In this document: positions 1-64,000 of the stretch, piece by piece
Layout of the letters: each line of letters starts with the position of its first letter
How positions within the stretch are numbered: the stretch's first letter is position 1
Source: Struthio camelus
Taxonomy: Eukaryota
Direction: 5' to 3'
Assembly (NCBI RefSeq): GCF_040807025.1
Contig: NC_090942.1
Coordinates: 204,182,640 to 204,246,639, forward strand
DNA length: 64,000 bases
Notes under the pieces: generated by a model
Databases searched by the model: none
Told to the model about the DNA's origin: nothing
What the model saw: only the letters and a program-made list of their open reading frames with translations
Program-made: the position numbers and the translations under genes

Positions 1-1280
1 AAATATATATACAAAAAATTTATATACATCTGCTAAGATGTTATAAGGTTGCTCTTTTACAGAATAAACGCGAATGTTTTGACTTTAAAAAGAAATAAGA
101 GAAAGAGGGACATGTGAAATACAAGTAAAAATGTGATTGAGCTAATGGTTCTTATGCGTTACAAAGAAGATGTAAGAACGTGTGGACTAGTGTCTCTTAT
201 AAACAGAAGTTGTATTTGGAAGGTATGAAATTTAATTTTTCTTGGCCAAGACACAAGAACAGCAAGTATGCTATATTAATAAATTCAGCTGTCCTGTGTT
301 GGATTAGATTTTGAGGACAATTTGAAAAATTTTAAAAGTTGTATGAAAACTAGTCTTTAAAAAAAGCCTTCAGCAGTATCTTTGAGGCAATAGCAATAGA
401 AGGATTCTTCATTCTTGAATGTTTCCAGTACTTGTAATCAGATTGCATTATAATAAGACTTTCACCGCGATAGATGACTAACTTTGAGTGTTAACATGTA
501 CTTGTGACTCTCAAGTATTTGATTAATGAAGTTGTACAATTGAGTAGGGTCCTATCCATTTTCTTAATTTTGTATAAAATGAACTAGTGTATGTTACAAG
601 GCATGTTAAGACTGACATTTTAAATACAATACTGTGTTAGTTGTCTTGCACGTTACCAACTTAAACTTAAAACTTTCCTTTGCAATAATATTCACAAGCT
701 CAAAAGTTTCTAATACTTATGCATTGGCTTTACGATACAGTCTGTATATGCTTTTAAGGAATAAATTCAGCTTAAAGAAGAGTTAGTTTTTGGCCTATGC
801 TAACTCCTTTCGGTTTCTCTAAGGGGTTTAGATGCTGAGGTCTTCTCTTGGCAACAGAGGGCTCTGCAAAAGGTATAGAAGGGAAGTAAGGGAAGGTCCT
901 ACGAACGCTGAAGACCTTTCTTAACGTTACCCAAACAAAAAGCAAAGGACAAAGACATGCAACGTGGAAGTTTTTCACAAATTAAAGCTTAGTAGGGGAA
1001 TAAACTGTATAAATGCTTGGTTTAAACAAGTAATTCTTGTACCTTTTTTTTGTTCATTCATTTTTAAAGACATTTCCCAATTTTAATAATCACATTACTT
1101 TAGAGTATTATTGAAATTATGGGATTATTTAAGAAATGCACAGAATTAGTAATAAAAATTTTTTCCATAAGGGAAATCATAATTTTTGGTCGACAACTGT
1201 AATTACCATTGTAACTACCATTAGGAATGCTTTTCCAATAAATGCTAAAAGTGTATGTATGTATACATACACAAATGTGC

Positions 1281-1298
1281 ATATATATATATATATAT
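1281..1298. repeat. (AT)9 microsatellite
   Basis: atatatatatatatatat, visible directly. Confidence 0.9.
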
Positions 1299-4200
1299 TT
1301 ATATGTAAAAATGTATTGGAATATATATCTGTGCCTATTTCATGTAATGTATATTGCTGTTCTTTGAGTCTTGCAATATTGGTATTTTTAGCAGTGTAAC
1401 TTAATCAGCGAGTCAGCTTCATCAGTTCTGTTCATGACCTGAATCATCAAGGAGGAAATTGGCTTAAACTATCTTCTCTAGCCTTATTGGAATGTCTTTC
1501 TTAAAGACCAAGTCCTGTTGACAACTTATTAAACCTAATGAAAATTCTTGTCATAATATTTGCTCTGTGAAAATAGGACTAAATAGCCTCACATATATTT
1601 TAGCAGTTGCTTAGTTTAATGTGTTTGCCCACTAAATTTTGTGTGATACAGGAGAACTCCTTTTTTTGAACTGCTCCTGCATGGGAACCGTCATTTGGTT
1701 CACAGACTGTAGAGTAGTTTAGGTTGGAAGGACTTTCAGGAGTCATCCAGTACAACTCTTTTAACTTGAAGAGGGTCTAACTGTAGCTCAGGTTACTCAG
1801 GGAGATGTGTGGAAATCTTGTATTTTGAAATTAGATCAGTATTTTTCATTTACAGTTATTTAAAGTTACTACCTCTGGGATAATTGGAACTATTTTTGGT
1901 TACTGTAACTTCAGAGATTTTACATACAGGTCCTGATCTGTGAGTAAAAGCTGAAGGTGAAAGGTAAGAAGGGGAAGGAGAAGGCTTTTTTACTTCAACT
2001 CCTAACTGGCAGCTTAACTTTTAATGAGCTAGTCATTGGAGTGAACTGGTAGAAATTCTGAGGAAAACATGCATAGTATATACTCACAAATATCCCATAT
2101 ATTCTATTTTTGGGTGCCCAGCGAGTGATTTTTAACGGCTTCAATGATTAATGTCTTTAAAATGTAGCCCTCTTTCAGTTAACTACAATTCTGTGTAAAT
2201 CAGTAGCTGATAGTTGCCATTCTGTTCTGTCAGTCCATGATGGAAGGGAAAAATTTATGATTGCAGAAAACTATGCCAGAATTACTTCCTGGAAAGACGT
2301 TTGGAAATAGTTCTTCTTACTTGGAAGAACTTAATGACGTAAGCCAGACTTAGAAGAAAACAATACATTCGAGTAAGAGGTACAGAAATGTCTTACCTAT
2401 TTTGTCAAATGTGAAGTTTGCCAGAGAGCAAGTTCAGATTCCACCTAATGAGAACAGGTAAGAAAATCAGTAGTATGAGTTAATATTTTGTGGTGAACAC
2501 AACTGTGATAACTGTGTAGTTATTTATGAAGTTGCTGATTTTTGATGTGCAAATATGGCTGATATGGGAAATATGTTTTAATGAGGTTTTTTTGGATGCT
2601 GTATCTTATTTTGGTCACCATGTTTTAGATGAAAGGTGAGTGGCTAATTTCACATGAATCAGAAATTGCATTTCTTGGCCACAGACACTTGAAGGGCACT
2701 ATATCATCTGTCTTCTGATATCAACAGATATTTCCGTTGGTATCTTTTTCATGTGCTAAGTTATCCAATGATAAATATTCCATTTCATATAAATCTTTTG
2801 ACAGTTTTGTTACAATGAAAACTGTGTTATTTGGAGACAAGGTTTTAAATTTCTTTAGACTGCTTAAATTACAAGGCATGTTCCCAGGAAAAAAAGTAAT
2901 GTCAGTTCGTCAAAACAGTGTCAGTAATCTCGGTTAAAAGAGGTGGTCAGTTTTGTCACTACTTCTGTTTTCATTTTCAATGTGAGAGGAATGGCGTCTG
3001 ATGAAAGCTCTCCTGTATCTCATCCAGGTTCCTTTTCAAAACTGATAAATTTCATGATGTTATGGAAAGTGGATTTAAGAACGTACTGATATCTTTCAAA
3101 GATTAGAAGAATCATCCTAGCAGTTTTCTGTTTACCTAGACTATTGATATCAATGGTGATTGAAATGTAAGAGCATTGCTGTGCATGGTATATACTGAAT
3201 GCTCAAGAAATCTCATATACAATGCTTGTAGAAGGGCAGAATCTATGATATATTAAATATAGAATATATATGTAATTTGAAAACAGGGAATGCTCAATAT
3301 TTCCATGCAGATCTAGTTTCTACCGTTGACATTAAAAGGAATTGAGAATGTGAGGAAATCTCACTTATTTTTAATACTGCACCTAAAATAACTAGCAAGT
3401 ACAGTGCCGTAGTTGCATTTCGGTCAGATTTTCTAAAAGCAAATTATTCATGTAAATACAACCGTTTTGAGGTTTGTTGGTATTACTGAGTTCTAAAGTC
3501 TATTATTAGAATCATGCAAAAGAAGTCGCAGGAAATTTGTGTTTTGCATTGTGTGAAGAGTTGTCCTTTGACAATAGTGTTTGCTTTCCTGTGATCCCGT
3601 TGTCCTTTCTAGGATTTTCCTGAAGTTTATATTACACTTTACTACACACCCTTTGTCTTTCATGGTCTACTTTTCCCCCTGTAATTGTATATCATCCGTT
3701 TTTCTTGTTCTCTTCCAGTTTGAGTCCTTTTACCAGATACTGTGTGACTTCAGAGGTTCTTAACTGCCTCCATACCTATTTCTCTAGTAACAGTTTAACC
3801 CTCCTCTCTCTAGCTACTCAGTTTTAACTCCTTGTTATGAGTACTTATGGGTGGCTTCAGGAGAAGGGTTGAAGCAGGCCACTACTCAAAAGAAGAATGG
3901 GCTAGTGAGAAAAGAAGCCCTGAGATGATCCATGTCTCATTGTTATGCTCTACAAAGAGTTTGAGTATCAAAGAACAGAGCTTTCAGGTGGGCTAGAATA
4001 TCAACCAGCTGTGACTCGGCTGCTTCGTCATAACTGCTTATTGATATTCCCTTCTTTTTGATATTTTAGACATGCCGTAGAATGGTGGACTTAACTGCAG
4101 TAACTTGTTCATACACACATAGTAAAAAGTCGTCTAGGTCATGATCTGTCTGGGTTAGGACTGAGTTTTTGTCACCACCTGGGCTCCTTCGAATACGAAA

Positions 4201-4604
4201 TTCTGTAAATGATCTTATCTAAATATATTTTTACAGTTACTGTGTCAAGTGTTTAATTACGTTCATGATGCATGCTGTCAGTTGACATTTGAAGCTGAGT
4301 ATTTCCTCTGATAGGGGATTTATCTTATATGTGTTAATTCACTGTTAAGTTTATAGATGAAGAACTTCCCCATGCCGAAAATTCATCAGGATCCTCTTCC
4401 TATTGCTCCAATTTGTAGCAGAGTAATAGTTTTCGGTAGGTGTGTTGACAGATTAATAGACGGCAGAGATCATAAGTGACTTCAGTGGATCTTCAGTCTA
4501 AAGCTCAAGTGTTTTTTACATGGTAATAAGTCAACCCCAAAGTTAAAGATACAAAGTGGCAAATACTTACTTGGAGCTTTTTTGTTACAAAGATTAAACT
4601 AGCC

Positions 4605-4620
4605 AAAAAAAAAAAAAAAA
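4605..4620. repeat. A16 homopolymer
   Basis: Visible directly. Confidence 0.9.
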
Positions 4621-6955
4621 TTCTGCAGCCCTCCATCCCGCTCACTTCCCTTTTACCTCCCATTTGTTGTACTCAGTGTTAATTGAAGACTTGTAGCATT
4701 TCTGGCAAACTGAGAAATTAAGGGTGTATTAAAGCTTCTGTCCTTCACAAAGAAAACTAGTTAAAATTCTAGTAATTAGCTACTTCTGTAGCTCTGTATT
4801 TAATATTCTTGTCTAACTGGTTTCGTACTTGGCAGTGCCTTGTATAGCACACTTCACGTAAAGTACTGTACGGTGGAATCCGAGATACTTAAATTCTTGT
4901 GTTGTGTGTTGCAAGAATTGGGAGTGTCCCAAACTAGATTATGGGCAGTAATTCAAAGTCCGATACGTTCAGCTGTAGCTAAAGAGTATCCCATGTCTGT
5001 TTATGGCTTCTCTGAGGTAATTTGTTTATACACACACAAACGCTTGCACATCCACACGATGGATGTAAATAGCCATGGTATCGTTCTACCACGTTTGGCT
5101 AAGGATTGGTATTAGAGATGAAATACCACATTTTTTCCTTCTAATCTCCTCACGTCAGGGCTGATGTATAATAGACTGACATCAACAAAGTTGTATACTA
5201 ATTTTTGTGACGAGCTGGTATCAATTTGTGGATCTGATTGCCCCTTACGAGGATACTGATACTACTTAAATGCTAGTAGACATTGCTCTGAAAGGTTTGA
5301 CAAAGTTGCATGGTTCTGTGGGTTATGAAGGTTTAAGGTGGGTTGTAGGATCAGAAGAGGAGGTCCTTAAAACGTTCATAAATTGGCTTTCGCAGCTGGA
5401 CCTTAAAAGCTGCCTCTGGCTTTTAGTTACGAGCCTAACTTTTCTTCTCTTCATTAAATGGCATTTCATATGAAATGGTGTTTAATCATTATTCTTATAT
5501 TAAATACATTTACTGGGATAATATGATTTACCAGAAACAAACCAATTGACCCGAGAACTTTTTTCATATACGTTATGACAGTTTCCTATACCAGGACATT
5601 TTTACAAAACTGTTGACTCTCTTCTGTCAAATACTGATGATTGCCGCTTTAAATGTGCGAAGGTAGAAGACTCAGATTTGTCATCCAAAACACGACTGAA
5701 TGAAAAAGGACCTTTTTGAAACTGTAGAAATACTATGTATGCATTTTGACGTGATTAATATTTCAGTTTAAAATTTGCTTTTTGCAAGACTGATTCAGTT
5801 GCTCAGGATAACGGAATTTGTTTCAAAGGGCATCTCAATTAATACTCTTAAATCGTAAGTGGAATGATTTTCAGAAAAGCAGGTAATATTTTTTTCTTTT
5901 CATGTATGGTTATTGTCAAGATGCATGTGAGTGCACTTGAGGGTGGAATATACTTTGGCCTTCTTGCAGAAGATTTTTAATGAAGAAAAATGTTACTTAT
6001 TTTTGGTATAAATTTGATTCATTTTTCATTTTGAACTGTAAAATTTGTTCTGTCGTACTCTTGATGTAAATAGCAATATTAAAATCATCTGGAATTTTAG
6101 TTTTCTGTGATAGGTGTACTTTGTTCTCCCCTAAGTGATATTTGCCACTCTGGTACTACCTTTAGTTTTGAGTATTGTTTCGTTGCAGGGCGTGGTTCAC
6201 GATCAGTGACATCAGAAATTTTTTTTTCTGGTGGCTGATTGAGAATCAGTTGAATCTGGATCAGTTTGGCATGTCATTGTATTTGTCTGTTTAGCATAAA
6301 TGCATGTTACATGGTTACATGCATGTTACATAATGCATTTTTATGCTAGCTGCAAGAAGATGGTCGATATCTGATCTGGCATAACAATAGCATGGTATAA
6401 GCGATTCATCAAAAAATGTACCACCACTGAGTTAACAGTCACAATTATTTGAACAAAGTTGAACTGTCAGATTGGGTTCATATGCCATAGTAATCAACAG
6501 AAGCATTTTTGAGACATAAAACCAGATTGACTGTATTATTGAACCACGGCCATTAGGCAACATGGTAATAAGATCTCTTTCTTTACGCTTTAATACGTAA
6601 ATATACTGCTTTTTATTAATGAAAATACTGAGTGAAGGTGGATTTATGTGCAGTTGATCACATTACTATTTGGAGACTTTAGACAGCTGCATCTGATAAA
6701 TGGAACTTGTGATTGATATTATCTTCCTTTAGCATTGTGCGAAAATGCACAACATTGAACTTGCTACTGCATTCCATTTTATAAAACCAGGGGAATATAT
6801 ATAACTTTATTCCTTATACAGTTTTGTGATCAGTGGAAACATTTAAAATTTTTAAACATTTAAAATTTTTAAAACTTTTTATTTTCGTGGAGTAAATGGG
6901 AATGTGTAAGTTCTGAGAATGCTAGGTTGACCATGAAAACTATGTTTACTTTCAG

Positions 6956-7013
6956 AGAGAACAGGAAATGAGAATGGGTGATATGGGTCCTCGTGGAGCA
7001 ATAAACATGGGAG
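6956..7013 (+). CDS. PSPC1: PSPC1 coding exon (REQEMRMGDMGPRGAINMG, phase 0 start, ends with 1 carried base)
   Basis: Acceptor tttactttcag| at 6945-6955 and donor |gtaggg at 7014. Translation matches the PSPC1 coiled-coil-distal region. The carried g plus 'at' of the next exon gives Asp, as in ...NMGDAF. Confidence 0.85.
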
Positions 7014-8502
7014 GTAGGGATCTGAAGGAAAAAGGCTTCTGTAATTTAAAATTTCGTTTCTTTGGGACTGTACATGTTACTCATGGGTACTATTCATCTG
7101 TGACAAGTACTGATTAAAAGGAATAAAGAGTTTTGTATTAGGAAATACAAAATCTCACCCATTTTGCTTCCAAACAGCTTTTTGTTTGTTTTTTTCCCCC
7201 AGGGAGTATCGTTGTATTTTATTTTTAGTATACATGGGAGGAAGAAATGCACAAGTTAGAAGTAAAAAGGCAAGAAGGAGGATACTCTTCAATTTATCTG
7301 ATAGAAGACTACTTTCTTTTTGTTTAAGAAGTGTTCAGGGTTATTTTGGGGGGCTACCTGATCAGAAGAAGCGAGACTGTAATTGCATGCAGTGAAATGA
7401 TTTAGAACTTAAAATAGGTCAGTTTTTGTTGACATACTCAACAAAAGATTAATGAATAACGGGATTGGTATTTTAGTTTATTGCAAGTCTGTACTTGTGA
7501 CTATTCTCAGTTCACTTTTGTGATTTATCGTATTGTCACTGCTAAAAACTGTTACTGCAAAGTCTCAAAAAGTACGTTCTTAATAATTAGCACTTGCTGC
7601 ATATATTCAGACTGAAACAATTAGTATTTTTTTGTTTAACCAGAATATCTGCTTTTAAACAAAACTAAACGTGGAATATTTCTTAAAAAACAATCTTATT
7701 AAACAGTGTTAGCTGTCAAAATAAGTCATTAGGAAGCTTCCTAATACTTACAAAAGAACTTGCAGACTTAAGACAAGTTAGTATCATTCTTGTGTATTAT
7801 AAATTTGAACGTATATACAAAGTTTATTAAATGTTATGGCTTAACTTATACATTAATGTATTTGTTCTGTCCAGGTTTTGAATGCCTTACTCGCTTTGAT
7901 GCGTTCACCAACAGCAACACATTTACAAATGTGTAGAACTGAATTATTTTTCTTTTGGAAAATATTTTTAAAAGCTTTAAAAATCACTTTAAAGGAAGAC
8001 GTTGTGAAGGTCACATAATCTAGAAATGATATTCTGAAGCATACATTTTGACTGATAATTTTTACTTTATAGTTTTATTTTTGCCTATTGTTTTCATGCC
8101 TTCTACTTGAAAGTTCCATTTAATTGGGAAACTTTTAAAATATATTGTGAAAACTTCTAATGCTAATTTTCCAGATCTACAACATACGCTTTTTGCATAT
8201 GGATTTTAAACCTTTCTAAACGCCTGTGTACGCATAGCAGTCAGTTCACAGCCCTTCACTTTTCTTACTAGTTTTTAATGCTTAATATTTACGTCCATTG
8301 TAGTCTTGTTTTATAAGGCTTCAGATATGACTTTTTTGGTTTAAACTTATTAACAGTGACTGCTTTTAGAAATAAATGTGCAATTCCAAAAGAACTTACA
8401 GTAACAGCTAATTGCCTTTTTAAAAGGGGAAAATATCATAGCAAGTAGGTAAAGATGTGCTTTTTCCACAGCATACAAATTTTAGGTTACTTTGCTGTAG
8501 AG

Positions 8503-8519
8503 TTTTTTTTTTTTTTTTT
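8503..8519. repeat. T17 homopolymer
   Basis: Visible directly. Confidence 0.9.
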
Positions 8520-10883
8520 AAAGCCCAATAGAAAGCACTGATGTAACAGTAGACCTTTAAACAGTAATCCTTTAATTGTTTGCCCTAATGTATCTTTCTC
8601 TCTTACTATTGCTATTGGAACTGTAACTTTATTTTTAACTGGCCTTTACACGTGCTACTTGCAACTTTTATCTGGGACAGTGGGGAACTGGGTTGTCTTC
8701 AGTAGTTGAAGAATCTTCATGATAGGGTTATTGGAAAGCAAGGCGCACCTTTGTGCTGCATTTAAGTAGTGTAGAGTTGACTTGTGCAAAAGCACTCACC
8801 TGTACGTTGTTTGCAGCAAGCAAGTTCTGAAAGGATACATGAGCCACATGATAGCTTTTGACTGGATCTGCAGTGCTGGGTCCAGCTAATAAGCCTTTCT
8901 GTAACGTAGAGAAGAATGACTTTATGGGAATTCTCTCCTTTGAGGATTGACTGTGGCTTATTACCAGCTGTGCCAGACCTTGACGTGTGCAACTTGGGTA
9001 TTTAGAGAGCATGCAACTTTGTCATGGTTAAAGGGTAATTGTACATTAATTGCATGTGGCCAGCTTGGGCTATGCCAAGTTTAATTAGTGCCCTGGTAAG
9101 CATGCTATAGATAGTAGAGCATGGAGTGGTTTTAGTTAATTGCAGCACCAGCACTGAGCACTGGCATCATGATAGTCGTGCTGGGTATCTTTAGCCTCTG
9201 AAAACAAAGGTCGCTTATGTTGGCAGTTCTGTACTCCTCTTCCTTTCCTTCCATATTTAGTCCTTAAATGGATGGCACTAAAAACTAGTTCTATGGCATA
9301 CTCAGCAGTAGTTTTCTCTTGGATTGCAGAACCTGCTTCTACCTGCTCCATGAACTAATCTGGCTTATGGGTATGTAAGAAGCGCATACAAAGGCCTTAA
9401 CTCTGGCGCAGTGGTGTAGGGAGAGGTCTTGGAGAAGCATCTTGGGGCCAAACTCGGACGAGTTTTGCTTTTTGAAAACCATAGGGCTTTTCCATCTCTA
9501 ATATAGTTGTGAAACACCTGACGCATGCCACTGTGGTTGCATGAATTATTTTTGCTAGACAACTTGCATTTGGCACTAATGTAGATGATCAGGCCAAAGT
9601 CTCCAATTTTAGCAGCAATATCTTGGGTGTAGTGATTCACTGACTGCTGTGATACTTGTGCTCAGTCCAGGTTATAAAGATGGATTTTTGCATACATGCA
9701 GATGGTCAAAGAACTGTATTTGGGCTAAATGACCTGCTTACAATGATGCTTGTTTTTATATTTGCTACTGGAAAAGTTGTTATGATGAGGGGTTGATTTT
9801 TGGAATGGAGAAGATGAATAAGTTTTAGTCTGGCAATGTATCTGTTATTTCTTGATTGGGCTCAGGTGTTGCCATGACTTAAAACATGGGCTAGTTTCCA
9901 AAGGCACACTTTCTTCTGTTACCAAATTTTGGATGCACACTCTTCTTTGAATAGAATGGATTATCAATGTGGAAAAACAGTGCATCACCACCAGTCTTAA
10001 GGTTGATGAAATCTTACAATAGCAGACATTAATATGATTTATATAATCAGATCTCTTCTTTTATGGCAACATTATAAAGCATTACAAGTGCAATTTTACT
10101 TACCTGTTGAGTGTATTAGTGGGTACTGGCGGAGTGATGTTTCCTGGCAGAAACATGTTTCGCTGTTAAATATTGTAGCTAAATGATCTCTTCAAAGGAT
10201 GTTTTTGAATTTTTTTTTTACCTCCTACTGTGAATCATAATTTTGGAGGAGGCTATGTTCCTTTTTCAAATGCCATTTTCAATGATACAAAACCTTTCCT
10301 TAATCTTCTGATATTTTTACTATAATAAATCAGATGTAAATGCTAGATTTCTTTCTGCCCTGTTACAAATCATGTAAAGTTGAGTAGTGCCACTCTTTGC
10401 TATTGCTTTTAGACATTAGACTAATATCCTGTAACACAGTATACACCTAACATTAGTATTGGAGGAACAGTTCTTGAAAATGTGTTCTTAATATGATGTT
10501 ATAGTCTTGAAAGAGACAGGTTGCCTTTATAGCTATCAGTTATTGCAAGTTCAACTCAAGTTTTTTCTAATTTGTGATGTGTACAGTATATATTTATTGG
10601 ATGAATGTTTACATTCCTGTGCAAAAAACAATAGAGCTATATTTAGCTGCAAAATTCATGATTCTCAAATAGAGAAGGCAGATTATATAATGCAAAATAA
10701 AGGGGTTAATGAATCTGTTTAAAAGCAGATGATTGAGATAAATGTACAGTCTCAAAGAACAGAATTTTTCATATTTCAAGTGTTGGAAGTCTTGTACATT
10801 TGGCTTTTTAAATGCTGTAAATTGTTTGTTTATTCTTGTAAAATTCAGATAGGACAGCTCTAAGTATAGATTGTTTTGCATAG

Positions 10884-11053
10884 ATGCGTTTAGCCCAGCA
10901 CCTGCTGGTAACCAAGGCCCTCCTCCAATGATGGGTATGAATATGAACAACAGAGGAACTTTACCTGGCCCTGCAATGGGTCCTGGTCCTTCCATGGGAC
11001 CAGAAGGAGCTGCAAATATGGGAACACCAATGATGCCAGATAATGGAGCAGTG
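10884..11053 (+). CDS. PSPC1: PSPC1 coding exon (Gly/Pro/Met-rich low-complexity region)
   Basis: Acceptor ttgttttgcatag| and donor GTG|gtaacg. Encodes (D)[56 protein letters not shown]. The phase is consistent with both flanking exons. Confidence 0.9.
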
Positions 11054-12921
11054 GTAACGTATCACAAATTTAATTACTTTGAATAGCTGTCATGTTTCAT
11101 GGCACATGTTTGTTACCAAAGATATTTTCACACTTAGTAAGGGTGTGTTGTGTATTTTGAGTCTGTTAAATGTAATTGGTAAGACTTGCTTGTTCACGGA
11201 AATTGTTTACAACACAGAAGGGAAATCTTTGTTTTATGTTAGAAGAAAATTGTGAAAATCCTACCCCCTCAGGAACGGGGGGTGAGTTCTTTGGTCAGTA
11301 ACCAGACTCTTTAAACTGAGAGTGGAAGGTACAATGATTCTGGTGAAATTTTGTATGTATTATTTGTTGTGAAAAACTGTTACTGATGCAAGGAAATCAC
11401 TTCTGTGAAATGTAGAAAGAACGATATACCAGAGTAACCTGTAAATTGAGGTATTCACTTTTTTTCCTCTTTTGTGAAATTAAATTGTGTATATTAGCCT
11501 GTTTTTCTAATAATCAGATGATCAGTTGGATGTTGGAAACTGTGTAGTGTGAAGATATCTTTGTGTAAACTACCAATTTTTTAAAGTGATTTTAGTGTTC
11601 ATGTTTTTTCTTTCTAGCTGTGCATTGAACACACCAGTAGAGATTGTGACAGTAATTACACCCCTTAAGAGAATAAGTATGCCAACAACTGTTAGGGATA
11701 ATGGCTATATCAACATAAGAAAAACAATATTGCCTGGTTGTCAAGGGCAAGTAGGAATATGCTGTTGACATTTGGAACTTATTTATCAAGAGCAGATATG
11801 CTATTGGTCTGCAGTCAAAGCGCTAGCTATTTTCACTCTATTCTCATAGCCATTCATTTTTCCTATCTGTAATGTCTTATGTAGAGAAACAACTATGTCA
11901 TTTTTTAATACCTGATTTTTACATGTTCTCAGTATTCTTGTGTAATAGATATCTGAGATGTTCTGGTGATAGAGTGATATAAAGGAGTATGTGGTGTAAA
12001 CGGTGATTCCATTATAGTTTTACTGGAACCACTGTAGCATTGTATAGATTACATTTCTTTTGTATACCCTTCTCAAAAGAAGAAAGAACAGAATCAGTCA
12101 GTGACTGAGTGGCCCATATTATGAAGTGTTGGTAAAATCCTTTGTTCCTTGGAGGAAACTGAGATTTTGGTTGAGTGCAAAATATATGCTGAATCTGGTC
12201 TTTATCGGTTAGAAGAGAGGATCTCACCTCACATCATAGGAACCAGCTCGTTTTATCAGTTGAATCATTTCTCCCAAAGGGGCTGGGGAAGAAGTACTGT
12301 TGTCAGAGATGCTTTTTGCTAGAAACTGTTGTGTTACTGCATTGTGTCACTTCTGAACCTGCCCCTTCTCCTCCCCAAGATATTTCTTGTTAAGTTTTTT
12401 TTCTACTTAGAAAAAGAAATAATAGGGAAAATTGCTGGTGCAGTTTTACAAGACTGAAGGTTGGAGAACTTTATTTTGATGTTCTCACGTCCCCTCTGGA
12501 ACATTCTCGTGTGAATAGTTATGAGGAAAGAACATGGGATCTTACATCTCAAACTGTTGTTTTTCTACAAAAAGTCATTTCAGGTATGGAAACACAGGAA
12601 ACGTACTGACGTTTCAAATGGCTGGATAGAGTGATAAGCATGTCCAAAAAGACCACAAATAATTCGACTTGCATTTTCTTCCTGCGTGTCACTGAAGGAC
12701 AAATTGAATAGATGCTTTTTTTCATTTTGCACTTTCAAGGTTTTGAATTTGAGGAGGGCAGGCCTCTAGAGAAAGGCATGCCCTTCTTGTATTTTTGCTG
12801 TTTTTGGAAAGATACCGTTAAATCCTTTGAGGACTCTCCTAAAATGCTATTGAACTAAATTTTTGTTTCTGTTGAGAGAAAATAGACAACAGGAGTTATA
12901 GTCAGTGAAGAAATGTAGTTT

Positions 12922-12925
<4 letters not shown>

Positions 12926-12962
<37 letters not shown>
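12926..12962. repeat. (CT)n microsatellite, about 18 units
   Basis: Uninterrupted tc dinucleotide run, visible directly. Confidence 0.95.
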
Positions 12963-12966
<4 letters not shown>

Positions 12967-14040
12967 GTTTTTATATTGGATATTCTCTTGCATTTCTTCT
13001 TAGTGTTACTTTTATTTTTGCTATTAGAATATGGTCCTGCCACTGCTATCTTTTGAGATGCAAAGTGTCTTTGAATTTAACATTTTGAAAAATTACTTTT
13101 TTCATACTTTATTGTAGATAGTTATTGACTGCTGTTTTCTTTTTGGGGGGGAGAGAGAGAGGTCCTTGGTGAAAATAGTTGTCCTTTGCCCAGATGTTAA
13201 ACTGAAAATTTATAGGAGTATGTAATTAGCTATTTATTGAAATTTGTTCATATCTGTTGCTAGCAAGCTGGCATGAGCTGGACAATTCTTAGCTGTCCAC
13301 AGTGCTGCAGTTTTTAAGGTAGTTTGGGGCAATAGTAGATCTTTATGCTGCTGCTGCAGTATCTGTTTTAAAACAATACATTTCTCTAGACAATGTTAAC
13401 ATTTTAATGATATGTATATTAAACACTCATGGTCTAAATTGCATATAATTATTTCTATATAGATGTAATAAAATGCTGCTTTAAAAAAATACATATTATA
13501 TGTGTATATATATTTTTATATATATATATGTATTAGCAGACTTTAGAGCTGTTGAGCTCTGGAATTATACTTTCAGAAGAATTCTCCTCTGATTCGGGCA
13601 TATAAATAAAGTGGTAGTTTTTCCTTTTCTTGTTAAACTCTGAATACCTGGGTAGTTAATGTAGATCTCTGTACAGAAGGAATTTCTTTTGAAAGTATAG
13701 CTGTTCTGAACAGCTTAATGATGGCTTACTTGAAGACCTATCTGCACTATATGTGTGTCTTTAGTAGCTGATGTTATGTTGAGGTAATGTTTTAGCCTTT
13801 ATCATGTGGGGTTTTGTTTATAAACACTTGCAAAAGTGCTGAACGATAACTACTCCAGTGCATATATGCTGTTTTGAGTCTTAATTGTTATAGCGAATGT
13901 ATATGTAAGCACATTTAATGTCAGGCATAGAACTAAGGAAAATCAGAAATGTGGAACAACTGGATTTTTCATCTCTTATCGATATTTCAGGTTAAGCTTT
14001 AGGTATTTACCAAGATATTTTTTTAAACTAAGTGTAGTCC

Positions 14041-14385
14041 AATTATTAAATAGCCAGTTTCTGCAGATAAAGCATTTCCGTCCGTATTATCTATAGTCAA
14101 CCTTTTGTATGACATTTTAGGAATATTTAACTAGACTTCTAAAATTCAATTGAGATGAATATAAGCAGTGATAAAATTAATAATTTGACTATACTTAATT
14201 TAAAAAAGTACCTTGATAAATAACAACCTGAAAACTTAAATAGCCAAGTTCTGCAGATAAAGCATGTCAGTCCATATTACCTGTAGTCAACCTTTTGTAT
14301 GGCATTTTAGGTATATTTAACTGGACTTTTAAAATCCAATTCAAATGAATATAATGAGTGATAAAATTAATTTTTCAGGTTATAT
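14041..14385. repeat. Tandem duplication: ~150-bp unit twice, period ~190 bp, in the last PSPC1 intron
   Basis: 14046-14190 (ttaaatagccagtttctgcagataaagcatttccgtccgtattatctatagtcaaccttttgtatgacattttaggaatatttaactagacttctaaaattcaattgagatgaatataagcagtgataaaattaat) recurs at 14236-14380 at roughly 85-90 percent identity. Confidence 0.85.
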
Positions 14386-14847
14386 TGCTATTAAATAGAC
14401 ATGTGGTCTGCAGAAAGACAAAAGCTACAAATTAATTTTTTTTCTAACTTGACAGTATTTCTGTGTCAATTCAGTTAATGGGGAAGCATTGTAGTAGGTA
14501 GGTAAGGCAGAAGAGGACTTAGGTATAAAATTGTTGTTTGCTGTCTCTTCTGTTACATACAGAATAAGTATTGCTTTGTGTTCAGATATACCTGAAGGGA
14601 TGAAGTTACATTCAACACCAGAGTTGGTCTTGTTCTTAAATTTTTAATTTGTTTTACAAAGTTGGAGCATAATATTAGCAGTCTTTAATTTTCAGCTCCT
14701 TTTCAATAATAACTAATTGAATTGCTCCTTTCTTCCCTCTATGTGTGATCCTGATTCTGCTGGACTATCTGCTGAACTTCATGACAACATCACTTGTGGT
14801 TTTTGTTGTAACTTACATTTGGCATGTTCCAAATGGACTGATACTAG

Positions 14848-15033
14848 CATAATGAGAGATTCCCTCAAGGAGGTCCATCACAGATGGGTTCACCTCTGGT
14901 TAGTAGAACGGGCTCTGAAACTCCTCAGCCGCCAATGAGTGGTGTAGGTGCCGTGAGTGGTGGACCTGGTGGCTTTGGTAGAGGAAACCCAGGGGGCAAC
15001 TTTGAAGGACCTAACAAGCGTCGCAGATATTAA
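14848..15033 (+). CDS. PSPC1: PSPC1 terminal coding exon (61 aa + TAA), followed by 3' UTR
   Basis: Acceptor ...gatactag|CAT. Encodes [61 protein letters not shown], with the stop TAA at 15031-15033. The basic KRRRY tail is characteristic of PSPC1 and NONO C-termini. Confidence 0.9.
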
Positions 15034-15299
15034 AACTTACTTCATTCCTTACTGTTTAGAAATTCCAGTAAAAAATATACGGTGGTATGCCTTTATAATT
15101 TTAGCTGTTACCTGGAAACGGTTTTATTGTTATTGTAGTCTTTAAAGCAGTTTCTTTTGTAAAACTTTTTTGTATTCAGTCATAGGCTTTGTAGCATAGA
15201 GCAGAAGTGATGCAGATCATTATGTAAGGCAATGTGTTTGTGACTCTAGCAAAATAACAATATGTGACTATGCTGTAAAACATGCAGTTATCTGATTAC

Positions 15300-15305
15300 A
15301 ATAAA
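15300..15305 (+). promoter_or_regulatory. PSPC1: AATAAA, candidate proximal PSPC1 polyadenylation signal
   Basis: Canonical hexamer about 267 nt after the stop, in AU-rich UTR-like sequence (..ttacAATAAAatataaaaatcac). The UTR could extend further and other signals were not exhaustively searched. Confidence 0.35.
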
Positions 15306-18208
15306 ATATAAAAATCACTTGAAAGGATTTTGGAAATGTTATTACTAATACTGGGCTAGAGTAATTTTATCCTGAATTGTAAATGGTATCATTTTCATTC
15401 TTAGTATGTAGTTTCTCCTATGTGTCAAGAAAATTCTATTCTTAATAGTGAATCTGTTCAGCTAGAACTGCATGTTGCAGTACATATTATGAACAATTTA
15501 CACGGCAACTTCTTAAAATTTGCTTTGACTTTTGAAGAGCATCAGATTTTATACAGAGTGCTCTCTTAAGGGTACTGTGTTCCGGTATCTCAGTCTCCCT
15601 TTGCAAACTTAGTCACAAGAGGCTTATAAGCAGGGTCCATTCAGTATTCAAATTATTTGAAAATTTAACTTTGAAAAAAACTTCAGTAAAGGAATCTGTA
15701 TGTATGTTTTATTCATAACCGAATGAATGGATTTAAGTAAACTATATACAACATACTTCAGTGTGTTCTACTGATCATTAAGGTATCCTGCCATCGCAAG
15801 GGAGGAAATACCTATGCTAGCTGGTTTTAAAGCCTTCCGCTGTCTAATGCATTATCATAAGTATATGTTTTTCCCATGCCTGGCTTGAACAGAAACAAGT
15901 CTGTTATCAGTGGTTAATTGTTCACTTCAAAGGCAAATGTGTGTTTTCCAGTTGAAATAATTGTTCACTTAGAGTATTAATGTACATTTAGAAGGAGCTG
16001 AGCATAAGTATTCTTGATAAATGGTTTGTAGAATGATAAATTTAGAAAAACACACCATTTCTGGTACAGTAACTCAGACTGGACTTGCTGACTGAGTGAT
16101 GTGATAAAACTAATGATAAAGCTATTAGGAAGCTTATTGAGATTCAAATTTTGTCAATGATGGAAGATGATGGAAAAGGCCTATTAGTTCTAATCCTCTA
16201 ATGACAAGAAAGTATGCATATTATTGGTTACTGTTGCTTTTTTTTTCCTGCACAAAATAATTACAATGTGTTAGTTTTTTTTGTTTCTCACTCACATTTT
16301 CACAAACAGAACTTATTAAAATTTGTCAGCATAAATTGTGATGCTAAATTGATTCAAAACCGATTTGCTATAACAATGTACCCTAATTATATCAGAACAA
16401 TTATATAGCTTAAAGCATGGGATGCAAGCTGCGGAGTGTATGTATTCGTTTTTAATATACATCTGTGGTAGTCTTGTTGAATTTAATTGTGAACAAATGG
16501 GTAACAGGAGAAATAGAGGCATTGCTGGCATTCTGGAAGTACAGTATTTGAACTGTCAGTGTTGTATGGCGTAAGTTAGCGATCCAGATAGAATTAGAGT
16601 TGCTACATGTGTAGGTCCTCACCTATCTTTTCCTAGACTCTTAACTTGTAATGCTTCTGTTTTTTTGCTCAGTGATTTGATATAGTTGTCTCATTTTATC
16701 GTTTGTAATGCAATAGTACGGTAGATTTAAAGTTTGAAGTACTGGTTGCCCTACCTGATATTTGTAGCATTTTACAATACTCATTCTTCCAAGAAAGCCA
16801 CAACTGGTTTTACTGAGCATGCGATCCCTAACACTTGAGAAAATAGCTGGTTTTCTCATTAAGGGCAAAGGTTCGCACATAGCTACTACTTAAGCTTTCT
16901 AATTTGGTGTTATGCGCTCAGTTAAAAAATACAGTTTACGTCAGTATGAGTTGGGGTGCCTAAATATTAGATTACTTGTGTTCCATCTTTTCAGACGTTG
17001 TTTTGAACACAACATTTTCATTGGGATTGAGAAAGATAGAACTGTTGTGATTTATTTAGTAGTTATACACTGTAAAGCTGTAAGGGGAACATGTTGAAAA
17101 AAATGTAATTTCAGTTAGGTTCCAGTGGTCTGTTTTTTGTATGGCTCCCCCCCTCGGCCCCCACTCCAAAGGAGAAGACTCGTTCAGGCCTTTTAGGTAA
17201 CTCTCTTGTATTTGTCCAGGTATACACCTGGTTCTCTCATCTCTGTAGTATCTGAATGTTTCAGAAGTTCCTTAAATATACAGTATCTGTTGAAAATGGT
17301 TCATTCTTTCCTTGCCAGCTTCATGGTATTTTAAGTGCATGTTTTTTACTGCATTTTTTTCTACCAAGCAGAAGTTTGTATTTTTTTCCTGAAGGTTGTT
17401 GTAGAGTTTAATTAATGTTAGTGATTTTCATTCCACAGTCTCTCTAAAACTATTCAACTTGGATAGTTCTAGTGATGCTAGCAGGGATTTATCTTCTGTC
17501 CTTATTACAGAACGTTACCTAATCTTTTTTGGAAAAAAATCCATGAACAAAGCCATTAAGTCCTTAAAAAGGCCAAGTACTGAAATGTTGAATTTGGACA
17601 AGGTTTAAAGATCTCATAAAGAATTCCTTTTGTTGCTGATGACAGACTGCCAAATTCTGGTCACAATAGAAGTTTTCTTAGGGCTGCCTGGTTGTGTTTA
17701 TATTTGTATATAGCTCAGTAGTAAGACAGAGCTATGTTTTCTTGTCTGTGGGGGTAACTGGTCCTGGGTATGTAGTGAATGTATAGTACTATTAGGAAAG
17801 GAATGATCCTAACTTATTTCTTAAAAATGATAGGTAGATGCAGCTAAAAAGCTTCTTTTGCTTCAAGATACTGCTCACATGCAGGTAATGATTTTCTTTT
17901 CTTATTCCTCATCTGTTTTACTATCTTTCCCCCACCCCGTGTACATGTGTACTTAAGCTGTACACTCTCTCCCCGTCCTGGCTGACTAGGAAGCAGAGTG
18001 AGGTCCTGACTAATCTTCCTACGCGCTGTTGTAATACACATAATTGTTAATAGCAAAGGATATGAAATTGGTAACTATTGTGAGATTGCTTTTTGGTGAT
18101 CCTTACTGAGATTTTAGGATATTCCTCAAATTTCTGGGCAAAATACTTGATTTTCATGTGAGACACTGTCTTAGTACTTCCATATTGTAAAGTTTTAATG
18201 TTCTACTT

Positions 18209-18252
18209 TAAAAAAAAAAAAAAACCAAAAACAGAAAAACAAAAACAAAAAA
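18209..18252. repeat. A-rich low-complexity tract
   Basis: A14 ccaaaaacagaaaaacaaaaacaaaaaa. Confidence 0.9.
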
Positions 18253-18606
18253 CCCCATAGAGCATATCTATGTTTTACATTTTTATAGAAACAAAATAGA
18301 AAGACTACTTCATGCTGGAGTCATGAAAATTAATCTCTGCACGAGTTTTAATCAGCCTCTGGTTCATGAGCTCTTGGTGGTCACTATAATAGCAGAAGGT
18401 AGCTTCCAAAATATAAAATTAAAAAATGCATGTATTCATGTTTAAACGATGGGAAATAAGTAAATGTTCAGAGCGGTCCCTATATAATAAGGTAATGGAC
18501 AAAACTATGCAAATGCATTTTTCTTTTGTAAACGTTATGTGGACCATCAATTTAAAGCCTTTAAGAAACTTTTATAATACTATTTAGAAAAGTATTAGGT
18601 CTTTGC

Positions 18607-18627
18607 TTTTTTTTTTTTTTTTTTTTT
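18607..18627. repeat. T21 homopolymer
   Basis: Visible directly. Confidence 0.9.
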
Positions 18628-21618
18628 CCCCCATAATGGCTGCTTGCTGTTGAGACAGGAGGGAAGTGGTGGGAGCACTTGAAATACTGTGAACATTGTT
18701 ACTTCTGTACAGTGATATTTTCCAAATGGTCCGAGGTCCAGCATGCATAACTGCATTTGCGTTTGTCATGTTGGTTATTTAAAAGGAAGCTATCTGGCAC
18801 TTAAACAAAAACTATTTTGGTTGTTAGTTCATTTCTGTGTAGTTCCTTCTGTCCGGGTTCCTAATCAGAGAAAGAATATTGATAACTTGTTGGTGATCCA
18901 GGCACACTAAACTATAGTCTTTTTCTAAGAATACTTAAAATATAGTGTGTATTATCTAAAAGAAAATTCCTGATCTTAAGATATTTTACTGTCTATATCT
19001 CTGTTTTAGACTGAAATCCAGTTGGACCTAAAGATAAAATAAATGGGAGACGAAAGGTTTGAACCTCCTTTTTCTTGTATTAGAACAAAACGATGAAACA
19101 GAAAATGGCAGGAACACAATATGACCTAAATAAGTTTAATCAGAATGCAATAGGATTTCATCATATGCATTCTTTGAGTAGAATTCTGATCTAAATCATA
19201 TTGTTATATTTTAAAAAGCTATACCAAACTTTTTGTGTTTTACGCTTTTAATTCTGTTTTTTTTGGCAGTTAAAAATAGAATCATTTGCAATTATAGATT
19301 CTTTTAATAAATTTATTACAAGAGTGCATCAACTTTTATGAAGTACTGATTGTTAAACAGTTACATACTGCCTGGAGATGACTTGGGTGAAATAACTTAT
19401 CTAATTGGAGATTTTCAGATAAAAAAACAAAAAAAAATTCCTTAAGCTTCTCAAAGACAGAACATGCTTTGAGGTTGGAGGTCCAGCAAATAGCAAATGA
19501 GTTTTGTGCTCTGATGGCACTAGGCTTATTTTACTTAAGCAAGTGGCAGAAAGCAGTTTTTTGTCATGCATCTTAATTCAGTGTATCTTTTTTTTTGTAT
19601 AGCAAGGTGAATGAAAATTCTTCCCTTCTCCGTTAAGTTGAAATAAAATATAAATTGATGAAATAAAATCTTGAATGATTTTAAAGCAGGGAAAGCTAGG
19701 TAGTGGCTGATGGAGTCAGCTTAGGTTGGACCGCAGAGATATGGAGAGACTCTCATTCCCTTTCCTGAAACTTGGAATAGTGCGTATATCCATAGATAGT
19801 TCTATGCAGTCTGCATCCATCATGTCTAGTTAGCTTGTACTTGGGCCTGCACTGTGGGACTTGAGATATCCAGCAGACTTTTCAGATGCTATTTGTGTTC
19901 TCAGGTATCCTGAATTTATTAATTTGGGTGCTATGCTATGCAAACATGTGGAGCCATCTTGGAATTCAGTACATTGCTTGAACTGTTTGCTCATTTGAGG
20001 TTAATATTTCCTCCTGTTAAAACTTCCTGATCCTTGAACATACTATTTGCAGAGAGACAGTGGCCTGTGGAAAATGCAGGGACTGGACATTACTCTTTTA
20101 GATTATTGGCTATTTTGTAGCATCTTAGTGGCAGCTTGGGACTTCATCTTAAAAGCATTTGTTTTTAATGAAATCCATTTGATGCAATAGGAGGACTTAA
20201 TAAACAATAAAAGTATCGGGTAAAAGAACCTGCAGTACATTGCAGGTACTTTTTTATCTTTGTCTGAAACTTGTGTTTTAGAGGAGGTGAAATAAACTGA
20301 ATGTTGAATTTTCTGGAAAACGGTACTCCTGAAACAAGCCCTCAATGTGTTCATTTTCAGTGGGATAGATTTAATAGGTCTTTTCCATCTTAAACTTCCT
20401 TAAGCTATAAAGAAAATTAATATAACTGAAATTTGGAGGTATTCACATTGCGTAATTTCAGCATGACTTCTAAAGTCAGGCAGATAAGTTAGATGTCCAT
20501 TTTAGTAAACAGGAAGGAGGTGAGTTTCTTCAGAAAAGCAGTTTAGAACAGGTACTGTTTTTTCTAATTGAATAAACCATTCAGAGTTTAAGTTGAGAGA
20601 TAAGTATAGCCTCCTTACGGGTAAAAAAATCACTTTAAAACTGCTTTCACTTAACGATTCTATTTTTACATCCAGTCATACTAAAAGAAAAAAATCCTTG
20701 TAGATATGGATAAACTTGCTGTGTAGTTCCTCAAATCGGGAACAAAATGCTGTTCATAGGTATGAGATTCAAAAGGACCTTAATCGTGTTGCTGCATACA
20801 CATGTGTTGATGTGGTTTTTTTACTTTGCTTTGGTACATGGCTTGTTTAGAGCTTCTATTGTTCCTAGTTTTATTAGTGCTTTTATATCTATTTTTTGTA
20901 GAGCAACATATAGCTGTATAAGTTGTTTGAATTGACATGCTTACTTATTGTATGTAGAACATCAGTGCTTCACTTAAAAGAAGTGCAGTGAGAATAAAGA
21001 TATTGTTCTTGCCTTTAATTTTGAAGTAAAAAAGATTGCACAGAACCTTGAACCAGGAATAAGCGTCCTGTGTGTAAACTGAAAAAAGTGGGAGGAAAAA
21101 AAAATAAAGTAACGTAATAAAAATGGGAGGATTGTGGTTTAATTTTGTATCTACACCAAATGTACAAAAATAACTTGAAAAGCTGTCATACATCTAAACC
21201 ACTGAAACAATGAAACTATTTTTAATGAAAAAGAAATACCAGTTATTGAATTTTTGTAAGTTTCAGATTTAGTGTTGTGCACATTGTCAAAGAAGGTCAA
21301 AGTAACCAACTGAATAACTGAAATGGGTTAAGTATCCGAAGAGAATTTAAACGTTCACTGGGCGTGGGGGGGGATTGTAGTTGAAGGATAACTTTCTTTT
21401 ATGTAGGACTTAATTTTTGTGGCTGAATACAGCAGTTGTATACAGTGTGCACTTCATGTTTTTGTAAATACGAAATACCTGATTTTAAGGTGATGTGCTT
21501 CTTGTCTAACCTTTTGTAGACTTAAAAACTTACTTACAAATTTATGTATTGCAGCCAGAGAAGTGACAAACAGAAGATTACAAGAATATAATAATGAGAC
21601 ATTTTTTCTCTTCCGCCT

Positions 21619-21620
21619 CC

Positions 21621-21651
<31 letters not shown>

Positions 21652-21655
21652 ACAC
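21619..21655. repeat. Compound C19 homopolymer + (AC)9 microsatellite
   Basis: ccgcctcc then C19 then acacacacacacacacac. Confidence 0.95.
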
Positions 21656-22441
21656 TGGACAGGGTTAGGATATTTTCATGAGCCTGTTCTTGCCTTAATT
21701 TCACTATAATCAATTTTTTATTTTTAATTATGTGAGAGGGGAAAGTGGCTTTATTCTCCGTAAATATTTCAGAGAACTAAAGAAAAAAAAAGTTTTTGCC
21801 ATACTAAATAACCATATATACCTAACCAAGGCGGAAAGAGGAATTATAATAAATCTCTTAAAAACATGTAAAAATAGCCAGGAATATTTGTTATAAATCT
21901 TTTTATAGGTGACTGCTCTTGCTGTTCTGAGCATTTTAATGTGCTTCCTTGATTTTTTTATTTAGTTTCATAATGGTTACCATAGTTATTTGATTAGGTA
22001 GATACAATATTTAGTTTAAAAAAATAAATGCTTCCCTCTGGGTGAAATAACCTATTTACAATTATTAAAACTGTTAAGCAAGGTTAATGCTCATGCTGTG
22101 ATTATAGACACCTGATAGTTGAAACTAACCTTCTAAACTTTTTTATCCTGTATAATTCATGTTGGTACTGTCTTTTTTCTACTTCTTCAAAAAAAAAAAA
22201 ATTATTCTACAGTACTGTTGCTAAGCTTGAAATACGTTTATCTAGTGTAAAATTGAGGGGCAAAAACTCCAAAACTGTAAGCCAGCTACTGCAGTGGTGT
22301 AGAATGCAGTCTCAGTGAAGTGCAAGCTGAAAATGATCTTTTAAAGTTGCTTCTGTTTTAAATATTTGTATGTTTATGGGAAATCCTGAACAAATTTGAA
22401 ATCTGAAAACGTAAATATTGTTTAGGTAGCATAGCTTAATC

Positions 22442-22456
22442 TGTGTGTGTGTGTGT
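22442..22456. repeat. (TG)7 microsatellite
   Basis: tgtgtgtgtgtgtgt. Confidence 0.9.
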
Positions 22457-25400
22457 ATATAAAAAAATAATAGTTCAGTACATATATTGCTGCAGATAAG
22501 GATGATTCTTCCTTTGCCTTCCTTGCTGCTGTTCCTGCTGCCTGCCTGCTTTGTGCCACTCTTGCATCTCTGTGCCCCTGCAAATGAGCAGGGTCAGAGA
22601 AACCCGCTGAAAATTGCACATCCTGCTTATTTCATTGTGGAGGGACTGAACAGCAGGGGGTGGGCACTAGAGCAAGACTCTCTAACTGCGCAGGTGTAGG
22701 CCAATTTGTGCTGTATCTACGTACTCTGAAGAGAACGTAACCTTATATATGTTCTCAGTAAGTGAGTTTAAAGGCCTTTCCAGTCTGAATAGCCCAGTTC
22801 CATTTTACATTTAGTAATGCTTGCCTAAGAAGGCAAGAATTTGAAGTACTGAAGAATTAACTTACTACTGAAATGTTTTACTATATTATATTGCATGTGA
22901 GCTTGATCCATCTCTTCACTTTCTGCAGTTTTTTAGAAGGTGATATGTAAGCCAGTAATACATGGAAAATAGTGTTCTTCACAACTACTCCAGGAAAGAT
23001 AATCTGCACAGTTGCTTTAGCGAAGCAAATGTATTCACGTCGTATTTTTTCTTTGAAGAAAATGCATAAAATGTAGTTCCAAAGATGGGAAATGCTGTAT
23101 TTTAAAAAATGCTAACGTTCTTCATTGTTTGATACAATAGCACTGCGTTGTTCCTTTTATTACTGTAAGCACTTAAGGGAAGAAGCATGTGAAAGGTAAG
23201 CTGCAGCTTCAGTTTTAAACAACTTTGGATCAAAAGCCTTTTCCAGAAGTGACAGTGTAATAAAACAATAGTTGATCTTCTGTTTTGTTGCATTGTGGGG
23301 CATGAGGCTTCTAGAAGTTCTGGCACTGTGTGAGTAACTGTGCCACATCTGAAATTTTCAGAACCAGAGTTGTGCCAAATAATGGAAATAAAGTTTCTGA
23401 GTTAGTATGTGGAGAATGTAATTATCACATTTCAGAAACTAAACATTCAGAGTTATGAAATTATAAACTGATTGTGATATATCGAATTACTGGTTTGTAA
23501 GTGAAAATTATGTCAAGTTGCTTGGTATTAAGGGCTGGCTATGCTTTTAGAGCCGCCATGGTATAAGAGTCGATTGTGACTGTGTTATCCTTTGCATAGC
23601 TTTTGTAATGTTACTTAGGTTGATGCATGTTTCACCTCATTAATTCTTAAATCGCAGTTGTGTGTATCTCATGGTTTATTCACCCTCACTTTTGAGTGCA
23701 AAAATCTCTCTAGAAGGGAGATACTAGGACGTTTTTATCTGTTATGTAACTGTCACGTTTAGGAGTCTCTCTATGGCTCCTTAGTTTTGTGTTCACTGTG
23801 CATGTTCTGTGCAAAAGATGTTTTTCCCGCCACTTACAGAGAGAAAGAATATCGAGCCATTAAAATGGGTTTATTAGGAAAGTAAACGGAAGTGCTGAAG
23901 ATACCTAATACTATTTCTAAAATGACCATGGCTCAGGAGAACGAAATCACGTGATACATCTTTCTGCATGATTACATGTAGATTTTATTCCACTTTTGGG
24001 CCATTTCAGTATTAATGTTAATATATTTTTTTCTCAGTTAAATCTTGATAGGTAATGTTCTGTTTTTAATACACACACATATATAAGTAAACTAATAAAA
24101 AGCATTTGAAGATATTTACTCTGAATGATACTAAGTCTCCAAATTGTATTCAACATAACATAATTTCATCATTTTTAAAGTGAAAGTTAAAAACTGTCCT
24201 GAGTGGGAGTAATACAATCCACTGTGTTTAAAAAAAATTTCTGTGCAGAATTTGTGGAGGAATGTTGCTCTTGTTTGAGTTGCATTGTGTTAATGGGCAT
24301 GTGGTTGTTTACTCTTTAAAGTGGGAAAATTGTGTAAAATTTTTCATTCTAAAGACTTAAAAATGCCATTTGTCTGAATGAATTAGGTCTAACAGCTGGA
24401 TAAAATTATGTCAACATCTCAACCAATAGGATTGGTTAGATTAGGCATGTGCTTTATTGTGGCTAATGCTGTGCAGTAAGAGTATATGAAATGAGACAAT
24501 TCCGGTGATGACAGTTACTGAAGACTGATGCTATGTTTTGCTTTTAAGCCCAGTTAGATAAAAGCTGATCTTAGTTCAGCCTTATTCTTACTACCTTTGA
24601 ACTGAACTCTTTTTTTTTCTTCTTCCAGTTATCTATAAACCTGAATTTCCTAGGTGACTGATACTTTTGGGGAAATAAACGCTAATTTTAAAACTCTGCC
24701 CGCAACCCTGATACTATATTTGTGTTTGTACTTTATTGCTGTAATAGTTGCAGAGGTATTACTTTCGGGATAATTGTTTAAAAATCAGGTATCTTCAAAA
24801 CTGCCTCGTGTCAAGGAAGCTGAATGGTGTATCTTTCGAGAAAGAGGGAAGACTTTTTTTTTCTTAGTAGAAATTTTAGATATTTGAAATATTAGAGCTC
24901 TAAATACTTCACTGGACTGCACTGGAGTATGTGGAATCCTATAACCTTCGGTTAGTATAATGGTGAAAGTTCAGCATTTTCTCCCCTTCCCCAAAACTTT
25001 AGAAGAAGCAGAATGAGGAAGTAATGTGATATACTGACTAAAGTTTTGGGCTGAATCTTGCCTCTTTGAAGACTGTCACTGACCTGTGGGTATCCTGATC
25101 CATCCCCTTTAGAATTTCATTTCCTATTTTTTATTCAGAGATGTCCCGTTATTGTAAATGGCTCTAACATTTCCTGATGATACGAGCTGTATAAAACTTT
25201 ATTCAGGGGATTGTAATATTAAGCCTGACAGAAATAGGTTAGAGGAAAGAGATGATGTCAGATGCACAGTAAAAACCGTTCTTCTTCTGATTCTGCAAGT
25301 CATCGTATCTCCCCACGTGTGTTTCGTTAGTATATGAATATTGTTGTATGTTTTAATGTGTTGTGAGGTTAAAAAGGATTTTCAGCACTTCATGCTGAGA

Positions 25401-28370
25401 AAAAGTCTTGTATCAATTCTGGTGTAATTTCATTTCAAAGTTTCTCAGTAGTCCAAATAAATACACAACAATTAAGTGACTGGATACAGTAGAAATCTCT
25501 TTTAGATGAGTGTCCTTCCTTGACTCGTGGGCATGTGGAGATACTAATTTCGAAAAATAAAAGTAAAGGTGCCCTTCATGGATTTACAGATGTGGGAGAT
25601 CCTAACCTGGAAAAGCACGAAGATTTGACCTCATTTTTCAGTTTCTCTAACTCCTTTTCTTGTAAAATTTGTGGAAGCTACCATTAGAACTAAAAACCTC
25701 AAGTATGACTCTTGATAAACTTTATCTAAAATTCTTGACTATTGTTTCAGAGTTCTGCTATAAATTAAACTGATTTAATGTAAATGTGTAAATAAAATAC
25801 ATGCTTTAATGGACAAAAATAAGTCTGAAATTCTATGTTTCATTAAGGAATGGAGAACAAGAATAGTAACAACGTGGAATTGGCTAGATTTCTCTCTAGA
25901 TTTGTCTACGTAAGCTAAAAGGAACGGAGATGGAAGTCTGTGGATGAGTTGCAAGCAAATGCTGAAAATACTGCTGGAAGAAAAAAAAAAGTTCACACGT
26001 GGGATTTGATTTTGATTCTTTTACTTCTTCCAATATAGACGTGTACATTCAGTCATGAGTTTAGAGAGCTCCTATTGAAAAACAAATGCATCGCAACCCT
26101 GGTCTTGCTCTAATGGCAGGAATGTTTTGTCTTTGCAACAGTAGCCCTGACAGTGTCAGACAAGAGCAGAACTATGAGGATTTACGTTTAGGAAGAGTGT
26201 TATTCTCTTGCCAAAGTGATAAATTTGAGTAATGAATAATTTAGCAGTCAGCACCTTAGGTAGCTTGTCTGTTGATTGGATATATATACAGCTATAATTT
26301 TTTCCAGTTCTTTGAATCAAGTAATGCCTTTGGTTATTTCAGGAGTCACTTTTCCAGCCTCAATTGTGATGTTCATTTTCCAAGGGCACTTAAAGTTTTC
26401 CTTATCTCCTCCTCTGTTTAGAGAATTTCAGTCACACAGTGGTAACTACTGTAATTTGCAGGATGGGGGTGATAGAGTTACGGAGTACTTGAATTGGCCC
26501 TTGCTCATGTCAGCTGCGGGCTACTTGGCTTACACCTCCTTGTTCAATCGTTGCAGTATACTCCCAGATGTTACCTTTTATGAATTATAAATACGGTGTT
26601 CCCAAGGTGCTGATCTGAGCAAGCTTGAATAGGAGCTTAGGAATATTATATCCAAATTTTTAAAAAATACAAAGCCGTTAGACTTGCACTATCAACAACA
26701 CAAATTCATTTGATATTTCATAGTGCTATACTAAGAAAATGGCTATGTTGGATGACTGTTTTGGTCTCCCGAGTTACTAATTTTCTAATGAAGAAGCTAT
26801 CCCAGTTCTACCTTTGTCTCCAGGTGCTCAATTTGAGCTTTAAACTGTTTGGCTCTTTGAATTTGTTTTAGTTCACACAATGTGGTGTGAACTAGAATCA
26901 CTCAAGCTTATGGATAAATAAGCCCTATGACAGCACAACATGCAGTCACATGCTGACCAGATGGAAGATTTTGTAGAATCAAGAGAAATTGACCAAAATA
27001 GATTTTAAATACAACCAAAGTACAATTAAGAGGAAGCAGGAACAAAAGTTGAGCAGGATAGGAGAGCTAACTGTAAGCTCTTTGGTGCTCTTCCATTAAA
27101 AATAGTAGAAGAGTCTGATAACAGGTAAATGTTCTTTCTGCCTTTCAAAGAAATTGATATATCAAACAGTACGCAGAACTTTGTATTTGAAATGTGGACT
27201 TCATCTGAGAAACATGGAGCTTCTTTTCAAGACATAGTAATGCATCTTTGTCTGTAGCATCTTAGAATGGATGTTTTTTCTTTTGTACATCAGAAACAGG
27301 TAACTATGAAGCAACAGTTTCTATATTTTAGTCTATTCCTCAGCACTTTCTCATTAATGTGTTACCTACAAATTTGTCACCTGACACGTACCTGTAACTT
27401 ATTTATACATGTACGTTTTAAAATATGTGAGCATTTTAGTATGGGCTTTCATCATAAAGTCTGAATGAACCCTGTGTATGATTAAAACTAATGTTAACGG
27501 TCAGTCTGATTCAGAATAGCTTAGTCTTGAAGATGATGCCGGTTGATGTGACTTGCATATCTTCCATACGTAAGATGACAACAAAAGGAACTTCCCTATT
27601 TCTTACCATGTGGTCTTAACCTGGTCCTGTGCAGAAGTGTTTGCATTATTGAAGACCTTTGTAGTTTGCTTTCACATGAAGGAAGTTTTAGCTAACTGGA
27701 GTGTCTTTCAGGAATTAAAAAAGGGATAATTTTAGTAGCAGTCCTAAAAACATCGAGATATCTAGCAGTTCAATCTGTTATCCAAACTTGAAAATACTGC
27801 TAGTATCTTGCTTTACTTCAGTCCTCTTTATTACACACTAGCAGGTACTTCCTTCGTTCCACTAATATGAGAGCTCAGGCTTTGGTTCGTTTGTTTGACG
27901 TTCATTTAGAACTATTTCACATTGGGGAGGAAGAATGACTTTTTATCCGATAGGAATTTGCCACTTCCTGTTCAAATTAAAACGGGAAAAGTAAGATGGT
28001 AACTAGGAAGTGGAGATAAATCTTTAGTGGAGGGTCAGTAATACGTTCGGTTGTACAAGGACAAAGACAATGTCTGAGTCCCAGCTTGCCAGACGGTAAA
28101 TTTTGCATAATAATAGGAAGTTGAGAACGTCTGCTCTAGTGTTAGTCAAATTCACAGAATATTCTGCCTTAAAAACCTATCACAGGTTCCTTGGTGTTAC
28201 TATGCACAAATTTAGCCCGGGTCTGACTAATAATTTGCGTAGACTAGGCAAGTGCAGGCTTTCTTTGCTGTAAAGACTAGATATGTCATTGAAACGCACA
28301 GGTAAATTACTTCATGTCTACAAAAGTTAAGTTTTCATGAGAAATGTTACCTTTATTCAACATTATCTTG

Positions 28371-28372
<2 letters not shown>

Positions 28373-28402
<30 letters not shown>
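28373..28402. repeat. T30 homopolymer
   Basis: 30 consecutive T, visible directly. Confidence 0.95.
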
Positions 28403-28403
<1 letters not shown>

Positions 28404-29830
28404 TAAACAGGTCTTATTTCAATGGACCAGTACAGGATAGAGCATTTGCAGGCTACACTGCAAATTATTAATGCTGTGTTTTCATCTTTATTGTGAATAC
28501 AGCTTCCATTACCTAACTCTTTCCACTCCAGTGCAAGATCCTGTTTTTTCTACCAATTATGACTTCATTATAATAGTTGCTATTTACTATAATAGAAGTA
28601 GCTGTTTTGTATTTGTCATGGTGAAGCAATCGGAGAAATGAAGTCAGTATTCACCCAATAGAATTGAGCATAGAAAATGAATTATTTAATTGCAAATAAC
28701 AATTATCAAATCTAAATAAACTTTTAACTTTATTGATCTATATATGTTAACGTACAAAGCTATTATGTGCTTAACTACTGAATGCTTCCTGACCAAGAAA
28801 GATGTATATGTTGTTCAGTACTGCTGTATGTTACGTTTTCGAATGAAGCACTTCAAAGATGAAAGTTCTTTGAGTGAAACTTGAGCTGTTGATCTTTACG
28901 TAGACCATACGACCACAAGCTGCCCTTCCCTTTCCCCCAGCACAATCATATGGCTTAAGAAGTTTTAGCCCCACAAAGATTTTTCAATTCTGCTGTCATT
29001 ATTTTGGAAGAGGAAGTTAGGACACTGGCCTTACTTGGCACCTGCTGCAAAAATGACAGGTAAGGAGTCTTACAAGAGGGAATGGGGAGCATTGCATAAA
29101 GTTGTATAAAGCAGCATTGCTAGTGCTTATTTTGGAAGTAAATGCTCTTTACATCAGTCTTATGATTCCTTAGTAACACAGTTTTTATGCATTAAAGGGA
29201 AAGCTGGGTTATGCACAATCCCGGAAGTTTCAAGGGAAACTACCATTTCTTTTTCCCAGTTTTTGGAAGTTCAAAAATATCCTCAAACTGCTGAGGTAAT
29301 CACATCTCAACTGTATGCAGGTATTCTTCTGTAATACAAAGTCCGTGGTGATTTTTCAGTAGTGTTAAAAATACGTGAAAACCATCTCATAGGCTTTGCC
29401 TATTCACATCTTTTGCTGCTTTAAAAACTTTTAATTATTTCTAAACTAAAATTGATAGTAAAACTATCAATTTTATGTCTCTAAATTTTTCTTAGTGGTG
29501 CTCTCATCTCGAACTGCATAGTTGTAAACTTGTTTGCGCAGTGCATAGCACAGTAATATCCTGCCTTTTGACTCTGTGTTAGTAGGACTAGAGTAATACA
29601 GACACTACTTGGATTTGTGCTAGCTGTGCTGATTCAACTATGCGTAATTTTCAGCAGACTCTGTTAAATTTGTTCCAGGTTGTGTGTGTGTAAACACAGG
29701 CTATAAATGTCTGATTAGATGAACTCTGTGTAAAGTTTCTGGAAAGTGACTTAAACAGGCTTATGAAATGCTGACTGTGACTTTAATGCTGGGTGATACA
29801 ATGGTTTTGGATCCTTTTGATCTGTCAGAT

Positions 29831-29831
29831 T

Positions 29832-29863
<32 letters not shown>

Positions 29864-29869
29864 TTTTTT
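29831..29869. repeat. T-rich (TTTTC-interrupted) tract
   Basis: ttcttttttttttcttttttttttcttttttttttttttt. Confidence 0.9.
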
Positions 29870-32800
29870 AGTTAACTAGTTAAGTCCCATGCATTTGTCA
29901 CTGTTTCTAGGTGAAAGATGATGAGGTTTAGGGGTTTTCCCTTGCTGCTTCAGCAAATTACTTCATAGCTGTTCATGATAAGGTAAAATACCATAAAATA
30001 CTCATGAACTTAGCAACTGTGTAAAACGGTATGTGACTTCTGAATGGAGAAAACTGTATTATTACTTTGATTTTGTTTTCAGACCTCTCGGTATGAACGC
30101 AGTCATTGAGAGTAGAAATCTGAACATCAGAAGGAACCTTCTGCTGTATTAATGCCAACAGATAACAAAATGGATAATTATGGAAATCACTTGCTTATTA
30201 GCTGGCTATTCTGGCTCTCAATTTGACAGGGGGTGTTAGTGAGCGATATAGAGAGTGGGCCAGTAATCCAAATGTGTGACTGAGTTGCTGTTTCATGTAA
30301 GAGTATTTTATTGAATATGTATGACTACAACCTCATAATTATTGCATTATACACAAATTTACAATTTTGTTAATTTCATTCCGTTGTGGAATAGAAATCT
30401 GGGTGGTAGTTGAGAACTTGGTTCCTTTCTGTTGATCACATCCAAAGCTCTTGGAAATCATCGAGAGTCCTTAATTTCTGCTAAGAAAAAAATTGAACTT
30501 CCTTTCATATTAAATGCACAATCTTACATCTAAGAAAGCAATGACCCACCCCCAGTCTACTTTCATGACGTTTACAATGTACTTATCAATTTCAGTGTCT
30601 TCAAATTTGTGTCTGTCTTAAGCTGCATACATAGGTGCAATCCTTGCAGTTTCTCTTCAGATATTTTCAAACATATGCATCATCCCCCAAATAGTTAAGA
30701 AATAATTCAACTTCTGTATGAGTGAAGTCTTGTATTACAGGCAAAATAGAAGAAATGTGTCCCTTGAACATAATATTGTCACTGGTACTTTTTTGTTGTC
30801 TAGTCAGCACTAACTGCCCCTATTTCTTATTTTTGGAGATCTGATTACTATGTTCACATTCCTCATTCTGTTCAAGGTGCTTACTTCAGATATGTTATCG
30901 CTTGTAAACTGAAAAACATAAAATAGATGTAAAAATTTTTAGTCTTTTTCAAGGAAAATGAATGCCTTGTTGGCTAAGTTCCTGTTGTCCTTTGTTTCTA
31001 GGACCTTAATTTTGCTTTGTGAGCCTAATTTTGGTAGTGTTTATTTTTTTCCTCAGATGTTTGTGTGTACATATCCTTCAAGGAAAATTTTGTAAACATA
31101 GGATTGGAAAATAGTATTTTGGAGTTCTTCTCCTGTGATTGCTGGCAGCCACGCAATGATGTCCACTTGATACTTGATCGCTTAATCTCTGATGGTTTTA
31201 TTGTTGCTAATGTACACTTTTGGCTTCAGCAGGGTCTACTTGTGATTAAGGTGAGCAAGGTTCAGCCAGACTTGAGTAAAGACTAAGAGAAAAAGGAAGA
31301 GGACTTTGATCCTCTCCTCCAAAAAGATTGTTTGACCATTTAAAAATGTTTAGCACTGTATCTTCTGTTAGTACTTTGATGGTCACCGTTGTTATCTGTT
31401 ACCTTTTAATAGGAAGTCCTGAACAAATGCAGATAGGAACACAGCTCTGCAGATCATCTGTCTTGGGGGTTCCCTTTGTTAACCTCTGGTAAATGACCAC
31501 AAGGGATTGTGTGTTATCCTGAGAGCAACTCGGAACTGGAATTCGTCCTTTCTATGTGACGGATAGTGGGCATGCTACTCGCAAAGTGATACGTATTCCT
31601 GCTGATGCACAATGCCCTATGGTCCACTTCAGTGGAAGTCCAAATTTACCTATGCTGCTGTTCTATGTCACTAGGTAATTTTTTAAGTAGACATAAAGTA
31701 AAGGGGAAAATGAGGGTATTATGAAGGGAAAGCTCTTTGTTACAATAGCCAGCAAAGGGTTTACCCTGTTAATTAAAAAAGGGCGGGGGGTGAGCTACCT
31801 GTTTTCTCAGTCAAGACAGTGAAGCTGCACAGCTATGTATGCTCTGAGAAGGAAGCAACAGTATCAGCATGCGAGATAAATGTAAAAGGTGCTTCAGTGT
31901 CACAGATTGTCATGGCTTTCTGTTTCTGCTGGGTATGTTGCTCTGGCAGTCTGGAGCTTGTCTCTCATACCAATTTTGTATCGGGAAGATGGGGAATACT
32001 ATGCTAAGCTGAATGTGTATAACTTGTGAGTTAGGATAGCTTGTACTGAAGAGCTTGATTTTCCTTTTTCTTTGACAATGGCACAGTATATGCATAGTAC
32101 TGTATTGCTTCATCTTATGTGCTTGCAAAGCAGTGCATCTGTTCTTTTCAGAATATGCATGTTTATCATGCTATCAGCCATTTAGAATATTTCAGATTCA
32201 TTTTACCAGGAACCTAATCCACTTACTGAGCTTTAATTATTTTTTAGAATAATTAAAAGCTTTATTTGAATGAAGAAGATTCAGTGTCTGTTACTTGAAA
32301 ATAACTGTTTGGCTGTGTTTCTGCTCACTCTCATGATTTCCTTTCTCAGCATTAGCTGCCAGGTTATGTTCAGGTCTAAGAGTAATTGCTGTTAATTAAA
32401 GTGTTTCATGACACTTTTAGGGTAGAGTGACTGGAATGATCTTTCATTTCCTGTGGGGATAGAATTTTGAAGAAACAGTCCAGCAGTGGATATGTATTCT
32501 TAAAAATCACTCTATATAATCTTTTTGTAAATAGTGATGGTAAATGGAGTAATCAGTAACACTACCATATGATCTTGCTGGCTGGTTTTAGGGGTCATTT
32601 TCAAAAACATAGCAAGCAGATTTATTTGGGAGTTTAGCTACAACTTTGTCACTTGCATCTTCATTTTAGTTGCGAAGAATGTGGCTCGCTGCATTCTCTT
32701 CACTAAGTCTGAGTGGCCAAGAAAGAGAAAACACTATGTACTGGCTGTTAACAGAAGCTGGAGAGACTGTTAAGTTATTTGGGGGAGTTCAGCCTTGCAG

Positions 32801-35800
32801 TTTGTTGTTGGGGGGGTGTGTGTCTAACATTAGATTTTTGCATCATATTGAAATGCAGACTGAATATTTGGCAGTTTGTCATTGTGGTTTCCTTTTAAGA
32901 AGCATACGTTTAATTTTCAGTCACTGAAGTAATTTCCCCGTTTGGAGGTGATGTCTCTGGTCTCTGTCCGCATTGTAACTCTGTCCAGACATCAATTCTA
33001 GCCTGATCTCGAGTTTGACAGTCATATCTATGGTGATGCTGTACCTGACCTGTTAACTGATTTTAATAGTAGGGGCTTGCTTATAAAGGATAGTAGGCTG
33101 TGGTCTGTAATACCTGTTTTTAATAAGAAAGTATTCATCCAGCGGAAAGTCTGTATTATGGAATAGATAATAGAATTTTTGAAGTTGGGTACTTCCAACT
33201 TTGCAAAGTTCAGTAGTTGGTGAAGCAAGCTACCCCATGGAAAAACAAACAAAAGTGTGGAAGGGAAGTAAAAGGGAGAATTGATGAACTTATTGCAACT
33301 TTTAATAGGACTCGGTCATTAAATTGAATTGCGCCAACTCTGAAATCATATTTAGTCTGAGCTGCTAGCTTCAGACATTCTTCAGCGGTATCTTATAAGG
33401 TGAATGTTGCCCTTGTTTTAAAGTGTGGAATAATTTGCACGTGTCACTTCTGAGTTGCTTTTTGAGGCTGTTTGTTAAGTGAAGCTAGCCTAATAGGTGC
33501 AACTCGTGTATGGCTTTCCAAAGTAATTCTTGCAATAACAGATACCTTGCAAGATATGCCAGCAGTTTCTGAACTTCGAGCTGGACCTCAGGATGCTGGT
33601 AAATGTTTTATCAAAGAGCATACAGAGCTGCTCTTGTGCTGCTGTTGTGATCAGAGGCTCTCCAGTCAGTCTTCGACGTCTTTAGGGTTCCTTAGCTATG
33701 CAGCATGTTTCTGTTTCCCCAGCCTGAGTCATGGGTTGGGTTAAACCTATCAAACATTGCAGTACTTGCATATTATTTTAAGTTTGAGGTACGTGTGGAG
33801 ACGCAATTTTTAATCAAGGGAGGAGGGAGGGAATGTGTATGTGTAAGTGAGAGTTGTTTTGAAGCCTAAATGACTGGGAGAGGGAGCTACTGAAGTTTAA
33901 ACACTTCTGAATTACTATTTTGCATGTAGAATCTGGAAGAAGATGCTCAGAGTTATCACTATGTAGAGCTCTGAATATATTTACAATAGTTTTAATATAT
34001 ATATTAATAAAAGTAGGAAAAGAATTATGCTCTGACTTGTTCAAAGTTGTAACCACATTTACTGCAAATGCAAGGAAATTATTACAGAAGATTTAAAATG
34101 GCAAATGTCTTTGATATCAATTTCTAATACTTTTTAGCTTTTAGTATTGAAATATATTTTAGTGCATGTAATTCTGCTCTAAGATGTTATTATACAATAG
34201 GACATTTTACTCAATTTGTATCTCATGTAATTCGGTTGTATTGCTTTTTTATAGGTAGTTTACCTACCTATTTTAAGTATGAGGAGAGTCTATTTCTGCT
34301 TTCATACCTTCAAGACAAGTGCAGTGAGAATAGTTATCTCACATTTCATTAATAACACTGTGTGATGTGCAGGGATCCCAATTATTTCAGTAGCAAAGCA
34401 TGAGAGGGATGATACTTTTGGTCTTGTGTATCGGCAGACCTAGCAGAAAACAGTCTTGTTTGAGTATGTGTGTTTTAAACACCCTCCAATGAGAAGATGA
34501 AACTTAGGACGAGTGCCAGGAGTGTCCACAGAACAGACCTGCACTTACTGCACTTCAAGCTGAAATAAGAAAATGTAGGAACTTGTTATGGTTCTTGAAC
34601 CAACTAGTTGTTAAACATAGGGGAGTGAGATTCAATTTAAAATCTTCAGAGTAGAGAATTCTACATACATGCAACTACATGGTAAGAATGACTAGAGAAT
34701 AAATGGATTTGTCTGATACTGTAAAGTCTCACTAAGACTTATTTCCCTGTTAAAAAGTGGGTATTTGAAAAAAGAAGCTGTTGTATTTTCCAGTTTGTTT
34801 AAAATGTTCTGCTTGTTTACTGTCTCTTTATTTTTTAGGTTACTATTACAATATTAAAATGCAGATGAAGACAGGCTTGTGCAGAATCCTTCTGCTGCCT
34901 TATGAGTACATAAAGGAAAGATCCTAAACCAAGTTTTAGTATAAGGTATGTATTAGGATATTTAGCTTTTTTCAGCAATTACTGAAATTAGGAATCTACC
35001 TTTTGTTCACATTTGCCATTTGATTATATACTTGAGCTAATACTTGCTTTCAGATAATAACGTCTGTTCTTTGCATAGTTCCTGTCATACATTAATGTTT
35101 TCGAAGTACTTGAAGTATGTGTACACAGCCTTTTGCAGACAGCTCAAAATCTGGCTAGCCCTAATGCCTCTTATCCCCAAAAGCCATATGCTACACTAAT
35201 GCAGCTATGCCCAAGCTAATGGATTTTCTTGATGCCTTGCGTTGAGAATCCAGTTTGTATGAACACCATTGTAGTTTCCAGATCTGAACCATCTTTGGGA
35301 TTAGCAGGGAGGCACTGTGGGAAGAATCTGACTCTTGGTCTGAAAAGCTGTTTACTCTGTAAAACCTGGGATGGAATTCAGTTGCGTTGCACATAGGGAT
35401 TTAGTGAAATCTACCCTAGGTGTTGGCAGCGTCTGTGTGGGACTGACAGATACAAGTTTTAATAGGAGATTGATACAATTTGGTTTAGTAGTTCTAAATT
35501 TCCAAAACATCAGTTACTTTCATAAAGTACAAATCATTTGAAATACTGATGGGATTTAATTTAGATTTGCAAGTTGTACTGATACAATGAGGAATTTGGG
35601 TAAGCTCTCTTTTGTGTTCATGTTTGGCCTAGTGATCATCATATGAGAGCTGTCTCTATTTCTCTATTTACTGTTAACACATCTATAATCAAGGTATAGT
35701 CTGTAATACTCAGTACATCCTTCTTTGCTATCAGAAGGGTTCTTTTCTTCATTTTTTACCGATTTCCAAGTCAGCTGGCAAATTAAGTGTGGGAAGCAGT

Positions 35801-38800
35801 AAAACCTGCGAGAAGTATAAACATTGCAGGGTCCTTATTCATTCTATAGAAAAGCATAGGAAGAAAAGGGCAAAAATGAGAAAGATTTTTTTGTGCAATA
35901 ATATATCTCAAACTGTACTGTGAATTACAACTAATAGTGGAAAATTTTGTATGTGGTCTTTGATTCTCAATACGAAATAATTCCAGATTACTACCTGAGA
36001 GAGGTAGAATTAGATAATTACGCTCCCCACAGAAGCTCTGTCTCCTTTTTGTACCTCTTTCTACCTGCAGTATCTTGTTATATCTGTCACTTAAGTAGCA
36101 CTGCTCTGTAAATGATTTTTCAGTTTCCTCCATGTGTGGCTCAGATAAAGAGTTGGAGCTCTCCTCCCTAGTGTTCAGGTGCACCCCAGTAACTTGCTGC
36201 ATGCCCGAGTGCCTGCTGCTGGCTACTGGAAGTCACGTTGTCTCTCCTGAGCCCTGTAGTACTAACTCCCATCTCACCCCTGCAGTGGAAACTGGGGGCA
36301 CATACTTCTTACCCATTAAAGATGGTGGTGCTGAGGAGCCAGGATAACTGGCAGGCGCTATGGGTTTGCTTTGCTCATTGCTAAGGGGTTCCTTGTTATT
36401 TTCTAGTTGCTGCAAAATTGTAATATAACAAAACTAAAAACATTGATTCACAAGGTCTAAAGCAGACAATACAGCTAAAACTCCCCCTTACCCCCCTGCA
36501 AACAATGAAGTGGTAGTAGGAAAAGCACTTGATTTATGTATACTAAGTTTAAATCATGAGAGGTCTTTCTGTCCAGCTGACCATTTGTCTCGACCGAGTA
36601 GCTGTTAGGAATTCAATGGTTTTGCTGATCCCTACATATCAGACTGCAGCCGTGCAAAAGAGCTATTTGAGAGCCTCCACGGAGAAGGTTAGCTTAGTCA
36701 TTGTTTGGCAAGCTTCCCGGGAGTGACAGAATTTTTCTCCCCTCACTTCTTCTGTTTCCTTCCTGTGAAGGGAAGAGAGGATGGCCAGGGTGACTTGCAG
36801 ATACAAGTGTTTCTTTGATGAGCTAAATAATGACTCTTTGTCTCAATGGAGTAATAAAATCCTTTCCTCCTTTCCCCCACTATTCATTTGCATGTGCACA
36901 CTTCATGTTACAGTCCCAGACTGTAGTGTGAACCTGCCTAGCAAACCCCAACACCCTACTTAAATTGCAATAAAAGTTGAGAAAAGATGAGATTGAAATG
37001 TGACTGGATTGGATTGTACCTGGGACATACTGTGCAAATGCAAACTGTACGACTTTGCAAAAGACTGTGGGAGAGTGAGCCAAGTCAGTCAAAATTACAC
37101 CTGCTCAGTTTGGTCTTTCTCAACCTTTCGATGAGCAACGTTTTGAAGAGATGAATGCTGGCTTCAATATAGGTGTCATTACTTTACCTTCTTCAACTTT
37201 AGAAATAAATTTGCATACAGTTTTGTTATACCAGAAAGTCTACTGGGCTCTGATTTAATTTTTAGTGAAGTTAAAATGTTCTGTCAGTCTTTCTGCTGCT
37301 GAAATACCTAAAATGTAGTAGAGAATTCTAGACAACTGCTTGACAGTGCTATTTAGAAAAGCATAAGCATTTCCCACCTATTGATCTATCCGACTGTATT
37401 TGCTAGTATTTTTGCAAGTTTCTCTCTAGTTTGCTATTTGCTGCAGATCAGTTACAGAAATACTTTCTCAGGCAGTTTTTTTTTTTTTTTTAATCACCGA
37501 GTATCTCTTGTAACTCTTCACCCTGAATCTTACTTCCTGAAAATGTTGTTCTACCTTGCATTAGGTTTTAATGAAAGCTACTGGTGGCTGTACGGCCTTG
37601 AAAACGGAAGATAACTTTCTGCTATACCACGAGATTGTGTGCAAAAATTTGTTCTTCAAGTCAGAATTAAAAGAACCGTCTGGGGTGAGAATATATGTTT
37701 TTAGTCATAGAACATATACAGCAGCTGGGATTTTTGTGATGAAACCTGTGTCCTGGGTACTAGATTAGCAATCCATTTGAGTTTGTTTGCCTTATTTGTC
37801 TGTGCAACATCTGTGTTTTTTCCTTCATTGTTCTCTATGCCCTTGGACACTCAAGTAATCCTATTATCCACTAAAACTGTAATTAAATCTGTGGCGCCTA
37901 GCTGAACAGCAGAGGGGGATGAATTCATAAGTCTCACTTAAGCTGTATTTTTTTTTTTTTTGGACAGTTTTAGTAGTCCTGCAGACCTGAGCAAATAGGG
38001 CCAAAGAATTATTTGGGAAATGTAAAATGATGGGAGAGTAATCATCAGCATGGAGACTTATCAGTACCGATCTGTTTACCTGGTTTGCTCCCCCCACCAA
38101 CCACCCTAGATTGAAAAAGAAGCACTGGGAAAATCTCATGATATTCAAGATACCTTTTCCTCTCTGAGGAGGAGACAAGTTACATTTACAACAACGGTGG
38201 TGATATCCAGGGTTAAGCAAAGTCAAGCATTTTATAACAAAACTGATGTGAGACAACTTTGATGTCTAACTTAGGTTTTGACTCCTGCTACAGTCTAGAC
38301 TGTACTAGTAGGTTGCTTTAATTTTCAGGTCTTCAGTACTGGTTTCTGGGAAATGGCATTGTTAAAAGGATTTAAATTAGTACATGCTACAACTGGAGTC
38401 AAGGTAAATGATGCATTAAAATACTGTTTCTAGGTTAAATTTTTTTTGATTAATAAACATTATTGGAGGTACGTAAGAAAATATTTTAAAGCACTAATAT
38501 ATAACAAAAGAAGAGAAAGTACAGTGCTTCTTGTATTTAAACAAAAAAACAATACTCTGGATTTTGTTTAAGCTGCAGTACCAAGTTTAAAATGGAACAG
38601 TAATAGTAGTTACTCAGTGAATTTAGAAGAACTCTGAGATGATGTTAACCAACTGGGACATTAAAGCTGCAGTGAGATTTCACTCTCTATGCAGTTAAGT
38701 TTCATACTTGCATGTTATGATAAAAATGATGCTTTTTGTCTTAATGTGGCCAAAGAAAAGACGAACAATGAAAAACAATGAAATGAAAATTAATTTTGAT

Positions 38801-38934
38801 GCATAAGATTTTAACACTGTACTGTAACATATCACCAGTGTAACTATATATTTTTTAGGGTTTCTGTTTCTAATAAAACTATTTCAAATTAATTTGTGAA
38901 TTACAGGGTGTTTGTTTTGCCTTCTCCAAAATCT

Positions 38935-39650
38935 GAAAAGGCAGCCTACATGAATAGAGGGACTGTCAGCAACCTCATGAAGGTCAGCAAAGGGAAATGT
39001 AAAGCCCTACACTGGGGACAGCGTAACTTCGTGCAGTAATGTAGTCTGGGCCCAGACGGGCTAGGAAGCAGCTTTGCAGAAAAGGATCTGGGTGTCCTGA
39101 TGGAGAGCAAGTTGAAGGTGGCCAACCATGTCATGGGCAGTATTAGCAAGAGTGTAGCCAAGCAGGTTTAAGGGAAGTGATCTTTCCTCTCTTCTCGTCA
39201 CTTCTGAGACTGCAGCTGGAGCACTGTGTCCAGTGTTGGGCTCTTTGGGACAAGAAGGGTGTATGGAAGTGAGTCCAGTGGAGGCGACTGAGATGACAAT
39301 GGGCTGGAGCATATCACCTAAGTGGGGAGAGAGAGCTGCGTCTAGTTCAGTTTGTAAAACAGAAAGGTGGGCATGGGTGGGAAAATCTTACCGCTGTCTT
39401 CTACTACCTAATGGGAGGGTGTAGAGAAGAGGAAGCCAGGCTCATCTTGGAGGTGCTCAGACAGGGTAAAGGGTGACAAGATGCAAATTGAAACAAGGGA
39501 AATTCTGCTCTTAGGAGAGCATGTGGGGACTGCAACAAGTTACTTGGAGAGTTTGTGGAACTTCCACTCAAAGCTCAACAAGCCCCTGCATAACCTGAAG
39601 GTAGCACTGATATCCTTCAGGAGGTTCTCTCCAAACTTTTTTTATGAATA
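38935..39650 (+). mobile_element. CR1 LINE fragment A (older, degraded 3' end of ORF2 plus 3' UTR)
   Basis: The plus-strand translation contains stops and frameshifts. It reads NLMKVSKGKCKALHWGQRNF...AEKDLGVLMESKLKVANHVMGSISKS...LEHCVQCWAL...NGLEHIT.. ending in LESLWNFHSKLNKPLHNL. These are recognisable homologues of the CR1 ORF2 C-terminal peptides NLMKFNKGKCRVLHLGRNNP...[13 protein letters not shown]...HLEYCVQFWAP...LEIFKTRLD. Confidence 0.75.
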
Positions 39651-41329
39651 TGTACACTGGGAATGAGGAAGTCTTCTACAATTTTCTGTGTATTCAGGAT
39701 ACAGAGAAGGCAGAGTTATTGAATGCTGCCTTTGCTTCAGTCTTCACTGCTAAGGCCAGCCCTCAGGAATTCCAGACCCTGGAGACAAGAGAGGAAGTCT
39801 GGAGAAAGGAAGACTCTCCCTTGGTGGAGGAGGATCAGGTTAGAGATCTTTTGTCCAAACTTGACATCCATAAATCCATGGGCCCTGACGGGATGCATCT
39901 GCAAGTGCTGCGGGAGCTGGCGGATGTTATTGCTAGGCCACTCTCCACCATCTTGGAAAGGTCCTGGAGATCAGGAGAGGTGCCTGAGGACTGGAAGAAA
40001 GCCAATGTCACCCCAGTCTTCCAGAAGGGCAAGAAGGAGGAGCCAGGAAACAACAGGCCTGTCAGCCTCACCTCCATCCCTGGAAAGGTGATGGAACAGC
40101 TCCTCCTGGAGGTCATCACTAAGCATGTGGAGGACAAGAAGGTGATCAGGAGTAGTCAGCACGGATTCACCAAAGGGAAATCATGCTTGACCAATCTGAT
40201 AGCCTTCTATGACGGAATGACTGGCTGGGTAGATGAAGGGAGAGCAGTGGATGTTGCCTGCCTGGACTTGAGCAAGGCTTTGGACACTGTCTCCCATCAC
40301 ATCCTCCTAGGTAAGCTCAGGAAGTGTGGGTTGGAGGAGTGGCCAGTGAGGTGGCTTGAGAACTGGCTGGATGGCCGAGCTCAGAGGGTTGTGGTGAATG
40401 GCGCAGAGTCAAGTTGGAGGCCTGTGGCTAGCGGTGTCCCCCAGGGGTCAGTCCTGGGTCCAGTCTTGTTCAATGTATTCATCAATGACCTGGAGGAAGG
40501 GACAGCGTGCACCCTCAGCAAGTTGGCTGATGATACTAAACTGGGGGGCCAGGGGGTGACTGACACACCAGAAGGTTGTGCTGCCATTCAGAGGGAGCTG
40601 GAGAGGCTGGAGAGGTGGGCGGAGAGGAACCTCCTGAAGGTCAACCAAGGCAAGTGCAGGGTCCTGCCCCTGGGGAGGAATAACCCCATGCACCAGTACA
40701 GGCTGGGGGTTCACCTGCTGGAAAGCAGCTCTGCAGAGGACGTGGGAGTCCTGGTGGACAACAAGTTAAGCGTGAGCCAGCAGTGTGCCCTTGTGGCCAA
40801 GAAGGCCAATGGTCTCCTGGGGTGCATTAGGCAGAGTGTTGCCAGCAGGTGGAGGGAGGGGATCCTGCCCCTCTACTCAGCCCCTGTGAGGCCTCACCTG
40901 GAGTGCTGTGTCCAATTCTGGGCTCCCCAGTACAAGAGAGACATGGCACTCCTGGAGAAAGTCCAGTGGAGGGCTACAAAGATGATTAGAGGGCTGGAGC
41001 CCCTCTCCTCTGAAGAAAGACTGCAAGAGCTGGGCCTGTTTAGCCTGGAGAAGAGAAGACTGAGAGGGGATCTCATCAATGTGTACAAATATCTGAAGGG
41101 GGAGTGTCAAGAGGATGAGGCCAGCCTCTTCTCCGTGGTGCCCAGCAACAGGACAAGAGGCAACGGGCAGAAACTGAACCACAGGAAGTTCCATCTGAAC
41201 CTGAGAAAAAACTTCTTCACTGTGAGGGTGACTGAGCATTGGAACAGGTTGCCCAGAGAGGTGGTAGAGTCTCCTTCCCTGGAGACATTCAAAAGCCGTC
41301 TGGATGTGATCCTGGGCAATATGCTCTAG
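39644..41329 (+). CDS. CR1 ORF2 reverse-transcriptase remnant (561 codons without stop; not a host gene)
   Basis: Same evidence as CR1 fragment B. The frame is open from the truncation point to TAG at about 41330. Its openness suggests a relatively recent insertion, but with no 5' half it cannot be autonomous. Confidence 0.85.
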
Positions 41330-41388
41330 CTGCCCCTCCAGGCACTAGGTCATCTCTAGAGGTTCATTCTGACCTCACCCATTCTGTG
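39651..41388 (+). mobile_element. CR1 LINE fragment B (younger, 5'-truncated; complete RT domain to 3' terminus)
   Basis: An uninterrupted 561-codon frame carries hallmark CR1 ORF2 motifs ([111 protein letters not shown]). The 3' end has the CR1-typical octamers cATTCTGAcctcaccCATTCTGTGtttcat at about 41365-41388. There is no endonuclease domain or ORF1, so the copy is 5'-truncated. Confidence 0.95.
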
Positions 41389-41510
41389 TTTCATAGCAGT
41401 GCTGTAAAATACCTGAGCCTTTGAAGTCTCTCACTAAGGCAAAAAGAGCATTTGCAGTCAACGCTGAGCTAAGTGGAACAGTGACTGTCCTCTGTTCCTC
41501 ACTTATTGCT

Positions 41511-41650
41511 GCCCCCTCCCCTTTTTTTTTCCCAGGAGGTTTTTTTTTTTTCCCCCCCACCCTTCTTTCCTTGTTGTCAGCATGTTCTGCTTTTTTTTGG
41601 TAAGAAAAGGAAGGAAGAGGTAAAGTCTCTCTTTTTTTTTTCCCCCCCCT
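41511..41650. repeat. Pyrimidine-rich low-complexity block (T9-T11 and C7-C8 runs) flanking the CR1 3' end
   Basis: ccccctcccc T9 cccaggaggt T11 C7 ac ... T10 C8. A G11 run follows at 41764-41774. Confidence 0.85.
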
Positions 41651-43876
41651 TAATTTTCACTGCTAACTCAGTCCTCTTTAAATGTGTACTTCATGCTGTC
41701 TGGACCACTGATGTCTTTCTTTTGTCTGTTTTTTCATAATTTTTTCCCTAAGCTGTTTGGTTGGGGGGGGGGGTGGTGGAAATCAGTGATTATAGGCAGG
41801 TTCAGGATCCAAAAAACATTTTCCTCTGTATGAAGGACATCATAAAGGAAAACTATACCTTGGCACAGTGGCAGGATTCACAGCTTGCCATTCATGCCCA
41901 TACTGCACCTGCAGCTTAAAAAAAAAGGTGTTCTTCATAGTTCTTTCACATTCTGGGCTATAAAGAATAAGACCTCATTACAGCACTCTCTCCAGAAGGA
42001 AGAGCTAACCCCCACCCCCTGCTTCCCAGTCCTGCACGTGTTCCTGCGGCATGGTGCAACAATAGAGCCTACTTTTTTTGAAAGACCCTATGGGATTTCA
42101 ACAGCTATCTGTACTCTGGGGTAGTTGCCTAAGGCCATTATCAACATTTATAAGCTGAGATCATCCCTGTATCTTTCCTAAAAAAGTGACACTGAAGTAC
42201 CTGCATGATGCCATTCCTACAGCAGCTCCATCTATGCTCCCATGATAGACAGACAGCTGTCTGGACGACTGACCCAAGGGGAAGAGATTTTATACTGGAT
42301 ATTTTCCAATACTTTAAGGAAAGGGAGATGTTGAAATCAGAACCATGAAAGTTGGAAACAGCCGTTTTAAAATCATTAGTACAGCTAGAAGACTGATTTT
42401 TGTGTCCCTTCTCAGTATTTCACCTTACTGAAAACATCTACAACACTAATGGAGCAGGATTGATATTAACATAGCAGAAAAAGATCCATTCCTAGAATGC
42501 CCAAGACTTATCTTAAAGATAATATCATAAAGTAGTTTGGCCCAAAGTCTAAAAAATAAATAAATAAAAATGGCTCCCAGTAAAGGTGTGTAGACTAGAA
42601 TTTATTAGGACAGTCCTCAGATACTTCAAACAATCCTAACTGGTTGAGACTGCTGCTGCAGACTGTACTGTCTCAGGGACTCATTAACTTTTCCGGTTAT
42701 GTCTTGAAACAGCTTTCTTCCATCCAGAGTGATCATAAAACATCTCCTCCTTTTTAAAACGGGTGCTCAAAGCCCAAAAAGCCTGTGAGAAAGTCAGCTA
42801 GCACCATCCACCAACTCCCAGTATCTCTGAAGCAAGCCAGGAACGCAAGTACTGAATGCAAGCCTTCAGAACAATTTATTGCCATGGCAGTTTATAGTTA
42901 CCCCAGCTGCCTTGCTCTGCTGATAGCAGCGAGAAGAAACTGAGTAAATACTTCAGAAGTATTTCTCCAGAGTGCCTAAAGAATTGGCTTTTATTGTAGC
43001 TACTTTCTCTTCTTTCTTTGACCACCAAAACTTTTTCTTAGCAGTTGGGTAAGAACATGTAGTAAATTAGACACAACAGCTTCAAACACCTTTTCAGTAA
43101 GCCTTTTATGCATCTTCTGCAGGGATCTTTGTATCACCAACCAAAGAGAGAGATGGCTGTAAAAACCATCCCTTAAATAAGAGCATCATGAACTCAATTT
43201 TAGTCCTCTTGCTCGTAAAATTCCTCCCTCTCTTCCTCAAGCCTCAAATACAACCTGTGACAAACTAGTTACTATGACAACTCTTGGAGCATTACTTAAT
43301 TTTTTAGGTTAGACTGTACAACAGTATCTAAATAGCCGCTAAATTATTGTATGGACATTTGTTCAAAAACCTTCTGTTCCCACCTTTTACAGTCCTTGAA
43401 CAACTCAAACTTATCACTGAGGTGTACTATACACAATTTATCGCACATACACTATACTGTTAAATGTACAATGCAGGAATAACTGAGGAATGGGTAATCA
43501 CAATACATGAAAACTGTCACTCCAATATATGAAAACATTTAAGAATATACCCTATCCTTATTTATCTTTCAGGATTATTTCATGATACCTAAGTTTAAAA
43601 ATTCATGAACAGTGACTACAAAGAAATGCAGCTACACAAAACTCCCAAGTGCTGGTAGTGAACATACCTGATTCTCAACCAGTGCTCGTTCTTGAATCTC
43701 AGGTGTTTAGGCTTTAGCAAAACAATGAGGTATTTAGCATATTTCAAAAGAGGTGTTGGTAACAAGTCTGTTCAAAACCAGACTTGTTAATATCAATACT
43801 GTTTAAGCAAAAAGATAGGCAGCTATTTTAAATGGAAGTAGAAGTGAGTATTTATATGTCATGTTGCTGTTCTAGT

Positions 43877-43882
43877 TTTATT
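43877..43882 (-). promoter_or_regulatory. MPHOSPH8: Candidate MPP8 polyadenylation signal (AATAAA on the minus strand)
   Basis: The plus-strand tttatt at about 43877 is the first AATAAA complement downstream of the stop. An ATTAAA complement at about 44217 lies 20 nt before a genomic A27 tract and may only be an internal-priming artefact. The 3' UTR end is unresolved. Confidence 0.25.
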
Positions 43883-44172
43883 TAGCTTAATGTGACATTC
43901 CACAAAATAGAAATAGTGTGCTTAGTTATTGTAATTTGGCATCTCTTAATACGAAAGTTTTAAACTTCTAAGAACCAAAAATTAAAAATTGGTTCATTGA
44001 ACTTTACATTGAAAAGTCACAGTTTTTAAAAGGATACATAATACATTTGCACCATTTTGATGGTGAACACTCAAATGCAGTAAGAATCTATCCACAATAG
44101 TTTTGTTAACAATATAGGCACATAGCGGCATGTAAACTACACCTGGCAACCAGAACAGCAAAGGCACAATCT

Positions 44173-44175
<3 letters not shown>

Positions 44176-44202
<27 letters not shown>
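44176..44202. repeat. T27 homopolymer (A27 on the minus strand, inside the putative MPP8 3' UTR region)
   Basis: Visible directly. Confidence 0.9.
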
Positions 44203-44208
<6 letters not shown>

Positions 44209-45321
44209 CAAGAGGTTGTTTAATTTACAAACAAAAAAAAAAATTTCTATACTTCATGCAGAAGTTTTACATTTGTATTTTATAGCACAGAACCGTTACA
44301 GAACTGCTGTCAGCTGATAAAATAGGTCAGTTAAATTAAAAAAAAGATAGCAGCTCTTTGCACTGAGGAACTGAATATTTGAATTCGAGGGCAATACACG
44401 TTCTTATCTGTCAGGTTTAGAATATCTGAAATCCTCTGTGTATCTTTTTGTCTACAAAAAGCATTGCCTGCACATTTAAAGTAGGTACAAGTTTTCTGGT
44501 TTACTGTTTTCAGCTTGTATTTGTTCTCCCATCTGTCACTTGACTAAGTACTCAGAAGTTAAGATAACTGTAGAACTATCAGTTGCTTCTCTAATACAAA
44601 AGTAGTTTTAAAACACTGATATAACTAGGATTCCCACTGTGATCCTCTAAGAATCAAGCCTATTCAGATCTTTTTGTTCATGCCTGCAAACAGACTTAAC
44701 TGTGGCTGTCTAAAGGGAATCACTAAGCATAACTGCTTTCTCACAGTAGAAAACGCTTCAAAGCGGAACACAGCCCCTAGCAACTCAGAGTCAAGTCTAA
44801 TGCCGTAACTTCAAACGGTAGCTCTGCCCACAGCTCTAAGAACATGACAGTTTTGCATTTTACATAGAAACATTGCAGTTAGGACAAGTAGAAAATTTTA
44901 GTTTACAAATGGAAAAGATTTTTCTATTAAAAAAGACATTTCATGTAGTTACGTTAAATAGTTCTTATATGCACCATTCCACATTGTGGAAAAGCTGAAA
45001 TACGCAGTCTGGACTCCACAAGTTAAAGAAAAACAGAATTATATGTATTGGCACAAATACTTACATCTACATCTGTACAAAGTAAAAAAGAGAAAAACAC
45101 CACCCAAAAAACTGACAACCCTGTCCCACCAGTGTAGCATGTTCACCTGCTCCCCAGCACATACTTTCCTATATGACTGCCAATGAAGGACAGTGAGATG
45201 GGACTTAGTCTCAAGAGTGTGGTGCCAAAAAGTTCCAAACTGCTTTGTCAGTCTCTAAACATAGGAATCAGAAGTATATCAAAAAAAAGTCAGTCTGTTC
45301 AACACGCTTGCAACTTTGAGG

Positions 45322-45363
45322 TCACTGCAACTGCACTCTGTAGGCTCCTATTAGCAGCTTTAC
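45322..45363 (-). CDS. MPHOSPH8: MPP8 terminal coding segment (VKLLIGAYRVQLQ + TGA); 3' UTR continues to lower coordinates
   Basis: Acceptor cctttgtttgcttttacag|GTAAAG. The 13 residues plus stop are identical to the remembered human MPP8 C-terminus. Confidence 0.85.
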   Translation of the reverse strand, partial: VKLLIGAYRVQLQ

Positions 45364-46247
45364 CTGTAAAAGCAAACAAAGGTTGCATATAAAAACTGTT
45401 CTCACGTACCTGTGTTAAAAACCTCTGCCAGCCTAAGAATAGCACGAGAAAAGGTTGCTAGTGGCTGAGCAAGCAAAAGTTGCTTACAATCTGTACCCAC
45501 TAAACAGACAGACAGGCTTGGGAAAAAAATTCAAATACATACGTTAGTGGAAGGTGTTTAAACAGTTGACTCCCACTCTGGAGACATACATGTACACTTC
45601 TATTCGCATATGTATACTGATGACTTAGTATTACTTAAAAAGTGTTCAAGTACAGTAAAAAAATTTAAGAGTAGGGGAAGTCTTAATTCAGAAGATCTAG
45701 AGAATTTACAGGTATTTCTTCTGTGAATAGTGCTACCACAACAGGACCTGTTAAATCATCTTTTAACATCTCTTGGGACTACTGCCAAAATTATCTGAAC
45801 GCATACAACATGGTTATGCAGACTATTTAAAAGCATACTGCGTTTTTTAAGTAAGTGCTTCCAAGTTCTTCTAATCACAGAAGCAGAGTGTCTGCTGCTA
45901 CATGCAGAAGGACAACTGACACTCCATGCATCTGTTAGTTGTTAAATTTGCAATACAGACAGAAAGAATTTTCAACTATAACATTACTTTATCTTGGCTC
46001 AATAACTGCTCCCGCTACAGCAGGAACATGTTTACTTAAGATGGCACTAACATTCTCCTCAGTAGTGCTCCTATCTGAGTTCTGCCAACCTCACCAGACA
46101 GAACCTTAACTAACGGGAACAGGGTTGAGGAGAAAGTGAGAAATCCTAAGTAGTTTTACATTTACAACATACAACTAGAAGCACTTAAGACTACGGAGGA
46201 GTTACTGCACAACAAATTAACATACGTATTTTGAGAGCAGTTTGTAC

Positions 46248-46331
46248 CTTGGCAGTAGGAGCTTCTGCCAACCGTATAAAAAGCTTGTTAAGGCCTGCAG
46301 TAGGGCTGAAGGAATAAATAAAGTGACTATC
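46248..46331 (-). CDS. MPHOSPH8: MPP8 penultimate coding exon (DSHFIYSFSPTAGLNKLFIRLAEAPTAK)
   Basis: Acceptor tgctccttttctttctttttttcttttag| and donor AAG|gtacaa. 84 nt in phase 0. Matches human DSHFVYSFSPVAGPNKLFIRLTEAPSAK. Confidence 0.9.
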
Positions 46332-46935
46332 CTAAAAGAAAAAAAGAAAGAAAAGGAGCAAGTTAATGACAGGATGTGGCCAAACATGCTATATGAGCAG
46401 ACTCTAGAACATGGCATTCAACCTACGCATTTTTGAAAAAAAAGTCCTGAATACTGTAAAGACCCTTTGGTGCAACCACAGAGAAAAATAAGAGGACTTT
46501 AAAAAGTGTGCATAATGATGCATTTAACAGAAAAAATATAAATAGAAATCACTAGAAATATGAGGAAGGTTGTTAAAACAATACAAAGTACTTACACTGA
46601 AATAACTTGGGTCAAAAATTTGAGAGGCTAGGTGAATTTGAGAAGTAAAAGAGCTTTTAAATTCAGAAATCTCATCTGCCTGCTCATACCTTAAATTCTG
46701 ATGTCCCTGCCTTTTAAGGCATAATTTTTTAAATGGAATCCGATATCTGCAAGCTTTGCAGTTCCGCTGTATATAAAAAGAAAAAAATCAAGCTTCATGT
46801 AACACCCCCACCCCCAATGTGACAAGCAAATGCTGCAATATTACAATTACAATACTCAAAATCCAGGAAGCCAGGTTGTTCTATAAAGATTTTATAAAGC
46901 AGTTTATACTCAATTAGTTATATGGGAAGATTTAC

Positions 46936-47063
46936 CAAAAATACAGGAAGCTGGAATTTATCATTTAAAACCACAGCTTGCACACTGCATGGTCCACAGA
47001 GTCGAGCAATGACTTCTTTACCAAAGAAATTTGAATGGAAAACAAACAGAAGAATTCCAGATC
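46936..47063 (-). CDS. MPHOSPH8: MPP8 exon ((G)SGILLFVFHSNFFGKEVIARLCGPCSVQAVVLNDKFQLPVFL)
   Basis: Acceptor cttcccttcctag| and donor TTG|gtaaat. 128 nt, phase 1 in and phase 0 out. Matches human GSGILLFIFHANFLGKEVIARLCGPCSVQAVVLNDKFQLPVFL. It overlaps the spurious plus ORF 46922..47221. Confidence 0.9.
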
Positions 47064-47248
47064 CTAGGAAGGGAAGACAAGTAAGTCATATGACCCTGAA
47101 AGAAGACCCAGAATTTAGAACAATTTCTGAAGACAACCTACACAGGTACTGTAGCCCCTTGTCATTTCTGAAGAGCTGGAATTTTTTTCAAAATTACACA
47201 GCACTGCACACTACATACTAAAGGCAATGCACTGGACACTTTCAAATC

Positions 47249-47269
47249 TTTTTTTTTTTTTTTTTTTTT
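47249..47269. repeat. T21 homopolymer (MPP8 intron)
   Basis: Visible directly. Confidence 0.9.
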
Positions 47270-48497
47270 AGCATAAATATTGAACTTGATGCAGCATCAA
47301 AGCAATAACGCAGTTCAGAACTACCAGAACTCCAGTCTCCCAACCCAGGCTCAGAGCGCAACTGCCTTTGTCACTAAGTTAAGGTCTTCCAACAGCAGGA
47401 ACAGTTTTATGTGGCTACTAGATGAAAAAGCAAAACGGATATAGCAATTCTCATGTGTACTTCACCTCCATGTTTATAGGTTTGTCTAGAGAGAGTTGTA
47501 AAATTTAATGTAGTCTGGGCTGTGTTTTCTCTTGGGAAGGGAAACTGAATCTCAACAATTACAGATTTTAGGAACTGAAATTTAACGAGCAAGAATCTTC
47601 AATACCCTTAAATACCTCAAGTTTCTCTTAACCCATGAACAAATATAATGTTCCTTAATTCTATAAAGCATATTTAATCAAGAATTGGAAAACACTGAAA
47701 CTCATACTCCAGTTCCTAAATAGAAAAATGGACCAACTCAACCACTTACAACCTTTAAGCCACAATTCAGTCACAGTAATGTATTATTTAGAGAAAAATC
47801 AGTATCAGTAGATAATGATTCTCCTTCCCTGATAAACTCAAAAGGCAAAAAAACCATCCCCCAAAGCTGAGCAGAGATTGCTATCCAGATTCCTGACAGA
47901 ATGAGGAAACGTTCCAAAACGTCCTGAAAACACGATTCACAGCTTTTCACAGGGGCCTAAGGACAAAACGGAGCTGACTGTCTCCGAACAGCAAACTGAC
48001 ACTGGCTTGTTTTTTACAGTACTTCTAGACTGCCTTTGTAAGAAGTACTGTAAGATTGCCCTTACAGTACTTCTGTACTGTAGAAGTATAGTAAGAGTAA
48101 GAGCGCCCTTACTATACTCCCAGGACAGCAGCGTGTTAGGTACCGTACACAAAGAGGATGATCCACTACTTTCTTTTTGGAGCATGCTCTTAATTAAGAT
48201 TTTTCAAAATTGTTCTTTTTAAGGTAAACCACTCCTTTCCTATAATACTTGTCATATAGCCAGTATAACCCATAAACAGCAGAAGGTGCCCTGTGTGACA
48301 GCACCAACTCTTGGAGGTGGGGAAGCAACACACAAAACCCACTCACGATGCATCAAAACTTTGCTCCTCTTCTCCCTAAAACAGTACCTCCCACTATCAA
48401 CTCCTACAATCCACAGTCTTTGATTATAAACAGCACCCTCAATGTATAAATATTGGAAAGGCAGACAAGAAGTTTCCAAACACACTATTCTTTCTAC

Positions 48498-48522
48498 TTT
48501 TTTTTTTTTTTTTTTTTTTTTT
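48498..48522. repeat. T25 homopolymer (A25 on the minus strand) at intron positions +9..+33 after MPP8 exon 48531-48685
   Basis: Visible directly. Confidence 0.9.
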
Positions 48523-48530
48523 GGAACTAC

Positions 48531-48685
48531 CTTCTGGCACATTTTGTGGGGGTTTATAGTTAAAATCCGTAGAAAAGTCTGGCCCTTCACAGAGACGATG
48601 ACATGCGATTGGGAAGACTGGCTCCAGCAAAGCAAGACGAGCTTCAAAATAATCCCTGATGGTATCTTCGGCTACTCTTGAGAGC
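48531..48685 (-). CDS. MPHOSPH8: MPP8 exon ((T)LSRVAEDTIRDYFEARLALLEPVFPIACHRLCEGPDFSTDFNYKPPQNVPE + 1 nt)
   Basis: Acceptor cttgtttgcttgtttag| and donor AAG|gtagtt. Matches human TLSRVAEETIKDYFEARLALLEPVFPIACHRLCEGPDFSTDFNYKPPQNIPEG. An A25 run begins 9 nt into the downstream intron. Confidence 0.85.
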
Positions 48686-49140
48686 CTAAACAAGCAAACA
48701 AGTGAGGCTTGTACTTCATATACTAAAATTACTTTACCAGACAGAGATTTAACGAGAGCTGAAGCAAAAAAGGATTCCAGATTACCTGTTTTAGATTCCT
48801 GATTTCAGGAGTGAATGCCTTCATCATTAGCATTTATGCATAGATGAACCCCAGGTCCTGATACTTTATTAATAAAACATTTTATCAGTGATCTGTTTGT
48901 GAAATTCATCTATCAGGTCCACGAAAATAAAAGTCTGAGACAAGCGCACTGCAGCAGATTCCAAAAATTCTCACTAGCCACAGGCTTTGAAAACTGTATG
49001 TAGAAAGGTGTCCCTGAAACATTGATCTGTACAGTCAGACTGATTCTGCTGTATTGCAACACAGATTCTGCTGCACAGAAATAGACAGCTGCCTCCCCAG
49101 CATGGCTGCTGCGCTGACCTGACTGCAAGTACAATGTATA

Positions 49141-49170
49141 AATAAAAATAAATAAATAAATAAATAAAAC
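49141..49170. repeat. (AAAT)n microsatellite
   Basis: aataaaaataaataaataaataaataaaac. Confidence 0.9.
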
Positions 49171-50755
49171 ATTGTATAATTTTACTGATGATACTAAGCT
49201 GGCAGAAATGCAATTCCCAATTAAACTCTACTAAAATGCAGTTTAAAAGCAGTTTAAAAGTAGCAACACTATCATTAAAAAGCCAATGGCCAGATGGAGC
49301 CAAATTAAAGGGTGGTTTTTTTTTTTGTTTTTTTGAATTTGAGCAGGCAACTTAGCCTTCAAAAGAGAGTCCACATCTAACCAATAGTAACTGTCACTTT
49401 TACAAGCAGGTTTATGAAGTAATCCTTTTAGGAAGGCTTTTTTCATACAAACAGGTTTTAAACGCTTTTTCAAGGCAAAGGTTGTAACTGGAACTCTGGA
49501 GGCCCTGACTCTCAGCTTTATAGCTTTTTCAGCTATTTTTCAGAGCGTTCTTCCCTTTTATGCTAGTTGAGATTATCATCTCCGGAACCTAAAACTGAAG
49601 TGTTTGAGCTGAAAGAAACCACAAGAACTGTCATATCAAAGCCAGCTTGGAACGCCTATCTACTTTTATTTCCAGATGCTAGAGGAAACAGTATAAACAA
49701 TATGGGAAGTTATAAAAGTTGTCTTTTTCTTGGTACAGTGTCCTGGTTTCCGGCAGTCACTGCTCTTCAGACATCCAAAATCAGAGTGCACTCAGATCAT
49801 ACCTCTCTTCTGGCCTGCTTAATCCCTTCTGAACTCCGCTATGTATTTGAGTTAAACTTTCTACAGTTGCAAGATCCATAATTCAATTGTTTTGTGCAAA
49901 AATATTTTTGCCTCAAGCCTGTCACTTAATCATTTAACTGGACGGAGGACTTCTAAAGTATTCTCTTTTTTTACATTGTGATCTTTCAGTCTGTTCCAAG
50001 GTGACATGTTCCGCCTCACTTAGCCTATCCCTACGAAAGCTACTCACTTCCATTATCTCCGATCATCTTTACCTTCCCTTCCAGCTTTTTTCCCCTTCAA
50101 ACGCTTCATTTGTGTTTGAAACACGGCGACTGCAATGGCACGTGTTATTTAAGAAACATGGGCACCATGGATTTACATTTTATTTTCAGTTCCTCTCCTA
50201 CTATATTATTTTCCTTTTTGACTGACAAGAAGCACGGAACTGATGTTTTCAGATAATTATTCATATTATGAGTTCAAGATCTTCCAAAGCTCATTCTTCA
50301 GGATAGTCAAAACTGAAGATGACAGATTTTGAACAGGCAATGAACTGGAAAAGGCATCAAATAGTAAAGGGAAGCGCTAAGATCATCTTTAAATACTTAT
50401 CCAAGTTTAGAAACTCTTGGTTAAGATCTTCTGACCTAATAGGTTAGCTCATGAGTATACTTTTAAATTGATATTTAAGGAGGAGCTTACTCTTCCTCCT
50501 CATCTATTTTTGTCTCCCTTTGGCATCCAATCAATTCAGTGTATTTTACATGATCATACCACATGAACACTCCATATTCTACCTACACTGCACAGCTCTT
50601 AAGTCATTCTATTGAACGATTAAGATTTTTACTTCCATCATTTACTGTCTTGAAAGCTTCACCTCTCTGGCATGATGTTCTTGAACCCTCAGCTCAAAAC
50701 TGAGTAAATAGTCAACAGCATCTAAATTTTATCTCCTATCTTCAGACTTTTCATG

Positions 50756-50779
50756 TTTTTTTTTTTTTTGGGGGGGGGG
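50756..50779. repeat. T14 followed by G10
   Basis: tttttttttttttt gggggggggg. Confidence 0.9.
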
Positions 50780-51116
50780 AGGGAAGAAAATTCCTCATCG
50801 ATTTTTAATGCTTTTAGGCAAATTGCTTTATTTAGTGAGTTCTTAATAAGAATTTACATTGAACTGTCTTGTGTCTATGCACTTCAAAAATTTTCCTGTT
50901 TGCTGTATTTCTAGTTTGAAGAATGTCTTTCACTTCCAGCAATTCCCCTTTTCACCTTTCCATTTCACATCACTTCTTAGTTAGCTTCCTGCCCTTAGAT
51001 CTGTGTTCTTTTCTGACATCACCCCTTTCCCCCCCCATGACTTAAACCAAAACTGACACGTCCAATATTTCAAACTTTACCAGAACACACACAAAATTCA
51101 AAATACAGTTTACTTA

Positions 51117-51272
51117 CGTTTCCAGATGACTCTTGAGCTGCTCATATACCAGTACATTATTACACTGTTTAGCAAAATGAAGTGCATTGTTTTGATGCTT
51201 TGACAAAATGTTACAGTCCGCTCCACTTTCAATCATAAGTCGCACAATATCAGAATTTCCTCTTTTACAGGC
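51117..51272 (-). CDS. MPHOSPH8: MPP8 exon: ankyrin repeat (ACKRGNSDIVRLMIESGADCNILSKHQNNALHFAKQCNNVLVYEQLKSHLE + 2 nt)
   Basis: Acceptor tactcactttctgcacag| and donor AC|gtaagtaa. The apparent stop of the ORF-track ORF 51114..51392 is the intronic gtaagTAA. Confidence 0.9.
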
Positions 51273-53107
51273 CTGTGCAGAAAGTGAGTACAATGGGGAA
51301 GAATGGACAACAACAACAATCCCTTTAAAATAAAACCAAAACGTTGAAGAAAGCAGAATAGTTGAAGTGAATTTAAAAAAAAAAATATCCACAATTAGTT
51401 ACAGTTCAGAAAAGACGTCTTAAAGCATTCACCCTTTAAAAGCTAACAGAACTTGGAACTTAGGATCACACTGCAGAAATATTTTATTTTTATCCAGGCA
51501 ATACTACACACCGGATTCCACAGAAGTATCAACATTCAGGGTTCCCAAATGCACTTAATGAGAAAAAAATGTAAAGTCAAAAAGGGAAGAACAACAACAA
51601 AACAAAAAATCTATAAAGACGACTGTATTCTGCTAGTCTATAGAAACTACAAAGTTTCTTACGACTGTTAACCAAAATAAATGGGTTTCTGTAAAGTATT
51701 CAGAATGACTAAAGTAACACTTTAAAGTGTCTGTTTCTAGAAGTCTCAGTTCAAATGCGACTTCAGATGTACAGTAAGTTAAGACAACGTGCCCCAAGCT
51801 ATTATTTAAACGTTAGTTACTGTACCAACAGCGTTAAGCGTCCACGGCTTTTAGTGTTGTCTGCAAGAATTTCAAGGCATCTCAACTGAGGTCTTGACAA
51901 TGGTACAGGAAAGCCTAAAGAAATCCTTGCTTTGAGGAACGCAAGTACTCTTGGCTGCTCGTTTTCAAGTAGGTAATTCAAAAGAATTAGAAAAACGCAC
52001 AACAGAGATTTCTGTCTTCATGAGGCCTTGCAGAAGGTAACTGGCCATTTGTTTCACATGTGAACTTTCAGCTGTGCTTTCTATCCATAATCTTAAAAGT
52101 AAATAAAAAAATCCTCATAGAAAGGAATAAAGCGTCACAACTTTTTTAAAGTAAGATCCAACACATAAGGTTTTATAAAAGTGACTTGATAAACACACTT
52201 AACACTTGACCAGTAAGTTACTGGAAACAAAGACCCTGTCCTTCGCACCTGCACAGCAAAACAAGTATCCAGAATAAATAATTGCAGGCAGCCCATTAGC
52301 GGTATGTATAGCCATGCATTAAACATGAAAAACACGCCTTCAAAACCTGCAAAGCTCAAAAGAGAGGTTCATGGAGGTAGCCAGAAATCTGAAAAATCTG
52401 GGCTAAAGTGACTGAGCCCAGTCACCACAAGCCTATCATGACTGTTCTTTACAGAAGATGTGAATTCCCTAGGCTTGCTAAGCCTTGCGGAAGGGAAGAG
52501 AGAACCGCCACCGTTACCATCTTGGACAGAAAATTTTTTGTAATGTCTTTTGCAGTAAGTTTATCAGGAAGGGGAATTTTAATATCAGATAATTCCACCA
52601 AAAATTAGAAACCAGTAAGAAGAACAAAGACTCTTTTAAAGGTCTTGACATTTTCCCAGTAGAACAAAATACAGTGTTCTTTCTTTTAGGGTGTGTGTAC
52701 GGAGAGCACAGAAGAGTCTCTTCATCCCAGGATCCCAGTAAGAGATCCAATTTACAATCACAGCATCTCCCAGGTGAGAGATGCTCCCTTCTGGAGTTTT
52801 TTGTGTTCCTGCTAACAAACAGATTATCTTAGTTTTAAGACCACACCCCAGACCCAGACAGTGGAAGAAGATGATGAACTACATTTAACACTGTGTTGAC
52901 GGCATGTGGAGCCACTGCTTGAAGTAGTATGTTAAAAGATGGATCAATGCACCGGCTGGAAAAACTAAGAGTAATTTTCTATTTCAAACGTAGCACACGT
53001 TCCCTGACTAAACCAACTCTGGAAATGAGCCTATGTCTTCAGCCCTCCATTAGCTTGTCAAAGGCCAAGTATTATCTATTATTAAACCACGTCAGGACTG
53101 AATTTAC

Positions 53108-53194
53108 CTTCATTAAGGCAGTTTCACCACTGCTCTGCTGCATGTTCACATATGCCCCAGCTTCCAGAAGAATAGCTACTGTGGTTAGAAAATT
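53108..53194 (-). CDS. MPHOSPH8: MPP8 exon: ankyrin repeat (NFLTTVAILLEAGAYVNMQQSSGETALMK)
   Basis: Acceptor ttgtgttgtgattttgttttttaag| and donor AAG|gtaaat. 29 codons. Confidence 0.9.
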
Positions 53195-54028
53195 CTTAAA
53201 AAACAAAATCACAACACAAGTAAGTATAGAATATTTTGTGTTTTGGTTTCAGAACATAAGAAAACCTTTATTTAACATCCATCAGTAAAATCCAAAACAC
53301 GAGCCATGACACAATTAACGTTGTTCTCTCCTATTGCTCATAAAGAGCAATTTATACTCAGGCAAGTAGATGGCCTGGAGTATCTACAGTTCTTACTTTT
53401 TTCTAAATCCCGTAATAAGAAACACCCCCGGAAGAAGACAGGTCTGCCCTAATCACCAAACTGGAATTAAGCTCCCTTTCGGCCTTCTATTTCCTGTACT
53501 CCTAAGAGCAAATGAGTCAACTTGAACAACAAAAGTGCGCTCCGTGAAACATCCTTTAAATCAGTAGTCAAGTTAGTCTTAATTTGAGAGAAGGGCTTGC
53601 CACCGTCTCTATCGCCCTACTCTCAAGTATTAAACCCTGCTTAATGAGAGATTTGCTCTCAAAGTCTCCCCAGCTCAGATCCTGTGTAGCCAGAGAACGT
53701 AATAAACAATTCTAAAGACCTTCAGCCCCCAAGATAGGCATAAGTTCAGAATTACCATTTGCCTCATGTTTCCTTCTAGCTAGCCCTATGATAGTCCCTC
53801 CTCAGGGCAGGGTTTTGGGATCACCTACAGGATGTCTCTAAACTTTTTTTTTTACGCTACAGTAACCACAGCCATCTAAATTATGCAGTTTAGGTCACCC
53901 TGCTGCGCCCAGCTGCCTACATTTTAGGCGTTATCCAAAGGGCAGAGTGAGGGTGGGATCTAAATTCGTTACCAGTTTTACATGCAAATACGACAGCCAA
54001 GAACTATAAATATGATGAAGAAACCAAC

Positions 54029-54169
54029 CTTTTCAGCTGCATGTATCAATGCAGTTGTTCCATTCTTCTGTCTACCATTTACTTTAGCTCCTTTTCTGAT
54101 TAGGACCCGGAGAAGGTCATCATGCCCACCTGCAGCAGCAAGCATTACTAGGGTCATTCCACTTGAGTC
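54029..54169 (-). CDS. MPHOSPH8: MPP8 exon: ankyrin repeat (DSSGMTLVMLAAAGGHDDLLRVLIRKGAKVNGRQKNGTTALIHAAEK)
   Basis: Acceptor tgttgttgcag| and donor AAG|gttggt. 47 codons, almost identical to human MPP8. Confidence 0.9.
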
Positions 54170-55337
54170 CTGCAACAACAATTGCCATAAATCAAAGCTG
54201 CAGAACAAATTGCAAACGCGTCAAGAGATTTCACCAAAAAACAAACAAAAAAGGTCCAAACAAAAGAATTCACACATACATAACGACAAGACACTGACAA
54301 TCTATCAGCTCCTACTTCTCTTCTTCTACAGGCCTTACTGTGAGCCCCATAACCCACAAAACATTTAATATTCTGAAGAGCAGAGCAACAAGAAAGATCA
54401 GAATGGTATTTGAGGGTGGGAAAACCACAAGACTGTAGAAGAACTGGCAGCCGTCCAAGAAAAGAAAACAAAACAAAAACCCACAAAAACGTCTCCATTC
54501 CTTGATCCCTAATGAAGACAATAGCTCAAATTTATTTAAAAACAAAACACCCCAAGACAACTTATATTCAGGTACTCTACATTCAGAAACAAAAGGGTTT
54601 TTTTCATTTTTGTGGGCTTAAGTCAGCTACTATCACAAAGCTGCTTTCAGATTTAATCCAAGTATAAATATGAAGAGATCTCCGAGTGGCCAGTCTCCTC
54701 ATTCTTGCATTTTCCACCAGATACTACAGTTCAAAAATCACGTACTTGCCTCAGTAATTCACTTGACACCTTTACTGCTACCCAACAGAAGTTTTAGCAT
54801 GATTTATGGTCAAAATGTTACATAACATAAGTAAACAAGATCACCAGTTAAAATGCAAGTGTAAGATTTTAATTCTCAGAATTTCCTTTGAAAGGATCTC
54901 AAAAGATCCTTGAAAGAAAAAAACAATTAGAGCACAGCGCAGATGAAGCAGCAGCAGAAATCAAATTTCAAATGGAGTGAAGCGGTCCCGTCAGCCAAAC
55001 AGAACATTCTATTTCTGTTTGCTTGTATAGATATTTTTCTATTTTAGTCACTTGACCTGCCAGATTTCATCATACCTCATACCATGTAGAGTCCTACATT
55101 TAATATTCAGTTAAATCCACCAGGCAACTCTGTTGCTAATCTGGCTATTGGGATACTTTTGTCAAGCTTTACTTTTTCTTTAGAAGAAATGAGGAACAAA
55201 TATTGAAACCTCAAATTCTACTCTGCCTTTTCTCTTGTGCTTATGTTCACAAGGTGAGACAGGAATCTGCTACTTGCAAGGGAGGGGAAAATCTTTTAAA
55301 ATATTCTAAATTTGTGTTGTATTTTTTCAATAATTTG

Positions 55338-55351
55338 CCCCCCCCCCCCCC
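55338..55351. repeat. C14 homopolymer (G14 on the minus strand) at intron positions +12..+25 after MPP8 exon 55363-55451
   Basis: Visible directly. Confidence 0.9.
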
Positions 55352-55362
55352 AGAAGAATTAC

Positions 55363-55451
55363 CTCTTGATCTAGATTGTATTCTTCATTTGACGAAAGAG
55401 CCATCTTCACTGTCATATAATCTCCATTTTTAACAGCATCCCTCAGGAGAG
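55363..55451 (-). CDS. MPHOSPH8: MPP8 exon (TLLRDAVKNGDYMTVKMALSSNEEYNLDQE), start of ankyrin region
   Basis: Acceptor tttattttacag| and donor GAG|gtaatt. Matches human NVLRDAVKNGDYITVKVALNSNEEYNLDQE. Confidence 0.9.
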
Positions 55452-55537
55452 CTGTAAAATAAATTTAATAAAGATATAGGATATTTCTCTTCGAAATGAC
55501 AGATAAGAAATATCCCTTCCTCCCAGCAACTACTCAC

Positions 55538-55663
55538 TACTTGATATCGGTTCTGTTGAGACATGATTCTCATCTTCTCCATCAAGATGCTTCTGAAAGT
55601 CTTCTAGTGTCAGCCATTCTAACTGCATGTCCATACCCAAACTCAAGACTTGTTGCTTGCCAT
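55538..55663 (-). CDS. MPHOSPH8: MPP8 exon (DGKQQVLSLGMDMQLEWLTLEDFQKHLDGEDENHVSTEPISS)
   Basis: Acceptor aaatcaaatatatgatag| and donor A|gtgagtag. Matches human DGRQQILSLGMDLQLEWMKLEDFQKHLDGKDENF.... Confidence 0.9.
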
Positions 55664-55774
55664 CTATCATATATTTGATTTTATAGAAGAAAACCATAAA
55701 ATAAGTAACAAGTAACTAATAAATTGCCAACTCATTCACTGCTTGCCACTCCTTCAATGATCGGCAGTGCGACC

Positions 55775-55799
55775 TTTTTTTTTTTTTTTTTTTTTTTTT
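55775..55799. repeat. T25 homopolymer (MPP8 intron)
   Basis: Visible directly. Confidence 0.9.
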
Positions 55800-56176
55800 C
55801 ATTCAAATTAACTCCGAAATTCAGTGCGGAATGGCTCCAAATAATGAAGGCTACATTACAGAGAGACATAAAATGCAAGTTAAAAAAAATGGGGGAGGGG
55901 AGGGTGCAACTGCCAACAGTAAGTTTTTGCTTGAAACCACCCATTCATTTGGTCTAAGAAACTAGGCTGAAGCGTTCACAAATGATGAACGCTCCATTAC
56001 TGTAACAGGAAAAACATAGTGCATACTATGAAAAATTATCAGCGAAATTTAAATAAAAACATTGTTTGAGCCTCCCATGAGACAAGAACTGGAGCACCAA
56101 AAGACGTAACTAGGAGCGGAGAAAAAAATTAAATGCAAGTGCTCAAATTTCCCTTAGGTTTGTCACTACTGCTCAC

Positions 56177-56428
56177 CAGAGTTCTCCTCCATTTGACACA
56201 CATCCACTACTTCTCGATCACCTTCTGCAGCAATGTAAGTCCATGTATCTGTCTCGTCTCTTATACTCCTCCTTTCCTTGTACACCTTGCTGTCTTTTGA
56301 TTTTAATTCTTCCACAAATTTATAGTCTAGACAAGATTCTTCTCTTTTACGGTTATTCTCAGAATATTCATTTTTTTCCTCTGAAGCTACATTAAACAAG
56401 TCAAATGCACTTTTGATGTCCTTATAGC
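56177..56428 (-). CDS. MPHOSPH8: MPP8 exon (SYKDIKSAFDLFNVASEEKNEYSENNRKREE...TDTWTYIAAEGDREVVDVCQMEENS)
   Basis: Acceptor tttaaactatattctag| and donor G|gtgagcag. Matches human TLKEIRNAFDLFKLTPEEKNDVSENNRKREE...DETDTWAYIAAEGDQEVLDSVCQADENS. Confidence 0.9.
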
Positions 56429-57548
56429 CTAGAATATAGTTTAAAGACAGATACCAAGAGTGATTATTTGAGTCACTATTGCATCATGAAGTCTGAGTAA
56501 GTGACTAGAGTCCATTTTAAAAAGCCTACTCCCTTTTCAGAGGTTAATCATTGTTTAAGCACGGCAATAAGCTTAATAGCATAAACCAAAATTAGAGAGA
56601 GCTAGTTTGCCTTCGGCTACCTTGGCAACTCTTGAGTTGATTGCGGTGAACACAGTACTATCTTCTCTTTAAAAGAAAAATATTAATTTAGAATTATGCA
56701 TAAATCAATACTTTGAAAATATCATTCAATATTTCTGATGAATGTACAAAGGACACATGCTATGTAAAGAACAATAAGTATTCAGTCTGTTTGTCGATTC
56801 TTTTTTTAAGCATTGTAAATATCTATTCTACTTCAAGTGAAAGATTTTTCCGTAATAGCAGCCATTTGGCACACCATAGTTCTTCCTACACCCATTCATA
56901 ATCAAAAAGTGGAGTTACCTAGTCTCCCCCTCAATTCATCATCAGAGTAGTAAAAAAATGTATCCTGAATAAAACCACCCAGAATTTTGCTGAGATCAGG
57001 AGTGGTAACGTTAATATTGCACTATACTACTTAGAATTGAAGTAACAGGCACACAACCTAGACGTTTTTCTTCACATTTCAGAGCATCTTGTTTTGGTGA
57101 TACTGTAAGGCTTACACAATATAACTCATCCTCGTGGCTAAAGCAAGAGGCAAGAAACCCACCTCAAGGGAAACCACCACCTTCTCTAAACATACATAGT
57201 GCAAATTCATTGCATTGTCAATACACCACTGAAAATGGTCAAGAGTTAGATGAATTCCTCCAAAAAGATTATCATCACCAGCATAACGTGGAAGCATAGT
57301 TGACAATACCAAATGAAAAAGGGCAAGATCTTGAGTTGTCTATGAAAACTCGAGATTACTTTCATGCTTCATACTCTTAACATACCAACAAAGCCATTAA
57401 ATAGCAGACTTCTGCTTGCTAAAAATAAAAGCAGAAATTGATGTTTCTGATGTGCATTACAGAAACACACAATTCTGCTCTGGTGGAAATAAGAGGAGTA
57501 TGCCCCAAATGGCCTTTCCCTTCTCTCTTTTAAGCAACTGGCACTTAC

Positions 57549-57645
57549 TTTTTAGGCCCTTTTGTTCTCTTCTGCTCTTCTCTTCCTTCTCAGACTCTTT
57601 TTTTTGTGATTTTTCTTTTGTTTCATTTTTCTTTACTTCTTTCTC
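57549..57645 (-). CDS. MPHOSPH8: MPP8 exon (EKEVKKNETKEKSQKKESEKEEKSRREQKGLK)
   Basis: Acceptor ttttttttatgacag| and donor A|gtaagtgcc. 97 nt, phase 0 in and phase 1 out. Matches human EDKETKRNESKEKYQKRHDSDKEEKGRKEPKGLK. Confidence 0.85.
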
Positions 57646-60600
57646 CTGTCATAAAAAAAAAAAAATTAAAGTGGTGGAGGAAAAAAAGAACCTCCTTTTA
57701 CCACTCAAATGAGACCATACACTTAGAATTAGCACTACTCAAAACTGCACGTAACACTTGCGGACACGCCCAAAAATTAAACTGGTCACAGTGGAGTTAT
57801 TCTGTGAAGGCTTCTCAAGTAAGAGAACAGATGCCATTTCTAAAATAAAAGGATAAGGCTTCAATTCTTACTTTCACAGCATCTCAGCCATGCAAGGTGC
57901 TTTATGGCATGAGATGCAGATATACCAAAACCAGCTTACATTTAAAATTAGACTACATCACAACTCGCCAAACTGAGAACAAAAAACCTGCAAAGACAAA
58001 AAACAACAGGAAACCTATTCTACTTAACAACACAGGTCTTAAACGTTAGTTGTAGCTTCATTTGTGAGTAGTTAGCAGGTAGAAACTAATACTCTCTGTT
58101 AGTGGCATTCTCTTTACTGTAACTGAGATAACTGAACTCCCATCATACTAAGGCTACAAAATAAGGAAGTATGAATAAATATCTGAAATATTTAAGTGAC
58201 TGCAAGTATTTATTTACTGGAAGAAAATTTAAAATTATGAACTTAATTTATTTGTTCTGAAAGCTTAACCTGAATAGAACAGAAATACCGAAGAGTTCTT
58301 AGCACCTTCATAGCATTGTACTCAAAGTAGTTATGACAACACTGGCTTCAACTGTAACTGAGAACACTAGATATTTGTACACATAAGGTTCTAGGTTTCC
58401 CAACTTACACATGAAGAAAATCGTGGCAACAGTAATTTCTTAAAAAGGGACAATCACAAAAAAAAAAATCCACCAAAAATATTGCACCCACACAAAAGAC
58501 TGAATTTAGCAATATCCAGTATTACAAGAGGACTTCATGGCAGATATGGAGATATAATCAAATCCACCAGAATAAAACTCAACTACCTCCACCAAAGGCT
58601 GCCCTTCTCCTCCTATGAGCCTCTCTCTACATTCAGCTCGCACATTCTGGGACATGGCTTTGTGTCAGCCCGACACTACCTTCTATGTGCAATTGCATGG
58701 ACTTTGTGAAAAACCACCATCAAAAGAAACCCCCAAAAGACCTACAGACTATTAATTTAACCTTAAATGTTACCATTTTCTAGACACAGGACAAACTTGA
58801 ATTAAAACTGAAAAAGTTAATATAACATAACATGTTAGCAGAACTGAGACATTTAATCCTTCTCCTCCCTCCCCATCCAAAACCCCAGCTTTTGATCACT
58901 AACATGGTTAACGAGTAGCACAGATAGCTGTTATTCCCTGTACATGCTCAGTAATTAGGAGGAGATAAAAATTCACCAAAGGGATTACCAGATACTTACT
59001 AAACAGAAGAGCTGCTAAAAACAGTAATCTTGAATTCTATTCCAGATTTTAGATATCAATTAGATTCATAACATACCCTACATGTTTATTTTTGGAGCCA
59101 AATCAAAGAGAAAGCTTCAACATATGGAATAACTTCAAACAGAGAATGTTATATTATAAATTGACATGACAGTATTCTGTGATCAGCTAAATAAGGAAGG
59201 ACGTGTAGTTGAAACACGTGAAATGATAATACCTGGAATAAATAATCTATTTGGGAAAATAACTTAGTGAAGTTAAAATAAAACAAAAAAAACCCCACCA
59301 TACAAAAACAAAACACTCCTAAGGCCCCCACCAACCCACCCACATAACGAGTCCACAGCTGCTCTGCAGAATAACCAGTTACAGAAAACTTTGTTCGAGT
59401 TTCCTACAGAAATCGAGCAAAGAGCAGACTGTCTTCTGCTTCCCTGGCACATCCAATCTACAGCAGCTCCAGGAATGCAACCATAAGAAAGACCTACAGC
59501 TTACTGACGGTGCTGTGCTCGCTGAAAAGTCACAAGCAGACACATTTTCATCTGATTTTTTTCATGTTTGGGGAGACAGGATTTTTATATCGCTGGTAAA
59601 TAAAACAGAACTCCAAAGATGCAGAAATCAGTGATTATAATCAGATATTTCTAATGAATACTATTGCCTCAAACCATGATAAAAATACTTGGAATAAGAA
59701 AAGGCCATGCAATTTCAGGAATTAATATACTCGGGAGAGTTATTTAAATAACTTTTTGAGACGTGGCTATGCCTCATAGCTATTGCTTAGCCTTGTTTAC
59801 AAGAGCTTTCACCATTAAGCTCCAGCAAAATAATATTTTACGGAGTAATTCTGGAGTACAACTACATGTAACATTTCTATTCTCTATCCAAAAATCAATT
59901 TGCTTATGCTTAACGTGGCCTACTCTATACATACAACAGTCTTAAGCAGAGGACCACAGCTGAACCTACAGAAATGAAACACTTGCTGCCATGGAAGTAT
60001 GACCTCAGGAAAGCAGAATGCAATCTAGTAAGTTTCAAGGTATTTTGGCTGCAATCCTGTTATAAATCAGAAAGTGGTTTCCTCTGTGCAGCCAACAAAA
60101 TTTTTGAAACTGCAAACTGTATTAGGGCATTTTCAAGCAGCTGAAAATTTTTTTTTCCCCCCGAAAGTATCTTTTCCTCAGAAATATTCTAGAAATATTG
60201 CTTCAATTTTTTCCATACCTACACATTTTTTTTTCTTTTACCACCCCATTTTTCTGAAAACAATATTGTCCTCAGTGGATAAAGATAAGAAATACGCTAA
60301 CCAGTGACTGGATTACTTAGAGCCTATACGACATTTGTAATCAATACAGAATCAAGTCATGAAACTAAGCATCTTGTATATACACCACAGAAATTCTGGC
60401 AAGACAAGCCACCTGCACAGTTACCTGGGAGACCTGAGTTCAGAAGCAATTTCAGCATTCCAGTTCTTAGGTAGGTGCTGACTGATTGACTTTTGAGAAA
60501 GATCAAGTGTTCGTCTTACCTCAGAAGTGCACTTCGCTGTGCAACGCTGGATGAATAGTCGCTAGAAGAATGAATGCCTTACCGTACAAGCAGACTATAC

Positions 60601-61094
60601 AAGTGGAAAGAAGTCAAACTGAAGCATTTGTGGAAGGCAGGGGAAACAAGAGGCTAAAAGTAACAGTACATATTTGCAGAACCAGTAAATTTCATGTTGA
60701 GTAAATAAACATAACAAGCAGGATAAATTCTTACTTTTCTGGACACTTGGAAAAAAACTGATTATATATAAGCTTGGTTTTGGAATACAACTTTAAGATC
60801 ACCTCTGATAATGTGCCTCTTTCCTTCAATACCTTGTATCCACTCAGATCACATTTAAAGACACTCTTCTCTCCTAAGGTGTTCCCTCCTTCATAGTGTT
60901 CAGAATCCAGAAATTTTTCAGTCTCTCCCCACAGACTGCACAGGGGGTCTTACCTTTCTTTTCTTTCTCATAAACTTTCCAACTTGTATTTTTCTCTTAG
61001 AAACCAGAAACAGCAGCCTACGTCCCTCAAGTATCTGCCTGAGGTAAACATCCACCTTTCCTCCCCTGCTCCCTGATGCGTTGACATTGCTTAC

Positions 61095-61949
61095 CTCCCC
61101 AGCTGAATCGGTTGATTTGCGTCCTCTTTCATCAGTGCCCAATTTTAAGCCTTTCTGCACCAGTGCAGGAACAGGTGACACTTTCTCCACCTCCGCAGCA
61201 ACTATTTTTACTTTTTCTTGACTTTTTTGCCTTTTGTGCATGCTTTTCTTCTCTAAATAGGTATCCTTAGTCTCCACTTTTCTACCTTCCTCTTTATAAT
61301 CTTCAACTTTCTGAAGTTTTTTCTTCTTTCTTTTAACCTTAACTTCAATACTATCATCTTCATTACTTGCTGATCCATCAAGATGCCTATCAGATATTGA
61401 ATCCTTCTCAGCAATTTCTTGTTCCAGCCTCTCCTTTCCACTTTTTACCTTTTGCTTCTCCCCTTTATTTTCAGAATATAAGTCTGAATTTTCATTATCA
61501 GCTCCTTGAGAAAATGCATCATCTAAAGTACTTGATTCCGAGTCAAACTGAAGGTCTCCATGCTTCTCCTTCCGTGATTTTTTATTTTCTTTAGAGTCCT
61601 CTTTAGATTTTAGTTTTAAATCTTTAGTTTCTCCCTTCTTTTTCTTGACTTCTTTAGTGTCTTCTTTCTTTTGCTTCTTTGGATCTTTTGAATCCTCCCT
61701 GCTTTCTGAAGTCCTTTTTTTCGGTTTTGAATCCGAAACCAAACTATCTGAAGAATTTTCACGTTCTATTCTGGGTTTTTCTTTGAGTTTTGCAGACTTA
61801 GACTTTTTCTTCCTCAGATCATCTGGGCTTCTATCCTCTCCATCTTTCGACTTTTTCTTTTTCTTCTTTGGTGAAACATCTTCTTTTGTTTCACTTTGCC
61901 AGTCACTGTCAGATTCTGCTTCAAACACATCATCATTTAGAGAAAGTTT
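61095..61949 (-). CDS. MPHOSPH8: MPP8 exon: 855-bp K/E/S/D-rich low-complexity linker
   Basis: Acceptor ttttttttccctacattatag| and donor GAG|gtaagc. Encodes KLSLNDDVFEAESDSDWQSETKEDVSPKKKKKKSKDGEDRSPDDLRKKK...RGRKSTDSAGE, parallel to human RLSLNNDIFEANSDSDQQSETKEDTSPKKKKKK...WSTDSAEE. The ORF track's 60918..61928 ORF is the same frame run through both splice sites. Confidence 0.9.
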
Positions 61950-62870
61950 CTATAATGTAGGGAAAAAAAAAAAGATTTATTTCCCCATTAAGCCGTATAA
62001 CTTAAGTGTAAACAAAAATGAAACCCACAGAGATTATGATTACAAGTAGTGAGGATGAGGGGAAAAAGTCAACGTCTTTAAACACTGCAAACATCATTCT
62101 TCATTGCCAAATTGTAGAATTGTAATGTTTATGAATTGCATCTCATTTACCTAAATCACACTAGTAACTGCTTGAAACAGAATCAACACATGAGCAAACT
62201 AGATCAACCAGACTCCCAGAGCCAGATACCGGAAAAGAACTCAATCTGACTCTCTTCGACATCAAAACCAATTAACTTGATTTTGAAAAATTATCTACAG
62301 CTTTCCCAGAAGTTGGGTACAAGCTTTCAAAAAAAGATTCTTAATCATGATTTTGAAGCTAATCGAACAGTTCTTTAAAAAAAAAAAAAAAAAGGCTACA
62401 TGCTTTACTCTTGCAATTAATTTTTTTTCCTTTACTCCCGCCTCATCTAATTCAAGATTTAACAAGCAAAAGCCATCATCTTCTTCCATATGAAGCAGAA
62501 AGGGGAACTGAGCAAAGCATCCAGCTTCAGGAATACAACAATGTATGTGTGGAAAGGGAAAGGCGGCTGCTTATGTTGTTGGAACACCAATAAAAATGAT
62601 CATCTATTACTTACATAGTCCCATTAAACACCAAAATAAAGGTGAGATGGATTTAGAGTCTGTAAGTGAACTCGTCAATTCAAACAAATTCCCTAAACAC
62701 AGAGCAGCAGAAATACTCAGTTTCACCTGAAGCACAAAACACTTTCAGACTGGAGAGATTTAAATCTTCCCTAATTCCATATCCAGTGCCGTCCTTTCTC
62801 CCTCCTGCCATTACCAGAGCCTAGATGGGGAAGATGCCTTCAATATACAATACCAAAAGGTGAAACACAC

Positions 62871-63027
62871 CTGTATGTCCTTTTTAACAGGTTTAGGCTT
62901 ATTGTCCACAATTTTTTTTCTGAATTCAAGCAGCACTTCTTTGCAGTCTTCCAAATGAATCTCTGGTTCCCAGGTATCATCATCAGAGGTGTATCCCTTC
63001 CATCGTACTTTGTAGAGAATTTTACCC
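62871..63027 (-). CDS. MPHOSPH8: MPP8 exon: chromodomain (C-terminal two thirds)
   Basis: Minus-strand acceptor cgtcgtttttacag| and donor CAG|gtgtgt. Encodes GKILYKVRWKGYTSDDDTWEPEIHLEDCKEVLLEFRKKIVDNKPKPVKKDIQ, the MPP8 chromodomain signature. Confidence 0.9.
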
Positions 63028-64000
63028 TGTAAAAACGACGACAAGAGCAGCAACATTTCATACACACAACACAGCACAGTATTGCTCTGTCTACTCATTC
63101 TTGTGGATCTCGGTGGATAAATCACTTGACATATATGAGAATGAATTTTAATGAGTTCAACCTGAAGTCGACATAAGAATTTCTTCCATTATTTCTATCA
63201 GCATCATGTACTGAACTAGAGAGGTGTTAAAACACTTCAGAAGTCAGTGGTTTTATCCAAAATATTTGTAGTATCTGAAATTTCTTCAGAAAAAGCAGCA
63301 GCAGTGAACAGATCATACAGCCCCAGTCATTTTAGCAATAGATTTTTTGACAGCTGCAAAACTAAATGTTAATATTTTTAACTTTTAATATTACTGCTAT
63401 AAAAATTTCAAGATTGAATTGCTTCTTTTTGCTGAAAAGTTATGCAAAATCTAACGATCAATAATGCAGTCATACCATTCATTTGATTTTATAATGGAAT
63501 TTGTAACTTAGGCTAGATTTGTAGTCAGTGCAGCTCCTGATAAACTGAAATACCAACAGTCAGGAAAAAAACGGGGTCCTTCAACTAAATCTTGACAAAA
63601 CCCGAATTTCTGTGTTTCAACAGAGTTGCTCTTGATGATTTCAGTAAAGATTACATACCACAGCCCTAGGCCAGTTATTTCAATGGTATTTAACCTCCCT
63701 ATAGGAAAAAATGTAACTTTTATTCTCTCTCTCCCGTTTTTTCACTAGGTTAGAAAGTCTTTTACCATTAAAAAACAAAAGAAAACAAAACCTAAAAATT
63801 TCTACCAAATCACCTCTTGCCCTTTTCCTGAATAATTTAAGTAGTCTGCATTCTTACGTCTCTCAGCACAGACTCATTTTCCTGCTGAGAGACAATTCTT
63901 ATTAGCTTGGACTCAACGTAATCCTAACTTTGCCAGACAAGTTGCAACTCACAGCCTTCTGCACCAAGCTTGACTGAAAAGCACTGGCAGACACGTCCTA

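Follow-up and report, generated by a model that had tools for sequence, protein, structure and literature searches.

In the 64-kb window analysed here (the whole stretch of ostrich DNA), two copies of CR1, a non-LTR retrotransposon common in birds, lie head-to-tail on the + strand, in AT-rich DNA (35-41% GC). Their homology to CR1 is far above chance, with E ~1e-21 for the upstream copy (fragment A) and E=0 for the downstream copy (fragment B), and the coordinates of both are collected in Table 1. The last coding exon of MPHOSPH8 is found approximately 5 kb from the pair; the gene is on the opposite strand, and the CR1 copies lie downstream of it. The large MPHOSPH8 exon has an 80-86% match to birds, and a motif search for PSPC1-type RRM exons nearby found none. 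An Rfam scan of the 64-kb window at gathering thresholds gave no match, and TRF and direct-repeat scans of the A/B region returned nothing relevant. The locus is ordinary transposon debris.

Table 1. Features of the CR1 pair, in window coordinates.
Feature	Position	Strand	Evidence or remark
Fragment A, an old, decayed, 5'-truncated CR1 3' end	38950..39653	+	tblastn, DNA identity
Terminal octamers of A, two degenerate units TTTTTTATGAATATGT (consensus GATTCTGTGATTCTGT)	39638..39653	+	CR1 3' consensus alignment
561-codon ATG-to-stop ORF	39644..41329	+	open from just past TGA 39608-39610
42-bp spacer from A tail to B	39654..39695	+	CR1-like only in last 12 nt
Octamer-like 12-mer TTCTGTGTATTC adjoining first base of B	39684..39695	+	sequence, motif count
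Fragment B, a 5'-truncated CR1	39696..41392	+	blastn, tblastn against ostrich CR1
RT domain RVT_1 (ORF aa 130-341)	40031..40666	+	Pfam, E=1.3e-29
3' UTR of B	41330..41380	+	~17 nt missing relative to other CR1s, including 5' arm of conserved hairpin
Octamer of B, ATTCTGTG, then TTTC	41381..41392	+	single exact unit, 41381-41388

Fragment A comprises ORF2 aa 722-946 followed by a 3' UTR and a tail of degenerate octamers. When an intact ostrich ORF2 was used as the tblastn query, aa 722-803 (38950-39165) and aa 805-946 (39171-39569) were recovered in different frames, with protein identities of 46% and 36% and with at least five stops, a frameshift and a 10-aa gap. These results bear out an earlier description of A, made from the sequence without database searches (hereafter the sequence-only reading), as riddled with stops and frameshifts. 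At the DNA level, A is ~65-70% identical to other CR1s, and ~70% identical to the ostrich consensus over the aligned blocks. Its 3' end is also recognizable, as a local alignment of 39540-39653 with the CR1 3' consensus extends through 39653 with a score of 39, a value reached by none of 2000 shuffled sequences (mean 18.9, maximum 38). On these sequence comparisons, A is CR1-derived, ancient and fully decayed.

Fragment B comprises ORF2 from about aa 420 to aa 962, the stop codon, a 3' UTR and one octamer. It does not contain ORF2 aa 1 to ~419 and hence has no endonuclease; Pfam finds RVT_1 alone in its ORF, with no Exo_endo_phos, and tblastn detected no endonuclease-coding sequence anywhere in the 64-kb window. 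The sequence-only reading had also considered B to be 5'-truncated, without endonuclease and non-autonomous. Since the endonuclease is missing, B cannot be autonomous, and by the intact-CR1 criteria of Galbraith et al. 2021, which require an endonuclease N-terminal to the RT within a single ORF together with the 3' structure, it is neither full-length nor intact. The position of its 5' end does need correction. B had been thought to start at 39651, within a few bases of the terminus of A, and alignment with ostrich copies moves the start to 39696 (with the end at 41392), which leaves a 42-bp spacer if A ends at 39653. The 561-codon frame is real and runs from ATG to stop, and it is open across the RT domain and the C-terminal region as first described, but it does not belong entirely to B. 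Because B begins at 39696, codons 1-17 (39644-39694), including the ATG, are read through from the tail of A and the spacer; codon 18 straddles the junction, and codons 19-561 are CR1 ORF2.

The 3' end of B is matched by a CR1 3'-end HMM at 41342-41392 (E=3e-7) and carries a single octamer where several canonical units had been reported. With respect to membership in the CR1 clade, RT homology is present in both B (90%) and A (36-46%), and the (ATTCTRTG)n 3' end is represented by one exact unit in B and two degenerate units in A. The 3' UTR of B is far more diverged than its ORF. Upon folding, ostrich copy L004 forms the canonical GGUUGGA...UCCAACC stem, and the only stem obtained for B is a short alternative one of 6 bp; the z-scores are not significant.

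Taken together, these data indicate that A and B represent two independent insertions of very different age, rather than one rearranged copy. A and B overlap within the element (aa 722-946 plus the 3' UTR), and where blastn aligns them (A 38968-39243 with B 40625-40925) their mutual identity is only 65%; identity to ostrich copies is ~93% for B and ~70% for A. A single CR1 that was internally rearranged, or whose 3' part was tandemly duplicated, would fit two fragments that are nearly contiguous on the same strand. It would not be expected to yield homologous 3' parts of such different divergence, nor five stops and a frameshift in A with none in B, and we consider it highly improbable; the unequal divergence contradicts a single rearranged copy. 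The original proposal of an old A beside a younger B is thereby upheld, and neither of the two outcomes that it had named as contrary to it (one rearranged copy, or a B as diverged as A) was observed.

To place B among its relatives, we used CR1 loci from Struthio camelus australis (GCA_000698965.1; L002, L003, L004, L006 and L007) together with the N308_* annotated fragments of 246 aa. By blastn, 39696-41392 is 92.5-92.8% identical to L002, L004, L006 and L007, which are mutually 98.7-99.7% identical, and by tblastn B has 90% protein identity to ostrich ORF2 aa 417-962. The best protein matches to B are from ostrich (up to 91.5%, over the C-terminal part) and kiwi (82-84%), and the best match over the full ORF is 84%. 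Four ostrich copies (L002, L003, L004 and L006) contain open frames of 962-1002 codons, and L004, the one copy scanned with Pfam, encodes both Exo_endo_phos and RVT_1. Annotation records an open frame across the same C-terminal 246 codons in at least 69 ostrich copies. B shares with the ostrich copies the catalytic motif LADD and the ATTCTGTG tail; a reading of LADD (for FADD) as a mutation that inactivated B was dropped, since the intact ostrich copies also have LADD. B differs from these copies in that it is truncated at about codon 420 and has no endonuclease, carries a 6-nt insertion and a 3-nt deletion that are both in frame, has lost one arm of the 3' hairpin through a deletion of ~17 nt, and has only one octamer.

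An open 1.7-kb RT frame had been regarded as unusual by comparison with chicken-type CR1 copies. Galbraith et al. 2021 (PMC8665684) report that intact CR1s are numerous in kiwis and in several further orders of birds, and with such open or intact copies in ostrich, kiwis and several bird orders, chicken-type decay is the wrong yardstick. An open CR1 RT frame is ordinary for the family to which B belongs and needs no special explanation, because the differences between B and the ostrich consensus are mostly synonymous or shared among ostrich copies, its private decay is ~1-3%, and 14-49% of copies simulated with that much decay remain free of stops. B may belong to the CR1-Y family, for which the evidence is indirect, namely its nearest relatives in ostrich and kiwi and the published pattern in which almost all palaeognath CR1s are most similar to CR1-Y, with many intact copies in kiwis (Galbraith et al. 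2021, PMC8665684).

The divergence between B and the ostrich copies is shaped by selection, with a dN/dS of 0.29 against the young ostrich consensus and differences distributed 26:23:48 over the three codon positions. A three-taxon division of the pairwise values assigns dS 0.0935 and dN 0.009 to the ostrich-consensus branch, and dS 0.0485 and dN 0.032 (dN/dS ~0.66) to the B branch, on which the changes are evenly spread over codon positions (17:12:18). Attributing all 47 polarised B-derived changes to decay after insertion had to be revised, as many of them are variants common to ostrich copies. Of the 23 differences from the ostrich majority that B shows in its C-terminal 245 aa, 15 recur in other ostrich copies and 8 are private; among the 69 ostrich matches listed, B shares L331 with 28, W403 with 26, and S456 and S551 with 23 each. 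The ostrich copies themselves show a median of 14 differences from their own majority in this region (range 2-38). The private decay of B would amount to about 1-3%, a value estimated indirectly by way of ostrich copies rather than from a subfamily consensus of its own genome. The simulated probability that no stop arises is 0.43-0.49 at 20 substitutions and 0.14-0.23 at 41-47. B has no frameshifts. Compared with the ostrich consensus, its ORF contains two indels, one of +6 nt and one of -3 nt, and if both occurred after insertion, the chance that they would both be in frame is roughly 4%. A 23-mer specific to B, placed across the 6-nt insertion, had 0 matches in a metagenome scan. Changes on the B lineage run preferentially from A/T to G/C and include many transversions, a mutation spectrum that is not predicted by simple local decay in AT-rich DNA; the spectra obtained as controls from older copies in ostrich were too noisy, and in part misaligned, and provide no calibration for it.

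These data also bear on the possibility that the RT-only ORF has been held open by selection, as an exapted RT-like host gene translated from the fortuitous ATG at 39644. The 1.63 kb without stop or frameshift and the in-frame state of both indels are what such a gene would show, and their joint chance under ~3% neutral decay is estimated at the percent level or below, from the simulated no-stop probabilities and assumed indel rates. However, the even distribution of changes on the B branch and its dN/dS argue against constraint at this locus, as do private changes at conserved residues (Y137N in GNYRP, an altered motif VVFLDFSKAFDTV at 414P, and H453P). Over the full ORF and over the C-terminal part alike, the top protein matches are in every case to ordinary CR1 copies, so that none emerged as a candidate ortholog, and neither the 561-aa ORF nor the C-terminal 245 aa of B was found on record as an exact protein. 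There is also an ascertainment bias, as B was flagged for its open frame. Exaptation is therefore very hard to credit, and we prefer an element that was open when it inserted and has decayed little.

The 42-bp spacer may be the original 3' flank of A, an extended tail of A, or a tiny third CR1 tail. The last of these, as a third CR1 3' end, finds no support beyond the 12-nt motif, as the similarity of the remaining spacer to CR1 3' ends is not significant (shuffle p=0.19), the CR1 3'-end HMM does not match the spacer, and a comparison of the spacer with CR1 internal sequence showed no similarity. At the 5' junction of B, the ostrich copies read ...GGTGACAA / AGGATACAGAG and the window reads ...TGTGTATTC / AGGATACAGAG. 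The junction microhomology that the sequence-only reading had proposed to look for is absent at this end, where the flank ends in C and the full-length element has A. The + strand of the 64 kb contains the motif TTCTGTG only 14 times, and B is flanked by two of these occurrences (39684 and 41382). The sequence at 41382-41392 (TTCTGTGT-TTC) repeats the 5' 12-mer save for a 1-nt indel. TTCTGTGTATTC on the 5' side and TTCTGTGT-TTC at the 3' end thus form a candidate direct repeat, of which the right copy is indistinguishable from the octamer tail of B itself. TTCTGTGTATTC may represent an earlier CR1-type tail that was targeted by B, and may also be the left copy of a target-site duplication.

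The same motif could have another origin, in which the 3' part of the spacer and B form one chimeric insertion. Here the reverse transcriptase would have jumped, at about codon 420, to another CR1 RNA at its 3' end and copied the octamer of this RNA and perhaps ~30 nt more. Template switching of this kind by the CR1 RT has been proposed for chimeric SINEs in birds (PMC5729268), and it would place a CR1-tail motif exactly at the 5' end of B with no microhomology to the upstream sequence of the full-length element. Yet the CR1-like stretch is only 12 nt long, with the rest of the spacer unlike CR1 3' ends or internal sequence, and a target-site duplication accounts equally well for a motif that is also found at the 3' end of B. 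We consider a template switch improbable.

Whether B was directed to this site is a separate question, and the adjacency of A and B could quite possibly be pure chance, with the 12-mer either a part of the A tail or a coincidence. CR1s are numerous and clustered in AT-rich DNA, such that some copies will inevitably adjoin older ones. CR1s adjoin each other in different arrangements even in the few loci examined: the 5' end of the young ostrich copy L004 (1054) adjoins an old inverted CR1 piece (802-1052), and at locus L009 of Grus two same-strand CR1 3' ends lie 144 bp apart. Given a density of roughly one CR1 3' end for every 10-20 kb, we estimate that ~0.1-0.4% of insertions would land no more than 42 bp downstream of a tail on the same strand, and at ~10^5 copies per genome this would produce hundreds of such adjacencies. 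In addition, the octamer is missing from the 5' flank of the three other 5'-truncated ostrich copies inspected for it. On the other side, when the two occurrences at B are set aside, the remaining 12 occurrences of TTCTGTG give an estimated probability of ~0.002 that one would end exactly at the 5' junction of B, and CR1s have a published preference for TTCT or octamer-like targets.

Published insertions offer a close comparison. Among the youngest insertions of CR1 subfamily I in coscoroba, elements end in one octamer, the 3' flank starts with TTC, and the flanks have ~38% GC (St John & Quinn 2008, PMC2612034); preintegration sites homologous to the octamer were described by Silva & Burch, as cited in St John & Quinn 2008 (PMC2612034). 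B likewise has a single octamer, a 3' flank of TTC and an octamer-like target, and its flanks have 35-41% GC. In contrast, the coscoroba insertions belong to the waterfowl lineage and their octamer is TTCTGTGA where that of B is TTCTGTGT, and the octamer-like sequence of B is located at the 5' flank, probably in or just beyond an older CR1 tail. The position of B fits the published preference for octamer-like, AT-rich targets, although one locus cannot prove targeting. Hence, we would like to emphasize that B was only plausibly targeted, the case being built on one locus and on a motif that was noticed post hoc. A more specific suggestion, that the octamer tails of old CR1s serve as homing sites for new CR1s and so build head-to-tail arrays, is offered tentatively and may well prove wrong.

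We propose that both copies were dead on arrival and were inserted in the same orientation at widely separated times. B would have been made by target-primed reverse transcription from the RNA of a CR1 lineage with an intact ORF2, whose closest present relatives are the ostrich copies. Reverse transcription would have halted ~419 codons into ORF2, in which case B never possessed an endonuclease, ORF1 or promoter. Its frame is probably open because it was open at the start and has undergone only ~1-3% private neutral decay, and the ATG of the ORF would be a fortuitous contribution from the decayed tail of A. The choice of target is plausible, as B follows directly upon an octamer-like sequence, 42 bp past the terminus of A; the tail of a CR1 RNA may prime on octamer-like (TTCT...) targets, which old CR1 tails could supply. 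Compared to mammalian L1, CR1 has a hairpin and an 8-nt microsatellite in place of poly(A), its truncation is more severe, and its target-site duplications are weak or absent (Suh 2014/2017, and established knowledge). B nevertheless resembles the dead-on-arrival LINEs known from mammalian L1, in which incomplete target-primed reverse transcription leaves an immobile, 3'-anchored fragment whose RT frame can remain open for some time. We assign a probability of roughly 0.85 to the whole of this account, namely two dead CR1 insertions, the younger with an open frame at the start and little decay since, and a plausible octamer-like target.

The locus itself is minor, a routine repeat of the kind that RepeatMasker would mask. 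As a single example, it is consistent with the reported preference of CR1 for octamer-like, AT-rich targets, and homing to old tails, if true, would merely extend these published preferences. Recently active CR1 lineages, here of the ostrich type, normally contain long open RT frames, and genome scans should not flag these as unusual; in the annotation of bird genomes, such frames also repeatedly lead to genes being misnamed.

Two same-strand CR1-like pieces lie side by side in the window, one with an open frame and one without, and this basic observation of the sequence-only reading is real. A search of the 64 kb with B, the younger copy, turned up similar DNA in just one other place, directly upstream on the same strand (38968-39243, 65% identical to 40625-40925). 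A, the older fragment, and B both cover ORF2 aa 722-946 and the 3' UTR of CR1, and their identity to the ostrich consensus is unequal (~93% for B, ~70% across aligned blocks for A); together with the 65% mutual identity, this shows that they are two CR1 copies, not one. Neither a single rearranged copy nor a B as diverged as A, the two outcomes named beforehand as speaking against this view, was found. A was mapped by tblastn of the intact ORF2 of ostrich locus L004 against the window (see table); its two segments in different frames, five stops and a 10-residue gap confirm that it is broken by stops and frameshift. Its 3' UTR and two degenerate octamers, the 8-nt terminal units of CR1 tails, align with the CR1 3' consensus up to 39653 (octamers TTTTTTATGAATATGT versus consensus GATTCTGTGATTCTGT), with a score equalled by 0 of 2000 shuffles. 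A is an old CR1 3' end, 5'-truncated and decayed throughout. A further CR1 3' end, a very short one, occurs on the minus strand at 1700-1757 (3'-end HMM, E=7e-5; 79% to the ostrich hairpin region across 47 nt by blastn).

The 561-codon ORF runs from ATG to stop at 39644-41329 (+), in a frame that begins right after a TGA at 39608-39610, and RVT_1 is its sole Pfam domain (aa 130-341, E=1.3e-29). Protein searches with this ORF returned thousands of CR1 ORF2 proteins from birds and turtles. The closest across its full length were from kiwi (82-84%) and the closest to its C-terminal 261 aa were dozens of annotated 246-aa ostrich fragments (83-90%); protein look-up gave no record matching the ORF or its C-terminal segment exactly. 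Some deposited CR1 RT frames in Rissa, Grus japonensis and Mycteria americana bear misleading names, such as 'transcription factor ETV6 isoform X1', 'mitochondrial enolase superfamily member 1' and 'leucine-rich single-pass membrane protein 1 isoform X1'. In the kittiwake Rissa tridactyla (locus L008, 1501-3165), an open 554-aa CR1 frame in an ETV6 intron is truncated nearly where B is.

DNA of seven ostrich loci with annotated fragments was fetched, and B aligns with these copies over 39696-41392 at 92.5-92.8%. Upstream of B's first base the ostrich copies run on as ...CCCTGGTGACAA before AGGATACAGAG, whereas the window has ...TTCTGTGTATTC; B therefore starts at 39696 and not, as previously placed, at 39651. 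In a 962-codon ORF2, this first base falls at about codon 420. The ATG at 39644, within A's decayed tail, and codons 1-17 are fortuitous read-through outside B. As previously noted, B has no endonuclease: the Pfam scan of the ORF found none, and endonuclease-coding sequence is absent across the window (tblastn, L004 ORF2), so B was never able to be autonomous. Several terminal octamers had been credited to B; it has one exact ATTCTGTG (41381-41388), then TTTC, and no array. Some 17 nt have been lost from its 3' UTR, and with them the 5' arm of the conserved hairpin; the canonical 3' stem forms in the folded L004 sequence but not in B. Three patches of a long T-run followed by a C-run lie shortly 3' of B at 41490-41650 (e.g., CCCCTTTTTTTTTTCCC, GGTTTTTTTTTTTTCCCCCCC and CTCTTTTTTTTTTTCCCCCCCC), in which TRF found no tandem array.

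An open RT frame had been considered unusual for chicken-type CR1 copies, but B's relatives were recently active and its distance from them is mostly not decay. Ostrich loci L002, L004, L006 and L007 are 98.7-99.7% identical among themselves and look like a subfamily active very recently. Open frames span 962-1002 codons in L002, L003, L004 and L006 (~800-3830 in each locus) and 803 codons in L007; the L004 frame, the one scanned, matches Exo_endo_phos and RVT_1. Annotation shows an open frame across the C-terminal 246 codons in at least 69 ostrich copies. Many intact CR1s are held by kiwis and several other bird orders, and palaeognath CR1s are nearly all CR1-Y (Galbraith et al. 2021, PMC8665684). 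The LADD catalytic motif of B, where FADD is usual, was rejected as a defect, being common to intact ostrich copies.

B lies 7.3% from the young ostrich consensus, and most of this distance is not decay; dN/dS is 0.29 and differences fall 26:23:48 by codon position. Polarised with Grus and Rissa copies as outgroups, the B branch carries 47 changes (34 non-synonymous, 13 synonymous; codon positions 17:12:18) and the ostrich branch 29 (10 and 19). Three-taxon branch lengths calculated from pairwise values (B, dS 0.0485, dN 0.032; ostrich consensus, dS 0.0935, dN 0.009), taken at face value, limit neutral decay in B to ~3% or less. B shows 23 differences from the ostrich majority in its last 245 aa, of which 15 also occur in other ostrich copies (among 69, L331 in 28, W403 in 26, S456 and S551 in 23 each, L391 and R339 in 18 each) and only 8 are private, giving an estimated private decay of ~1-2%. 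Among the ostrich copies, departures from the majority number 2-38, with a median of 14. Because of this spread and the recurrence of its variants, B is an ordinary, somewhat older member of the ostrich-type CR1 population. The within-family variants that it has in common with ostrich copies, LADD among them, suggest as host the ostrich, a close relative or at least a palaeognath. The simulated chance of zero stops is 0.43-0.49 at 20 substitutions and 0.14-0.23 at 41-47.

Measured against the consensus, B's ORF has two indels (+6 and -3 nt), neither of which shifts the frame, and B's 3' UTR is far more diverged than its ORF. B-branch substitutions run from A/T to G/C in 34 cases against 14 in reverse, a bias that contrasts with the 35-41% GC surroundings; A>C and T>G transversions make up 21 of 62, and CpG-decay changes number only 2. 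These features fit part of the change having arisen in an active master lineage, and the spectrum is partly due to variants inherited from active master copies. Selection on B itself is very unlikely: the oddities are no evidence for it, with an own-branch dN/dS of ~0.66 and private changes at conserved residues.

B had been thought to begin within a few bases of A's terminus. A's tail ends at ~39653, leaving a 42-bp spacer, and inspection for microhomology found none at B's 5' junction. The spacer had no match by the CR1 3'-end HMM or to CR1 internal sequence, and without its last 12 nt its CR1 likeness is not significant (shuffle p=0.19). A template switch onto the 3' end of a second CR1 RNA is possible, with little support. 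The last 12 nt, adjoining B, are a near-perfect CR1 tail motif, repeated at B's 3' end as TTCTGTGT-TTC. TTCTGTG occurs 14 times on the plus strand of the 64 kb, two of them flanking B; its chance of ending at the B junction is estimated at ~0.002 for a motif spotted post hoc. The youngest CR1 insertions have a single octamer, with TTCT next, in ~38% GC DNA (St John & Quinn, PMC2612034), and B resembles them in its one octamer, a 3' flank beginning TTC and flanks of 35-41% GC. According to Silva & Burch, as recounted in PMC2612034, the preintegration site includes the octamer's last six bases. Most economically, B's RNA tail would have primed on an octamer-like target 30-42 bp past A's tail, perhaps an extension of it or an older CR1 tail of very small size, and the motif on either side of B would be a short target-site duplication fused with B's own tail.

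We infer this priming beside A from one locus, and adjacency by chance is a serious rival. Even in the small set of fetched loci, CR1s often lie next to or within one another, in different geometries: in Grus (L009), same-strand CR1 3' ends at 2923-2985 and 3255-3312 are reported as 144 bp apart, and in L004 the young copy's 5' end (1054 onward) adjoins an old inverted CR1 piece (802-1052). The octamer is also absent from the 5' flank of three other truncated ostrich copies.

The CR1 pair lies in AT-rich DNA, ~5 kb past the last coding exon of MPHOSPH8 and on the opposite strand to this gene, whose coding exons descend from 63026 to 46242. MPHOSPH8 (MPP8) is one of the subunits of HUSH, a complex that silences retroelements. 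Its large exon is K/S/E-rich and 80-86% identical to the bird proteins found; the probe for further exons gave hits with E-values of 1e-11 to 1e-31.

Segments of fragment A and coding exons of MPHOSPH8 in the window
Feature	Positions	Strand	Basis
A, ORF2 aa 722-803	38950-39165	+	tblastn, 46% identity
A, ORF2 aa 805-946	39171-39569	+	tblastn, 36% identity
MPHOSPH8 coding exon	63026-62871	-	
MPHOSPH8 coding exon, large	61949-61095	-	
MPHOSPH8 coding exon	56435-56169	-	
MPHOSPH8 coding exon	55664-55536	-	
MPHOSPH8 coding exon	55452-55363	-	
MPHOSPH8 coding exon	54199-54029	-	
MPHOSPH8 coding exon	53197-53108	-	
MPHOSPH8 coding exon	~51377-51117	-	
MPHOSPH8 coding exon	48762-48529	-	
MPHOSPH8 coding exon	47064-46936	-	
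MPHOSPH8 coding exon	46331-46242	-	

The locus is ordinary transposon debris of a kind already known, an ancient CR1 3' end and, downstream of it, a younger CR1 that was dead on arrival and has so far escaped a stop in its RT frame. Tail-directed integration is the only lead from it, and a mildly interesting one.
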